The notes under the pieces were generated by a model. That model did no database searches. It was not told the origin of the DNA and saw nothing but the letters and a program-made list of their open reading frames with translations. From NCBI RefSeq assembly GCF_009914755.1, contig NC_060936.1: a stretch of DNA of 64,000 nt; one strand, given 5' to 3'. This stretch comes from the human T2T-CHM13v2.0 reference genome, Homo sapiens. A program made the translations under genes and the position numbers. Below, piece after piece: positions 1-64,000 of the stretch (the stretch's first letter is position 1; each line of letters begins with the position of its first letter).

Positions 1-1759
1 GCTTTCCTTACAGTAAAAGGCCACATGCCAGGAAAAGGAGCTACAAACACCCAAAACAAACCATGGACTTAATCTGAACGTGTGTTGCAACACATAAGTC
101 ACACTGCAGATTCCTTTCCTTCAGTAGAAATTAAAATGCATGCAGCCTAAGAACATCAGGGGGACATATGCTGTTCAAGAAACCAGAAGATACCAATCCT
201 CTAAACTTGGAAAAACAAAAAAATAAAATACAGAAAAAAAGCCTTTTTTTCTCTATGAATATGAGAAGTGATTTTAAAATATGCATTGTCAGGGTCCATA
301 TTACAGACGTCACAAAGTCAAAAAGAGAGTTAAGTGTTTGTGTAGCTCATTTTCTTTATGCACAGACCTACGAAATGGTATTAGAGCTGCCCTGAACAAA
401 ACAGCAGCTGCTGCCAAAAACAACATTCATCTTCTCTTTAATCCTGCATACCAGCTATTGAAGCAGGCAGTTCCCTTGTAGCCCAAATGTATTTTGGAAG
501 AGAGCCAACTGGCTCAACTACCCAAAGACAGGAAAGCAAGTTACCAAGATACAGGTATGGTAATTGGTCCTGAGTTCAGGTCTTCTTAACTCATATGAAC
601 CATATCTTCCAAAAATAATCTATGTAAACCAACAACAGGATCCTCATTTGGTGAATAACCATTCAGTTCTATATGACTTCTTTTTTCAGATCTTTTTAAT
701 TGCTTAAAAATTTACCATTAAACATTATAAGGAAAATACCTAATCATCTTACACAGACTAAAATTCTTCTCTAAGCACTGTTAAGTAATCTTAAAGGGAC
801 AACTGAAACATTTAGTAGATTTGTTAGTTTTTGAAACTTAACTACTATCAATAAAACAGATGTTACCAGAGTAACTAATTGAAACTCAGACCAACTTGGA
901 GTCCAAATTGGTGGGTGCCAAAATCTTGTAAAGATACTCTTCTAACTTCCCTTTTGTGAAGAAGTAAGCTAAAAATGTTTTAAAATATGGGTGATCATTA
1001 AAATATGTAATGAATATGCTCTTATAACAAAAAAAAACTAGAAAGAAATTGCTTAATATGAAAAGGCAGACAATGTAATATAATAAGGGAATTTAATGTA
1101 ACGGGAATTTAAAGATTTCAAGGTATTCAATGCATGAGAAAAATTTGGGGAAATTCACCCTTTAATAATCAGTCCTCGTTCTACATGTAAATACTACTTA
1201 AAGTGGAAATAACTCAAAATATATTGACTTCTAAGGGGCTGTGCATAGGACAAGCAGTTTGCAGATATTATTTCCTGTAATCCTCCCATCAACCAGGTAA
1301 ATATTATTACCCTACTCTGCAGGTGAGCAAAACACAATTCGGGAGAGATTAGGTAACTTCCTTATGGCCACTTTGCTAGGAAATTGCTGGATTGGATATA
1401 AACCAAAACCTACACTATCTATGCTGGAAAGAAAAATACTAGGCCAGTTAGATAATAAAACTGACTTCATTTATATTTAATGAACTACTAAATTTTATTT
1501 TAAAGGGTCATGTTACAGAAGGCATATAGGTCTCTTTAACTCAATCAGTTTCAAATTGAAATTACATGTCAAGTTATTACCAGGTTGAATAAATGAGTCG
1601 AGCAGGTAAATCAAGTTACACTTAGCTATAGCTTAAACAAAAATTTACATAGCTAGAGGGAGGGGAGAAACCCAAAAAATAAAGCGATAAATTGTTTCTT
1701 CTTATAAAAACAAAATTGGGTGCTTTCAGACTTCTAGTAACATTATCCCAGGGGCCACT

Positions 1760-2960
1760 TCTTCATTTAACAGACATGTATGGAGTATCTAATAAATACA
1801 TAAGATAAAGACAGAAAGACTATGATCACTGGCCTCAGGAAGCTCAAGCTACTAGAGAACACAGCACAGTGGTGGGAGTCAGAGAGAAAAGGCCCAGCCC
1901 CTCCCTCAACTGCCCCCTGCCCCAAGTACAGCTAAACCTGACTTGGGGAGGGGGGCATTTGGGGGACAGGGGCATTTGAGGGAGGGGCTGATAGTTTCTG
2001 GGGGGAGAAGCTTCTCCAAAGGTGATCGGGGGCAGCCAACTCAAAGTTAGTGAGGGAGAAGACCCCTGAGAGAGGAAGTAGCAGGTGCCCACAGAAGTGT
2101 GGAAACAAGGCATGTTCTTAGAATTCTGTGATTTTTTTACTCCATTGGAAAATAAGTTTCAAAGAATAAGCAAAAAAAAAAAAAAAAGGCAAGGCTAGAG
2201 AGATATGCAGAGGCCCTCCTTGCTAATTGATTTAGATTTCATTTTAAAAGCACTGGGGAGACCTGGAATGATTTTAAGCAAGGGAGTGTCAAGATCTGAT
2301 TTATTGTTAAAAGGTTTATCAGGCATCAGAATGAAGGATGGACTGGGGGAGAGAGGGCAACAAACCTGGGGGCATGAGGCCCATTAGGAGGTCACTGAAG
2401 TAATCCAAAGCTGAGATGATAAGGGCCTTAACTAGGGCAGTGGCAGTGAGAATGGAGAGAAATGAACACGTTCAACAGGATATGGAAGTAGAACGGAAGA
2501 TCTTGGTGACTAATGAAAAGAGGGTAGGGTCAAAAGGGGAAGAGGCACAAATGACTTCCAGGTTCCAGTTTGGGTGACTGTGTAAAAAGTGGTGCTATCT
2601 GCTGATCCAGATATGTAGGAAGAGAAGAGGCAGCAGGAGTCTGGGAGTTTATCACCAAAAACCTTAGTGAATACTACCATACCATAGATAGATACCATTC
2701 TATCATGAACTATCTGTGTAGGAGATGAGAGAATGTGAAGCCAAATACATGAGAGGGAAATCAGTTGATTGTGGGGTACAGCAGCCAATGGAAAAAAAAT
2801 ACCAAAGGGAGAGGGCAATGAATAAAACAAGCACTAAAAGATGTCAATATGATGTTTACTAAAGAGTACTTAATGGAGCTGACCTTAATGAGGGCAGTTG
2901 CCATTGAGTTGATGGAACTAAAAGTCAATCACAGTGGATGGACTACAGGAGTGAATGAGT
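1760..2960 (-). mobile_element. L2 LINE fragments (old, boundaries approximate)
   Basis: TTCATTTAACAGACATGTATGGAG 3'-end signature and purine-rich L2-like body (GGAATGATTTTAAGCAAGGGAGTG, GGGCAGTGGCAGTGAGAATGGAGAG). Confidence 0.65.
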
Positions 2961-4599
2961 ATGAGGGAATTTCAAGGGTATATTACTACAGTTTGCCAAA
3001 AAAGAAAGAAGAGAGTGAGTGATCATGGAAAGGGCTAGAAAAGTTCACTTCGGTCTTGGTAGAAGGGAACACACAGCCCTGAAAGAGTGGGACTAAAATA
3101 ATAAACTCAGCATTTCTCTTTTTTAAATGGCCTAGGAATAGGGAACAACTCACCTGGGGTTAACAGAGCCAGGTGAGCTCAGAAGTTTTGACCCTGTGTA
3201 AAAATCCCTGATAAAAGACTGGTACCTCAGGCAAGAATATAGGGCCTGAGTGTTCAGGTTTTTACTGTTACTAATTTTAATAAAGATGTACATAATAGAG
3301 TAAGCATTTGTGACAGCAGTATAGACTATCTAATTAGTAACAATGGTTTAAAAAGTAGATCATTAGCTATTCATAAAGCTCTTTAGCAGTTATACAAAGC
3401 AGAGGGGAAAAAAATCCCCTACACAGTATAATCCACTTAATTTTAAGGAGATGCGAGCTAATGACTAATTCTAATTTCTGTGAGGATAATGATGTGTAAC
3501 AGACTGAGCTAGTCTAGAAAACTGATGGGTACTAGTTTAATTCTCAACTATCACGTCTGGAAAGCTAAAAACGCCATTTCTCAGATGCCCTTTAAGTTAG
3601 CTAGGTTTATATATCTACCGCCAACTCTCTGCAATAAGTGTGTATTTTCAAAGAAATAAGATGAGCAGACCTCCCCCAACACCGGCCAAAGTATGGAAAC
3701 ATAATTTTAAAAATTCATGAAAGTTCTGAAATCTGCATCTTCAGCACTCCATGGACACGGGCACCGTTTACTCTTATGCCAACTAGCTGCTCTTAAAATT
3801 GAACTACCCCGATGTACAAGAATCTGAGGGTTGTACATCACCCTGATGTACAAGAATCTGAGGGCTGTAGCTCTCTAAAAACAGCTACAGAAACATAAAT
3901 CATAATTTATACTCTTTCAAATACGTGACTTGCTTCTGAAAGTGAGATCTCATGTAAATCAAAAATTATGTAATTATTTAAAATCTCTAAAATATTTTGA
4001 ACTCCAAACCATTTGGTGATGTGAAATGAGCATAGGCTTCAGTTGCCATCTGATCCCAAGTGCCCAATCTGAGACTGAATGCCTGAATTTCCTAGAACCT
4101 TTTTGTGTTTTTTTCCCACTATGGATGTAATTAATGTGCTCATATGTATTTTCACATCTGCTACTGAAAATCTGACAAGTTTAGTCTCACAAGACCTTTT
4201 AAATAAATAAATAAATAAATAAAAATCTGAGGAAGCAGCTCAGAAAATTTTCAACAAAGTTCCCCCCACCCCTCACGACCCGCCACCCACCAACCTGGAT
4301 CTTTTACTACATGAGAATAAACTAAATCTTTATACTCTACTTTAACTGCTTCCAAATATCATCAAAATGAGTGGAGCTAGAGACATGAGCTCAAAGAACG
4401 TTCACAATCTTGATCGTTTTCTCTGTCACATCAGATGACAAGCTTGATTGGCAAAGGTCACAAACTGGCTTTGCGAATTATGCAATGTGTGTGAGACATA
4501 CCAACTGCCTTTTTAGTGGGATGGAATAAACTGTTAAAATGTTCCTTCTTTCACTGAAGGTGTTCCAACTGAAACCAAGGGAGTCAGCTGTGTTATGTT

Positions 4600-4750
4600 T
4601 AGATGAAAGTGTAATCATCTGGGGTGTTTAATTAAAATACAGATTCCTGCATGTCAGAGGGAATCCAAATTTCTGAGGGTGCATCTCAGGAAAGCACATC
4701 TTTTAATAAGCCCTCTATGTGATTATTAGGTACTCTATAAAGTCTGAGAT
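4600..4750. mobile_element. MER5-family (hAT-Charlie) DNA transposon fragment
   Basis: AATCATCTGGGG...AAAATACAGATTCCTG...TTTTAATAAGCCCTC...AAAGTCTGAGA resembles the MER5 consensus. Confidence 0.6.
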
Positions 4751-4879
4751 ATAATATTTTAGATAGTTCATGAGTGTTATATTGTTAAAGAAAACAAACA
4801 AAACAAAAATGTCTTAAAAGATATACAACGTTGTATTTGATTGAAGGGCTACATACTAGGTGCTCTTGATTTAGAGTAA

Positions 4880-5040
4880 CTTGAGGGGGGTGAGGGATAA
4901 AAGATGACAAATTGGGTACAGTGTATACTACTTGGGTGATGGGTGCACCAAAATCTCACAAATCACCACTAAAGAACTTACTCATGTAACCAAACACCCC
5001 CTGTTCCCCAATAACCTATGGAAATTAAAAACAAAAAAGA
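4880..5040 (+). mobile_element. L1 3' end (L1MA/L1PB-type)
   Basis: GGGTGATGGGTGCACCAAAATCTCACAAATCACCACTAAAGAACTTACTCATGTAACCAAA followed by an A-rich tail. Confidence 0.85.
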
Positions 5041-5074
5041 TAAGAAAAGTTAAGTGTATTGAGTGCACAGAATA

Positions 5075-5555
5075 CTGTTGATTGTCTCTTTCAATTGCCA
5101 TTCCAATATTCTCCTAGCATATCCCTCTAAACTATCATGGCTGGAAAGCTAAAAACTCCATTTATCAGACGCCCTTTAAGTTATCCAGGGTTGTAGATGG
5201 GACTTCGGTTCTGCCAATTAGGCGTGACTGCAAGATCTGATATGGGAAGGAAATACTCGAGAAGACAGCCTGGCTGTGGGCATGCATTTTATTGGCTTAG
5301 TTGGTACTGCGGGCAGCAAGACCCTCCAGTCAGCAGCAGTAACAGCTTTCTGCACTGGCCGCAACATATTTACAGACTGTAGTGGACTTAAGTTCTGAGT
5401 GCTGGGAGTGTTCTGGAAGCTCAGCTTGCAGTCTGCTCCTACGGCCCTTCCAAAAATTCCACAGGCCATCAAATGCACTTCAATATACTCTTTGAAGTAT
5501 ATTCCAGGTTTCAATCAGGCAGAGTAGACTATATTGTCCAAAATTAAATCCTAAG
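5075..5555 (+). mobile_element. LTR33-like ERVL solo LTR
   Basis: GCTGGAAAGCTAAAAACTCCATTT...GGTTCTGCCAATTAG motif typical of LTR33. Confidence 0.6.
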
Positions 5556-5763
5556 CAAAACAAGGGGAAAAAGCCAAGTAATTAAGCATTTATTTCTCCT
5601 AAGGGTGGTCAAAATTTTCCTTAGAAATTTCCCATTAGTGTTTCACAATTCAAGTTGAAAAATAAGGATTATTTTAAATTTTAAAAAAGACCAATTTTTT
5701 ATAGGCAATCCATGAGAGTTTAATACAATTCTACCAGATGAAACACAGCAAAGCATTTACAGT

Positions 5764-5928
5764 TGGCATGCCTGGGACAAGTTCCTCTGGTAACAATAAA
5801 CTTCAATTGCAGATTCATTGACATGCCTGAGACACGTTTCTCTGGTAACAATACTCTACAACTGCAGGTTCAATGACATGCCCAGGACTTGTTCTTCTGA
5901 TAACAATATATGTCAATTGCAGGCTCAC
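5764..5928. promoter_or_regulatory. Three-copy 55-bp tandem array of p53-family response elements, each with an AACAAT SOX motif (intronic enhancer)
   Basis: Units start at 5764, 5819 and 5874: TGGCATGCCT-G-GGACAAGTTC, TGACATGCCT-G-AGACACGTTT, TGACATGCCC-A-GGACTTGTTC (RRRCWWGYYY pairs, 1-nt spacer). KITLG intron 1 is known to contain a functional polymorphic p53 element. Confidence 0.85.
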
Positions 5929-6641
5929 TGTTTATGAAGATGATGACATTTAAAACAGAGAACGTTATCAAAGTAAGATATGGATTCAAATCCTGGTGCT
6001 GTCACGTGTTGTAATCCAGAGCAAATTATGTAACCTCTCTGAGACTCAGTTTTCTTGTGATGATAACATGTTTTTGCAGTTTTGAAAAGATTACATAAGA
6101 CAATGTTATGTAAAGCACTCACAAGCCAATTGGCAAATCTATGAGAACATTACATGACTATTAATGCTCTAATTATTATTTTGTTAATTACAGTTAATAG
6201 TTAACTATAGCTAGTTCAGTTAGCTACAGTTAAACCACAGTTGATGCTACAGTTATAATTTTATCTTTATTGATCCCTTAAATATTCTAAAAGCTTTGCT
6301 AACAGTAAATGACTATACAATCATTCACAATACAACCCATTTTTTAAAAAATGTGTTTTCTTTTTAATTGCACATAATAATTGTAAACAATCTCATTTAT
6401 CCTCTGCCTCCCCATAGATTAAAGATCAGCCCTGGAAAGTGAAATAAAGAGGTTGTGAAACTGCCCCCTGAACTTGGATTTGGATCCGCTCTTCCAAGCA
6501 GGCAGGCTCTTTTCTACCTAGTATAAAAGTGAGGCAAAAATTGTTTGGGCAACAGGTGAATGTTAACCTAAATAGCAAAGTTTCAAAAGTCAACTTCAGC
6601 TTCACTAATATATCCAAAACAGCTTTAGAAAACAGTGTGTT

Positions 6642-6971
<330 letters not shown>

Positions 6972-7279
6972 TTACTCATGCACAGAGAAGTGGTATAGAG
7001 GAGGGGGTTGGAAAACATCAACCTTAGAATCAGACTGCCCATATCTTAATTTCTACTTTGACACAATCCTTATGGCCGTTGGAAAGTTATTTTATCATTC
7101 TGGGCCTCAGTTTCCTCATCTGTAAATGGGTGTAATAACAGAACTGACTTTATAGGTTTGCTGAGGATTAAATATAGTTATGTAAGTGGGCATTTAGTAT
7201 AGTACCTGTCAAATAATACACCTTTATAAATGTTTGCTATGGCTATTGTCATTGCTGTCTAGAACAAGCATTCCTAGTA

Positions 7280-8120
7280 ACATCATGCCCAAACTTGAAG
7301 AATGGTGGTTTAAGCCAAAAATCTGGGCACTATCCTTGATTCTTCCCAGTCCCCTATTTCCACATCTGATCATATTTTCTACCAGCAAAATAAATCTCAA
7401 AACTCATTTCTCTCCATTTCATCTTGTACAACTTTAGCTTGTGCTAAGCTCTTAGCACACTCTTACTGGAAGATTACAGGGATCCTCTAAATAGCCTTCT
7501 TTGCTTTCAGACTTATTACTCACAATAGTATCTTCTTCTGGGAATATATAAAACATGATCACTACCTGCTTAAAATCTCCCAATGCCTTCCCATTACATT
7601 TACAGTAAGACTCCAACTCCTAATCAAGGCCTACAGAGACCTTCAGAAGACAGACTTGTCCAACTCCATGTTTACGCCTTAGTAACCTTTATCTTCCCAC
7701 CATGCTCTAGCCACACTGGCCTCCTTTATGTTCCTGAAATACCTGGAAGGTAATTCCTGCCTCAAGCCCTTTGTACTTGCTGCTGCCAGTTTTCTCCTTT
7801 TTGGGCTTTGCCAATGGTAAGTTGTTCTCATCATTCAGGACTCAGTTCAAATATCACCTTCTCAGAGAAGCCTTCCCAGGTAACCTGTCTTAAGGAGCAC
7901 CTCTTATCACATCACATCACAGTTTTGCTTTCCCTTAAGCACTTTTCATTCTCAGAAATTATTTTGATTACCCAATTAGTTTACTCTTATCATCTGTTCC
8001 TCCCAACAAGAATATACATGGTATAAGAATGAGGATTATATTATTCTTATCCGTCATTCTTACCTCTAGCACCTTGATTTGGTCCTTTCTCATAGTACAT
8101 AATCCTCCATATTTGTGGAT
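7280..8120 (+). mobile_element. L2 LINE 3' portion
   Basis: CTCAGTTCAAATATCACCTTCTCAGAGAAGCCTTCCC and CTGCCTCAAGCCCTTTGTACTTGCTG are L2 hallmarks. Confidence 0.7.
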
Positions 8121-9574
8121 TGTATGTATTGCTAACTGCTACTGAATTGCTCATAAAAGTTCTCCTTCAATAAAATTCTCTTTTATATGGTACAGACCAA
8201 GGTACTGGCACTATCTAAATTGTGTTACTAGAGAATAAACCCAGGTACATATAATGGGGCAGAGATGAAGGCTGGACAATGTACAATTCAATCCTCAGCA
8301 GCTGGTTTCCATATTTACACAATAGAATTGCAACATCGCCAACCAGTTTTGCTTATTATCTGTTTCTTACACTTGACTGTGAGCACCATAAGGTGCCATA
8401 TGGACTTTCAGTCCCTCCCTGTTTTGTCAGACTGACTAAGGCAATGGCAGGTGTGAAGAAGCCCCTCGTAAATATATTTAGAATGAATGAGTGAAGGATA
8501 AACAGGAGGATTTTGTTCATCAGTTGGGTATAAACCATTGTCATCCTTCTCACTCTTAGGCTCAATAACTGCTAAATTCAAATAGTGACGATTAGCTAAA
8601 TGCTTCTCAGTTTGAACTTTTAACCATTTTCTTTGTACCTTTAATACTTCCCTAGGTCCATGTAAGTGGAAAACTAGGCTATAAAACCATGAGTAGACTA
8701 CAAGCTCCAAGAAGGGCAGGGACAACGTAAATAGACAATTTTAATGAATGAACAATCATTGAAAAATGCTTCTCCTGGTAGATGTGGCCCAAAATCGAAG
8801 GGCTGACCTGGCTATAAAATCCCCAGAGCTCCCTTTCTGAAGAAACTACGTAAGTATAAAGTGGAGTTTCTTTCCTTTATTGACAAAAAGGGGCATATTA
8901 AAAAAGCGAAAACACTGAAAGTATCACACAGAGCTGAAATGTAGACACTGTCCTGCAGTAAGTTCACTGGAAGTCTCTGAGAAGTCAACAATTCCATATA
9001 CTGCTTTATTTAGAATTTATTGTAATACGCAACCATAAATTTTTTATTTCCCCAATGAGTTGCAATCCATTAACATTTCTAAAGTAGCCATTCATAAAAA
9101 TTATTCATGGTGATTCAGCATTCAAAATGCATGCAAAGAATAAGATTTCACTCAGGGAAGACATACCCAGAAGTGATGACATGGGTTAAGCTTTTAAATG
9201 CTAATCTTATCTCTTCCCAAAGCATTGGTTGACTCTTATCTATCTGTCATCTTTTCTAAAGCAGGCAAAACAATGTTCATAAAACTGAATCCCTTTCCAG
9301 ACTCATTCCTACTTTGACCAAAACAAAACCAGCTACCTTTTCTTCAGGGACACACTGGCATAGTGTTGATGTTCCCCTATCATGCAACTTGTTTGCAAGA
9401 AACAGAAAGTCGCATGCCAGACTACTCATGAGCTGATTCAATGACACTTCATCCCTCCCCCAAAATAGGCTGCATCATCACATTTTCATGCTAATAATCA
9501 TGACTAAGTGGCAAGCTCTTTTATTCCAATTGTTTATCATGAGATCCATGGAATTATCCTTAGCATTCTCTCTA

Positions 9575-9931
<357 letters not shown>

Positions 9932-11298
9932 AGGATGTAGGACACAGTAAGGAAGGAGATGATTTTTTACAATGTATCAGGATAGGAGTACTGGCATCAC
10001 ACTTGTTATTGTTATCTCTATTTTAGAAGATTCTGACTTAACAGTTTTCTCGGTAAATGTAAGTTATTGTGCATTCTGAAATTCATCCTCATGGTAGACT
10101 TGGGAAGATTATTTTGCTTTCAAGTTTAAAACAAAAGAAGAATATAGGAAATGTACCTTAAGGCCTCAAGTCTTGACTCTTAATAATGCTGGGAAAATAC
10201 AGAAAGAAACTTTCTTCTTGGAGCAGAAAAGGGGGAGAGTGGGTAACCATTTCAAGGTAATCCTTTGAGCTTCTTTTCAAAACAGCTGCTTTGCTGAGGA
10301 ATCAGAAGGGGATGGAAGAACAAATGTAAACAGGGAAACTGTTTGGATAGCAAAGAGATTTTCTCACCATATGGGAGAGAATAGGGATCTACTTCCTCAG
10401 GAAATGAAGAGAGGGACTCGTGAGCAATATATTCACTAAATGAAATTTAAGATGTACTTCGGCTGCTGTATGTTTTAAGTGCCAAATCTGCACAAACCAT
10501 TTTGTACATCTACTTCATTGCTCACTATTTGTGTGTTATCTCCTCTTCTTTATGGTCCTTTTTGGAGCTTTTCTTTGCAAATCAAGGCAGAAGGTAGACT
10601 TTGTGATATAATTATATAAAACTGGAAACATTTTATTGGTTCAAGAAATGTTAACTTTTCAGATCTACACCCAAAACCAAGAAGCTTACCTGATTAAAAA
10701 AAAAAAGGAACACAGATCATGCTCTAAGTTTGTATCATTTTAAACACTTCAGAATTTTTTAAACTTGGCATCAAAGAGTATCCCCAAAATGATATATGTT
10801 TTTAAAAGTACATGCAATATCTGTAACATTATTTTAGAGCACTGTATTGTAAAGCAGTAGTATTACTGCCTTGAGTCACTAAGATGATGGCTTCTAACCA
10901 CACATGAAATTTGAAAACATCACTTCTTGTTAATCCTTCTCCAACTTTCTTCCTCCACGCTTAATCTCTGATCTTATGTATTGAGACATTATTTTTGCTG
11001 AACTCCTTAACCATATCTGTTTTAAATACATAAATATCATTCTAATAGAATCATCTAAACCCTCTCATATTGTCATATTTCTGTCTTTCAACTCCTTTTA
11101 GACAAAGACTATACATCTCAGTATCCAAAACTACACAACATCCTTTACTTGAGTATTGCACTAGCTACCTATTAACTAGCACAAATTGTTAACAGAATTT
11201 TAAAGGAAGCATCTTGAGTGTGGGTGAGCTGGGAAGGAAGAATCCATTTACCATATTTGTAATAGTCTCATGAATTATTATGTATCAAAAAAAATCTC

Positions 11299-11603
<305 letters not shown>

Positions 11604-14235
11604 ATCTCTAGGTAAGAAAATAAAATGTCAACAGTACTAATACTAAGCAAGAAATTAGGAACAAACAGATCAGGTTTGATGACTGACAGTTGTAAGATGC
11701 TGAGAAATTTGCTCAACCTCTGTGAGCTCAGATTCCTCCTCTTGTATCAAATGGAATAATCACACTACCACCACCCTCACAGGTGGGGAGAATCAGGAGA
11801 CATAAAGTATGTAACACATTTAGCTCAGGACCTGGCACAGAGAATAAGCATCGGAAATCAACATTTTTCCTCTTCATCATCATCAACAATATTCTGCCCT
11901 AAAATCCTTTCTGGTTCTTAAGTCTTCATATATCTGGCATTAGCGAGTTTTAACTGGCCCTTGTCATTCAGCCTATTGTGTCATTTCCTTAAGAATGGCA
12001 AGCAATGGCCTCACCTTCTCCTTTACTTATTTATTTATTTTTAATTTACTGTCTCCATTCTCTTCTACCACCCAAAGTGGCTCATTTATCATTTCTCTCT
12101 CTGAGGAAAATTCTGTTTGAACAATGTATGTATGTTTATACAGGACAGTGTTACATGCAGTTTCATGTGTCTGCTGAGGTCAGCAGGCACAAAATTGTCA
12201 AATGTCTGGATCCATTCTTAGAATGCTGACAGGTGGATGTTGTCCCTCAAAGAGACATTTGGCATTAAATTCATAGTTTAGTTCAGAAAACCTTTATCAA
12301 TATTTTGGCACTGTGCCACTAGCTAGGGATACCAGTGTTAGACAACTTAGCTAGGTAAGTAAAAAAATAACTTCAATATAATGTGATAAGTGATATGATT
12401 GTTTTTTTAAATGCTACAGGAGCTCAGGGTAAGATCACTAAACAACATAGTAGGGAGAGGGGCTGAGGAAAAAGAGCAAACAAAAGTCAGGGAGGACTTC
12501 CTGGAGTAGAGACCATCAAAGCTACCCAAATGCGAGGCCCTCAGGGCCTTGGAAACCAAGTGCAGCAATATTGGTATGTCATTGTACATAGTTAGGTGAC
12601 GCTGGAATGAAACTTACCACTCGGGAGTGGTGGAGATAAGCAACAGCCAAACCACAGAGGACCTTGTATAGTGTGCTGAGGGTTTGGACTTTATCCTGAG
12701 GGTAATGTAAAGTCGGTAGAGGATTTTAGCCAGGGTAATGACACAGTCAGACTTCTGTTAATAACTCTAGATTGTGTGCATTAGAAAGAACCTTTAAAAT
12801 TATAGGATCTACCCCTACATTTTGATGGACAATAAAATGGACATCCTGAAAGCTGCATAGCAATACAGTACCACATACATGAATGTAGGACATGGATCTC
12901 CTGTGCTGTCAGTAAGTTCTTGTTCTGACTTTCCTGTATTACTCCTCAAATGCTAGGACACAAATCTTCAGGGAAAAGTGCAAAAGGAATTCCTTTTTAA
13001 ATCTAATTCTGTTCCTAAGCAATTCACAAAAATTACACATGTCAGTGTTTCTACTACATTCTCCTTTAGGCCTTAAAAGCAGGGACTTTAATATATATAT
13101 ATTTGTTTTTCTTTTTCAATATCTAAAAGAGATTTCTGCATTTTAATATTGGTTCAAAGTGTTGTGTTAGATCCCACTCTGAACTGAACCCAAAATTACT
13201 TCCCACATTTTCCGGCTTGGTAAATTAATCACTGTGGTATCCACAATCAAAGATTCAATCAAGAAACTTCCAGAAAACCTTTGGAAACAAACTTTGTATT
13301 ACAAAAGAGTTATAAAACAGGAGCTGTTTTCTCTCTTTCACAAGTGTTTTGAACAAATCAGCACTCCATCAAAAAGAACATAACAGTTTAATGTTCTGTC
13401 AAAGAATGGAATGCTTGTTTACCTGAAGTAATGGACTGATAAAAGTAACTTGCATCTGTCTTGATTGATACAAAACTTACTCAAAGATGAATCTGGACAA
13501 CCAAGCCCTTAAACTAAACAGAGTCACTGACAAGAAAATAAAACCTGAATTCATAATGGAAACATTTCCAAACTGTTGATTCTATAAAGTTATTAAATTC
13601 AACACATGCAAAAAAAATAAAAACAACAAACGAACAACCTTTGAATGCAAAACTGCATTTTATTTGAAAGGAGCTAACATTTACCGAGGTTTTCTGGTAC
13701 CTGTCCTAATGCCCTTCTTATGCATTAGCTCATTTAATCCTCACAGTCACCTTAGGACTTAGACACTATTATAAACCTCATTTTACAAGTGAGAAAATCA
13801 GAATGTTATCCGAAGAATCAAGTGACTCAAAGTCATACAGTTTGAAGAGATGATTCCAGATTTATGAGTCTCCAAAGCTATTCATGATCGTACTATACAA
13901 AAACTAATTTGAGGCTCATTTTAGAAGATATTAATAAACTAAAGTTTTCATGTACTTGGAAAATTTATATTTTTTATTGCTCAAGTCTGAGAACAATACA
14001 ACAACACTAGGCCTCTGAATGGACAGTATAGTATGTAGAGCACTGCTCAGTTAATTACTCTCTTGACTTTCACAACTTGTGAGGTCGCCAACATGTGTCA
14101 ACATCCTTACAGACACAGAGCAGACAGTCTAATACATACTGATGTGTCTGCTGGCATAATCCATTCCCTAAAGCTTACAGATACAACTTATTGAGCATCA
14201 CTTCTGGGTCAGACAATTTCCACATATTATCTCAT

Positions 14236-14394
14236 TTATTTATTTATTTATTTATTTATTTTATTTATAATATTTTTGTAGAGACAAGGTCTCACTATGT
14301 TGCCCAGGCTGTTCTCAAACTCCTGGGCTCAAGCAATCCTCCTGCCTCTGTCTTCCAAAGTGTTTGGATTGCAGACATAAACCACCATGCCCAG
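14236..14394 (-). mobile_element. Alu monomer (FLAM-like)
   Basis: (TTTA)n tail then GAGACAAGGTCTCACTATGTTGCCCAGGCTG...CCAAAGTG...ACCACCATGCCCAG; single arm only. Confidence 0.88.
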
Positions 14395-17300
14395 ACTATA
14401 ATCTCATTTAATTCTTGTGTTCTTCCAACTATGTACTATTACCCCTACAACCCCATTACACCAATGAGGATATTGGGGCCTAGAGGAAGGAAATAAATAT
14501 CATGTTGTAATCATAATAGTGGAGCTAAGATTTAACTCTCATTCTGTCTAACTCCAAACCCCATGCTTCTTCCAGTCTACACAAGGCCAATGAGCCAAAC
14601 ACTTTGAGAAATATAATTTACTTCTTAAAATTAGAGCAGGAAACCGTGTTAATTCTGAAAAACATTGTTTTCTAATAGTACAATTATTTGAGTGATTGTG
14701 ATTCGTGATTACAAATTAGGTATATAACATTATTTCCAGGTTTTTAAAAAAAAGAAGGGAAAGAACAAGGAAAGAAGGGAGAGAAAAAAGAGTGAGGAAA
14801 CAAGAGAAGGAAGCTGCAAAGTATTATTCTTCCATTTTACAGAAGTTTAAGAGAAGGTTAAGGAAAGATAAATAAATTGCCTAAGGTCCCATGTCAAGCT
14901 AGAGTCAAGAGCCAGAGGTAAAATCTATATGCTTTTGACACAAAAGCCATGTTCTTTCCATTTTCTTTTGACAAGTGGCTATATTTCTATGGATGCTGAA
15001 AATGACTTCACTCATATAGGGAAAAGTAGGCAATCACTCACTGATTCAAAATGGGAATGACTCATGTTCTGTCCCCCTAATTCCAGGTAAAGCAAAGAGC
15101 TTGGGAATGCGAGCTCTGAATCCGAATCTGTTTCATAAGCCAGCCACCACATATTGGTGCCGCGATCTTGGGCACATGATAGAAAGAAGTAACTTTGCTC
15201 TAGGTAAACTCTTTTGTGATTCTAATTATACACATTTTTCTTTTTCAGTTTTTGTTTTAAAAAAAGAATAAAAACAACTACATTACTCAGGACAAAAGTG
15301 AATTTGAGGCTGGAGTTACTTGGATAAATTGCTTCAACTTTCCCTTTCACTCTGGTAGTGGAGATTTTGCAGTTAAAGTCACTTTCTTTAAGAAAGGAGC
15401 CATCACTATTGATAAGCATTACATTACCATTTGTTTAATGGTAATAGCAAGAGTAAATGTTTATTTAGTATTTTCTTGGTGTCCAGCACTGGACTAAGTG
15501 CTTTTTTGTGGATTATTTCATTTTATCCTTATAACTACCTATGATAAATGTACCATTGCTCATTCTGTTTGGCAGATGGGGAAATTGAGGCTAAGAGGTT
15601 TTCGTTCTTAGGCAACCAAAGCAGACCATCTGACTGCAGAGTTTGGTTAAGCACATCTCTGTTCTGTTGTCTCCTTTACCTGTGTTGAGATGATGCCAGG
15701 ACTTTTTAGCCAACATTTTCATTTGTACTAAACTGCTATTGAGTATGTTACAAGGTGATGCTGCTGATAAGGTTGTGCTGACAATCACCCATTTAAAATC
15801 TTGCGATATTAATGCAGAAAATATTTTTTTTAATATTAATGCAGTTGGATTGATAAGAAATGAACAAAACAAAGGCCACAATATAAATGGCTGGTAGCTT
15901 TAAAACCCAGACATAAACGACATTATTATCAAATAGTTTCCTAATATGATCACAGACATTTAAAACCATCTTCCAAAACATCATGTAAAGAGGATCAGAG
16001 CAAATTGATAAAAGTACTTTCTGAAGTATCTTTCTATTTCCAAGAAGTTATTTTGAAACATAACTTTAAAATATTTTAAAATCTGCCCTCTGCCAACAAA
16101 GTACCACTTTATTTGAAAGACAGAAAGCTTTTTGGCAATGAAGTAATTCCTGATTCCATAAAGTAAGACGACATCTTTAGAGTTTACAATGAGATTCCCT
16201 CACAACAGTCAGATGAGTCAGGCAAGGGGTTTCCATTTGACTGCTGGGGAGATGGGTGGGAAAGCCTGATGAGGAAACCCAGGCTCCCTGACCTGTGGGA
16301 GTGTTGCTCACATACAGCCATTTACACTTCTGGTAAGTACTGAGGAGTGTGGGGTCAGAAGCAACTCATCACTCAACCAGAGGACTCAGCTTTGCCTGCT
16401 CTCAGTCTTTCTGGTGTAAAGTTAAATTGCATCTTCTTCTCCACAAATAAATTAGAAAAAACAACAACAACAACAAAAAAAAAAACAAAGAAGTTCAACC
16501 CTTTCAGTTTGTATGTGTATGCATGCGTGTCTATATTGGTGCATTATATTGTAGTGATTAGAAGGAATCTGGCCTTTAGATTTAAATAGGCTTGGCTTCA
16601 AATACAAACTCTTCCACTTGCACTTTTTAAATTCTCATTTTGGGCAAGTTTTCTTAATCTCTCTGAACTTCAGGGTTTTTATTTTTCTTTGTTAAAAAAA
16701 ATGATGCCAAATAATAATATGTATTTTACAACATTTTGCTACAATCGAATGAGATACACTTGTGCAGTTTGTGGCATGGTGTTTCACCCATGGGGAGTAA
16801 TTCACAGTTATTAACTTATTAATTTGTCTTATATTTCCTTATTCAGTAAGCTGCTCTTACTTCTTAAACAGCTTGTCTTTGGCCTACTTTGTTATTTCTT
16901 TTCAACAGAAAGGGGAGAAAAGTAAAGAAGATAAAATTGGGAAAATTTTCTAAAAATTTGCTAAGGGTGTTTATGAGTGTCAAATAAGATAGATAACGTA
17001 TAAATAAGAGAGTTAAGCTATTAGTCTCTAAGGATTGGTTTTAATTTTTTTATTTATGAAAGCCCTATAGCCAAAGCCAGGAATTACTAACACTGAAGTT
17101 ATTTCTTACAGCATACAGATTTGTATAATGTTCTGTGTGATTTACTATTCTTTTAGAGAAGGAAACAATGCTCTATTAAGTAAGTGCCAGTTGCTGTGAT
17201 GTTAGACAGTCTATCTCTTTTAATTATCACATCAATACTACTACTAGGTGGTTACTTCTGTGCCCATTTTAAATATTGAGAAAGTGAAGTTCAAAGAGAA

Positions 17301-18499
17301 AAACTTACTGGGGTTGGTAAGTGGCAGAACCAATACTACATTTGATCTATATCCATTCAAACCTTTGCTATTCTCTCACATTGTCTCCAGTTTCACTAAG
17401 TAAATGATGTTATGCATTCACTGAAAATTAATGCTGTAAAATAGTAAACAAAGTAGCCTTGCCAGTCATGCACCAAACACATTTGTGTGTATAACAGACC
17501 TAGCACAATTGTTAAAATTTTGCCATTAGAAAAAAGGCTTATAAAAAATGTATCAGTATCTAACAACCTGAATTAGGTCTCCATTCATTTCACAACATTC
17601 CAAGTGTATTTACTGAGCAGTTGGCAGGAGCCACTCTTTGAGGCAACTGCAATCATGAAATTTTTGTTGTCCAAATTCTATTACTGGCAGCTTTTTTGAA
17701 CATCTGAGTTGCATTTGTTTTTGATTCAATGTTCATGTAAACAGAATGCATATCTTTGAGGTATTAAATAAGCCACACTAATGCGCTGTGGTTAATGCCA
17801 GCTGAGTCTCTTTTGCAATAAACACCTGGGATTGGCAGGAGAAAGACCTTGTCTTAGTTTTCCTATCTGTGAAATGGGGTTTAAAAAAATAATAACTACC
17901 TCTCAGCGGAAAAGTGCTGTGAATTAATTAATCTTGGAACTGTTTTCTACTAAGTGCCATTTTGGCATGATCTATTATCAGGATGGTTTGATTTTATAAT
18001 ATAATGATAGAAGCTATTTAAAATGGCTACACATTTAAATGCCAAACACTTGACACATAGTACAGTAAATTTCATCTCTTCAAGTTGAATCATTATGTGT
18101 GACATTTGTACAGAAGTGCAAACAATAAATGGTCAAATCAGTCTTGGATTTAAAAGTCTCATTATTGAAAAATATAAATAAATAAATGCAAACGGCTTAG
18201 AACAGGTCCTGACATTGTGAGCATTATATAAGGATTTGCTAGTATTATTAGAAGCTACTTATAATTTTAAATTAAAATTAGCTACAGTCATATGTGTATC
18301 TATATATGAAATAAATCAAGCAAGCCTAATAAATGCCTAAATACATTTTTTTCTTAAAGACCCTAGTTTCATATTTTAAAAAAAGGTACATTATTTTTAA
18401 AGTATTATTAAAGCATAGAGTACTGTGGCTTCAGTACATTACAAACAGGAAGTAAAGTTTTAAAAACACTTTTCTGGGCAGGGGCTAAGAATAAATATA

Positions 18500-18557
18500 A
18501 ATATGTACATTATATATATATTATATACATTATTATATATATATATATATATATATA
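18500..18557. repeat. Imperfect (TA)n microsatellite
   Basis: TATATATATATTATATACATTATTATATATATATATATATATATATA. Confidence 0.9.
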
Positions 18558-21500
18558 ATTTGTTACAAAGATAGTGGAAGAATTATGTAAGCCCTATTTT
18601 GTAGTTCAGTGCTTTTCTACATACAATTAATGTCATCCAAATAGTAAAAACATTATGCTAATAATTTCCTCTGAATTTTTCATGAATGTTGCCTAATCCC
18701 TTTATTATCCCCTCATTTTGTTTAGTTCCCACTTTGGACCACCTGGAAGTAGAAAGCACCAGCCATTCTCCTATACTGTGATAATGTATCTTTCAAACAG
18801 CAGAATGACAAATGTGCTAAGGTCAGTCCTCTGACTAACAGAGCACATCAAAGATTTATGAGTAGGGCCCACGGAATACAGCAGTTTTCTAAAGTTGCGA
18901 GAAATCCAAACTAAAGCAATCACAGAGCTTTTGGTTGTTCATCAAAAAAGGAAATCCCTAATGTGTTTACTATTTCAGAAGCGTTAAATTGTACATTTAC
19001 ACAGAACCATAAATAATGATGTATGACTGCTGAGGTCTGTGTTGCAATCCTTGGGTTTTCTAGATCACATTAGAAACAATTTTATATGAAAACATCTCTA
19101 CCCTCCCTTCTTACCACTCCTCCATCTAGAGTTCTGCAGTGAACATGAATTTTAACAGCCAGTACATTGATATGGATAACACATCCAGGAGGGTGACAAG
19201 GCCTTTATAACAAAGCACACTTTCTCTGTCACACTCTTCTTGGAAGCCAAAGAATCTGTGTGTTTTCCCAAGGCAGTTGTTTGGGAAGGCACTGAGAAAG
19301 GAACTCCAAGTAAACAGTAGAAAACTCAGCACTGTAGGGCCCTAAGAGGTTCCTTCACAATAGACCACCATTATTCAGTTGTATTCCTTAGAGGCAACCT
19401 GGTTCACTGCCACTCAAATACTCACATTTAGGTGAAACAAGCCAATAATGAGATGCAATTCAGCCCTGGAGCAGAGTGAAGACATTGAAAGGGAAAGGTC
19501 CTCAGCTTTAGGGATTTTATGTCAAGGTGAAAAAGAGGGAAAAGTTCTAAGCACTCACAGGGCTTATGTTCAGCAGATGAACTTCTGCTCCTGAAAAGGC
19601 AACACAGTATGGGCATACAAGACAAACACAACGCCCCCCTCCAACCTGTGCTCTTTCTTCCCAGGTTTGCACAGGGATGCAATTATGCAGTGGGGATGCC
19701 CTTTCTGCAAAGGTGAACAAGGCTTGCTTTTTCAAGTGAGCACCGATGAGTTTGCGGTGGTCCTTTCATGTCCTTTTACATGGTCACCCTAAAGAGCAAA
19801 GGCATTCTTTGTGAGCAACAGACAAAGTTTGAGCTGCTGTCTGTGTACCTGGAACACAGAAAAGGCTACCTTATTGCCCCGCTCCCTCCCAATTTACCCA
19901 TGTTCTAATCAGCAGCATTCAAGAGCCCCAGGGCAACAGCTACAGGCACAAAGTCAAGTGCTGAATTTCTGCATCCAAATATCCCAATAATAGCCATTGC
20001 TACTTTTTTTTTTTTTAAATTTTCTAGACTATTGCCTCAATTCTAAACTTTGTTTTAGTGGATAGCTCAGTGGGCAATGCCAGTGATTAGAGAAGAACAT
20101 TATCTTCATGGTTGTGGCCCTGTTTTCTGAGAAATGTGTGTTCTCCTAGCTTGAGGAGGGTCCAGCTGATCTTGGAATATTCTCATGTCAACAAGAAAAG
20201 ACTGCCATAGCTTCTGACTGCTAAAAGAAAAAAAAAAAAGAAAAAAAGAAAAGGGCTACGGCTAGCTGCTGGGTTTGCTCCAGCTCTCAGCTAAGGAAAG
20301 GAGGTAAGCAAGCACTGTTCCAAGGATGGTACTGGACCCAGACAAAAGCCAGCCAAGGAGAGATTTGGCATAGTATCATCTGCAGGAACTGCCTTTCCCT
20401 GAGGCTCCCTCCTCTTTCCACCTCCGTGTCTCCAGCTGCAGCCTCTCATCTTCACTATCTTCTCAGGATTAACTATCTTGGGCATGATTCAGAGATACTA
20501 AGACTGGGAGACTAGTCCAAGGTCACACATCTTGAGGCAGAGCAAAGGGTAGGATCAGTTCCTCTGATTCTCCCCTCAGTGCTCTTTCTACTACATCATC
20601 AGATCCCTTCTTGGTTTTCTTTCTCCATTTCAACTCCATGCACACACGTACTGGAAGTTAAAGGGACAGAAAAAAAACAGGCAAATACAGGGAAGCATTA
20701 CCTTTTGTAAGCTTATCTCCTCTGGTTAGCTGACTTTATCTTAGAATTCTTTTTCATAGAACTTAAAAATTTAGAACAGAGAAAGTAAAGATCCTCTTTA
20801 ACTATGGATTTTGCTAAAACAGGAAAGTGTAAATACCATTCTTTTTACAAAGAAATATCAAGCAGTAGGTGAAATGCATAAAAGTAGAACAGTCTAAATT
20901 TAAATCTCCTTCATTTCTCCCCATTGGCTTATTCATAATCATAAAACAATGGTTATAATGTGCATTCACACTGAAGCAATGGCTGCATAAATCTGAGAAC
21001 TGAAGGAAGCTTAAATACCATCTGGTTCAAATATCTATTTTACTAGTACTTTAGAAATAGAGAATTTTAGAACCAGAAGGCACTTAGAAATCACCTAGTC
21101 TCACTTACTCATTTTACAGTTGAGCAAACTAAGATCTGGAGTTCAAATAATTTCCCAAATTACTACTACTTATTATCCAGGTTAATAAAAGAAATCAGCC
21201 TCCTAATATCCAAGCCAAAGTGGCAGCCTACAAAAATAGTAAAATGTAGCCAAAGGACAAAGACAGGTACATAAAGAACAGTCTTCCTTTAGATGACACA
21301 CATTATGATTTTAAAGAAAGAACCATGAGCCCCAACTATGAGAAAATCACTCCCCCACCTCTTTTTTCTATAGAGAAAGAAATAGGTAGAGATGAGATCA
21401 TGACAATTCTCTTAAACTCCCAGCCCCTGTAAACAGTTTTTAGTATACCCATAATTAAGTGAAAAGGCAAACACATCTTGCTGCATCTATAAATCAGAAA

Positions 21501-24500
21501 GGCTGCAGTCAATTGTTTCTATGAAACAGAGCCTATACAAAACAACCCTGAAAGCAGCATATATTATAAAAATATCTTGGTGTTCCCTCAACTTGTTTTG
21601 TAAATTGTTCTGTCTACACACGTGACTAAGACCAAGAACAGTGTGTAAGACCAAGAACAGTTTCTTGCAGCTGCTCATGATTTATGTGCTAGAAAGAAAG
21701 ATAAAAGATCACTCTTCAGAGATTTATATCCAAATGCCTTGCCCTAATTTACAAAAGGGAATAAAATTTACAAAAGGGAATAAAAATAATTTACAAAAGG
21801 GAACATTAAGATAATCCAGAAAAGAAAAATAAAAGTCTCAAACTAGCATAATGAAAAAAAAATGTCACTGCACGTTGCCTGGTAAAGACAACAAAGACAC
21901 CCCACAGAAATGAATGCATGGCCTCACTCAGAAAAGCAAGTGCGAGAACATTAGGGATGGGAAACTAACCAAGTCTCTTTAGTCCAAAATAAAATAAAAT
22001 AAAATGAAATAATTCCTTAGAATCATACAAGGAGAACTTAGCAAGAGTGTAGAAATATGAAACTGAGTCAGCGATAAAGATAATATTTCCATTTTCCATT
22101 TCTATTTTCTATTCTAATTATCTCATTCATTTGTACTTTAAAAGAAAAACCTTCAAAAACGTAGCACCTCTTAAGCCCACATATCACCTTTGTCTTCACA
22201 TATTCCTGGATTGATGTGTCTTAATTATAGTCTATAAACAGATATTAGCCTATCATGGGAGTCACCAAATCGACAGACGTAGATTTAGGAAAACTTGGTC
22301 TCTGTGCTTGGTTCATTAGGCATAATTTACCTGCAATAAGTCAGTTTTTCTCTGGCTTGTAAAAGTAGGCCAGCAGGCACTCTCTTCTCAGGAACAATAA
22401 ATTCAAACTGTACATATAGTAAGCTACTATGCTGGTATAAAGACACATATAAAATTTCATTTAGTCCTTAAAACCACCATGCGAGAAAAATCTTTATAAC
22501 TTTTATAATCATCATACAGATTACAAAAAACAGAAATCCCAAAAAGTTTAACAAATATTTGCCTAAGGTCATTTGTCTCATGAGTAGTAAAACAGGAATT
22601 AGAATCTAAGTCTTCAGAAGCTAGAACCTAGAATCCTTCTACCAACCATATTTTAGGTGTTTCTCATATATGCTCAGATATGGTTTATTCTCAGATATAA
22701 AGCGAAGGCCACATGTAGTGGAATTTGCCAATCCATGTAAAAAACCTCCAATACCCACACTTGCTATTTGAGTGAGAAATTTTTATGTGATTTATGGTGA
22801 TGGAAACATTTCAGTCACCTATTATTAAAAAAAAAATGTGACCCAGAATTTGCTATCTTCAAATCAGCAGTTAGACGTAAATAAAATTTAGCAATTTTAA
22901 TTGGTTTGGCCCAGACTTTCAGATTTCCATATGGTTATTTTCCTTGTTTTATGTTAAATGTAATCAACTTAGCACTTGGGTTTTAAAGTCTTGGCAGAAT
23001 GTATCAATTAAAAGCTACATAAATTGGAATTATTCAAAGCATACATTCCAAATTGAGTGATCTTAAGGACAAGACTAAAAAAATGCTCTTTTCATAAGTA
23101 TGTTAATTTTCTTCTACAAAGTAAACTTGCATCATCACCCACATGACAAACTTCATACAGACATAAAAGAGATATTTTCTTTGGAGTAGTGAAAATTAGC
23201 ATTCTATTTGCTTATTCTCTGAGAGTTAGTATGCCTAAAATGGCCTTTTTTACATTGTTTGCAAGATCAATCTTTCTTATCTCAGTATTTCTGAAATTGA
23301 CAGGAGTTATGACACTTCTCACAAACCATCCCCAAACTAAAATGTAAGCACAACATTGATAAATGTAACACCAGGCACATTAAGCTAATGGCACTTTTAA
23401 CCAAATCTTAATCAGTGTTGCAAAATATGGTGCCTTGATTGTTATCCAATATGGTGTATCAGAATATTATGTTTAAAAAATAGTTACACATTGAAAGAGA
23501 TGTTTTTTCTAAGCCCAAGCCACAAACACCTCTAGAAAACTGTAAAACCACACAATCTGAATAAAATAAAATCAAACAAATCTGAAAAATTCAAAAGACA
23601 TTCATTTCTGTAGAACTGTGCTTAAATTTATTGCCTGTGTCATTATATTGGAAATACTGAAGTGTACCAACATGCTAAATGAATGAATCATTCATCAAAC
23701 CCCAAGTGGTTGTTGATGGAATTTTCACACTTACTTAGCTTGACGGAAAGGCCAGAATACCTGGAGTCCCCATGATTCTTGGAGAGCTGTGTAATTCAAA
23801 TCAAACCCCATTTTAAAATATTACTATAAATTTTTTTTATATGTGGGGTAGTAGGAGAGTACAGAACAAGTTGCTTTATAATAGAACCATGGTATTGATG
23901 CCATGTTTATAAATGACTATTTAAACTACTAAATATTAATAGATATTCTTCCCTGGTGAGGATAACATTAGAATCAGAACAATCGATCCTATTTCTTAAT
24001 GTCCAATTTACATAGGCTACCTTCCATCCATGCAGCATTGCACAGAAAATGTCTTTGTAATTTTTGGATTAGAAAATTTAACAATATGAAAGATCTAATC
24101 CCCTCCTCCATTTCTGCAGATTATTTTATTGATTTTGGGCTATTTCCAGTGTCCCCTTTTTCAGTGACTGTGGAATCGCTAGAAGTATTCTTAAAAAAAA
24201 CCTTGAAGGTCATTAGATCCTAGGCAATGAATGCCTTCATTCAACAAGGGTACTGCCCTCCTTTGCCTACAAGCCGTTTAACATCAGCAAGTTCCCCCAA
24301 AGGGCCTGCACTTTAACTTGTGTGATGTGTGACCGAACAGGTCACATATCTAAAATACTTAGCTTTCTCAAATTTCTCTGGTCGGCAGCACTGAGTCACT
24401 AATGCCACAGTCACAATGTTTCAGACTAGATTGACCTCTTTCTAGTTTTCAATGGAATTATTCCATGTAATCCGATTTACACAGCCATTTAATCAAAGCG

Positions 24501-26197
24501 AGAAAGGAGATTACAGAGCTCACATTTGTTTTGCAAAGCAAGGGTGCAAGGATAATCAATCCTACTGCCTCTCAAAGTGACTTGATAGTACATCCCCTGG
24601 CTTTGGAGTGTTGGACATTAACCTTATCTGTCTCCTGTGTTCTTGTTTAAATAGGAAGGTTTAGGCTCTTTTCCTGAACTAGAAGGTAGCAGCTTCTTCC
24701 CCCAGATCTCACCACCATCCATGGGAGCAGATGCTACTATAAGAAGGAATAGGTCTCTACCCTTCTTATAATTTCGCAGAAAGCTTGTCTAAATCAAGAG
24801 ATTACAATAAAACTTTTCTTTTGTTGCAAGAATCTTTAACATTTGCATTTCGACAGCACGCTGTGGTGATTCCAGGTGCGGTGCTCAATGCCTTGCCTGA
24901 AAGCTAACCTGCTTGTAAGAGAGGGGAGAGGCACATCGCGTCTTTTCTCTTAGAGAGTGCTCTAGAGACTATGCAAGCCTCTTTTAGCCAGGCAATGTCC
25001 CTTTCCCCTGCCTTTTACCACACCGGTACAAGGGGCTAGAGTCTTGCAACTTTTTGCAGGCCTAGATATCTGTTTAAAATATGATGCTAAGCAGGTCATT
25101 TGATAAAGCATTTTGAGCACATTGATGCCTTCATTCTACACCAACGATGTGTACAAACACCCCGGTTTCCTTTTTCCCCACCACTTCCACCCCTTCCACA
25201 CATTTCAGGAACTGCAATCTCCAACAGAACCTCTGGGGGGTGAAAGGGCAACCCTTAGCCAACCGCGGCAGATAACACATAACAATTTCTAAGGGGGAAA
25301 GTGAGAGGAGGTAACAATCAACAATGGTGAAGAGAACTGTGGATAGGGGCACCGTGGCGGCCCTTTCTAAACGAAGAACCAGGTATTTTCTTCAAGGGAA
25401 AAAAAAATCTAATTGTCCCCCCAGGCAGCGCTTTACCCACAGTGCTTTATGTATAATGCAGAATTTAGCAGCACTGGGAATTATCTCAATCACTATCATT
25501 CAGAGGTGCCTATTTTATAAAAAGCCTTTATCCCTTTTGAAATGGAAAAAGGTGCGTGCATTGTGGAGGTACTAGAGCTCTTTAGAGCCCACACAGAGCT
25601 GCAAACTAGGCAGACACCGCCGAGAGCCAAGTTTCCCGGGCAGGCGGGCAGGTTCCCGCCCCGCCGAGAGCTGCCGCTTAGGAGTTCCGCGTTGGCTTCG
25701 CTCCCGCGGCTGCACCCGCGTTCGCGCCGCTCCTGGTGCCCGGCGCCCACCTCGGGGCTACACAAATAAATCTGAGTGAGAGAGCTAGTGAGGGTGGCGC
25801 GTGGGGTGCTGTTTCATAATCTCCTGGAATCCACGGGAAAACCGTCTCCTATGCAAAGACATGCCTTCCCGTGATAACTTAACATTCCATGGCCCAAAAG
25901 CCAATCTTTCCACCAGACGGGAATTACGGTTTCCGACTGACAGCTCAAAACTTAACTGCTGAGGCTCCAAACTTGACACTGGCTCCCTCTCAGCACTCCC
26001 ACTCCTTTTCTCCCTGGCTCACCCGGCTCGGCTCGGGATCACACACCACGCCGGCCTCCCCCGCATCCTCTTGTCTCACCCGGCAGGCACAGCCCTGCAC
26101 GCCCCAGCTGCAAGTCCCAGGGAGCGCCGGCTTCCCCGGGGCACCGGGCGCGATTTTTCCTGGAGAGCCTGGGAGCTCCCGGGCGCGCCCTACTCAC

Positions 26198-26212
26198 TTG
26201 TGTCTTCTTCAT
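26198..26212 (-). CDS. KITLG: KIT ligand (stem cell factor) exon 1 coding portion, MKKTQ (start of signal peptide); rest of CDS lies beyond the left edge of the window
   Basis: Minus strand reads ...CCTTTCCTT ATG AAG AAG ACA CAA | GTGAGT. MKKTQ is the N-terminus of SCF (MKKTQTWILTCIYLQ...). It is followed by a consensus donor and lies inside a CpG island, and the upstream sequence matches the human KITLG 5'UTR as I recall it. Confidence 0.96.
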
Positions 26213-26322
26213 AAGGAAAGGCAGCGCTGCGATCCAGCACAAACAGTGGTGTGGCGACTCCGTTTAGCTGTTCTGGAGCTCCAGCATATTGCACGAACAG
26301 CGGCGGCAGATAGTCCACGCAT
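26209..26322 (-). other. Upstream ORF 1 (37 aa, MRGLSAAAVRAICWSSRTAKRSRHTTVCAGSQRCLSL); TGA overlaps the KITLG ATG
   Basis: ATG at 26322-26320 is open to TGA at 26211-26209. The main ATG is 26212-26210 (ATGA). The ORF is seen in sequence; translation is not shown. Confidence 0.7.
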
Positions 26323-26407
26323 TGGGTAGCCCGAGCGCAGCGCCCTCTCCACTGTCCCTGCTTCCCGCAGCGCTTCTAGTCTCGGCGCGAGGCGGCGAGC
26401 GAAGCCC
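26213..26407 (-). other. KITLG: KITLG 5'UTR (exon 1); TSS approximately 26395-26407
   Basis: Minus strand GGGCTTCGCTCGCCGCCTCGCGCCGAGACTAGAAGCGCTG...CCTTTCCTT matches the recalled mRNA 5' end. A TATA box sits ~21-27 nt further upstream. Confidence 0.88.
26264..26287 (-). other. Upstream ORF 2 (7 aa, MLELQNS), nested in uORF1 in another frame
   Basis: AAT ATG CTG GAG CTC CAG AAC AGC TAA on minus strand; A at -3 gives an adequate Kozak context. Confidence 0.7.
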
Positions 26408-26427
26408 GGCTGCTGAGCCGCCGGCGC

Positions 26428-26463
26428 TTTTATACAGTTCCCGCCCGCCTGCTCCGGACACGC
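26428..26463 (-). promoter_or_regulatory. KITLG core promoter: TATAAAA (26428-26434), overlapping GC boxes GGCGGGCGGG (26440-26449), RCGTG HRE-like core (26459-26463)
   Basis: Motifs read directly on the minus strand at canonical distances upstream of the 5'UTR start. Confidence 0.85.
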
Positions 26464-27618
26464 CTCCTTCCCTTCCGGAGCCCGGGGTAGGCGAGAAGCA
26501 GGCAAGGGCGCGGAGGGAAGAATCGGGAGGGCGGCCAGAGCACGGTAAATGCCCCAGAAGTTTGGCAGATTAGGCCAACCTTGTCCGCTCGCCTGGGGGC
26601 CCCGGACCTGCACTGGCGGGAGACCGCGAAGGCGCGGGGACGCAGAGGGCGAAGCTTGGTACCCTGCAGCTACTGCTCGCGAGGAGTCCCAGCTTACCCT
26701 CCCGGATCCGCTGGGGCTCACCTGGCACCCCCGGGGACAGACGAAATACCTCGCGCGCCAGAGAGGGCTCGGAGCTCCCTCTGTTATACAAAGTCGGAGA
26801 GGGAGAGGAGTCCGGGAGGTTCGGAGCAAAGAATTCACCCTGCCTGCCTTAGAGAAATAAAGTTTAATTGCGATCTGTAGTTAGGCCATTGTCCTATCAC
26901 CTCTATTTTTTTAAAAAAACAATTACTTTAGTGAATGAATATTTAATAATTACAAGAATTGTTGACTCAAGGTTAAGTATTGCAAGGGGAGACGCTTCAT
27001 TTGGAATGGTTTGTTACTGTGTCTTTAGAAATTAAGATTGAAAGAGAAGCGATAGATTATTAAACTACAGGTCGCCAACACAGCAAGGCTTTGAAAGTTG
27101 TACTTTTTTGAACGGAAAGATAATGCAACCACAATAATAATAGCTAACATCATTATGTGATGCACTTATTCATGTGCCAGGTGCCAGACTAAGAACTTCG
27201 CATAGATTATCTCATTAAATTCTTTCATCAAATCTATTAGTGTAGATCTTATTATTTTATTCCCATTTTATGGACGATGAAATACAAGGTTAATTTTCTT
27301 GACCAACCATATCTAGTAAATGGCAGAGCTCTAATTTAAACCTGGAGCTCCAGCTGTACAGTCTTAAAAAATACTTCAAATATTTTATTGATTCTCCAGA
27401 ATGTGTCTGTTTTTGTTTGTATAACTGGAGAACATTCCAAAGCATTTCATTAATTTTTTAAAAGAAAATATTAGCTGAACATTAACATCAGTGATCTTTA
27501 AAAGAAAGAATAATGTATGAGTTTAGGAATTAGTTATTTTAATAATAGAGTAGGAGTCCAAATTTGCTTTAATTAGTTCCGGTGCGTTTGTTAAACATGA
27601 ATATGCCAAACCTGTAAT

Positions 27619-27730
27619 CAGGGCGAAGCTTGTTTATTTCACTCCAGATGTGCTGACTTCTGTGATTTCCCCAAATGTGGGAAACTCGACTGCATAATTT
27701 AGTGGGGGACTGCGTTCTCACTTTCTCATG
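27619..27730 (+). pseudogene. 5'-truncated U1 snRNA pseudogene
   Basis: CAGGGCGAAGCTT...CACTCCAGATGTGCTGAC...GATTTCCCCAAATGTGGGAAACTCGACTGCATAATTT-AGTGGGGGACTGCGTTC matches U1 from about nt 48 to the 3' end. It lacks the 5' splice-site-pairing end and has a 5-nt deletion at the Sm site. Confidence 0.92.
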
Positions 27731-27884
27731 TTAGAAAAAATATGTATAGACAGCACATCAATCATGATTCCAAGTTGATAGTTGCTTAGAAAGATTTTTA
27801 TACATTAGGTACTCTTAGTACAAATATATCGAACATCAAATATCAAAATGAGCTTAATTTGGATACTGGAGGCATAGCAAATGA

Positions 27885-28225
<341 letters not shown>

Positions 28226-28249
28226 TAAGGCTTTTTTGAAGTGGAGAAT

Positions 28250-28780
28250 TTTATTTTTTTTCTCCAGCTTTATTAAGTTATATTTGACAAAAATAGTATC
28301 TATTTACCACGTACAATGTGATGTTCTGCTTATGTATACATTGTGAAATTATTAAATCAGGCTAAATAGTATATCCATCACCTCACATACTCATCATTTT
28401 TGGGAGCTGAGAGTATTTAACATCTACTCTTTGTAGTTTTGGAGTACCTCAGTATATTCAGGGGATTGATTCCTAGACCTTTCAGGTATACCAAAATCTA
28501 CATATATTCAAGTCCCACAGTCAACCCTGCAGAACGTGCAGACACAAAAGTCAGCCCTGCTTATACATGGGTTTTACATCTCTAGAACACTGTATTTTCC
28601 ATCTGAGTTTGAAAAAAAAATTGCATATAAGTAGACCCATACAGTTCAAACCTGTGTTGTTCAAGGGTTAACTGTATACAGTACATTAACTGTAGTTATC
28701 ATGCTGTACAATAAATCTCCAGAACTTATTCATCCTGTCTAACTAAAACTTTGTACCCCTTTACCACCATTTTCCCCCCA
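28250..28780 (-). mobile_element. L1MA-type 3' end interrupted by MER8
   Basis: CATCCATCACCTCACATAC-like and GCTGTACAATAAATCTCCAGAACTTATTCATCCTGTCTAACT segments flank the MER8. Confidence 0.75.
28445..28675 (+). mobile_element. MER8 (Tigger-family) DNA transposon
   Basis: GGGGATTGATTCCTAGACC...ACCAAAATC...CAGTTCAAACCTGTGTTGTTCAAGGGTTAACTG-TA matches MER8 consensus with CpG decay. Confidence 0.85.
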
Positions 28781-30699
28781 AGAAAAGAAATATTTAGTGT
28801 CAATATAAACTCACTTTCATGTATAACATTAAGTAAATAACAAGTAGTACTAAAGGAGGACAGATACGACAAAAATAATCAAAATGGTATGAGAGTTACT
28901 GAAGCCTGGGAATCATAAATCTAACCATACGGATTTTATGAGACCAATAGAAAGGAATGGCCTAATTTGTTGTACCAGGTTTAAAGAAACAAGGCAGTGT
29001 TCCTAACAGAAATTCAGTTCAATTTCTTTTCATTCAACTCAATAATACATGCTACGTTCATCTCCTACAATGCATTCTCATTCTCCTCTCTCTTTCTCCC
29101 TCTTTCCATTTTTTTTCCCTCTCAGTTCTGTCTCCTCCTCCCACCTCCACCATTCCCTGGTTCTAGCTTTCTTAATATCACTGACTTTCTCATACGTAAC
29201 TGTATCTTTTGTTTCCCTCATACTGCTGCATTACAGTTTTGTTGTGTAATAATGTTACTTGAATCAAGAGAATGTCGAAGCAAATATCCAAGGGATTAGA
29301 AAGAGCTAATATGCAAATGAAAGATTTTGGGTAGGCTTATATGGAAGTCACAAATGGGTCAGAATGACTGAGATCTCTCCTTAAGACTGGCTTTTGATAG
29401 GGGATGCAGGCCAGCATTCAGTTGATTCGCAGAAGAAAAACCAAGGAGTTCCTTTAAACTGAACAAGAGGCAGGGCTATGTCCCAGGTGGACAGGAGGGA
29501 TGGGGGATGTTTTCTTATGGAAATAGCAGGCTACCATTATACAACTCAGGGAATTCAACATTTAACACACTGGGTAGAAAGTTATTTCATGATTATCTAA
29601 TTTTTACTTGAATACTTTCAATACTATTCGTCACTCATGCTATTATTGATTAATCCAATTTTGAAAAGCTTTTTTCCTGAGCTTTATCGTTTTTGTTGTT
29701 AAGAGGCAGGTGTAATTTACCAAATAAGTCTTATCTTGCTTTGTGCATGTGAAATATCTCTTGTTCATTCACTATTTTGTGGATATCTTCTTTTAGACAC
29801 ACATATTGTTTTCAATATTTTTCTTTTAAAAAATGTCTCTCACAAACTGAAACTTATTGCCTGACCAAGCCAGACCGGAGACAGACTGTCTATATCTGTC
29901 TTTGAGTGACTAGAGGAGGGGGAAAAGGAGAAGAATGCCTCTTTGATCATGAAATTTCCTCTGCTGAAAGCTCTTTGGTGGCTTGCCATTGCTCTTGGAA
30001 TAAAGAAATTAGCACCTTAGCAAAGCCTTCAAGGCCTCCAGGATCTCGCCTCTCCCTCCTTCTCCAAGGTCAATTCATTATGTGCTCCCTTTTTTCCAGG
30101 GCCAAGGCCCTTCTGTCCTCATAATTCTCACCTCAGGCCATTTGCAAATACCCTCCTTTCTGCCTCTGTTTGGACCACTTTGTTTCACCCTATCATTGTG
30201 CCCAGTAAGTATGCATTTATCATGTAGATCTCAACTCAGTATTCCCTATATTTTCTTCCTCAGGGAGGTTTTCCCTGATCTCTTTGCTTTGTTCAATTCT
30301 CCTCTTACTATAAAGTCGAGCATGAATTACCTATTTTTTATAAAACAACTGCAGTTTTGTATTTGTTTGTTTGACTATTTGGTTAAAGTAATTATGACTG
30401 CCCTTGCTCATTATTTTATTGTCAATATCTGTCACAGGGGAAAGAACAGAGCGAATCCCTTAAATATTGGTCAATTAGGTTGCTGTTGCCCATATAAGCC
30501 AGGAATTGGTCTAAGCCCTTAGTTTATATTCTGTCAATAACTTCTTATGACAATCATGTAAGAGAGGTAATTTTTAACTTTTCTACTTGATAAATAAGGA
30601 AACTGAGGATCAAAGAAGTATGGTGATTTGCTCAAGATCCCTCAATTGATAAATGGGAAAACCATGATCTAACCTAGACATATGGACTGTGGTTAGGAA

Positions 30700-31023
<324 letters not shown>

Positions 31024-31505
31024 TAGCACACTTTCCTGTCACTCTTCTTCCATTATTAGCACTCACTTTCACTTAGAGAATTCAGACTATTCCTTATCTT
31101 TCAAGAGAGACTGTCATTCACATGGTTCTGTTTTCCCACCTCCTTCCACTATCGGAGATAGGCTTAGTACCCTGATCTGTCCAGTCCTGATTGGTGGAGG
31201 AATGGGTACATCACATGAGATGGGCCAATCAGAATCCACTGTGGGACTTTTGTGCTTGAGCTAATGGGGAACAGTATCTCCTTCCTATGGAGTTTCCAAA
31301 CTACAAGAATGTGAAGTTCTCTTTGCCTATGTGAAGGCGTGTGATTTTACCAGCCTTGAAAATGATGAAATACATAATAAGTTCACAGAGTATTCTTTGA
31401 ATAATATAATTTTTCTAGTATTCAGAAAACAACATCAAACTGATTTGTCTAGTTCAGGGTTTTTCTTGATTATGTAATAGGGGTTAGCAATATTGTGAAG
31501 GATAG

Positions 31506-33995
31506 TGTATTAGTCCACTTCCATTACTATAAAGGGATGCCTAAGACTGGGTAATTTTTAAGAAAAGAGGTTTATTTGGTTCACAGTTCTGCAGGATGTA
31601 CAGGAAGGATGGTGCTGACATTTGCTTCTGGTGAGGCCTTAGGAAGCTTCCAATCCTGGAGGAGGGTAAAGCAGAAGCAGGTGTGTCAGATGGCAGGAGA
31701 GAGCACAACAGAGTGAGTGGGGGAGGAAGTCCCAGATCTTAAACAACCAGATCTTTCATGAACTACCTGAGCAAGAACTCACTCATTACCAAAGGCATGG
31801 TGCTAAACCATTCATGAGGGGACCACCCCCATGATACAATCACCTCCTATCAGGCCCCACCTCCAACAATGGGAATTACATTTCAACATGAGATTTGGAG
31901 GGAGATTATGAGAAACCATATAATTCTGCTTTCGGCCACCCAAATCTCATGTCCTTCTCTCATTTCAAAACACAATCATGCTTTCACAATAGTCCCCCAA
32001 GGTGTAAACTCATAAGTTCCAAGTCCCAAGTCCAACGTCTCATCTGGAGATGAGTTCCTTCCACCTATCAGCCTGTAAGATAAAAAATAAGTAATTTACT
32101 CCCAAGATGTAACAATAAATAATACAGGCATTGGGTATATGTTCCCATTCCAACAGGGAGAAATTGGCCAAAAGAAAGGAGCTACAGGCCCAATGCAAGT
32201 TTGAAACCCAGCAGGGCAGTAATTCAATCTGAAGGCTCCAAATGATCTTCTTTGACTCCTTAGGACCCACATCCAGGGCACACTGGTGCAAGGGCTCCCA
32301 AGGTCTTGGGCAGTTCTGCCCTTGTAGCTTTGTGGATGCAGCCCCTGTGCATGCTCTCATGGGTTGGAGTTGAGTGCCTGAGGCTTTGCAGGTTCAGGAT
32401 GCAAGCTGCTTTTAGATCTACCATTCTTGGGTCTGAAGGATGGTGGCCTCCTTCCCACAGCTCCACTAGGCAGTGACCTAGTAGGGGATCTGTTTACGGT
32501 CTTCAACCCTACATTTTTACTCTACACTGTCCTAGTAAAGGCTTCCTATGAGGGCTCCACCCTTGCAGGAGGCTTCTGCCTGGTCACCCAGGCTTTCTTG
32601 CATGTTCTCTGAAATCTGGGAGGGAGCTGCCAAGCCTCCTTCACTCTTGCATTCCATGCACCTGCAGGTTTAACACCATGTGGAAGCAACCAAGGCTTAC
32701 GGTGCCTTATGGTCTCCAAAGCAGTATCTGGGGCCCTTTGAGCTGATTCCAGAGCCAGAGCAACCAGAATGTGGGGAGCAGTGACCTAAGGCTGCACAGG
32801 GCAGTGAGGCCCTTGGCTTGGCCTCCAAATCCACTTGTTTTTCTTAGGCTTCTGGGCTTATGATGGGAGGGAGTTCCTCACAGACTTCTGAAATGACTTT
32901 GAGGCTTTTTTCTCATTATCTTGGATATTAGCTCTTAGCTCCTTTTTAGTTATGCTAATCTCTCTAGCAAGTGGCCACTCCAAAGCCTGCTTGTATTGTG
33001 TCCTGAAAATGACTTTTCCTGTTCTATCAATGGACAAGCTGCAAAATATCCAAACTTTTTTGACTCTGCTTCCCTTTTAAATGTAAGTTCTAACTTTAAG
33101 TTCTTTCTTTGCTCCTGCATCTGAGTATAGATTGTTAGAAGCAGCCAGGCCACATCTTGAACACTTGCTGCTTAGAAATTTCTTCCACCATATATCCTAA
33201 GTCATGACTCTTCAATTCAAAATTCTACAAATCTCTAGGGCATGAACACAAAGCAGCCAAGTTCTTTGATAGGGCATAACACGGGTGACCTTCACTCCAG
33301 TTCCCAATAATTTCCTCATTTCCACCTGAGACCTCCTTAGCCTGACCTTCACTATTCATATTTCTATCAGCGTTTTGGTCACTACTGTTTAACCATTCTC
33401 AAAGAAGTTCCATATTTTCCCTTATCTTCTTGTCTTCTTCTGAGTGCTCCAAATTCATCCAGCCTCTGCCTGTTACCAGTTCCAAAGCTACTTCCACATT
33501 TTCAAGTACCTTTATAGCAAAATCCCACTCCCTAGTACAAATTTTCTGTGTTAGTCTGTGTTACTATGAAGGAATACCTGATACTGGTTAGCTTATATAA
33601 ATAAAAAGAGGTTTAATTGGCTCAGAGTTCTACAGAATGTACAGGAAGTGTGGTACTGAAATCTGCTTCTGGTGAGGACCCAAGAAGCTTACAATCATGG
33701 TGAATGGTTAAGGGAAACAGATGTATCACATAGCAAGAGAGAGCAACCAAGCAAGTAGAAGGAGGTTCCAGACTTTTAAACAACCAGATCTTGCATGAAT
33801 TAATTGAGCAAGAACTCACTCATCACCAAGGAGTTGGTGCTAAAAATCTTAATATGATTTTTAAGCTGGGATCCACCCAGATCATTTGGGATCCACCCAG
33901 ATGATCCAATCACCTCCCACCAGACCCCACCTCCAACACTGGGAATCATAGTTCAACATGAGATTTACAAGGGACAAAACATCCAAACCACATCA
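31506..33995 (-). mobile_element. Complete MaLR provirus (MSTA/MSTB-type): LTR 31506-~31923, internal ~31924-33546, LTR 33547-33995
   Basis: Two homologous LTRs (TGT[A/G]TTAGTC...AAACCA..TCA) flank a ~1.6-kb MST-internal sequence. There is an exact 5-bp TSD GATAG at 31501-31505 and 33996-34000. Confidence 0.92.
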
Positions 33996-34339
33996 GATAG
34001 TAAATACTTACATTGTTGGTGGTTGGCTTTTTTCCCCCTTTATTCTATGCCTAAAAATTAATTGTATGATCAATTTAAAAATCAACAGTAAATAATTACA
34101 TTCCTGAAAAAAGTTGAGCTTGTATAATAACTCATCTTAGAAATTTTTATTTTTTTATCCCTCTTGTGAACCTCTAGAAATATTCATATTAACTCAGAAT
34201 GTTCTGTTTAGTCTTATCAATAAACATTAATTACATATTAAATGGAATTTGTTTGACAAAAAATAAAAAAAGCATGAGTGTCCCTGGAGATAATTATGAT
34301 ATGGATAAGTAATTATAGTTCATATCTATCAAATAATCA

Positions 34340-34893
34340 AGAAGCAAGCTCAGCTACTCACTGCTTGTAACAAGCATGAAGTGCAGTGGAAGGAAAATTA
34401 CTTTATTCCAGGGCTTGCAGTGAGGAAATGACCAAGGCTAGTGCCTTAAAGAAACCATTTCAAACTTTAGGGTGGGGAGAGGGGCTTAAAAAGGGAACTT
34501 GGAATGGGAGGCATGCTGGAGTGGCACTGGGTACAAGGTCTGTGTGTTTTGTACTAGTGGCTATCTTGAGTTACGGTTCGCCTAGAGTACGGGCTGGCAT
34601 CATCTCAACAATGGTGGGGTTGTTGACTAACTACCTTGAGGTAATCTCTGGAATTTTGTGTCTGGGTCTTCATGCCTGGTCTGTCTCAAAATTAGCTTCT
34701 GGAACTTCTAAGTAAGCACAACTTCTAAGTGTGCATGGTGTAAGTTTAACAAGTATACAGTTAGATAAATGTTCATAGGATCAAGGAAGTGTGTGATGAG
34801 AGAGGGACATAGCATTCCAAAGAACACTTCAAGGCTATAATTTAAGACTAGGGAGAAAAAAAGAAGGTTTCTGCAGTTTGCCTCAAGGTTACA
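34340..34893 (-). mobile_element. Probable ERV1-class solo LTR (family not determined)
   Basis: Minus strand starts TGTAACCTTGAGGCAAACTGCAG, has an AATAAA near the far end (plus-strand TTTATT ~34402), and has LTR-like length and composition. Confidence 0.45.
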
Positions 34894-34924
34894 TGTGGAG
34901 AGTAGGGGGAAAGGAGAAAAAGGA

Positions 34925-35720
34925 AAGAAGAAAAAGACAATTCTCAAAAGAAGAGATACAAACTGCCAACAAACATGAAAAATGCTCAACATCACTAATT
35001 AACATGGAAATGAAAATTAAAGCCACAATGAGATATCACCTCACTCCTGCAAGAATGACCATAGTTAAAAAAATCAAAACATAATAGACGTTGGTGTGAA
35101 TGTGTAAAAGGGAACACCACACTGCTGGTGGAAATGTAAAGTAGTACAACCGCTATGGAAAACAGTATGGAATTTCCTTAAAGAAGGAAGAGCAGAATTA
35201 CCATTTGATCCAGCAATCTCACTACTGGGTATCTACCCACAGGGCACTTGCATATGCATGTTTATAGCAGCACAATTAGCAATTGCAAAAATATGGAACC
35301 AGCCTAAATGCCCATCAACCAATGAGTAGATAAAGAAAATGTGTTATATATACATCATGGAATACTGCTCAGCCCTAAAAAAATGAAATAATGGCATTTG
35401 CAGCAACCTGGATAGAGTTGGAGACCATTATTCTAAGTGAAGTAACTCAAGAATGGAAAACCAAGTATTGTATGTTCTCACTTACAAGTGTGATCTAAGC
35501 TGTAAGAATGCAAAGGCACAGAATGATATAATAAACTTTGGGGACTTGAAGACAAGAGTGGGAGGGGGTGAGAAAAGACCACACGTTGGGTATAGTGTAC
35601 ACTGCTCGGGGGCAGGTGCAACAAAATCTCAGAAATTACCACCAAAGAACTTATCCATGTAACCAAAAAACACTTGTTCCCCTAAAACTATTGAAATTTA
35701 AAAAGAAAAGAAAAGAAAAT
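34925..35720 (+). mobile_element. L1PB/L1MA 3' fragment (ORF2 C-terminus + 3'UTR)
   Basis: Encodes decayed ...[11 protein letters not shown]...; 3'UTR with ACCAAAGAACTTATCCATGTAACC and (AAAAG)n tail. Confidence 0.9.
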
Positions 35721-38345
35721 CTTTAATGTATTTTGAAGCTAAAGTGCTCATTACAGTATTGGCTATCACAATCCAATGAGAGAACGAGATTGCCAAGAAC
35801 ATCTAAAGGAATAAACTTATTTACACATTCTAGTAGCAACTTGAGGGAAAATAAATCCAGTGGATCTTAGAGATAGGATTTCCTGGTATATTTCAAAAGT
35901 ACAAATTCAGCTTTGCAGAGAGAACTTCAATCATTTATTCATTAGTCCCCTTGTTCGGCAAATATTTGTTAATACTTCCAGATGATACTATTTCCTTCAA
36001 AGCACATGATTAATAATTAATATTTAAATAATAACTGATTTTCTCTTTTATTGTTTAATAATTTCATCCAAAACATATTATTTATTTATTTTGTCACTGC
36101 CCTACTTTAGAGTCTCCTGAATCTCACCTAAACCATTCACCAATGGTCTTCCTATCCTTGGTCTTCTATTACTACAGTCCATTTCAACATTGCTGCAAAG
36201 TTACAGCTGCACATGTAAAAATCTGGTCATGCCACTTTTCTGTCTGTCATAGTATTTTTACCCTTGGTACCTAGAGAATAAAATCCAGGGCTCCTTACAA
36301 TTTGGCCACAATATTTATCATTCTCTATGTTCATCTGTTATCTACCTCCTTCCAAATAACCATATTGAACTTCTCAACATTTTCTCTTTGACACCTTTAT
36401 TCCTCTGCTACATTGTTCCTTTAACATGGAGTAGCTTTTCCTCCATTTTCTGCCCGAAATCTCTTTTTCATCATTCAAAGCCTGGTTCAAATATCACTGT
36501 CTCTTTGAAGCAGAGTGGTTGCTCATTCCTTACAATCTTAGGTTTACTGTTAACGGGAAAATTAATTTGTAGTACATGAGCCTCCACTCAGTGAAAGAGA
36601 AGCTGTTGCTCAAAACGTGCTGAGTAAAAGAGTAAAACGAGTTGTAGAAATGTGATGGGAACATTCTAGAGAGAGAATACACATATAGGACTTGATAAAA
36701 GTCCTATATGTGTATTCTTTTTTTGCAATTAAAAGTTTTATTAACATAAATATTTGCGACTCAAATTTAGAAACTAGAGAAAATTTAGAGATTTTTAGGA
36801 ACTATGAGTTTGTGAGTTATTTCATGAACACAGGTTTTAAGACTAGAAGAAAATTTTGCTAAAAGGTAGTTTACACAATTAATCTGCAGATGATGAAATT
36901 GAGGTTACAGAGAGGCTAATTTATGATAGAATGAGGAGTAGAACCCACATCTTCAGACTTGACTTACGCAAAACCTTCTGGTTAGTCCAGAAGCAGTACT
37001 TCCAAGGAATCAAGATCAAAGAGTAAATATTCTAGTGCTGTTTATAGTAAAGAGTGACTTATTGTTAAGGAGACAGTGGTTTTAAGATTATTCAGAAAGG
37101 AATTTCTAGAGAAGAAGAAAAGGTGGAATTGATTTTCTAAATGATATGTATTTCTATGAATATACTTTTTTATATTCCATATTACCAGAATATAGGAGAC
37201 TGTTGAATACATACATTTTAGATGCTCAAATATAATGTAATACCACAATTTTGATAAATTTTACCACAGGTCCCTCTTCTTCATAACCACTTAAAAATCT
37301 ATCATATAATCGTACATTTCGGCATCATTTCAGTTTATGGCTTTTTCTATGTCTCATAACTTTTATTTGTACTAGATAAATTAGTTTAGGTTGGTGGTTT
37401 TGGCAGCAATGTTATTCTTTTTGGTTATTTGATCTTAAAAAAGATTTGTGGCTTCAACTGTGGCAATGTTGTTTTTCATATTCTACTTTTGAAACATGTG
37501 TCCTCCAGTGAATCATTTAAATGAGAAGTTCCTAGGGTATGGCTTATTTCTTAACTGACAAGTTTGTTTTGCATCACTCTTGAAATGACAAAGTTAATAA
37601 AGGGTGTAGGTATATAGACAAAAGCAATGTTTTGGAAAGTTTTGTCACAAGATGCAATGCAACTCCCATGGTGTATTTTCCTGTGAAAACTATAAACAGG
37701 GAATACTGAGAAGCTATCAAACATTTGGGACTTTCTTCTTTCTGTCTTTTTAGGGGTTGGGGTGGATAGGGAATGAATTTGACATGAAGTCAACTAGGTA
37801 ACAGATAACTTTTACCATTTTGGGTTCCACAGTCCGAAACAGGCATTGTAATATTTCTTTTCTTTTTTCTTTTTGTGGATGTGCAACTTAGACAAGTTGT
37901 AGATTTTTCATATCTCCTTTCAACATCATCAGACCACTTATCAAGTTTGCATAAAATACATTTGTTAACAATGTACCTCATTGTCTGAGTTTTCTCTCAG
38001 CTAGAAACTGACTGCAGTGACCCCCATCTTCACAGGTTATGGGGATCTTAATCAGTTTTCAACCTATTTCCCAGAGGCCTTGAGGGTAGAGATGGCTTTT
38101 GGAATTTAGAGTTCCAAACTTAGACTGGTTAGTAAACCCCAGGCATTGTCATCATTGGCCGCATACACTACCCGCCCTCACCTATTTGTTTTTTTCTTTA
38201 TTTTTGTTGGCAAATGCCAGACACTAATTTTCTTATTCTGAAAACTATACCCAAGGTGAGACACAGATTAAAGAAGATGCTCATTTTCATAACCTCTGAA
38301 TTTTTAAATATGTTTCCTTTATTGTTTATTAAAAAATGCATTCTT

Positions 38346-38686
<341 letters not shown>

Positions 38687-38825
38687 TTAATGCCATGATA
38701 GCTTTCATTTACCTTAAAATATGCAGTGTGGTATTGTGTGTTTGCTATTTGAGTGAGGCTACATCCCACATGCTAAGAGCATTCTATTCAAGAATTTGAG
38801 TCCACAGCTGACCAGCAGGCTTTCT

Positions 38826-39350
38826 TTCTTTTTTTTATTATACTTTAAGTTTTAGGGTACATGTGCACAACGTGCAGGTTTGTTACATATGTATACGTGC
38901 CATGTTGGTGTGCTGCACCCATTAACTCGTCATTTAACATTAGGTATATCTCCTAATGCTATCCCTCCCCTCTCCCCCTACCCCACAACAGGCCCCGGTG
39001 TGTGATGTTCCCCTCCCTGTGTCCATGTGTTCTCATTGTTCAATTCCCACCTGTGAGTGAGAACATGCGGTGTTTGGTTTTTTGTCCTTGTGATAGTTTG
39101 CTGAGAATGATGGTTTCCAGCTTCATCCATGTCCCTACAAAGGACATGAACTCATCATTTTTTATGGCTGCATAGTATTCCATGGTGTATATGTGCCACA
39201 TTTTCTTAATCCAGTCTATCATTGTTGGATATTTGGGTTGGTTCCAAGTCTTTGCTATTGTGAATAGTGCCACAATAAACATACGTGTGCATGTGTCTTT
39301 ATAGCAGCATGATTTATAATCTTTTGGGTATATACCCAGTAATGGGATAG
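38826..39350 (-). mobile_element. 5'-truncated primate L1PA (young, L1PA4/5-like)
   Basis: Intact ORF2 C-terminus (MFIVALFTIAKTWNQPK...) and 3'UTR; perfect 20-bp TSD AGCTGACCAGCAGGCTTTCT at 38806-38825 and 39349-39368. Confidence 0.96.
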
Positions 39351-39386
39351 CTGACCAGCAGGCTTTCTAATGAGGAGTTCCATGCT

Positions 39387-39792
39387 TGATATGGTTCGGC
39401 TGTGTTCCCACTCAAAACTCATGTTGAATTGTAGTTCCCATAAACCTCACATGTTGTGGGAGGGACCCAGTGGGAGGTAATTGAGCCATGGGGTCAGTTA
39501 CCCCCATGCTGCTATTATCGTGATAGTGAGTGACTTCTCACGAGATGGTTTTATTAGGGGCTTTTTCCCTTTTGCTGGGCACTTCTCCTTGCTGCCATCA
39601 TGTGAAGAATGACATGTTTGCTTCCCCTCCCACCATGATTGTAAGTTTCCTGAAGCCTCCCCAGCCATGCTGAACTGTGAGTCAATTAGACCTCTTTCCT
39701 TTATAAATTGCCAGTCTCGGGTATGTCTTTATTAGCAGCATAAGAAAGGGTTATGGAATTTAGAGATCCAAACTTTAGCAGGTACTGATACA
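39387..39792 (+). mobile_element. THE1 (C/D-like) solo LTR with a short insertion near its 3' end
   Basis: TGATATGGTTCGGCTGTG start; ACTGTGAGTCAATTAGACCTC; ends ACTGATACA. Confidence 0.9.
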
Positions 39793-42700
39793 AGCACTTG
39801 TATTACCCATATGTAGCTTATCCATAGATGTTGGAAATATGTTCAAAATAAGAATGTTATTAATAGATATTATTCATGAATAGCATACTATATGGAAAAA
39901 TGGTTTTTTAGAGGTGAAAATAGTGGCTGACTGATCAGCATCATTAATGTAAAAAGAGAGCTCTAATTGGTAAGATTAAAGTTCTTAAGAACATGTGGAT
40001 TGGTTAAACTTCTTTTAGAGACATAAACATGATCAGGGTATAAGAATCCAAGGAGGCCTGAAGCTTGTAGCAGTAGAAATGATGCTAAGGACGTGAGCCC
40101 TAAACAAACTGGTTCTAGCCATTGACTGAGAGAAATACAAACTCTAATGATATGTTTGTATTCAGTGAATTTTTCACTTAAGATGTTAAAGGGAGCACTT
40201 AACTGTACCAAGAACTAGGACTTACTCAAGCTTTAAATAATATTTTGTGTGACCTGACTTGTGTCCACTTGTCAATGTGTTGGTTAGTCATATCTACATT
40301 TGTGAGAGAATTTGATCTGTGATTTACTTTCTCTGTGGTCTGGTAGCCAAATAATCTATGTAAATAACCTAAGAAGTATGCATACTAAATAGACTTAAGA
40401 TCAGTTCATAATTGTTTAGGGAGCATTTACCAAGCACTAAGTACTTTCCATATATTGTTTAATCTTTACTATGTTCTCTACAATAGTCCTCACAACACTC
40501 CTAAGAATGCTATTGTTGCTTGTTTTGGTTTTGGTTTTTGGTAAGCTCACTGTGAATAATCTGGTGCTTATCATTGTCATTATTTAGAGAAAGGGAAAAA
40601 AGACGATCAAATCCATCTATGAGATGGGTATAATTACCCTGTTTTGCAGATGAGGAAACTAAGTCACAGGGGTAGTTAAGTGGCTACTCTAGGTCACAGA
40701 GCTAGAAAGTGGCCAATTTTGGATTCAACTGGTGTTTGAGTAACTCTAAAAATCCACTCTTTTAACCATGATATTTTAGTGTATCCCTTAATAATACTTT
40801 GTTGTTAAATAGGAACATTTATGGGCTAGGAAGTGAGTTAAACATTTCTGATAATACAGTGTAGTATTTACATTGCAGAGTTTCCTTATGTAGTCAAAAG
40901 GTAAAAAAGTAACTTGTCTCGTCCTAGGGCATGCTGGATAGCTACCCGGACTACAGGATAATTAGACAGCTTTCAAAGGAGTACTCACAGCTTGGAAAAT
41001 GTCCTTAAGGATTTTGATTCAATGACTGATTTCATGACAATGAAGGGCTCCGAAAGCGGAACAAGGTTCCTTTATATAGAGTAAAGGAAATAGTTAGGCT
41101 AGCACTAGACCTTTTTGGTGCAGACATTAGAAGCTGAAGATTATCTGTACTGATTTTCCCCCTAATCCCCATTATTGGGTTTCTGGTTACCAACCTTAGT
41201 ATAGCTTGTACAATATCATCTCTGTAACCTTTGTGTTGGTTTATCTTGATCAACTGTCAGTGCAAAGTGAGAAGCTGCCTTTCATCTGGTTTCCAATGGT
41301 GTTAACTAGAAAAAGAGAAACTAAAAAGTTTGCGTTGAGCAGAAATATGTAGTCAAGGTATTAAAGCACTAACAGTGAACCTAAAAAAGGTATTTGAAGA
41401 AAGAAGGATTCCTGGAGAGAAGTTTCACTAAAAAATAGCCTACACTGTAGGACATTGCGAACAAAGAGAGTTGGCTAAAATCTGGATTATTTGCAATGGT
41501 ACAAAGTTTTTCTATTTGAACTTCAATGAAAAGTTTTTTGTCAATTTATCCTTGCACTGAAACTGTCCACTTAAATCTAATGCATCAAAGATCTGGCATT
41601 GTTAAGGAAGAAATCCTTGAACTCTAAGCAGGCCTGGCAAAAAAAAAAAAAAAAAAAAAAGATAATGGTACATCAATCTTCCTCTCTGGAAAAAATGAAT
41701 AACTAAAGCCAGTTTGACTTTTGGAGTCCAGTTAAATCAGTTAGAAGAATAGAGAAAGAGCTTTCTAGCCAAGGAGGGAGGAGAAAGTGAACAAGGAAGT
41801 TGTAAAACACAGTATGATTATTTTACAATGGTTTATTAAATGAAAGGAGGTAGCACTTTTCTTATCTAACATAGATCATTTTACACTGTGCCATAGTAGA
41901 AATAACATCAGCTTTGTGATACACAGACCTCAGTTTAAGGCCTGGCTCCACCACTTTCTGCCTGGGAAATTCATAGCAGCTTCTTAACTCCCAATACTTG
42001 CCTCACAGTAGTATTGGGGCCTGTGTGTGACAGTAACCTTCTGTTTGACTTTGGCCAACTTAACCCCAATGCCTCAGAGGCTTCATCTCTTAAATGGGAA
42101 TAATAATGCTTCATCACTCCATTCTAGAACTTTTTCCTGCGCATGGGGACAAAACATACAGAACTAATATTCCTAGTGGTTTTTGTTCTCTCAAATGAGG
42201 ATAATGATGATGACTACCAATAGTGGCATTTTGAAGGTTAAGCGTTAGTGTATTAAAGGTCCCTAATTCTTAAGCAGACAATAAATGCTGCATAATAAGC
42301 ATGCAGTAAATATTAGAGCTACATTATTAAATTCATACAAGATCTATTGGTGGCATTAACTTAGTACTTACTTTTATAGAGAAAAATATATGCCACAGCA
42401 GACAACATACAGGACTATCATCTCATATCTGAATTGTGCTCGTGATTGTTCAAAGCATAATCACATTCTAATGGAGAAGGGCATGCATACATCACAATTC
42501 TCACCTTCCAGAAAAGGAGGATGAGATCCAAAGAACTTTAGTGATATTAACCAGAGATGATGTAATTTTAAATAGGGAAGTCAGGGCTGGAATCTGAATT
42601 CCTGAATCCTGTCTTAGTGATCTTCCCATTACTCCATTTATTTTTATTTTTATTTTTATTTATTTATTTATTTTGCTGTTCTATAGGTCTGGCATACTTT

Positions 42701-43658
42701 TCTAGAAATCCTTTGTTAGAGTAAACTATAAGAAGAAGAAATATGCAATCAAATGGCCTTTCATCTTATGAGTTTATGATGCATTGCTATCCTGAGTTTA
42801 TTGTTTCAGTTTTTTGAATGTGAAAAAAGATAAATTCTCTGTAACATTCAAAGAGGAACAGAGAAAACACACTTGTGCTAAATTGAGTGGACTCGTGCCA
42901 TTATCAGTTGTGAGCTTTGAACTGATTTCAGACGCATGAAAGTTGAAAATTAACAAAATGCTTTGCTTTTTTCAAAAAAAGACTGAAATTTTAAAAAATA
43001 ACAAATCAAATTTATCCACTCTAAGTTACTACAGAAAGATAAATATTTTGATCAATAAAACAAATTGGAATATCAACAAAATTATTAAATATTCTGTGAA
43101 ACATGTCTATTTAGAATAGAGTAATTGGTTACTGAGTCTTTATTGTTTAAAAGTGTTGGGTTTATAGAATTAAGCCTGAACTGACTTTGATTCCTCAATA
43201 TAGTTTATTTTACCTACCCAGTTAAGTACTTTAATATTTGAGAAATTTTTTTTCTTTGCAATATCAAAATACTTTTAGAAAGTAACAGAAATTTACAGCA
43301 TTGTGTAAATGTAATATTTATCTATTTTATTTCAGTCCAGCTGAATTTAACCTACACTATCATTAAGAGTCTACACCACCAGGCATGATGCTTTCCCCAG
43401 ATAACTACAGTCTCTGCCTTTGAGGAATCCAATGTCTGAGCTTTATGGCAATAAAAGCTTATAGTTGCTATCATTCATTAACCTCTTGCAATGTATGAGC
43501 CACTCTGCCAAGAGTTTTGTACATGTTTTCTGATTTAATCCCATTGTCCAAGGTTCTGGAGACAGTGTTTTATTAACCTAGTTTATAGATGAGGGAACAG
43601 TGGCTTAGAATAAGGAACTTATCCTGAGATACTCACCTCATCAATGGTTTAATCTATC

Positions 43659-44012
43659 TGATATGGTTTGGCTGTGTCTCCACCCAAATCTCAACTTGAA
43701 TTGTAGCTGTCAGAATTCCCACGTGTTGTGAGAGGGACCCAGAGGGAGGTAATTGAATCATGGGGGCTGGTCTTTCTCATGCTATTCTTGTGATAGTGAA
43801 TAAGTCTCACGAGATCTGATGAGCTTATCAGGGGTTTCTGCTCTTTCTTCCTCCTTGTTTTTTCGTGCTGCCACCATGTAAGAAGTGCATTTTGCCTCCT
43901 GCCATGATTCTGAGGCCTCCCCAGCCCTGTGAAACTGTAAGTCCAATTAAACCTCTTTTTCTTCCCAGTCTGAGGTATGTCTTTATCAGCATCATGAAAA
44001 CGGACTAATATA
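43659..44012 (+). mobile_element. THE1 (A/B-like) solo LTR
   Basis: TGATATGGTTTGGCTGTGTC...GAAAACGGACTAATA; near-TSD CTATC/CTATT. Confidence 0.93.
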
Positions 44013-44717
44013 CTATTCTTAATTGATATGCCCGCACAAATATAGAGACACATAGCAACATATATACACAAAATGCAAACAAAATTGCTTGCAGCTTTAA
44101 GTAGATCTAAGTATACTTTTCCTTCTTCAGTGGGAACAAAGGTGTTGTAATTGTTGTTTCTACCTACAGGTTATGCTTCAACATTGATTACGTGATAGTA
44201 GCATTGCCGTTGTGCAGAGAAGGCAATGCATTAATAATCATAGAGGGGTACAAAAGTCCATCATGGCTAGTAACTCAAATCTCAAATGCTCTGACCTTGA
44301 CCCTATAGCCTCAATTTTTCTTAAAAAAAGATTATAACCAAAATTATATTTAAACTTTAGGTTGACTTAAAGGTCTTTAATTATTTTTAATGTTTTAAGA
44401 TCATTAAAGATCCTTGTCAATCTAAAGTATATTAAAGATAATAAAACTTCTCATCTTAACTCTTATCTTGTGCTTTTTCTAGGAAACTGAAGTAATAAGA
44501 AATGCTTTGAATATACTCAGAACTGTATCTTATAAAAGGATCACAAACACACAATGCCAGAAGACCTTAGACAAGAGTGTATGAAGGGCACAAATGTAGG
44601 AGAGAAATTAGTGAAGACATAGTACTTTAAAAATAATAGACTTTCCCCCTTTTTATTTAAATTTTTGTAAGCAAAAACTTATGATAGAATATTTAGAAAC
44701 ATATTAGAGATACATAA

Positions 44718-45022
<305 letters not shown>

Positions 45023-45056
45023 TCATTCATGCATTTAAATAGTAAATGGAGTGATT

Positions 45057-45440
45057 GTATTCTAAATTTGCTAGGGCTTCTATAACAAAGTAACGCAGAC
45101 TGGGTGGCTTGAGTAACAGAAATTTATTTTCTCACATTCTGGAGGATGGAAGTCCAAGATCAAAGTGCCAGCAGAGTGGTTTTGTCTTCCTTGGTTTGTA
45201 GATGGCCATCCTCTTGCTGCCTCATCACACTGTGTCTGTGCACACCTGGGGGCTCTCCGTGTATCTAAATTTCCACTTCTTATAAGAAAACCAGTCAGAA
45301 TGGAATAAAGTCTTCCTCTATGACCTCATTTTAACTTATTACCTCATGCCCTATCTCCAAATACAGTCACATTCTGAGTTACTGGGTGTTAGGGTTTAAA
45401 CACATGAACCTGGATGAGGGGACACAATTCAGCCTATAGA
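45057..45440 (-). mobile_element. MLT1 (B/C-like) MaLR LTR
   Basis: ATAACAAAGT..CAGACTGGGTGGCTT...AAGTCCAAGATCAA...ACACAATTCAGCC. Confidence 0.85.
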
Positions 45441-45977
45441 AGTGACTTTAATTGCGAAGAGCTTAGAGTTTCTTTAAATCTAGAATCTAGTGCAACTTCT
45501 TCAAAATTTTCACTCTATATAAATTAACCATGATCTAATTTGCTAATAAAATGCATTTATTTATTAAAATGACATTCCTGAATTAGCTTTATAGGACAAT
45601 ATACACACATGTGTACATATTTGAGTATATATACATGCATACATACACTAAACATATATGTTAGAGTATTGGAGAGACAGCAAGGCAGTATGGTTATGGC
45701 TACGTGTTATTCATCCACACATTTACAACCAAAAGTATAGGTTTATTTATTGACCAATTAGATATGGCCAAATGAATAACCAAAATAGTACATTTTCATC
45801 ATGCTGAAATCTTTCCTTTTAAAAATGCACTTGACTAAGTTTCTCTTTTAGATTAACCTACAATTTTATTTCTACATTCAGCTTCATTTTTGGAAACATT
45901 TGAATAGACTAAAATAAATTATTTGCAGTTGTACTGTGAGTTCAAAGTAATCTCAAGTACGTTAAGACCTCCCATTG

Positions 45978-46535
45978 TTGTGGATCATATTTTCCAAAAA
46001 TGGCTACAACAATATTCCTAGTCCGACAGACCCTTGTAACTTTCCAGCCAAGAGTAGTTTATCTCTCCTCTAGACACAGTTTTTAAAACTTGATGGACCT
46101 TTGTGAATGCTTGAACAAATAGAATGCAGCAGAAGCGATATTATGGGATTTCGGAGAACATGTCATAAAAAAATATATAGTCTCTCTCTCACTTTCTTTT
46201 TCTCCATCTCTCATTCTGGAACCCTGAGCAACTATGTAAGAAGTCTGGCTGCCATGATGCCACCATGCTGGAGGGACCACATGGACATACCATGAAGATA
46301 TATAGAGAAATGCTTTAGAAACCTCAGCTGTTCCGTCTTTCAGCTATTTGAGTCTTCCTAGGCCAAGGGCCAGATATATAAACAAAGAAGACTTGATGGT
46401 GACTCCAGCCTTAGTCAACGTCTAACTGCAACCACGTGAGAGACTTTCAACCAGAACTATGCAGTGGAGCTGCTTCTGAACTCCTGACCCATAGAAACCA
46501 TGAATGATAATAAATGATTGCTGTTTTCCTTAAAT
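45978..46535 (+). mobile_element. MLT1 (G/H-like) MaLR LTR
   Basis: TTTTCCAAAAATGGCTACAACAATA start; CCATGCTGGAG, TCCTGACCCATAGAAACCATGA...AATAAATGATTG end. Confidence 0.75.
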
Positions 46536-47420
46536 GTTTGGTCGCATTTCTCAGTGAAATCATCTGTGCCTAGAATTTTCTTTCTAGAAAAGTTTCAAAC
46601 TCCAAATTCAATTCTTAATTGAATTTTATATCTGTATATCTATAGACATATACAAATATCTGTATATCAACAAGATAATTCGGATAATTCAGGTTATCTG
46701 CTTCTTTTAGAATATGCATTGGGAGTTTGTGTTTGTTAAGGAATGTGTCTGGTTCATTCAAATTGTCGAATTTATAGGCATAAGTTTCTTCTCAATATTT
46801 CTTCACTAGTCTCTAGATATCTACAAGATCTGTAGTGATGTTATTACTCTCATTCCTGATACTAGTAATTTGTGTCTTCTCTTTTCTCTTGGTAGCTCTG
46901 GCTGGTGGTTTATTAATTTTACTGATCTTTTCAAAGAATCCAGATTTTGATGTTAATGCTTTTTTTCTACTATTGTTTGTTTTCTTTTTCATTGATGTCT
47001 GTTCTTGTCTTTATTACTTCCTTTTTTGGCTTTCTTTGGGTTTAGTTTTTTTATTTTTACTGTTTCTTAAGGTGGAAACAGATAATCAATCTGAGATATT
47101 TCTTCCTTTCTAATGTGAGCATTCAATGCTACAGTTTATCTTCTAAGCACTGCTTTAACTGCCTCCTACATATTTTGATATGCTATGTTTTTATATTTAT
47201 TTACTTCAAAATATTTACTAACTTCCCTTTTGACTTCCTTTTCAACATAGGGGATATTAAGAAATGTGCATTATGACCAGCAGTATCTGAGAGTTCCTGT
47301 TGCTTTGCATCAGCGTTAGCCATACTAAGCATTAACACTTGGTATTGTATTTTTTTCTCAGCCATTCTAATAGTTGTCCAGTGGCATCTCAATATGATTT
47401 TAGTTACATTTCCTAAGGGA
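46536..47420 (-). mobile_element. Old L1M fragments
   Basis: T-rich antisense ORF2-like sequence (TTTATTAATTTTACTGATCTTTTCAAAGAA; CAGCCATTCTAATAG). Confidence 0.7.
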
Positions 47421-48584
47421 TTAATGTGATGGCTAATTTTATGTATCAGCTTCACTAGGCTATAGTACCCAGTTACTTGATCAAACAATAATCTTACCAT
47501 ATGACCCAGCCATGCCACATCTTCGTGTTTATTCTAGAGAAATACCAACTCCTCTTTCCTAGTTACTCTTTATTTCCTTACTTTCTTAATTTTTTCAAAA
47601 TATTTTTTATTGTTAATTTAACTATATTAGTTATTTACTTATTTACTTTTTCTGATGATGACATATACCATTTAGAAACTTCTGCTTGTCCATGGCCCTA
47701 CCTGTAGCATCCAGAGGAGTGCAGAGCACATAGTGGATGTGGCATGAAATGTATTGCTTTATAGATGAACAATAACAATGGACATTGTTTGGGAAGAGAT
47801 AAGGACTAAGAGTATGTAGGATGACTAGGACAAGAACAAATGGCATGTGATGGTAAATGCAGAATGTCTTTGTCTTTACAAAAGTGCAATATTGTCTATA
47901 CTTAGACGAAGATGCTGGGATGGAGAGTGGGGGCTGCCCGGACAGAGCTACAATCAGGGAATTCAAGGCCTGCCACTGTCAGTGACTTACATTGTTTCCT
48001 TGGAGTTTTTCACAAATAAATTCAAGTTTATGTTATTATTTAAAAAATCCCAAGGCATACAAGTATTTTTGGATAAAATAAATATATCTGTGAATCTATT
48101 GAGAATAAAGGTAGCATGTTAAAACTCCCATCAACATTCTGTTTCTTCCCACTTCTATTTTAACAGTTTTTATTGCACATGCTTATATAGATACAATCAG
48201 CTTTATTGAAGCATAATTTATGTATAAAAATTTACCAATTTTAAGTACATGCTTCAGTGCAGTTTGAAAAAATGTATAATTTAACCGCAATCTCTGAACC
48301 TGACCAAAACATTTTTGTTACCTCAGAAAGTTTTATTATGTCTCCTTGCAGTCAGTGTCCTCCCCTAACCCTCAGGACCTGTCAACTATAGTTTTCTAGC
48401 ACAATATCTTTACTTTTTTCTAGAATGTTATGTAAATTGACTGATATGATTCTATATAGTGTTTGGTTTCTCTCACTTATGTTTTCAAGATTCATTTAAT
48501 TTGTTTCATGAATCAATTTATTTCCTTTTATTTATTGTTTCCTTTCCATGAATCAATTTTATTCCTTTTTATTGCAGAGTAGTT

Positions 48585-48720
48585 ACAATGGACTGAATGT
48601 TCATGCACTCCAAAATTTGTATGTTGAAATTCTAACCCCCAATGTGATGGTATTAGGAGGTGGGAATATTGGAAGGTAATTAATTTGAGGCTGGAACCCT
48701 CATGAATGGGACAAGCACTC
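48585..48720 (+). mobile_element. 5' part of an MLT1A/MSTD-like LTR, cut by the adjacent L1
   Basis: ATGGACTGAATG...TATGTTGAAATTCTAACCCCCAATGTGATGGTATTAGGAGGTGGG...CCCTCATGAATGGGA. Confidence 0.8.
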
Positions 48721-49848
48721 TTCTTTATTATTATTATTTTTTTTTTTTATTTTTCTTTAAGTTCTAGGGTACATGTGCACAACGTGCAGGTTTGTTACAT
48801 ATCCATACATGTGCCATGTTGGTGTACTGCACCCATTAAATTGTCATTTACATTGGGTATATCTCTCCTAATGCTATCCCTTCCCCCTCCCCCCACCCCC
48901 CTGCAGGCCCCGGTATGTGATGTTCCCCACCCTGTGTCCATGTGTTCTTATTGTTCAGTTCCCACCTATGAGTGAGAACATGCAGTGTTTGCTTTTCTGT
49001 CCTTGCTATAGTTTGTTCAGAATGATGGTTTCCAGCTTCATCCATGTCCCTATAAAGGACATGAATGCATCCTTTTTTATGGCTACATAGTATTCCATGG
49101 TGTATATGTGCCACATTTTCTTAATCCAGTCTATCATTGATGGACATTTGGGTTGGTTCCAAGTCTTTGCTATTGTGAATAGTGCCGCAATAAACATACA
49201 TGTGCATGTGTCTTTATAGCAGCATGATTTATAATCCTTTGGGTATATGCCCAGTAATGGGATGCCTGGGTCAAATGGTATTTCTAGTTCTAGATCCTTG
49301 AGGAATCGCCACACTGTCTTCCACAATGGTTGAACTAGTTTACCGTCCCACCAACGTGTAAAAGCGTTCCTATTTCTCCACATCCTCTCTGGCACCTGTT
49401 GTTTCCTGACTTTTTAATGATCACCATTCTAACTGGTGTGAGATGGTATCTCATTGTGGTTTTGATTTGCATTTCTCTGATGGCCAGTGATGATGAGCAT
49501 TTTTTCATGCGTCTGTTGGCTGCATAAATGTCTTCTTTTGAGAAGTGTCTGTTCATATCCTTCACCTATTTTTTGATGGGGTTGTTTGATTTTTTCTTGT
49601 AAATTTGTTTAAGTTCTTTGTAGATTCTGGATATTAGCCCATTGTCAGATGGGTAGATTGTAAAAATTTTCTCCCATTCTGTAGGTTTAAGTTCTTTGTA
49701 GATTCTGGATATTAGCCCATTGTCAGACGGGTAGATTGTAAGAGTTTTCTCCCATTCTGTAGGTTGCCTGTTCACTTCGATGGTAGTTTCTTCTGCTGTG
49801 CAGAAGCTCTTTCGTTTAATTAGATCCCATTTGTCAATTTTGGCTTTT
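48721..49848 (-). mobile_element. 5'-truncated L1PA (L1PA6/7-like) with internal 78-bp tandem duplication
   Basis: ORF2 C-terminal peptides ([33 protein letters not shown]) and 3'UTR/poly-T. Confidence 0.95.
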
Positions 49849-50517
49849 TTTAATGCTATGTTTTAAAATACATATTTGTTGTAACTTTATGGTGTGTTAT
49901 GCCTTACATAAATATAAAACATCCTTGTTAACGAATTTCATCCTCACAATAGCCCTATGTCATATTTATTATTATTATCTTTCTTTTGTAGATGAGCAAG
50001 ATTTAGGAAGGTTAAATATTAATAGCTTGTCCAAGATCAAATGGTTAGCACAGCAGAGCATAAAATTGTGCCCAAGTAGTTCCAGATTTCAAGCTTCTTA
50101 ACCACTTATAATGCTTCCCTCTAGAAATGAGATTGTTTATAGTGTTTGCCCTTGTTCAGTTGATACAAGTTTACTCTATCAGGTTTATGCTAATTTTACA
50201 AATTAATTATATGTATTTTCAAATATTTCTATACTGTTAAAGAGCTAATCCATTAAAATAGCTAAGCGTGAAGGTTTCTAAAAAATTTATTAATTTTTTT
50301 CTATTTCTCTCTTAATAATTGTTTTTTTGTTTGTTTGTTTTTACTTTTTCCTAACTCAGTTTTAGTAATTAATTTATTTCACCAAAATCAACTATATGAA
50401 ATGGATTTACATGTTTATTAGTGTTCTATTGTACATTTTATTCATATAACATTTTAATTTTCCTTGAATATCCATATTTAATTTCTGATGTTTTGCTGGA
50501 ACTTTATTTGATTTTTG

Positions 50518-50650
50518 CTTTTATTTTCTTTTATTGTTTTATTTTTTTAGAGACAGGGTCTCACTATATTGCATAGGCTGGTCTCAAACTCCAAGCCTCA
50601 AGCACTCTGTCCTTTTTAGCCCCCCAAGTAGATGGACTACAGGTGTGAAA
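50518..50650 (-). mobile_element. Alu monomer fragment (FLAM/AluJ-like)
   Basis: AGAGACAGGGTCTCACTATATTG...GGCTGGTCTCAAACTCC...ACTACAGGTGTGA. Confidence 0.75.
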
Positions 50651-50974
50651 CTTTTCCTGATAGGACTCCTATGGTTAAGCAAGTTTTGGAGTAATTTCTT
50701 GTGCAATTGTTTAAAACTGGAAGATTAAAGACTAAGAATTACAGTTAATTCAGAAACATCATCAATAATGAGAACAGGATGTTAACTCAAAAAAATGAAT
50801 AAATCCCAGATGTTACATTTTTGGATTCCAAATGGGTTTTACATTATTTTGTCTATAGTCATATGTTCCAAATTAGAAAACAAATAATCCTTTTTCATGC
50901 AGATATAATAATTAGATTTAATTGCAAAATCTTTATCAATTATATATAGTTACACCATTACCCTTGGTGCTGTA

Positions 50975-56500
<5,526 letters not shown>

Positions 56501-56537
56501 AATTCCTAGGATAAAAAATTTTAAAAAAGAAAAAAAA

Positions 56538-56720
56538 TGTATGTGGCATCCCCACCCCCTGTCTCTCTTTGTCCTGTTCATGCCATGTAAGCGGGAACAG
56601 GCTTGTTCCCACTTTGCCTTCCTGCATGAGTAAAAGCTCTTGAGATCTCCCCAGAAACAGATGCTGCCGTGCTTTCTTTATAGCCCACAGAGGCTAATTA
56701 AACCTCTTTTCTTTATAAAA
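56538..56720 (+). mobile_element. 3' half of an MST-type MaLR LTR
   Basis: TTTGCCTTCCTGCATGAGTAAAAGC...CAGATGCTGCC...AATTAAACCTCTTTTCTTTATAAA. Confidence 0.7.
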
Positions 56721-56782
56721 GAAAAACATTCTCAACAACACTAATTATTAGATAAATGCTAATTAAAACCACAGTGATGTAT

Positions 56783-57520
<738 letters not shown>

Positions 57521-57800
57521 GATACCATCTCACACCAGTCAGAATGACCATTATTAAAAAGTCAAAAAATAATAGATGTTGGTGAGGTTGCAGAGAAAAG
57601 GGAATGCTTCTACACTCTTGGTGGGAATGTAAATTAGTTCATTCCCTGTGCAAAGCAGTTTGGAGTTTTCTCCAAAAACAAAAAACAGAATTACCATGCC
57701 TAAATTATTGATTTATGAGAATTCATTTAACTTTTTTTTTGGCTCAGCTGGGGAACACTCATGTATTAATCAGTCTTCTCCAGAGAAACAGAACCAATAG

Positions 57801-57842
<42 letters not shown>

Positions 57843-57860
57843 AAGATAGATAGATAGATA
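57801..57860. repeat. (GATA)10 GAAA (GATA)4 tetranucleotide STR
   Basis: Read directly. Confidence 0.97.
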
Positions 57861-58119
57861 ATGAAGAATTGGCACACACAATTGTAGATGCTAAGAAGTT
57901 ACATGATCTACAAGCTGGAGACCCAAAAAAAAGCTGGTGATGTAATTTCAGTTCAAGTCCAAAGGCCTGATAACCAGGGGAGCCAACGGTATACATTCCA
58001 GTCTAAGCAAACCAGAAGACAGATGTCCCAGCTCAAGCAGGCAGAAAGGAGGGGGATGAATTATTCTTCCCTCTGCTTTTTATTCTATTCAGGCTCTCAT
58101 TGGATTGGATGATGACCAA

Positions 58120-58530
58120 TGACATGGTTTGGATCTGTGTCCTCACCAAGTCTCATGTAGAATTGAAATCCCTAGTGTTGGAGGTGGGGCCTGGTGGGAG
58201 GTGATTGGATCGTGGGAGCAGAGTTCTCATGGATGGTTTAGCACCATCCCCGCTTGGTATTGTATAGTGACAGAGTTCTCATGAGATCTGGTCATTTAAA
58301 TGTGTGTAGCACCTCCCTCCTCTCGCTCTTGCTCTTTCTGTGGCCATATGACATGCCTGCATCCCCTTTGCCTTCCACCGTGATTGTAAGTTTCCTAGGC
58401 CTCTCCAAAAGCAGAATCTGCTATGCTTCCTGTACAGCCTACAGAACCATGAGTCAATTAAAGCTCTTTTCTTCGTAAATTACCTAGTCTCAGGTATTTA
58501 TTTATAGCAATGTGAGAACGGACTAATATA
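58120..58530 (+). mobile_element. MSTA/B solo LTR nested in MLT2
   Basis: TGACATGGTTTGGATCTGTGTCC...GAGAACGGACTAATA. Confidence 0.9.
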
Positions 58531-59266
58531 CCCACCAACATTGGAGCGGGCAATCTATTTTACTGAGTCTGCTGACTCAATGCTAATCTCACCTGGGAAC
58601 CCCCTCACAGACATACCCCAAAGTTTTTAATTTAAGCACCCCATCTCCCAGCCAAACTGACACATAAAATTAACTGCTACATCACATATGATCATAAAGG
58701 AATCCATTGGGTTTCATATGGATTCTGTGGTACATGCCCCACTGACTGTCACTGAAAATTGTGACCAATATAAAAACAAAACCACAACAATCATTTTTTA
58801 AGATAGTGTGTATATTTCACTCATGACCATAACAGATCCTCTGTTATCTTATATATGGCCCCTTTTCTCCTTTCATCCTAGTACCTTACCTAAAGTTTTA
58901 ATTTTACTTCATTATTTTTGCCTATTAGGTAAGTATGAATTTTGTGTCTTAATGATACTTGCAAATGCTTTATTATTCTTAAAGACTTTTTACTCTATAG
59001 ACCCAGAAATTTTGCTTGCAAAATTTGATAAGCAGAAATTCATACATTAATAGTATCTACAAAAACAAAACCCAATACCATACTCATAAATTCTGAGCCC
59101 TAACTGGTGATGGGATTTAAAAAATTAATAAATGCTTGGTGAATGATTAAAATAATAAATAATGTTAAATTTTACCTGTTTATTTAAATCTGGTTTAGTA
59201 CTCAGCTCTAGAATGTTGAAAATAGTGATCAAATTTTATCAAGTTTATTTTCCACCTATACTTACA

Positions 59267-59626
59267 TTTGGTTGGTTCCACTCCTACCTCCACTTCCTAA
59301 TGATAAAGGACACAAAATCTCTCTAAAGCACCCTTCTAAAAATTCTCTGGAAACCCAAGAGGTATCTCACATGTGCTTATGTGGCAACTTTATTCATTGC
59401 TTCCTGTGGGCATTTGCCATTTCTTCCCTCTTTTATTCCAGGCTTTTTCTACTAGGAACTGTGGTGCCTGCTGGGCTTTGTCAGCTGTGCTGGATACTAC
59501 TGCTGCTTTTGTCAGATTCTACCACTTAACATTGGTCAGGATATAGGATTTGTTCTTCTGATGATCCCACTCACATTAGCTTGGTGCCTTAGTCTCTTTC
59601 TGGACACCACCACGCTCTCCCACTAA
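59267..59626 (+). repeat. Copy A of ~360-bp direct duplication
   Basis: About 96% identical to 63026-63381 over the core. Confidence 0.95.
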
Positions 59627-59878
59627 ATTCAGCTGTCTTCTGCTACCTAGCATGCCCTGCAATCACCTGGGTGCTGGAGTTGAATGTTATTCCTTTGCAA
59701 AGCAGGGAACCTGCTTCTCTTTTGGATTAAGCATTTCTAGAGCTGGTATCAGAGACAGAGAGAAAGACAGACAGAGAGAGAGAGAGAAAGAGAGATGGTG
59801 CAAGAGAGAACAGATATAAAAGGAAAGCACTATTTTGGTAATACCTAAAAGTATTTTTAGAAATTTTGATTTGGGTTC

Positions 59879-60237
59879 TCTGTTAGTCCGTTTGGGCTGC
59901 TATAACAAAATACCATAGACTGGTTGCTTATAGACAGAAATTAATTTTTCACAGATCTGGAGGCTTGGAAGTGCAAGATAAAGGTGCTGGCATATTTAGT
60001 GTCTGGTGAGGGCCTGCCTTCTGGTTCACAGATGATGCATTCTAGCTGTGTTCTCACATACTGAAAGGAGCAAAACAACTTTCTGGAGTATCTTTTATAA
60101 GGACACTAATCCCATTCATGAGGCCTCCAACCTTATGATCTAATCACCCACCAAGGCCCCATCTCCTAGTCCACCATGTTAGTGACTAGGTTTTCAACAT
60201 ATGAATTTTGGAGGGAACAAATGTGCAAACCATAGCA
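59879..60237 (-). mobile_element. MSTD/MLT1A-like MaLR LTR
   Basis: TTAGTCCGTTTGGGCTGCTATAACAAAATACCATAGACTGG...CACTAATCCCATTCATGAGG...AAACCATAGCA. Confidence 0.88.
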
Positions 60238-61439
60238 TGTTCCTATGTTATAAATCCCAGGGTCTCCCCAGTAAAGTCTTCTGCACAAGACTGTCTTGGC
60301 TCTTGTTGCTGCTCCCATCTCCCCACCTGAAATGTGGGATTAGGGAAACAGAAGAATCTGGTAATTGAATTAACATGATATAGAATAGGAACAATACAGC
60401 TGTGATGCAAAATGACCCTAACATTGAACTAATTTGATGAAAAAACTAATTTGATGAAATTTGTTTATTCAATAATTATTCAATAAAGTTATTATTGAAC
60501 TAATTTATGAACCATGGAAACATAAACACTGTAATTTTTTTCAGAAATCTTGAGAATGACGTAGGGCTTAAATCTATGAAGGGACTGGGCTAATGCATTC
60601 TTATCTAGTTTCTATAAAGCAAGGTGACTCTACGTGACCTCTGAATTGAATTCATCTCACAATTACCCTTCTTCTATAGTAAGGGAGTTTTGGTACTGGG
60701 AAAGCCATAGTTCCTCACTATCTTTTTCCTTAGAGCCAGTTGCATCCTAGGAGGCTACTTAGGATTTCTTATACAGAGACTTCTAGTAGGTCACCCCACT
60801 GATTCATTAAACATGTGCATACAAAACTAAATCTGACCAGGGTTAAAACTCAAGCTTAATCTGGGTCCCTTGCTACCCCTATAAATACTGTGGAATTTTT
60901 AAAAATCAGTAAATTATACGTATTTTTTTTCACCAAATGGTGTTTCCTCCTTGAAATGGTCACCTACATTGCCAAAAGAATGTTTATTAAGAAGATAACA
61001 TGTTGTGTTTATTAGGGATGCTGAGGAAGAGCAATTATTTGTTAGAAATAGAATAGGGTGGCTGAAGAGCTAGTGAATGTACAATCCACTTGTAAGTTCA
61101 GGTTTACTCAGACTCTGAAACCAGATGATACTTGAGACAAGATAGATATTTATCACCATTGCTGAAGCAGCTTTTGGCAGAATATACTCTCATGCTAAGA
61201 CATGGACATCAGCAGGGAAGAGTAAGTTAAAAGGAGTAGGACTAAGATCCTGCCAGACAAGGAGTCAAGTGTGTTAGATAATATATCCATGGAAATTAGA
61301 TAAAGCATCAGCAAGTGAGTTTTCCATGTTGGGTCAGCAGTGGTTTTCTGGTATATGTTTAACAATGAACTCTCTTGGGCAGGAGAACAGGAGTATGGTT
61401 TGAGGAGGATGTTAGGTAAGGGTAGGAAGAGGAAGAACA

Positions 61440-61593
61440 CCTTGATTTAAATCTTGTGCCAATTTCTCTGGTGTAAATACTCCTGCTATGACCAGTTTCA
61501 AGCTACCACAGCGAGATGAACAGGCTCACATATTTTTTGAAGTTTTAACAATCCATTCTTGTGAGCCAGTGTGAATCAGCTCCAGCACACTAC
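61440..61593 (-). mobile_element. MER63-like hAT DNA transposon
   Basis: GGTGTAAATACTCC...TTTCAAGCTACC...GAGCCAG...GCTCCAGCACAC is the reverse complement of the recalled MER63A consensus. Confidence 0.7.
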
Positions 61594-63025
61594 AAGTACA
61601 ACCACTGAGGTGCATAACTCAGGCAGGAATAATGGATCAGGGATCAGGGACTTGGTCAAAGAGACTGGGTGAGAAGTTGTATGAATTCAAGCAAAGTATC
61701 CAAGTGGTATGTTCTTGTGTCCTCCACATGAAAAAGCAAGCTATGTTACTAAAAATTGTCTGAGTCATGGCCTCTCTGTTCTATCTGTTAAAGGTTAGAA
61801 CCAGTCTATGTGGAGATGGATCAGAGACAGGTAGAGGCAAGTTGGAGTATTTGCCAGAGTGGGAAACACGGGGCCTAAGAGGCACTATATGGCAGTCCTG
61901 TTTTGTTTCTACTGAGTGATATGCTGGGTTTCTGGATCATTGTCAGGGGCTTGCTTCTTCTCTTTGATCTGAAGCTTCATTCCCAAACCTGCACCTAGAC
62001 AGATATAGAAGAGGTAAAGACAGTCGCTGAAGGAAAGCACTTTGTACAGCAGGGTAGTACGTTGCCTGCTTCTAACTAACTTCAAGAATGAAATAATTTG
62101 TACAGAAATAGTCTTCCAATCTTCTCTCTGTCTCTCTCTCCCTCCTCCCTGCCCCCAATAAATGTTCTGCCTTCTTTGGAGCAATCTATCATTCCAAATG
62201 ACATCATTTACAAATATAATATACTATTGTAAGGATATTCTTTAGTTCACAGTCTAGAATGATAGGAAGGGAAGTGTCAGTGTTTACATTTGTGAATTTG
62301 TCATACAACCCTTGCTTTATATCATTTTATTTCCTGAAAGAAATTTAAGTTCTAAATAATAGTAAAAAAATTCCGAATTACATGATGACTGTAGCTTTCA
62401 TCACTTACTAAATAAATCTCTTCAATAACTGTCCCTAGGGTGCCAATTTCTTTATAAGTCTGGCCTTTGGATACAGCTTGAGTAATGACACTTGTTTTAA
62501 TAATCCCTGATAATTGATTATTAGGTAAGAGAAGCCCAGGGAAGCCCACCAGAATGTCAATGAAATAGTTGAATATGGTATTTAAAGGATCTAAATTTTG
62601 TTAGAGAATGAAACAAAACACTTCTTCATTACAATATTCCTATTTAAAAATGACTTTTGTTTGTTGTAATGCAACGTTATGTGTATAATTCTGGAAATAG
62701 TGTTTTCTAAAGCTACGCATCAGCCTGATAGCATAAAAATTGTTGGCACATTTGAAAAAATAATATACATAAAATTAATTACGTAAAAACAGGGGATTTC
62801 ATGGAATTGGAACTAGTTTGTAAGTGGGCTCCATGTCTCCTGTGTAGAGAAAAAAGAGATAAATAAATAAAAAATAAAAATATTAATTTAAGAGACACCC
62901 TCCCCAAGACTACTACCCATTTATTTTCTTGTTCGAGAACTGGGCTACCTCTGCTTTTTAAGGCTACCAAGCCTTCTTCAGCCTGACTGGAGCATTCAGG
63001 TCCAAGCTTGTTCTTGATAACATGC

Positions 63026-63381
63026 TTTGATTTGTTCCACCCCACCTGCACTTCCTAATGATAAAGGACACAAAATCTCTCTAAAGCATCCTTCTAAAAA
63101 TTCTCTGGAAACCCAAGAGGTATCTCACATGTGCTTATGTGCCAACTTTATTCATTGCTTCCTGTGGGCATTTACCATTTCTTCCCTCTTTTGTTCCAGG
63201 CTTTTTCTACTAGAAACTGTGGTGTCTGCTGGGCTTTGACAGCTGTGCTGGGTACTACTGCTGCTTTTGTCAGATTCTACCACTTAACATTGGTCAGGAT
63301 ATAGGATTTGTTCTTCTGATGATCCTGCTCACACTAGCTTGGTGCCTTGGTCTCTTTCTGGACACCACACTCTCTCACTAA
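63026..63381 (+). repeat. Copy B of ~360-bp direct duplication
   Basis: About 96% identical to 59267-59626 over the core. Confidence 0.95.
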
Positions 63382-63779
63382 CATAACGTCTCTGAAGTTC
63401 CCCATAAGGCCCTAGGGCTGCAAGGTTTCCCTTCATTATAAAGTCCAAAGTTCTCCCAAGAGACATATGACCCATAACTGTATTCTCTTGTTGAAAACAT
63501 TTCTGTCTATTCATACTTCTCATGAATCCACAGGAAATGGTGGCAAGATGAAGGGCACTTTGGGTTCCCAACCATTATATACCATTTATTCCTCCCACTG
63601 TTTTTCCTAAGGGACTGAAACAGAGGCTCAGTGTCTTACTTTCCCTGGATTTTATAGGAAGCTGTCCCTAGAGTACAGACTAGAATTATGATATCTTAAG
63701 CTCTTCCTCGACTGCTTTATTTAGAATACCCCCACCCTTAACCATGTCCCAACACGATTCCCTTTTCTGCTTGATTTTC

Positions 63780-63990
63780 CTCCCTAACATCCATTGTTGC
63801 CTGGGATATGATATATTCTACTTAAATATTTGTTTATTGTTTGTTTTTATCACTAGAATGTAAGCAGTAGGAGGTCGGGTTTTTATCTATCTTGCTCACT
63901 GCTCTATCCCTAACACCTAGAGCCATGTCTGGCACACAGTAGGTACTTGATAGTTACTGGATACATAAATATATGAAAGAATAAATGGAC
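63780..63990 (+). mobile_element. L2 3' end
   Basis: CACTAGAATGTAAGC...CACTGCTCTATCCC...TGGCACACAGTAGGTACT. Confidence 0.75.
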
Positions 63991-64000
63991 AGATTTTGGA

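What the first reader, a model, noticed from the sequence alone, without database searches (positions are those of the whole stretch)
5764..5928. Intronic p53 enhancer of KITLG is built from a triplicated 55-bp module pairing a p53 site with a SOX motif
Seen: three units with an exact 55-bp period: TGGCATGCCTGGGACAAGTTCCTCTGGTAACAATAAACTTCAATTGCAGATTCAT / TGACATGCCTGAGACACGTTTCTCTGGTAACAATACTCTACAACTGCAGGTTCAA / TGACATGCCCAGGACTTGTTCTTCTGATAACAATATATGTCAATTGCAGGCTCAC. The units have diverged substantially but have no indels. Invariant blocks include the CATGCC core of half-site 1, the C..G of half-site 2, TAACAATA and TGCAG. Established: RRRCWWGYYY x2 is the p53/p63/p73 element, AACAAT is the SOX/SRY HMG-box core, and a polymorphic p53 element (rs4590952) in KITLG intron 1 is linked to testicular germ-cell tumour risk; from memory it lies ~20 kb from the TSS, which fits this position. 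Inference: the known single-SNP element is one unit of an old tandem array. Its retained p53+SOX grammar and roughly five-helical-turn spacing could make p53-family induction of KITLG cooperative and lineage-gated (SOX9, SOX17/SOX2 or SOX10 cells). I do not know whether the repeat architecture or SOX component has been described.
Basis: partly seen in the sequence, partly recalled or inferred. Interest (0 to 1): 0.85.

Follow-up and report, generated by a model that had tools for sequence, protein, structure and literature searches.

The report
Triplicated p53 site in KITLG enhancer
A 165-base stretch in the first intron of KITLG is an old three-fold tandem copy of a 55-base unit, each copy with a p53 binding site, inside the known p53-controlled enhancer linked to testicular cancer risk; the proposed SOX partner site is no better supported than chance.

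Summary
Window 5764-5928 holds three head-to-tail 55-bp units with no indels (TRF period 55, score 187). Pairwise identity is 45, 42 and 39 of 55, and 37 of 55 columns are invariant. Each unit carries a near-consensus p53-family element with the same 1-bp spacer and all core C/G bases intact (1, 2 and 1 mismatches). No other site within about 1.3 kb on either side comes close. The array is unique in the genome and is not masked as a repeat. It lies 20.5-20.6 kb into KITLG intron 1, inside a RefSeq enhancer feature. A preprint describes a p53-occupied cluster of about 1.3 kb in this intron, and deleting a 1-kb region there abolishes Nutlin induction of KITLG. Most likely the array is a cluster of three related p53 sites that forms the p53-responsive core of a known enhancer. 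I could not map rs4590952 to a base; recalled coordinates put it in unit 2. The SOX reading is weak. AACAAT occurs 1.33 times per kb, its invariant run is not unusual (P=0.53), and no paper I found links SOX to this element. A 55-bp period is 5.24 helical turns, so the sites are not in phase.

The parts
5764..5818 (.). Tandem unit 1 (55 bp)
   Evidence: It is 45/55 identical to unit 2 and 42/55 to unit 3.
5819..5873 (.). Tandem unit 2 (55 bp)
5874..5928 (.). Tandem unit 3 (55 bp)
   Evidence: It is 39/55 identical to unit 2.
5764..5784 (.). p53-family response element 1: two decamers, 1-bp spacer, 1 mismatch (first base)
   Evidence: TGGCATGCCT g GGACAAGTTC.
5819..5839 (.). p53-family response element 2: 1-bp spacer, 2 mismatches (first base; C at a W position giving a CACG core). 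It holds the array's only CpG at 5835-5836.
   Evidence: By recalled coordinates only, this is the likeliest place of rs4590952.
5874..5894 (.). p53-family response element 3: 1-bp spacer, 1 mismatch (first base)
   Evidence: TGACATGCCC a GGACTTGTTC.
5792..5797 (+). AACAAT (SOX/SRY-type HMG core) in unit 1, inside the invariant block TAACAATA
5847..5852 (+). AACAAT in unit 2
5902..5907 (+). AACAAT in unit 3. Here it is preceded by TGATAA, a WGATAR match at 5898.
5338..6537 (.). RefSeq functional element 'P300/CBP strongly-dependent group 1 enhancer', which contains the array

Best explanation
The 165-bp array is an ancient tandem triplication of a 55-bp unit that already carried a p53-family response element with a 1-bp spacer. 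All three copies have stayed close to the p53 consensus. Together they form a cluster of three related p53 sites that is the p53-responsive core of the known KITLG intron-1 enhancer. Each site alone should be sub-optimal, because even a 1-bp spacer lowers transactivation, so three sites within roughly one nucleosome length would raise p53 (and probably p63/p73) occupancy by number. Successive sites are offset by about a quarter turn, so they do not lie on one face of the helix. The published polymorphic element (rs4590952) is most likely one of the three units, probably unit 2, with the other two left intact. That would make the variant change the response in degree rather than switch it off. 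Shown here: the array, the three sites, their uniqueness in the region, and the enhancer annotation. Taken from papers: p53 occupancy and p53-dependent enhancer function of the surrounding 1-1.3 kb. Inferred: that all three units bind p53, that number compensates for the spacer, and which unit holds the SNP.
For: Array and units. One p53 site per unit, each with spacer 1, with 1/2/1 mismatches and 12/12 core C/G bases kept. In 4000-8500 the only other rows at <=3 mismatches (spacers 0-3) are a site at 5751 that reuses unit 1's first decamer and a 3-mismatch site at 7652. Spacerless sites with <=4 mismatches in 4400-7200 number two, both with core C/G mismatches. In the whole window there are 6 sites at <=2 mismatches (spacer 0/1), against a Markov-simulation mean of 6.2; 3 of the 6 are the array sites. 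Of the 7 variable columns in the 21-bp element, 1 is the spacer, 5 keep the R/Y/W class in all units, and 1 breaks it in one unit (read). A crude neutral simulation gives P=0.04-0.07 for a total of <=4 mismatches. RefSeq enhancer 5338-6537. Preprint 10.1101/835918 (section 10 read in full; passages of sections 11 and 27): a 1,355-bp SNP cluster in KITLG intron 1 is occupied by p53 in 20 of 30 ChIP-seq sets; 4 SNPs including rs4590952 lie in predicted p53 elements; deleting the 1-kb region in two cell lines removed Nutlin induction, and re-insertion rescued it. KITLG is a p53 target in 8 of 16 data sets (PMC5511239, passages). The effect of a spacer is described in PMC4470028 (passages).
Against: There are no unit-level binding data, so only one site may be occupied. 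Raw conservation of the element columns (14/21 invariant) equals that of the rest (23/34). Keeping all 12 core bases is not rare under the null (P=0.18), and the mismatch test is marginal. Even a 1-bp spacer reduces transactivation. A large reporter study concluded that functional TP53 enhancers have one canonical spacerless site and no site clusters (PMC4937571, abstract and passages). p53motifDB excludes spacer-containing motifs, yet cites rs4590952 as lying in a p53 element. That may mean the published element is defined differently from my three sites. PMC3287149 describes its resequenced KITLG fragment, which includes rs4590952, as 'introns 2 to 3'. I could not map rs4590952 with any tool, and no orthologous sequences could be reached.
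Confidence: 0.65

Rival explanations
1. Composite p53 + SOX module. Each unit pairs a p53-family site with an HMG-box SOX site 7 bp away. A SOX factor (SOX2/17 in germ-cell tumours, SOX9 in Sertoli cells, SOX10 in melanocyte lineage) co-binds and restricts p53 induction of KITLG to certain lineages.
For: AACAAT is at the same offset in all 3 units, within the longest invariant block TAACAATA. For a pre-specified hexamer, the crude neutral model gives P=0.07 for survival in all three units. The array sits in an enhancer of a gene active in SOX-dependent tissues; that last point is established knowledge, not a call.
Against: The motif was chosen after seeing the data. The longest invariant run (8) is expected from 37/55 invariant columns (P=0.53). 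The hexamer occurs 85 times in 64 kb. Its three copies share one origin, so they count as one event. None of the searches KITLG+p53+SOX17 (11 papers at >=5 of 6 terms, none on this), KITLG+p63+SOX2 (0 papers) or KITLG+AACAAT (24 papers held, 22 listed; none, by title and start of abstract, is about a SOX site or this enhancer, so the term is probably in primer sequences, not opened) links SOX to the element. Other factors recognise overlapping cores: unit 3 reads as a GATA site, and DM-domain factors are a recalled possibility. The general model of TP53 enhancers needs no partner factors.
Confidence: 0.15
2. One live unit, two relics. Only the unit that carries rs4590952 is a working p53 element. 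The other two are decaying paralogues that contribute nothing measurable.
For: One SNP is reported to change p53 binding and KITLG expression (PMC4163669 passages; PMC12462388 passage). A single site is sufficient in reporter surveys. Units 2 and 3 have diverged (39/55 identical).
Against: All three sites remain within 1-2 mismatches with intact cores. By consensus count, units 1 and 3 are better than unit 2, the unit my recalled coordinate points to. Retention is marginally better than neutral.
Confidence: 0.17
3. Neutral tandem duplication, with p53 binding elsewhere. The array is a bystander, and the enhancer's p53 response comes from other predicted elements in the 1.3-kb cluster.
For: The preprint lists four SNP-bearing predicted elements spread over 1,355 bp, which is wider than the 165-bp array.
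Against: No other site in 4000-8500 comes near the consensus.
Confidence: 0.03

Closest known systems
The published KITLG intron-1 p53 enhancer and polymorphic p53 response element (rs4590952). The primary paper, Zeron-Medina et al. 2013 Cell, was not held; I know it only through citing papers.
   Same: Same gene, same intron, p53-bound, enhancer activity, several predicted p53 elements within about 1.3 kb. My three sites are the only strong candidates in that span.
   Different: The accessible texts speak of 'a' polymorphic element, or of four SNP-bearing predicted elements. None that I could read mentions a 55-bp tandem triplication, a shared 1-bp spacer or a SOX core.
Typical TP53 enhancer as defined by reporter surveys (PMC4937571; abstract and passages)
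   Same: A p53 tetramer site of two RRRCWWGYYY decamers drives the response.
   Different: That model has one canonical site, spacer 0 and no site clusters. Here there are three sites, each with spacer 1, in 165 bp.
Tandemly repeated or paired p53 elements in other target genes, such as the pentanucleotide microsatellite of TP53I3/PIG3 and the two adjacent elements of the MDM2 P2 promoter (recalled; no call)
   Same: More than one p53 site is packed into a short stretch, and in PIG3 the sites arise from repeated DNA.
   Different: Those are short-period repeats or two unrelated sites. Here a long (55-bp) unit was triplicated long ago and has diverged 18-29% without indels.
Transposon-borne p53 sites (ERV LTR families). 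Enrichment of p53 binding in LTR elements is stated in PMC12462388 (passages).
   Same: p53 sites multiplied by copying of DNA.
   Different: This array has no other copy in the genome and is not in the masked repeats. It was copied locally, not by transposition.

Membership tests
Canonical p53-family response element | Two RRRCWWGYYY decamers with few mismatches and intact core C and G | tested here: met
   Units 1/2/3 have 1/2/1 mismatches and 12 of 12 core C/G bases present.
Canonical p53-family response element | Spacer of 0 bp between decamers, the form bound in vivo in most surveys | tested here: not met
   All three sites have a 1-bp spacer. Papers state that even 1 bp lowers transactivation and that functional sites have N=0. 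The classical definition allows 0-13 bp.
Canonical p53-family response element | p53 occupancy in cells | not testable with these tools
   Known only at the level of the region: 20 of 30 ChIP-seq sets for the 1,355-bp cluster. Not resolved to units, and the supplementary tables were closed.
Canonical p53-family response element | p53-dependent activation of the linked gene | not testable with these tools
   Deleting and re-inserting the 1-kb region changes Nutlin induction of KITLG. The coordinates of the deletion were not available to me.
SOX/SRY HMG-box binding site | Core AACAAT (or close variant) | tested here: met
   Exact AACAAT at 5792, 5847 and 5902, but the core occurs 1.33 times per kb in the window.
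SOX/SRY HMG-box binding site | Conservation above neighbouring bases, or bound by a SOX protein | tested here: inconclusive
   Within the array, the longest invariant run is not unusual (P=0.53), and the pre-specified survival probability is P=0.07.
Tandem repeat (minisatellite-size unit) | Head-to-tail copies with a constant period | tested here: met
   Period 55, 2.9-3 copies, 0 indels.
Tandem repeat (minisatellite-size unit) | Copy-number variation between individuals | not testable with these tools
   Only one genome was available. Unit divergence of 18-29% argues against ongoing instability (inference).
Transposon-derived p53 site | Belongs to a dispersed repeat family | tested here: not met
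   A genome self-search with 291 bp finds only itself at E<=10. The array is not in the masked_repeat rows. The search skips very common words, so it is a lower bound.

The most novel reading that the evidence does not exclude
The 55-bp unit is a true composite element: a spacer-weakened p53-family site that needs a neighbouring HMG-box or DM-domain factor on the TAACAATA block to be productive. It was triplicated in early mammals and is kept as three copies offset by a quarter turn, so that at least one copy faces outward on a nucleosome. This would make the KITLG element an exception to the 'single site, no partners' rule for p53 enhancers. It would also tie two testicular-cancer risk pathways (p53-KITLG and a germ-line or Sertoli lineage factor) to the same 165 bp.
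Probability: 0.12. Interest if true: 0.65.

Novelty: new member of a known kind. Interest (0 to 1): 0.35.

Why it matters
The KITLG intron-1 element is one of the best-studied non-coding cancer-risk variants. If the polymorphic site is one of three related sites, the risk allele weakens one of three related p53 sites. It does not switch a single site on or off. That changes how its effect size, allele-specific ChIP signal and editing experiments should be read. It also gives a natural test case for two questions: can several spacer-weakened p53 sites substitute for one canonical site, and do flanking motifs matter? Both run against the prevailing 'one site, no partners' model. If the architecture is already described in the primary paper, which I could not read, the finding adds little.

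Tried and rejected
I tried to map rs4590952 to a base. Ten paper searches and passages from the papers that mention it give neither a coordinate nor the element's sequence. The primary paper and the journal version of the preprint are not held, and supplementary tables are closed. The RefSeq feature name carries no older-assembly coordinates. The mapping therefore rests on recall alone.

Orthologues: none of the available collections holds mammalian genomes, so unit number and motif conservation across species could not be tested.

A fourth, decayed unit: rejected. The flanks are unrelated and local alignments do not exceed shuffled controls.

A dispersed repeat or transposon origin: rejected.

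A structured RNA or coding reading: rejected. Rfam gives only a chance-level hit to a bacterial family over 5805-5954 (E=0.22), and the two ORFs that overlap 5700-5990 are 43 and 65 aa.

Spacerless alignments of the sites: none exists at <=4 mismatches inside the array.

Excess conservation of the SOX block: not found.

Same-face helical phasing: rejected by arithmetic.

One search was a script slip that printed a useless table. One search did the job properly.

Full report
1. The observation. Tandem Repeats Finder reports 5763-5922 with period 55, 2.9 copies, 77% matches, no indels and score 187. The repeat finder gives three 55-nt copies at 100/84/76% identity. Only four arrays in the whole 64-kb window reach TRF score 80. 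Pairwise identity is 45/55, 42/55 and 39/55, and 37 of 55 columns are invariant. The invariant runs include CATGCC, TAACAATA and TGCAG. The neighbouring 55-mers are unrelated (11-15 of 55 identical). Local alignment of each unit, on both strands, against 5000-5763 and 5929-6700 never exceeds the shuffled maxima. The array is therefore three units and no more.

2. What each unit carries. I scanned 4000-8500 for two RRRCWWGYYY decamers with spacers of 0-3 bp and at most 3 mismatches. The scan returns five rows. Three are the in-register sites of the three units: 5764-5784 with 1 mismatch, 5819-5839 with 2, and 5874-5894 with 1. One row (5751) reuses unit 1's first decamer. The last is a 3-mismatch site at 7652.

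All three unit sites share a 1-bp spacer, and all 12 core C/G bases are present. No spacerless site with <=4 mismatches lies in the array. In 4400-7200 only two poor ones exist (4440 and 4694), both with core mismatches. Over the whole window, 6 sites pass <=2 mismatches with spacer 0 or 1, which is what a first-order Markov model gives (mean 6.2 over 30 simulations). Three of the six are the array sites.

AACAAT sits at columns 29-34 of every unit (5792, 5847, 5902), 7 bp after the p53 element. The array's only CpG is 5835-5836, in the core of unit 2's second decamer.

3. Context. The array is 20,477-20,641 bp from the annotated KITLG TSS at 26405. It lies in intron 1, since exon 1 is 26198-26405 and no other exon is in the window (given annotation). 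It lies inside the RefSeq functional element 'P300/CBP strongly-dependent group 1 enhancer' at 5338-6537 and is not among the masked repeats. A 291-bp query around it finds only itself in the T2T genome at E<=10. Rfam and ORF listings give nothing meaningful.

4. What papers say. Preprint 10.1101/835918 (section 10 read in full; passages of sections 11 and 27) reports the following.
- The strongest testicular germ-cell tumour signal is a cluster of six linked variants spanning 1,355 bp in KITLG intron 1.
- The region is occupied by p53 in 20 of 30 ChIP-seq data sets.
- Four of the SNPs (rs7965365, rs3782180, rs4590952, rs4474514) lie in predicted p53 elements.
- Deleting the 1-kb region in two cell lines lowered KITLG expression and abolished Nutlin induction. 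Re-insertion rescued both.

Other papers add context:
- The G allele of rs4590952 is described as the stronger p53 site (PMC4163669, passages; PMC12462388, passage).
- KITLG counts as a p53 target in 8 of 16 data sets (PMC5511239, passages).
- PMC3287149 lists rs4590952 among SNPs of a ~6-kb resequenced KITLG fragment, which it calls 'introns 2 to 3'.

No text I could read gives the SNP's coordinate or the element's letters. The primary paper is not held, nor is the journal version of the preprint, and supplements are closed.

5. Where rs4590952 falls. No call shows this. The three array sites are the only near-consensus p53 sites anywhere in the span that a 1.3-kb cluster around them could cover. 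The published 'strong' element is therefore very probably one of them; this is inference. From memory only, I place the SNP near hg19 chr12:88,953,659. Using recalled KITLG end coordinates for hg19 against the T2T coordinates in the annotation, this lands at about window 5814-5841, which is on unit 2's element (5819-5839). There the reference has core G bases at 5825 and 5836, the latter in the CpG, and a G-to-A change at either would remove a core G. This is a lead, not a result.

One point against it: p53motifDB leaves out motifs with spacers yet cites this SNP as lying in a p53 element. The published element may therefore be drawn differently.

6. Is there selection on the motifs? Raw conservation does not single out the p53 element: 14 of 21 columns are invariant, against 23 of 34 elsewhere. 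The changes inside it are mostly harmless, though. Of the 7 variable columns, one is the spacer, five keep the purine/pyrimidine/weak class in all units, and one breaks it in unit 2 only.

I ran a crude null model: the majority unit as the starting sequence, a star tree, the observed number of changes per unit, and a transition fraction of 0.5-0.67. It gives P=0.04-0.07 for so few total mismatches, P=0.18 for keeping all 12 core bases, and P=0.07 for AACAAT surviving in all three units. The last figure applies to a motif picked after looking. The fair test is whether an invariant run of 8 is unusual given 37/55 invariant columns, and it is not (P=0.53). AACAAT or its complement occurs 85 times in the window, or 1.33 per kb. 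The three copies descend from one ancestral copy, so they are one event. The evidence is thus suggestive for retention of the p53 sites and absent for the SOX core.

7. Age. Kimura distances between units are 0.21, 0.29 and 0.39. With textbook mammalian neutral rates of roughly 1-2 x 10^-9 per site per year, the triplication would be of the order of 50-200 million years old. That predates primates and may go back to early placental mammals. This is inference, and no orthologue could be examined.

8. Geometry. At 10.5 bp per turn, 55 bp is 5.24 turns, an 86-degree step. At 10.2 bp per turn it is 5.39 turns, a 141-degree step. The period is simply the length of the duplicated unit. The array's 165 bp is about one nucleosome length. 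Staggered sites would leave one accessible in any rotational setting, but that is speculation.

9. Mechanism proposed. I propose a cluster of three related p53-family sites, each weakened by a 1-bp spacer. Papers state that even one base of spacer lowers transactivation, more so for TAp63 and TAp73 and not for deltaNp63 (PMC4470028, passages). Together the three sites would give the enhancer its p53 response. A variant in one unit would lower the response without abolishing it.

This architecture departs from the general picture of TP53 enhancers as single, spacerless sites without clusters or partner factors (PMC4937571, abstract and passages). That departure is the main reason the array is of some interest. 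The same paper is also the main general argument against needing either the extra sites or a SOX partner.

10. Rivals.
- The composite p53+SOX module (confidence 0.15) has only the post hoc motif in its favour.
- 'One live unit, two relics' (0.17) fits the single-SNP literature. It leaves unexplained why units 1 and 3 are at least as close to consensus as unit 2.
- A bystander array with p53 bound elsewhere (0.03) is contradicted by the lack of any other good site.

11. Novelty. The enhancer, its p53 dependence, the SNP and the presence of several predicted p53 elements are already known. The following are not mentioned in any text I could search or read: that the good sites are three paralogous copies of one 55-bp unit, that they share a 1-bp spacer, and that each carries an AACAAT core. 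The primary paper and all supplements were out of reach, so the architecture may be in print. I rate it a new member of a known kind (repeat-derived or clustered p53 elements) and of moderate interest.

Noticed in passing
window 6183-6260: A small cluster of ACAGTTA (exact at 6190, 6226, 6249) and five YAACNG (MYB-type core) matches on the minus strand within 60 bp. It lies about 260 bp from the array, inside the same RefSeq enhancer feature. ACAGTTA is not enriched window-wide (12 matches against 10.7 expected).
   Followed up: partly
window 6003-6008: A single CACGTG E-box in the enhancer feature, 75 bp downstream of the array.
   Followed up: no
window 5898-5903: In unit 3 the change from GGTAAC to GATAAC creates a WGATAR (GATA-type) match directly next to AACAAT. 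Units 1 and 2 lack it.
   Followed up: no
window 5859-5864: In unit 2 the change from CAATTG to CAACTG creates a YAACNG (MYB-type) core that units 1 and 3 lack.
   Followed up: no
window 6639-6970: An Alu-like element: a masked repeat with sub-threshold Metazoa_SRP and Alu-derived miRNA family hits, ending in a 42-base A run at 6922-6963.
   Followed up: no
window 49607-49765: A young tandem duplication of a 78-bp unit, 2.0 copies at 96% identity. I did not examine what it lies in.
   Followed up: no
window 57801-57860 and 21745-21803: A (GATA)15 microsatellite, and a 19-bp x 2.8 repeat in KITLG intron 1.
   Followed up: no
window 4694-4713: A weak spacerless p53-like 20-mer with 4 mismatches, two of them in core C/G. 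It might be one of the 'predicted p53 elements' of the published 1,355-bp cluster, but I could not check this.
   Followed up: no
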